DNA of 4,903 nucleotides from the IMG/VR virus record IMGVR_UViG_2706794696_000005; one strand, written 5' to 3'. Source of the stretch: a virus. Its lineage: Duplodnaviria > Heunggongvirae > Uroviricota > Caudoviricetes. Below the pieces are notes generated by a model that worked only from the letters and a program-made list of their open reading frames with translations, made no database searches and was not told the origin of the DNA. Positions 1 to 4,903 of the stretch are shown in pieces; within the stretch, counting starts at the first letter, position 1; every line of letters starts with the position of its first letter. The position numbers and the translations under genes were made by a program.

Positions 1-56
1 CGTCTGGGGAATATCTCCCCGGCAGCCTTCAGGGAAAAATATCATCAGATGGCTGC

Positions 57-410
57 TTAAAAAAAGAACAAATGGTAGTGTCCGCTATTGCCAGTACACC
101 TCAATTGCTCTGCGGCTTCGCTCAGAGCTGGCGTATGTTCCCGGCCTACTGATTCACACAGGTAATCAACGAAACCGGACACCAGTTTTCGTTCGCGAGG
201 CGTGATCGCCCCACCGACCGGAGTCCAGTAATCGAAACCCAGTTGCAGGAGTTTGAAAAAACGCTTGTGGAATGCGTAGTTACACACACGCTTAAAGTCT
301 GCGTGTATCCACTCACCTATTTTGATTTGATGCAGAAAATCGCAACTCTCCGGCGTCGCCGGGAGAAGTAATCCGGAAGAGGTTTGTTTGACCAGTTGTA
401 TATGTGCCAT
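57..410 (-). CDS. Hypothetical protein, about 117 aa, second gene of a small two-gene unit downstream of hok
   Basis: Open frame on minus strand ending at TAA 59..57. ATG at 410..408 is preceded by GGAGAA about 7 nt upstream. The ORF track extends to a TTG at 452 that overlaps the upstream stop; the ATG start is preferred. No family recognised. Confidence 0.5.
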   Translation of the reverse strand: MAHIQLVKQTSSGLLLPATPESCDFLHQIKIGEWIHADFKRVCNYAFHKRFFKLLQLGFDYWTPVGGAITPRERKLVSGFVDYLCESVGREHTPALSEAAEQLRCTGNSGHYHLFFF

Positions 411-448
411 CGGCTTTCTCCGGTGGCACGGTGTTACACAGCAGGAGT

Positions 449-736
449 TCAATCCTGCTCAAGATTGTAGATGAGTTTATTCTTCAGCAAAAGCAGAAAA
501 CCAGCCTTAAAACCAATCTCTTTCAAAACCCGTAATGATGTGACAAATTCGTCCTCACGCAAAATAAAACCGTCCGTCAGAAGTCCATTACAAAAATAAA
601 ATAACACAGCACCGCTCTTCCTTTGTTGAGATTGCAAACATCTAATGCGGCAATGGCTGACAATCGCTCCATTCTCAACGCGCACAGCATAGAGGCCATT
701 TTCACTAAAAATTTCACGCAATTCTTCGATTTTCAT
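449..736 (-). CDS. Hypothetical protein, 95 aa
   Basis: ATG at 736..734 preceded by GAAGGA Shine-Dalgarno-like motif; TGA stop at 451..449. Sits downstream of a predicted promoter and is followed closely by the 57..410 gene. No family recognised. Confidence 0.5.
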   Translation of the reverse strand: MKIEELREIFSENGLYAVRVENGAIVSHCRIRCLQSQQRKSGAVLFYFCNGLLTDGFILREDEFVTSLRVLKEIGFKAGFLLLLKNKLIYNLEQD

Positions 737-817
737 CTTCAGAATCCTTCCAGATAAATAGCTCTCCCCTGTTCGGGGTCCATCCCTCTTCTCCCTGCGC
801 GCTACTTAAGTGAGTCG

Positions 818-845
818 ATTCTATCTGCGAAGGTGCGCGAATCAA
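818..845 (-). promoter_or_regulatory. Candidate sigma70 promoter for the 449..736 / 57..410 gene pair
   Basis: On the minus strand, TTGATT (845..840), a 16-nt spacer, then TAGAAT (823..818); lies between the upstream terminator and the ATG at 736. Hexamer match only, no experimental support. Confidence 0.3.
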
Positions 846-854
846 ATTCACCGG

Positions 855-909
855 AAATAAACAACAAAAAACCCGCCGAAACGCTGAGAGATCACAGCGA
901 TGGGCGGGT
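855..909 (-). terminator. Rho-independent terminator, probable 3' end of the hok transcript
   Basis: On minus-strand RNA: stem AACCCGCC (909..902) pairs with GGCGGGUU (878..871), with an inner CGCUG/CAGCG stem, followed directly by UUUUUGUUGUUUAUUU (870..855). About 77 nt downstream of the hok stop. Confidence 0.5.
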
Positions 910-949
910 TAAGTGCGGGTGCGTTGAGGATGCCTGACACATCAGAGGT

Positions 950-977
950 GGGCGGGGATGGGATCAGCTCCCCGCCC
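950..977 (-). other. Stable GC-rich hairpin in the hok 3' UTR
   Basis: Perfect 9-bp stem GGGCGGGGA / TCCCCGCCC with a 10-nt loop, starting 9 nt downstream of the hok stop; no U-tract follows, so it is not a terminator. hok mRNAs carry structured 3' ends that pair with the 5' end; the 5' partner cannot be checked because it lies in the gap. Confidence 0.35.
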
Positions 978-985
978 GGTCACTC

Positions 986-1141
986 TTACTTCCTGGATTC
1001 GTAGTCTACGAAGACAGCGACCTCCGTCTGGCCGGTTCGGATTCGTACCTCACAGAGGTCTTTCCTCGTTACCAGTGCCGTCACTATGACGGTTAAACAG
1101 ATGACGATCAGGGCGATTAACATCGCCTTTTGCTGCTTCAT
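986..1141 (-). CDS. hok: Hok/Gef-family type I toxin (small membrane-depolarising peptide), 51 aa
   Basis: Translation MKQQKAMLIALIVICLTVIVTALVTRKDLCEVRIRTGQTEVAVFVDYESRK is near-identical over most of its length to E. coli HokD/HokC as I recall them. ATG at 1141..1139 with AAGGAG 9 nt upstream. Single transmembrane helix plus conserved C-terminal Cys region. Confidence 0.9.
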   Translation of the reverse strand: MKQQKAMLIALIVICLTVIVTALVTRKDLCEVRIRTGQTEVAVFVDYESRK

Positions 1142-1163
1142 AGCCTGCTTCTCCTTGCCTTTC
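1050..1163 (-). CDS. Partial mok-like overlapping reading frame (3' portion only; start lies in the N gap)
   Basis: A second frame is open from the gap edge (1163) to a stop at 1052..1050, overlapping the first about 90 nt of hok. This is the expected arrangement for mok in hok/sok loci. Only 37 codons are visible, so this is tentative. Confidence 0.3.
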   Translation of the reverse strand, partial: ERQGEAGYEAAKGDVNRPDRHLFNRHSDGTGNEERPL

Positions 1164-1725
1164 NNNNNNNNNNNNNNNNNNNNNNNNNNNNNNNNNNNNN
1201 NNNNNNNNNNNNNNNNNNNNNNNNNNNNNNNNNNNNNNNNNNNNNNNNNNNNNNNNNNNNNNNNNNNNNNNNNNNNNNNNNNNNNNNNNNNNNNNNNNNN
1301 NNNNNNNNNNNNNNNNNNNNNNNNNNNNNNNNNNNNNNNNNNNNNNNNNNNNNNNNNNNNNNNNNNNNNNNNNNNNNNNNNNNNNNNNNNNNNNNNNNNN
1401 NNNNNNNNNNNNNNNNNNNNNNNNNNNNNNNNNNNNNNNNNNNNNNNNNNNNNNNNNNNNNNNNNNNNNNNNNNNNNNNNNNNNNNNNNNNNNNNNNNNN
1501 NNNNNNNNNNNNNNNNNNNNNNNNNNNNNNNNNNNNNNNNNNNNNNNNNNNNNNNNNNNNNNNNNNNNNNNNNNNNNNNNNNNNNNNNNNNNNNNNNNNN
1601 NNNNNNNNNNNNNNNNNNNNNNNNNNNNNNNNNNNNNNNNNNNNNNNNNNNNNNNNNNNNNNNNNNNNNNNNNNNNNNNNNNNNNNNNNNNNNNNNNNNN
1701 NNNNNNNNNNNNNNNNNNNNNNNNN
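1164..1725. other. Assembly gap or masked sequence (562 N)
   Basis: Uninterrupted run of N. All ORF-track translation through this span (runs of X) is artefact. It removes the 3' end of the QueH-like gene and the entire 5' leader of the hok locus. Confidence 0.95.
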
Positions 1726-2370
1726 GATAAGAGGGCGTCCCTGAGATTTGCGGTGTAGATTGGTATCGCGCAGAGAATACACACAGCCACAATATTCCTG
1801 CTGATAGAATTTTTCGCGCTTGCTGATTTCAATCATACGGGACGAGCCGCCCTGCTTGCGCCAGTTATAATCCCAGTACACCATGCCCGGATAATGCGCG
1901 ACGGCTCGCCGCCCACAGTCGTTAACCTGCTGCATATTTTTCCAGCGTGAAATGCCCAGTGAACTGCTGATCACACTGAAACCATTTTCAGCGGCGTACA
2001 GCGCTGTCCGCTCAAAACGCATGTCAAAACACATGGTGCAACGGATCCCTCGTTCGGGCTCCCATTCCATTCCTTTGGCTCGTTCAAACCAGTTGTCTGT
2101 GTCGTAATCAGCATCAATAAACGGCACGCCGTGTTGTTCAGCAAAGCGAATATTCTCATCCTTACGAATTAAATACTCTTTCTGAGGATGAATGTTCGGG
2201 TTGTAGAAAAAGATGGTGTAGTCGATTCCCGAGGCCTGAAGCGCCTCCATCACCTCACCGGAACATGGAGCACAGCAAGAGTGCAGTAGTAGTTTGTTTG
2301 CCCCGTTTGGGAGCTCCAATTTGGGCCGTTTGAAATCAGCAACTGTCATAAATATGTTTATTGGGGTCAT
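1726..2370 (-). CDS. QueH-family (DUF208) putative epoxyqueuosine reductase-like Fe-S protein; 3' end truncated by the gap
   Basis: 215 codons visible. Motifs [22 protein letters not shown] and YCGCVYSLR match the conserved Cys motifs of QueH/DUF208 as I recall them. Start is ATG at 2370 or the in-frame ATG at 2349; neither has a good Shine-Dalgarno sequence. The stop is expected within the first part of the gap. Confidence 0.75.
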
Positions 2371-2489
2371 AAAAATATCAAAGAGTGTAGCATTAGAACG
2401 GGGCTATCGGAAACAGATGTGTGACTGCTCCCCGCCCTTTCGGGTGGTCTCCTGATGATTTGAGGGTGCAGAAATCCCTCCGGTTAAGG

Positions 2490-2518
2490 ATTAAATTTTT
2501 AACAGTGCTAAATTTAAT
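2490..2518. repeat. AT-rich inverted repeat (9-bp arms, 11-nt spacer)
   Basis: ATTAAATTT (2490..2498) and AAATTTAAT (2510..2518) are perfect reverse complements, directly abutting the stop of the 2518..2931 gene and at the start of the 147-nt gap upstream of the QueH-like gene. Candidate operator or weak terminator. Confidence 0.35.
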
Positions 2519-2931
2519 TATTCAGTTCTGGATTTTGTCGCCCTGCGTATCCGCGCTTTCGCGTTACGCTCAATCTGTATCAGCTTTTCTATATTTCTCC
2601 GCCTTTCCTGTTCCTCCTGGCGCAATAGCCTTACATCATCTGCCAGTCTGGTTTCTCTTTTTGCCACAGAGAGCATCCAGTCAAACGGCTCCACAACCGC
2701 ACCGCAGATTTTACAGCGGACCTGACGCTCTTTTTCGTCAACCCGTACAGAGGCGTGATGGCAATATGGTCTTTCCGATGGCTCATAAAGAAAATTAACC
2801 TGATTACGAGGGTCATCCTCTTTTACCGGAAATAAAACGATATTGCTTAACTCATCTTCTGGTTTTATTTCCATGCTCCTCTCCTTTGATGCGAATGCCA
2901 GCGGTAATTGAAGCCTGATAGCTAATTTCAT
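2518..2931 (-). CDS. Hypothetical protein with putative zinc-ribbon (C-H-H ... C-x-x-C) and basic C-terminal tail
   Basis: ATG at 2931..2929 directly follows the upstream gene's TGA (TGAATG junction). An alternative internal ATG at 2874 has AAGGAG 6 nt upstream and would give a 118-aa product. Sequence contains CHH ... CKIC and an Arg/Glu-rich C-terminus. No family recognised. Confidence 0.55.
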   Translation of the reverse strand: MKLAIRLQLPLAFASKERSMEIKPEDELSNIVLFPVKEDDPRNQVNFLYEPSERPYCHHASVRVDEKERQVRCKICGAVVEPFDWMLSVAKRETRLADDVRLLRQEEQERRRNIEKLIQIERNAKARIRRATKSRTE

Positions 2932-3354
2932 TCACAGTATCGCCTCCTGAAAATTACCCTGATAGAAAGCCAGTACACGCTGCATAGCTTCGCTCTTCCG
3001 GCACTCGCGACAGATTATATTCAGGCGCCTGTCGTAGCGGCGTATTTCTCCGTCAGGTAATGACCAGATAAGGTCCGGATCAACAACAACCGGTTTCCTC
3101 ACCTTTACTCTCGAGAGTTTTTTGCGGGCGCTTTGCCAGTCCTTGCGAGCCTGTTCAGACGGGAATAAGCCGTAGCCAGAATTATATACATCACCACTTG
3201 CGACCAGTTCTATGCATAAGCGACCGACAGACGCACGACTGATACCTGTTTCATCTGACAACTGCCGAATCGTGACCCGACCGTCCTGATGCACGAGTTC
3301 CACAATTCGCGTCTTCAGTTCTTCCCGCTGTTCGGGAGTAAAAGGTTTCGCCAT
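2932..3354 (-). CDS. Putative winged-helix / HTH DNA-binding protein, 140 aa
   Basis: ATG at 3354..3352 with AGGAGG immediately upstream. N-terminal region (VTIRQLSDETGISRASVGRLCIELVASGDV) has the pattern of a winged-helix HTH. C-terminal part contains a CxxC pair. Exact family not recognised. Confidence 0.65.
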   Translation of the reverse strand: MAKPFTPEQREELKTRIVELVHQDGRVTIRQLSDETGISRASVGRLCIELVASGDVYNSGYGLFPSEQARKDWQSARKKLSRVKVRKPVVVDPDLIWSLPDGEIRRYDRRLNIICRECRKSEAMQRVLAFYQGNFQEAIL

Positions 3355-3368
3355 AAATCCTCCTGAAA

Positions 3369-4115
3369 CTACTTAACAACCCTCGAATGGCTAACATTCG
3401 GACGCCAGCTCTCCCAGTTAAAATTCACCCAGCGCCCGCCGTTCATGACCATGCGATCCATCACCCGCTCGCCGAGCAATGTTTTCATCACCTCATAGTT
3501 CAGGTTTGTCAGCATCCCCACGCTGCGCATCGACGCTGTCCGGCGATCAACAATCTGGTGCAGCACCACCTGCTCGTTTTTCGTCTCGCGCTGAATGCCA
3601 ATTTCATCAAGAACCAGCAGATCCACTTCGCACAGCTCCCGCAAAAATTTTTCGCCTGACTGCCCGTCGTCATAGCTGGCGTGCAGGGCGCTCATAACAT
3701 CAGCCACGGTAACCACAATCACTGTCTGACCGTCTTTCAGCAGGCGATTCCCGATAGCTGCCGCTAAGTGATTCTTCCCGGTACCAGGTTTTCCGCTGAA
3801 CGCAAAATTTGTACACCCGGTCATCAGTTCATCGGCGATGGATTTCGCCTGGCTTAACGCGTATCGCTGGCCGTCGTTCTGCACCTGGTAATTCGCAAAC
3901 GAGCATTTACGGTGCAACGGCTGGATGCCTGAGCGATTCAGAATTTTTTCCACCCGCAACTGGCGATTCAGGCGGTTGATCTCCTCGCTACGTTTCTGGC
4001 CTTCAGCAAGTTGCCACTCGCGCCACTCCGCTACCGTTCTGAATGGGGCGGTTACATGTGGCGGGGTCAGTCGGCGGATGCGTTCCAGAACGCCGCCTGT
4101 CGCAATATTTTTCAT
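3369..4115 (-). CDS. DnaC-like replicative helicase loader (AAA+ ATPase, IstB/DnaC family), prophage paralogue
   Basis: 248 aa with Walker A GKPGTGKN and Walker B DLLVLDEIG. Long blocks resemble host E. coli DnaC (FSGKPGTGKNHLAAAI, MLTNLN, LLGERVMDRM). ATG at 4115 with AGGGGG upstream. Comparable to prophage DnaC paralogues such as Rac YdaV. Confidence 0.9.
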   Translation of the reverse strand: MKNIATGGVLERIRRLTPPHVTAPFRTVAEWREWQLAEGQKRSEEINRLNRQLRVEKILNRSGIQPLHRKCSFANYQVQNDGQRYALSQAKSIADELMTGCTNFAFSGKPGTGKNHLAAAIGNRLLKDGQTVIVVTVADVMSALHASYDDGQSGEKFLRELCEVDLLVLDEIGIQRETKNEQVVLHQIVDRRTASMRSVGMLTNLNYEVMKTLLGERVMDRMVMNGGRWVNFNWESWRPNVSHSRVVK

Positions 4116-4121
4116 GGTCCG

Positions 4122-4824
4122 TTACCCCCTGAAGCCTGGCGGGATCGCACTGTCCGGCAACGAGACGGTGTTAACCTGTCGGAGCAACGTCTCAGGCCGA
4201 ACACCTTTCGGCGCGAACAGGCCCTGGTATTCATTGGCGATGCTGTGTCGAATCACCTGCTCAGGTGTAAAACCCTGCTGACGGAATTTTTCCAGTTCCC
4301 GTATCGCCCCGTTAGCGCCCTGCTCCGTTCGAATCGGTTTTCGCAATGCCTGTCTGAACCGGACCCACTCATGCCAGAGTGTTTCCGGCAACCAATCGGG
4401 CAGCTCAATAGCCTCCGGCTCGAATTTTTTAGACGCTCGTTTTTGGCGAGGGGGAGATCAGTATTTAGATCTTCCTCTTCCTCTTCCTCTGGTAACGCTT
4501 TTTGATCCGTTTGTGTAACGCTGGCAGCGTTACCTTTTCGTTTCAGTTCGCGTATTTTTGTTACTCGCTCGTTTGTAACCGCCCGTTTTTTTTAGAGCTT
4601 TTTCCGTTATGACGTTCAAAGTTAGGTAGAGAAAGCCCTCCGTCATTTTCGACCAGCCATCCAACCTGAATTAACGCATCAGCAAAACCAGACATAAAAG
4701 TGATGCGATCTATTGCACTTTTTGTAACGCCGCGAGCGTTACAATCTGCATTACCGTCTATCATTTGTTGATCCGCCCATGCCCAGAAGCGAATAACCTG
4801 AGGTAGCCTGAGTTTAACGGACAC
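4122..4824 (-). pseudogene. O-like phage replication initiator / replisome organiser, disrupted (three reading frames; 5' end abutted by an IS)
   Basis: An N-terminal segment (4561..4824), an acidic middle segment with EEEEEE, and a C-terminal segment (4122..4391) lie in three different frames. They join into one protein of about 230 aa if one A is added in each of two A-runs (A8 at 4586..4593, A6 at 4425..4430). The apparent GTG start at 4824 falls inside the predicted IS end. Confidence 0.55.
4491..4593. repeat. Iteron-like repeat cluster plus A/T tract inside the replication gene; candidate prophage origin
   Basis: Perfect 19-bp palindrome GTAACGCTG-G-CAGCGTTAC (4515..4533). GTAAC/GTTAC cores recur five times within 4492..4579, with a CGTTTGT..AAC direct repeat (4508.. 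and 4569..), followed by a T8 tract at 4586..4593. Lambdoid origins lie inside the O gene linker with this organisation. Confidence 0.35.
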
Positions 4825-4903
4825 TCCTTCCTGAAATAGAATGGCATCAGAAGGAGCTAATAATGAGCAGAAAAACCCAACGTTACTCTAAAGAGTTCAA
4901 AGC
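4799..4903 (+). mobile_element. Probable left end of an IS3-family insertion sequence (IS600-like), continuing beyond the window
   Basis: Candidate terminus TGAGGTAGCCTGAG at 4799 (alternatively TGAG at 4809), about 55-65 nt upstream of a plus-strand ATG (4863) with AAGGAG RBS. The encoded peptide MSRKTQRYSKEFK fits the conserved N-terminus of IS3-family OrfA transposases, and IS600 OrfA as I recall it. Boundary is approximate. Confidence 0.45.
4863..4903 (+). CDS. IS3-family transposase OrfA, N-terminal 13 codons only
   Basis: AAGGAG (4851..4856), 6-nt spacer, ATG at 4863; translation MSRKTQRYSKEFK runs off the window edge. The R-x-Y-S-x-E-F-K pattern is typical of IS3-family OrfA. Too short to be certain. 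Confidence 0.45.
   Translation, partial: MSRKTQRYSKEFK

Follow-up and report, generated by a model that had tools for sequence, protein, structure and literature searches.

The stretch of viral DNA that we analysed (IMGVR_UViG_2706794696_000005; 4,903 nucleotides, hereafter the window) is part of a prophage remnant in which an intact gene is predicted, with high confidence from its sequence and modelled fold, to encode an active epoxyqueuosine reductase of the QueH type. We consider it probable that this gene belongs to a functional cassette, captured from a bacterial chromosome, which would provide the host with B12-independent maturation of queuosine. The identification by itself adds little, as the family, the chemistry and even the protein name are already public. 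The context is the point: a phage would here spread a back-up for the B12-dependent core enzyme QueG of its host.

QueH is a [4Fe-4S]-plus-iron, cobalamin-independent enzyme that converts epoxyqueuosine (oQ34) into queuosine (Q34), and E. coli is not capable of de novo cobalamin synthesis. The oQ34 is made, as is established for E. coli, by tRNA-guanine transglycosylase and QueA, after which either QueG or QueH reduces the epoxide to Q in tRNA-Asp, -Asn, -His, and -Tyr (PMC5372724, PMC9508795). QueG performs the same reaction, from oQ34 to Q34 in tRNA, but depends on cobalamin, and the cobamide dependence of this final step has been shown in E. coli (PMC4646009, citing Frey et al., 1988). QueG and QueH are not homologous, and QueH does not need the cofactor.

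The assignment to the QueH (DUF208) family on the basis of three Cys motifs, as proposed in an earlier reading of the sequence only, is borne out by the profile search and the structure comparison that this reading had recommended. The QueH profile PF02677 matches the protein with an E-value of 1.6e-65 and a score of 220.9 bits, against a cutoff of 23.5 bits, over profile positions 1-174 of 175, and the QueH of T. maritima (7lc5) is matched over residues 27-203 (E 4.5e-22). Numbered from the ATG at position 2349 (see below), the motifs are C25-C26-A-P-C29, C104-x-x-C107, and Y186-C187-G-C189-x-Y-S. A search of 1.84 billion cluster representatives yielded 4,764 relatives, and conservation was assessed in 63 full-length representatives of 50%-identity clusters, which are 31-75% identical to the window QueH. 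C25, C26, C104, C107, C187, and C189 are invariant in all 63 of these, as are G188, N52, and S192, and position 29 is occupied by Cys in 59 and by Asp in four of them (D13 of T. maritima being among the latter). At all of these positions the window QueH has the majority state. We take the invariant Cys residues, together with position 29 as the seventh, to be the ligands of the [4Fe-4S] cluster and the extra iron, as in the structural work on the T. maritima enzyme. An AlphaFold2 model of moderate confidence (pLDDT 75.3, pTM 0.76; the underlying alignment was shallow) was compared with the PDB by Foldseek, and QueH entries take the first five places (E 2e-10 to 6e-9, TM 0.60-0.68 / 0.76-0.79). 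TtuA, TilS, and LarE, Fe-S enzymes with an adenine-nucleotide alpha-hydrolase fold, rank after these entries and well behind them. Judged by its sequence and predicted fold, the protein thus has every QueH feature that was looked for at these two levels.

The comparison with the crystallized QueH of T. maritima (7LC5, 7LC7, 9DEU, 9DCO, and 9D86) reveals a match over the full-length domain and the same predicted fold, with an adenine-nucleotide alpha-hydrolase-like Rossmann core, and the two proteins have in common the six invariant Cys residues and the H-C-C-A-P, N-P-N, and C-G-C-x-[YF]-S motifs. They are, however, only 31% identical. The window protein has a Cys in its CCAPC motif where T. 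maritima has Asp13, and it carries ca. 18 extra N-terminal and ca. 25 extra, basic C-terminal residues, which are typical of the proteobacterial subfamily. The gene of T. maritima is located on the chromosome, whereas that of the window is located on a prophage. The titles of the QueH entries in the PDB include C9S and D13N mutants.

On the minus strand, the open reading frame begins at one of two ATG codons, 2370 or 2349, and continues into the run of N. ATG 2370 was rejected as the start: an alignment of the upstream regions of five contexts has ATT at this position in an O7:H15 strain, and the N-termini of 30 homologues, with their conserved M..F.RP.L.LP.G motif, align to ATG 2349, which is also the start of the CDS in RefSeq. 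According to these alignments, the conserved start of queH is ATG 2349. Consequently, 208 residues are visible and not 215, as had been counted from the upstream ATG, and the intergenic spacer measures 168 nt instead of 147 nt.

The C-terminus, which in the window is hidden by the N run, could be read from an IMG/VR contig that is identical (100%) to all visible bases of the window, both IS junctions included, and from a second source, E. coli FDAARGOS_944 (NZ_CP065613.1), which is 99.5-99.9% identical to window positions 104-4799. The closure of this gap, which had been suggested earlier, adds 13 residues, KIGQLHYGKEEKE, followed by a stop codon, and the complete QueH counts 221 amino acids. 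Both contigs contain 247 nt in place of the 562 N of the window, so the length of the N run does not mirror the real sequence of the identical contig. These 247 nt comprise the last 13 queH codons, the stop codon, and then the region of the hok mRNA leader and the sok antisense RNA; the Rfam family sok (RF01794) matches the hok leader at FDAARGOS_944 locus positions 8726-8901 with 117 bits. An exact-match search of genome contigs for the IS600 junction returned none; the identical locus is present in IMG/VR. In view of the complete reading frame in the identical contig, we regard the queH of the window as a genuine, intact gene. The features of the window are compiled in Table 1.

Table 1. Features of the window, ordered by position, with the evidence on which each assignment is based.
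Feature	Position	Strand	Evidence
IS600 copy, 3' end	1..103	+	100% identity to the annotated ends of an IS3-like element IS600 family transposase
DUF1367 / NinB-like gene, truncated by IS600	104..452	-	PF07105, positions 1-102 of 198 only; phrog_319
hokD-type type I toxin gene	986..1141	-	PF01848, E 4.3e-23
N run, 562 N	1164..1725	.	247 nt in identical public contig
queH CDS, visible part (codons 1-208 of 221)	1726..2349	-	PF02677; 7lc5; 100% identical to WP_012421537.1
5' part of queH cassette: putative promoter region and leader of ca. 28 nt	2350..2420	-	Alignment of upstream regions
Predicted extended -10 element TGCTACACT (TG-n-TACACT) at -43 relative to ATG 2349	2384..2392	-	Comparative conservation
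Tail of the upstream gene's module, outside the queH cassette	2421..2517	-	Matches phages without queH (query 707-875)
Zn-ribbon protein, unknown function	2518..2874	-	phrog_1621, E 3e-56; weak Zn_Ribbon_TF match
DUF977 / Ren-like protein (YdaW-type)	2932..3354	-	PF06163, E 1.1e-33; phrog_142
YdaV, DnaC-like replicative helicase loader	3369..4115	-	NF009043, E 8e-154; IstB_IS21 and DnaC matches
YdaU-like replication initiator remnant, frameshifted and truncated by IS600	4122..4802	-	Comparison with FDAARGOS_944
Second IS600 copy, 5' end, orfA from 4863	4803..4903	+	100% identity to IS600

The element in which queH resides is a dead lambdoid prophage remnant, cut by two directly oriented copies of IS600. 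The right-hand copy, which is complete in the identical IMG/VR contig, has simply inserted into the YdaU-like gene (junction at 4802/4803), where 3 bp, ACC, are duplicated; compared with FDAARGOS_944, this gene has in addition lost 10 nt at 4449 and gained 2 nt at 4586-4587. On the left side, the homology to FDAARGOS_944 ends at window position 104, and in the identical IMG/VR contig the left-hand IS600 borders directly on a fragment of an integrase gene; the late genes are thus lacking from this side. The Zn-ribbon gene corresponds to a PGAP CDS at FDAARGOS_944 locus positions 9793-10149. Within this remnant queH, its promoter motif and hok are all intact. For queH this is consistent with retention at the level of the host; the adjoining hok/sok module by itself could account for the persistence of the fragment.

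The borders of the queH unit become apparent when prophage copies are aligned. Their homology starts ca. 71 nt upstream of ATG 2349, i.e., at window position 2420, and ends ca. 8 nt past the stop codon, which delimits a cassette of ca. 0.75 kb. Among the matches listed, most of those from E. coli stop at query position 695, which is the same window position 2420. Within the short upstream part, the motif TGCTACACT is found at exactly -43 in 79 of the 80 copies on IMG/VR viral contigs and is shifted by a single nucleotide in the 80th. At the same distance, chromosomal queH genes of Scandinavium, Enterobacter hormaechei, E. quasihormaechei, E. chuandaensis, Kluyvera, and Symbiopectobacterium have TGCTACA(C/A)T, even though the sequence around the chromosomal motif has diverged. 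We infer from this conservation that TGCTACACT is the native promoter of queH, carried along at capture, with a predicted transcription start near position 2377. The leader that would result contains no Shine-Dalgarno sequence. A generic sigma-70 scan of the queH strand called no promoter. The -35 region is poor, which is usual for extended -10 promoters and explains why the scan missed the motif; our promoter call is accordingly based on comparative conservation. The terminator scan of the window and of FDAARGOS_944 yielded no terminator-like site upstream or downstream of queH, and the promoter and leader of hok follow directly 3' of the gene. In view of the lack of an upstream terminator, transcripts of the early-right operon are likely to read through into queH as well when the phage grows lytically.

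The sequence-only reading had considered separate regulation of queH on the basis of an AT-rich spacer with a palindrome. Separate regulation remains plausible, although by way of the conserved TGCTACACT rather than through either of these features. With 41% GC, as compared with 50% in the window as a whole, the spacer is no more than moderately AT-rich, and its composition is heterogeneous, with 30% GC in the part from 2471 to 2517. The palindrome, ATTAAATTT / AAATTTAAT with 9-nt, AT-only arms at 2490-2518, is real but weak (-2.5 kcal/mol), and it overlaps with the upstream gene's stop codon. The two features, at 2471-2518, go together with the Zn-ribbon gene, to whose module they belong, and are absent from most other contexts of queH. 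As they are not conserved with queH, and given the weakness and the position of the palindrome, we rejected them as regulators of this gene. The spacer also contains a GC-rich hairpin at ca. 2431-2448 (-8.6 kcal/mol), which is not followed by a U tract.

Outside prophages, QueH proteins of the same length and with the same termini occur in Enterobacterales at 80-96% amino acid identity. The nearest relatives are those of Scandinavium and Enterobacter hormaechei (96%), Kluyvera (93%), and other Enterobacter (90-92%), followed by the chromosomal QueH of Erwinia, Pantoea, and Providencia (80-88%). The genes of the latter three are located between purL and glrK (Erwinia), near smpB and mgtA (Pantoea), and beside tmcA and purC (Providencia). 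That of Enterobacter sp. ECC-175 (91%) lies among housekeeping genes, that of E. hormaechei (96%) lies beside an integrase fragment, between chromosomal genes, and the loci of Kluyvera and Scandinavium are devoid of the phage neighbours seen in the window. Of the 80 genome loci compared, only one, from E. albertii (99%), has these phage neighbours. The non-prophage copies are surrounded by ordinary chromosomal genes or, in the one strain of E. hormaechei, adjoin an integrase fragment, in contrast to the queH of the window, which is part of a phage early operon and whose host has QueG of its own; the extended -10 at -43 is nevertheless shared between the window copy and its closest relatives in this order. 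Based on these identities and gene neighbourhoods, the queH of the prophages was most likely captured, and apparently recently, from an Enterobacteriaceae chromosome, with Enterobacter, Kluyvera, and Scandinavium as likely donors. The earlier statement that enterobacteria normally use QueG holds for E. coli (see below) but is too broad for the order as a whole, since other Enterobacterales encode QueH at non-prophage chromosomal loci.

A survey of prophages, which had likewise been proposed, confirms that queH is accessory cargo between replication genes and hok, with the YdaV/DnaC-like loader, DUF977, and Zn-ribbon genes on one side and hok on the other. The queH CDS is present in 995 of the 5,426 complete E. 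coli genomes (ca. 18%), with a coverage of at least 80% in 985 of these, and nearly always at a chromosomal location; the count of 995 is that of a query with the CDS only, since a query that includes sequence of the upstream gene gives an inflated 2,427 of 5,426. The queG gene, in contrast, is core (5,426 out of 5,426), so the two enzymes occur together in all 995 queH-positive genomes. Four contexts with annotation were inspected, those of FDAARGOS_944, O157:H7 Z1723, an ST131 strain, and an O7:H15 strain. In these, queH is located directly 3' of a ydaS/T/U/V-DUF1627-DUF977 replication module and is followed by variable cargo (hokD; a NgoMIV-type restriction enzyme with Dcm; DUF1971) and then by nin-like genes, all on one strand. 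Across the 80 IMG/VR loci, queH is preceded by DUF977 in 61 cases and by the Zn-ribbon protein in 15, and it is followed by Hok in 60 cases and by Dcm in 11. The gene is thus a dispensable insert between conserved phage genes, present in some genomes only; its slot is fixed, with neighbours that differ from locus to locus. Only one deposited phage is a convincing carrier, namely Escherichia phage HannyBb, a complete temperate lambdoid phage with a QueH of 98.6% amino acid identity, where the gene is annotated as "hypothetical protein"; tblastn matches labelled "phage" with less than 60% identity were left uncounted, as these are mostly unannotated fragments or oversized records that may be bacterial. 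Our literature search returned nothing relevant on prophage or phage QueH, nor any report of expression or activity of a prophage queH copy. The mention of DUF208/COG1636 in PMC3403352 concerns linkage to ruvABC/yebC, not phages.

In its organization the queH cassette resembles the morons of lambdoid phages, i.e., it is a small unit with its own promoter-like element that is variably present between genes of a phage operon, and it shares its slot with hok/sok and restriction-modification cargo. Unlike morons, it has no detectable terminator of its own, and its GC content equals that of its surroundings.

In pairwise Nei-Gojobori comparisons, the window copy is separated from other prophage copies by 17-39 synonymous but 2-6 non-synonymous changes. 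The dS reaches 0.38 and dN/dS is 0.028-0.036, which indicates strong purifying selection, i.e., that the QueH protein is maintained in the phage setting.

Taken together, these data suggest the following scenario. A cassette consisting of a promoter, a short leader, and a 221-codon reading frame would have been captured from an Enterobacteriaceae chromosome. It is now found, always in the same cargo slot, in lambdoid prophages of the Rac type (with a ydaSTUV replication module) in E. coli and E. albertii, where the replication genes lie on one side of it and hok, restriction-modification, or nin-like genes on the other. In lysogens the gene would be expressed from the promoter of the cassette, probably with additional expression in the lytic phase by read-through from the early-right operon, and the prophage QueH would complete the maturation of oQ to Q in host tRNA without cobalamin. 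Because the QueG of the host depends on cobalamin, which E. coli cannot make de novo, the cassette would free the last step of Q synthesis from the supply of corrinoids. We infer the enzymatic activity of the window copy, its expression in lysogens, and a fitness benefit; whether B12-independent Q maturation in the lysogen is itself the selected benefit we consider an evenly balanced question. We know of no growth phenotype of oQ versus Q in E. coli.

Alternatively, queH might act in the lytic phase only. After induction it would then be transcribed chiefly within the early-right (pR-type) operon, whereas in lysogens it would be silent, and Q34 on host tRNAs would be maximized for efficient or accurate translation of phage messages at NAU/NAC codons. 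This would fit with the orientation of queH, which is that of the replication genes in every context examined, with the lack of a terminator-like site between these upstream genes and queH, and with its occurrence in an isolated, complete temperate phage, HannyBb. We nevertheless think it unlikely that expression is confined to this phase. The extended -10 element is common to the chromosomal copies and has been kept where its flanks diverge, which argues for autonomous transcription, and in the window the gene is intact in a remnant that is no longer capable of lytic growth. A role in the lytic phase and the maturation of Q in lysogens are not mutually exclusive.

The presence of hok downstream of queH in 60 of the 80 loci, and directly adjoining it within the decayed remnant of the window, raises the question whether the gene brings any benefit at all, or is a neutral hitch-hiker that persists through its linkage to hok/sok addiction and through the exchange of modules between mosaic lambdoid phages. 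This seems improbable, given a dN/dS of ca. 0.03 across copies at the observed dS, the conservation of all catalytic residues and of the promoter motif, and the occurrence of queH without hok, e.g., beside Dcm/NgoMIV or DUF1971. Still less plausible, in our opinion, is that the reductase has been repurposed, be it for a phage DNA base, a free nucleoside, or another epoxide, or that it serves to evade or trigger an anticodon nuclease or colicin through the Q status of tRNA. Phages do use 7-deazaguanine chemistry on their DNA (PMC6884629, PMC10516641), and the slot also accepts defence-type cargo, namely restriction-modification systems and hok. However, the window QueH is 90-96% identical to non-prophage QueH of Enterobacteriaceae and 80-88% identical to that of other Enterobacterales, without distinguishing substitutions at conserved positions, and PADLOC gave no defence-system match for QueH or for the three unknown neighbours. 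The DpdA/TGT-like and preQ0 genes of phage DNA modification are not annotated alongside prophage queH: neither the ca. 39.7 kb of HannyBb that were examined (1-39,655 of 45,272) nor an 18.9-kb stretch of a related prophage contains other annotated genes for queuosine or 7-deazaguanine, DpdA/TGT-like proteins, or preQ0 synthesis, a check made by annotation and not by a profile search of every reading frame.

If a functional, captured QueH cassette does provide lysogens with B12-independent Q maturation, the strong purifying selection on it would mean that Q and oQ are physiologically not equivalent. The presence of such a conserved QueH beside the core QueG in ca. 18% of complete E. coli genomes would imply selection for finishing queuosine without cobalamin. 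Whenever corrinoids run short, for instance during competition for B12 in the gut, lysogens would have an advantage in translation or virulence, and the prophages would offer a natural genetic handle on the purpose of the last step of Q synthesis. That phage-spread, cobalamin-independent Q maturation is a true lysogenic-conversion trait of E. coli is a more far-reaching proposal, which we put forward tentatively and regard as somewhat doubtful.

The naming of the family differs between databases. RefSeq lists the identical protein (WP_012421537.1) as "epoxyqueuosine reductase QueH", a name that cannot be traced to a model of the NCBIfam library, as a scan of QueH against the HMMs of this library gave no match. 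In PHROGs the family is phrog_3217, "unknown function"; the profile starts at Met34, and the CCAPC motif is therefore missing from it; our results would correct this entry of the phage databases to the QueH family.

The visible part of the QueH protein belongs to PHROGs family phrog_3217 (E 4.5e-129), which carries the label 'unknown function' in that database. The profile of this family starts only at residue 34, so that the phage gene calls of the family appear to have been mis-started and to miss the first Cys motif. No model match to the QueH protein was found in NCBIfam; PGAP nevertheless names it QueH. The QueH of the E. coli prophage shares 79-83% amino-acid identity with homologues from Pseudomonas, Sphingomonas, Brevundimonas, Nitrobacter, and Nitrosospira (genome loci L061, L067, L080-L083, and L087-L092, some of which are MAGs and possibly contaminated). 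Either this QueH subfamily is unusually tightly conserved across proteobacterial classes or it has spread horizontally.

The hok-queH pair is flanked by two small phage proteins, of the families phrog_340 and phrog_1621, neither of which was matched by PADLOC. For phrog_340 no match was obtained in Pfam either, and the sole Pfam match of phrog_1621, to Zn_Ribbon_TF, is sub-threshold. Between the gene of the latter and the queH cassette lies a GC-rich hairpin without a U tract, which is restricted to the upstream module of the Zn-ribbon type. The generic promoter scan returned a single match, which is antisense and spans the queH start; with 1.8 matches expected, this is at chance level. Directly 3' of queH, the slot is filled in E. 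coli O157:H7 Z1723 (L013, 2264-4274) by an NgoMIV-family restriction endonuclease and a DNA cytosine methyltransferase, a pair that appears to be inserted behind hok-leader-like sequence. Dcm is the downstream neighbor of queH in 11 of the 80 viral loci from IMG/VR.

Features of the window discussed in the text
Feature	Position	Strand or orientation	Remarks
IS600 ends	1-103 and 4803-4903	direct	100% identity
phrog_340 protein	449-736	minus	95 aa; small conserved phage protein
N run	1164-1725
queH, visible part	1726-2349	minus
Promoter-like match TTGAAA-17-TATGTT	2330-2358	plus	generic scan
Hairpin CCACCC-GAAA-GGGCGG	2431-2448	minus	about -8.6 kcal/mol
Zn-ribbon protein phrog_1621	2518-2874	minus	118 aa; small conserved phage protein
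YdaU-like replication initiator gene	4122-4802

The run of 562 N covers the stop codon of queH as well as the regulatory sequence of hok/sok (sok RNA, Rfam RF01794). The corresponding stretch measures 247 nt in two public sequences, one of which matches every visible base of the window, and the true spacing thus differs from the length of the run, at least in those genomes.

In an intact relative of the window prophage (E. coli FDAARGOS_944, L001), the lysis genes are preceded on their upstream side by four genes for tRNAs (Gly, Thr, Arg, and Ile; 6060-6370), and no queuosine-bearing tRNA is among these.

The 4.7-kb prophage fragment is bracketed by two IS600 copies, one at each end of the window. 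At the right end, the element entered by simple insertion, accompanied by a 3-bp duplication (ACC). In L099, an IMG/VR contig that agrees with the window at each visible base, the left copy is adjoined by an integrase fragment, which is why phage late genes are absent on that side. Compared with the intact relative, the YdaU-like replication initiator gene is disrupted by a 10-nt deletion (4449) and a 2-nt insertion (4586-4587), and it is additionally truncated by IS600.

Follow-up and report, generated by a model that had tools for sequence, protein, structure and literature searches.

Inside the gene for a phage replication initiator, 7-bp GTAACGC units are arranged in a 12-bp phase, in both direct and inverted orientation, and a purine tract adjoins the last of them. 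We consider it probable that these units are binding sites for the N-terminal domain of the initiator and that, together with the purine tract, they constitute a phage origin of replication within the initiator gene. The arrangement was analyzed in a 4,903-nt stretch of viral DNA (the window, by which the whole stretch is meant) and in homologous genes. An origin inside an initiator gene is of a well-known kind, and the site design and purine tract described here are a variant of that kind. A literature search that left most subscription journals outside its scope found no description of GTAACGC-type sites or of an origin built from them, nor binding data for this initiator family.

All genes of the window are on the minus strand (Table 1). 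By megablast, the DNA of the initiator remnant is 93% identical to the intact 262-aa genes of Escherichia phage Rac (MN652886), where the gene is annotated ydaU, and of vB_EcoS-666R9, where it is called 'DNA replication protein O'. The DnaC-like gene, the partner gene of the replication module, follows directly downstream of the remnant with its frame intact; it also comes directly after the intact initiator gene in MN652886 and vB_EcoS-666R9, and its counterparts in related phages are annotated ydaV/DnaC-like. Three-frame translation resolves the remnant into frames at 4798-4594, 4593-4449 and 4448-4125, with a stop codon at 4122-4124, and a three-way alignment identifies three lesions: a T8 run, a 10-bp deletion and a break in homology at 4798/4799, where an insertion sequence begins. 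The end of this IS3-family element is identical in more than 3000 E. coli genomes, in which it is annotated 'transposase', and its insertion has taken off the 5' end of the initiator gene together with the palindrome that lies upstream of it in relatives; the junction between the IS and the initiator was found in none of the complete E. coli genomes. The window copy thus lacks the intact reading frame looked for in phrog_2509 initiators. Given the truncation and two frameshifts, it is a pseudogene in a decaying prophage, and no function can therefore be claimed for this copy. Since its initiator is dead and the upstream palindrome is lost, the element in the window is probably the relic of an origin whose general type is already known; it could fire only with a related initiator supplied in trans. 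The first-pass annotation had placed a candidate origin inside a replication initiator gene; the gene is indeed that of an initiator (phrog_2509), but it is a minus-strand pseudogene, and the T8 run that ends the annotated interval is a frameshift mutation.

Table 1. Positions of genes, repeat elements and lesions in the 4,903-nt window.
Feature	Position	Strand	Remarks
DUF1367 gene	57-452	-	
QueH homolog	1738-2370	-	beside N-masked run 1164-1725
Zinc-ribbon ORF	2518-2931	-	
DUF977 gene	2932-3354	-	
DnaC-like helicase-loader gene	3369-4115	-	Pfam IstB_IS21 (E 1e-19) and Bac_DnaA ATPase (E 2.5e-8)
Rac-like prophage replication-initiator pseudogene	4122-4798	-	from three-frame translation; about 36 N-terminal codons missing
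10-bp deletion junction, second frameshift	4448-4449		one copy of direct repeat AGGGGGATTT lost (alignment)
Short, moderately AT-rich patch	4456-4471		two GATC sites (4456, 4468); past the purine tract in gene direction
Pyrimidine-only run, 21 nt, + strand	4470-4490		purine tract (GAGGAA)n on the gene strand, coding EEEEEE; adjoins last heptamer
Last heptamer of cluster B (GCGTTAC, gene strand)	4492-4498		abuts the purine tract directly
Perfect 19-bp palindrome GTAACGC-N5-GCGTTAC (GTAACGCTG-G-CAGCGTTAC), core of linker cluster B	4515-4533		at the same gene position in homologs
Pentamer-only cores, + strand: GTTAC 4560-4564, GTAAC 4575-4579	4560-4579		within a duplicated R-(A)-V-T coding stretch
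T8 homopolymer, +2 frameshift	4586-4593		T6 in intact homologs (alignment, frames)
Cluster A, in the N-terminal-domain coding region	4722-4754		palindrome TTGTAACGC-N5-GCGTTACAA at 4722-4744 plus a third in-phase copy
IS3-family insertion sequence, left end (TGAGGTAGCCTGAG...)	4799-4903	+	transposase orfA starts at 4863; alignment breaks here

GTAACGC occurs six times in the window against 0.42 expected, a count reached in none of 200 shuffles, and GTAAC 15 times against 5.2 expected. The two intragenic clusters and the purine tract are intact in the window, save for one base in cluster A, whose third heptamer has A for G and reads GCATTAC (4748-4754) where intact relatives have GCGTTAC. Read along the gene strand, the last heptamer of cluster B starts 23 bp past the palindrome's second arm. 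The 19-bp palindrome had already been noted in the first-pass annotation and is present, as are the five GTAAC/GTTAC cores reported between 4491 and 4593, at 4492(+), 4515(+), 4529(-), 4560(-) and 4575(+). These cores do not form one set: those at 4492, 4515 and 4529 belong to the family-wide heptamer, but those at 4560 and 4575 are pentamers only. The latter are lineage-specific, a full GCGTTAC being present there (gene nt 335) in some homologs and no site at all in others, and they may be auxiliary or degenerate sites. A CGTTTGT(GT)AAC direct repeat is found at 4507-4519 and 4569-4579, although it is imperfect, with a 2-nt indel between its copies, and the T-runs that had been described as flanking elements exist (4499-4503, 4555-4559, 4586-4593 and 4599-4603) but are lysine codons, the T8 run being a mutation. 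The palindrome in cluster A and the pyrimidine-only run abutting the annotated interval had been overlooked.

A protein search, together with scans of collections of genomes and viruses, brought in homologs with as little as about 30% identity, among them relatives from Shigella flexneri. A first scan of viral contigs returned only relatives of 95-99% identity, which are useless for judging conservation, and a second scan was led by epsilon15. For GTAACGC, the comparison comprised 17 diverged chromosomal loci and five phages (TL-2011b, Xanthomonas CP2, Pseudomonas VW-6S, PAN70 and Ralstonia YL1), the hosts of the carriers being Escherichia, Xanthomonas, Pseudomonas and Ralstonia. Throughout this set, GTAACGC/GCGTTAC stands at constant gene positions, with cluster A at nt ~149/161/173 and cluster B at nt ~335-430. 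Adjacent heptamers are exactly 12 bp apart in 60 of 82 pairs, and the usual grammar is one to three copies of GTAACGC followed by GCGTTAC and then by a further GCGTTAC 23 bp on; GCGTTACC followed by a purine run is a conserved arrangement. The repeats are thus kept in homologous genes at matching positions, as the first-pass annotation had expected of a functional element; homologs without the pattern, which it had named as evidence against the idea, were not what the comparison gave, and this outcome favors the idea. As judged from these alignments, constraint acts at the nucleotide level, with fixed positions and fixed phasing of the sites, and extends to a concerted change of site and N-domain described below. 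In the complete 38.7-kb genome of a related phage, a stretch of 440 bp covering the beginning and interior of the initiator gene holds eight of the 12 heptamers, and there is no other heptamer cluster able to serve this initiator as an origin. A packaging site and immunity operators were considered and rejected, the heptamers being absent from the terminase region and from the repressor/cro spacer of the complete phage.

Recurrent DNA words inside a gene could be the by-product of a repeated peptide that the protein requires (here x-N-A-x-x-V-T), or could be due to plain chance, and G-N-A-x-S-V-T peptides do recur in the protein alignment. The DNA is nevertheless constrained beyond its coding content. 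Synonymous-codon shuffles within each gene, which keep the protein and its codon pool, yielded about one heptamer per gene, against five to eight observed in 15 of 17 genes, with P <= 0.006 in all 17 (related sequences being treated as independent). When codons were picked by protein context only, that is, at the N-A and V-T dipeptides of the two regions and with the same treatment of related sequences, codon choice proved far more fixed than elsewhere in the same genes. Glycine before N-A is encoded by GGT in 33/33 cases (26% elsewhere in these genes), serine before N-A by AGT in 13/13 (16%) and serine before V-T by AGC in 23/23 (23%); the valine codon at the motif is GTT in 47/52 (29%) and the asparagine codon AAC in 59/66 (57%). 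The residue that precedes asparagine varies, but only among Cys, Gly and Ser, whose codons can take the form xGT, so that it is the DNA that is fixed and the protein that follows. Non-coding DNA is not exempt, since the spacer that precedes the initiator gene contains these heptamers too, and the peptide itself falls in a loop modeled with low confidence and in a disordered linker. Shuffles and forced codon choice therefore agree with the earlier claim that the repeats go beyond coding needs, and a coding artefact or plain chance, to which we attach a vanishingly small probability, is excluded as far as sequence analysis can exclude it.

An unbiased scan for the commonest 6-mer in each subfamily, with both orientations pooled, extended the comparison to initiators with other sites. 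GTAACG/GCGTTA is the top 6-mer in the GTAACGC group. GTCCGC/GCGGAC takes this place in epsilon15, in phiPSA1 and in a Phycisphaerae contig, as well as in about 45 of the 49 distinct genes of epsilon15 type taken from viral contigs, at gene positions 55/66/79/101 and ~334-390 in the epsilon15 group. Both clusters of Ralstonia phage Raharianne have GTAGAC/GTCTAC instead, and a Vibrio phage has GTCACA/TGTGAC. Each subfamily hexamer forms two clusters at equivalent places in the gene. Repeat and DNA-binding domain change in concert, in all copies, a behavior generally characteristic of iteron-type origins, and GTAACGC, GTCCGC, GTAGAC and GTCACA each go with a distinct type of N-domain in both clusters. 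Carriers of GTAACGC combine with different C-domains, different loaders and different neighbors. On this comparative evidence the sites track the N-terminal domain, and not the C-domain or the neighboring genes, as would be expected of sites that are read by the N-domain.

The Rac prophage of E. coli K-12, which is stated to have an active origin, oriJ (PMC3945230), provides a further comparison. It resembles the window in prophage type, in gene position (the ydaU-ydaV module) and in the C-terminal domain of YdaU, shared at 83% identity. By contrast, the N-domain of its YdaU is of the unrelated DUF1376 type, and the gene lacks GTAAC sites and has a repeat of its own, ATGTTCAAA. Because N-domain and repeat both differ, the origin specificity of the window differs as well, and an identification of the window with K-12 oriJ was rejected.

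What links the sites to the initiator is their co-occurrence with its N-domain, an association that could also be produced by some other binding factor, either from the host or encoded by a further phage gene inherited along with the N-domain module. We regard such a factor as quite improbable. The neighbors of genes with the same heptamer vary widely (KilAC/P-like, DnaC plus DnaB, a methylase, DUF977), yet the heptamer is constant across Enterobacteriaceae, Xanthomonas, Ralstonia and a planctomycete contig; moreover, a single host group, Salmonella/E. coli, has both GTAACGC and GTCCGC, with different N-domains.

The symmetry of the sites could alternatively reflect hairpins in RNA or in single-stranded DNA, acting in control of mRNA translation or stability, as an antisense terminator, or in the manner of a primosome-assembly site. 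Palindromic symmetry persists when the sequence switches from one subfamily to another, the two direct copies of epsilon15 could pair with the two inverted ones that follow to give a single long hairpin with interruptions, and a pattern scan flags the palindrome with its T-rich tail as terminator-like on the antisense strand. On the other hand, the copies are unbalanced, for example two or three direct GTAACGC against one GCGTTAC and a lone GCGTTACC 23 bp on; the arms do not vary inside a subfamily and show no compensatory drift, and the 5-nt spacers are free; and hairpins have no need of the strict 12-bp phasing of direct copies. Hairpins thus appear a very improbable explanation of the pattern as a whole.

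In many homologs a heptamer palindrome also lies 13-41 bp upstream of the start codon, in many at 13-33 bp and beside the ribosome-binding site, where it could equally be an operator. Inverted-repeat operators of this kind are known from iteron plasmids. This raises the question of whether the sites are autoregulatory operators only, at which the initiator or its dimer binds its own gene and the upstream region to repress or roadblock expression, with the origin located elsewhere. The upstream palindrome is facultative, being missing in loci L011-L013, L015, L018 and L020 and in TL-2011b, whereas the two intragenic clusters are universal. Furthermore, a search of the spacer ahead of the gene for promoter-like sites found none, operators would leave the conserved purine tract next to the last site without a role, and the 38.7-kb phage offers no alternative cluster as an origin. 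We therefore consider a purely regulatory function unlikely, and return to the reading of the sites, with the purine tract, as an origin.

A purine-only run of 12-33 nt comes right after the last site in 17 of 21 homologs. In the enteric Rac-like genes it has the form (GAGGAA)n and codes for EEEEEE. The epsilon15 group and the genes from Xanthomonas, Pseudomonas and Ralstonia have AGAGAAGAGAAGAGAAGAGAAGA, a run of the (AGAGA)n type that codes for REEKRRE. In 45 distinct genes of 49-64% GC, arginine in the (AGAGA)n tract is encoded by AGA in 135/135 cases against 9.6% elsewhere. The 5-nt unit of AGAGAAGAGAAGAGAAGAGAAGA cannot be produced by codon periodicity, and on this evidence the purine tract is a nucleotide-level element common to subfamilies with different site sequences. 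The AT-rich unwinding element proposed in the first-pass annotation, on the other hand, was not borne out: no AT-rich block of the usual kind occurs in the window, where AT content reaches at most 63% in any 30-bp stretch against a background of 50%. In the homologs, AT content averages 68-69% over a patch of ~20 bp, +10 to +35 from the start of the tract. We infer that the purine tract would be the zone of opening or loading.

The family assignment of the protein is in agreement with a role in initiation. The intact homolog matches phrog_2509, 'replication initiation protein', with an E-value of 9e-89 over residues 1-262, a full-length family match, and one RefSeq record calls the gene 'phage replication initiator YdaU family protein'. 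The match to phrog_678, 'replication initiation O-like' (E 2e-25), covers residues 85-236 only and leaves the N-domain outside, and that to phrog_4880, 'replisome organizer', is faint (E 0.0035). No Pfam family was found for the reconstructed or intact initiator even at E <= 1, and NCBIfam has no family for it. Similarity of the Rac-like initiator to DnaT is confined to the last 19 residues, at an NCBIfam E-value of 0.0048 that is below the cut-off, and a PDB profile search finds DnaT (2ru8) at only E 0.62; the C-domain of the epsilon15 and TL-2011b relatives, however, is the DnaT DNA-binding domain (Pfam PF17948; E 1e-12 and 1e-18). That the protein is annotated and typed as a replication initiator, with a DnaC-like gene next to it, speaks for the sites being an origin.

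An AlphaFold model of the initiator (mean pLDDT 68) is good only for its two domains. The N-domain (aa 10-96) is predicted with confidence to be helical and to include a beta hairpin. It is followed by a linker, aa 97-159, that is disordered, and by a helical C-domain that is confident over about aa 160-236, with helices at 176-225. A Foldseek search against the PDB gave no significant match (best E 0.38), and the weak ones are mostly winged-helix domains; the fold of the N-domain is therefore consistent with a winged helix. In the model, cluster A codes for a low-confidence loop (aa 49-60), and cluster B and the purine tract for the linker; as modeled, loop and disordered linker are places that tolerate constraint at the DNA level.

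We infer that the initiator is the protein that binds the sites and that the resulting complex is the origin, with melting placed at or next to the tract. In an intact phage, initiator molecules would fill the linker cluster, the N-domain cluster and, where present, the upstream palindrome, to give a nucleoprotein complex over about 450 bp. The DNA would open at or beside the purine tract, and the C-terminal domain of the initiator would then recruit the phage DnaC-like loader and the host DnaB helicase.

The origin of lambda lies in the middle of gene O (PMC7466680), and a lambdoid type of origin was what had originally been suggested for the window. The comparison holds in part: the proposed origin would act much as ori-lambda and SPP1 oriL do, but belongs to neither family. 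As in ori-lambda, the Stx phages and P22 gene 18, the repeats are located mid-gene and code for a linker between an origin-specific N-domain and a loader-recruiting C-domain (PMC7466680), cluster B here falling in the inter-domain region (linker aa 97-159). The number of repeats varies among relatives, adding or removing amino acids, and the sequence of the sites tracks the type of N-domain, in both systems (for lambda, PMC7466680). The initiator, however, has no detectable homology to lambda O. In place of four to six tandem iterons of ~19 bp with dyad symmetry, there are 7-bp units in a 12-bp phase, mixed direct and inverted, with one 19-bp palindrome per cluster and spacings of 12 or 23 bp. 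A second cluster lies within the part of the gene that codes for the N-domain, and a third frequently precedes the gene; where lambda has its AT-rich block there is a purine-only tract, no AT-rich region of ~40 bp being found; and the partner is DnaC-like and not P.

In SPP1, oriL lies within gene 38, which encodes the replisome organizer G38P (PMC6316719). The proposed origin resembles oriL in being located within the gene for its presumed binding protein, in the short repeats to which that protein would bind and in the loader gene that comes next (for SPP1, PMC6316719). SPP1 differs in that its repeats are direct, that it has an AT-rich unwinding element and that a second origin, oriR, lies at a distance, and the initiator described here has no match to Pfam Phage_rep_org_N. 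In the absence of that match and of an AT-rich element, it does not fall in the SPP1 type of replisome organizer.

The sites also resemble, in their general plan, the origins of iteron plasmids. In pPS10, F and R6K, the sequence that forms the phased repeats of the origin recurs as an inverted repeat immediately before the gene of the initiator, a protein with a winged-helix domain. The plasmid iterons measure 17-22 bp and lie outside the rep gene, in origins with DnaA boxes and AT-rich repeats. As in these plasmids, a short sequence serves here both in phased repeats and in an inverted repeat that precedes the initiator gene, and the modeled domain appears winged-helix-like; by contrast, no sequence similarity or significant fold similarity was found between the plasmid initiators and the one described here.

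A broader reading, which we put forward only tentatively and hold to be doubtful, is that these elements represent a large undescribed class of temperate-phage origins that open not at an AT-rich element but at a purine tract, (AGAGA)n or (GAGGAA)n, beside the last site. The tract might be an R-loop- or triplex-prone zone, or a single-strand landing site for the DnaT-like C-domain, and the latter, if true, would tie phage initiation to helicase loading of the primosome type. The range over which such genes were seen includes phages and prophage-like contigs of Enterobacteriaceae, Pseudomonas, Xanthomonas, Ralstonia and Vibrio, and contigs assigned to Planctomycetota.

For the window itself the message is modest: in a decayed prophage, the origin sites have outlived the initiator gene. 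For the family, the interpretation of the sites as an origin would, if true, provide an origin and a recognition code for a widespread phage initiator family that has neither a Pfam family nor a mapped origin, and would enable origins to be annotated in many prophages. It would point to origins designed with a purine-only tract where an AT-rich unwinding element would otherwise stand, and the four site types on one protein scaffold would form a natural series of switches in initiator/site specificity. If so, a DNA signal would dictate amino acids in the loop and linker of the very protein that reads that signal.

The initiator gene carries two frameshifting lesions, one at 4586-4593, where a homopolymer reads T8 versus T6, and one at 4448/4449, located at a 10-bp direct repeat. 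Both could reflect real decay of the gene; the T8 homopolymer, seen in a single sequence, is possibly a sequencing error. The 5′ end of the gene is truncated by an IS3-family insertion sequence, which we take to resemble IS600, and the exact junction between the element and the initiator gene was absent from complete E. coli genomes. The features located in the window and in related loci are listed in the table.

Coordinates of features in the window and in related loci
Feature	Location	Strand	Remarks
N-masked run	window 1164-1725		562 bases
QueH (epoxyqueuosine reductase) homolog	window 1738-2370		within prophage, adjoins N-masked run
Extra GCGTTAC	window 2561-2567		in zinc-ribbon ORF
GATC pair	window 4456, 4468		immediately beyond purine tract
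IS3-family insertion sequence, left end	window 4799-4903		truncates initiator gene
Transposase orfA of IS3-family element	start 4863	+	MSRKTQRYSKEFK
Hairpin TACCGAAC-tgtttt-GTTCGGTA	L105 8995-9016		phage 666R9
K-12 Rac ydaU	L115 2120-2977		N-domain different from, C-domain same as, window's initiator

In numerous initiator proteins from E. coli and Salmonella (P0015-P0058, 376-380 aa) the linker contains an in-frame insertion of ~114 aa, positioned a short way past the purine tract that adjoins the last cluster B heptamer. The sole Pfam signal is a faint match to the restriction-endonuclease-like REase_MTES_1575 (E 0.13). The insertion may represent a mobile, nuclease-like element located at the putative origin. 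Cluster B, the heptamer group in the linker-coding region, also contains an internal GATC (GATCAAAAAGCGTTACC, window 4504), which is retained by most enteric homologs and is missing from those of Pseudomonas, Xanthomonas and Ralstonia. Together with the pair beyond the purine tract, it raises the possibility of a link between the GATC sites at the putative origin and Dam/SeqA.

Elsewhere in the window, the 3′ end of the QueH homolog extends into the N-masked run. The extra GCGTTAC lies ~2.3 kb downstream of the would-be start of the intact initiator gene and is probably there by chance; single downstream heptamers are also found in close relatives (L003 at +2327, L105 at 11115), in differing genes. 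The hairpin of phage 666R9 is situated in the interval separating the initiator gene from the cII-like gene, immediately ahead of the upstream palindrome, and no T-run follows it on the sense strand.

Two contigs whose assigned phyla are very distant, one from Novipirellula rosea (L020) and one from an Ignavibacteriae MAG (L021), carry initiator homologs of 44-54% identity with GTAACGC palindromes at the same positions as in other homologs. Either a very wide host range of the module or contamination/mis-binning would account for them.

The ydaU gene of the K-12 Rac prophage has a repeat of its own, ATGTTCAAA; it occurs at nt 148, 392 and 426 of the gene, with an inverted copy at 452. This layout is the same as that of the sites in the window's initiator gene, and the ydaU repeats are candidate sites of oriJ, the origin stated for this prophage.
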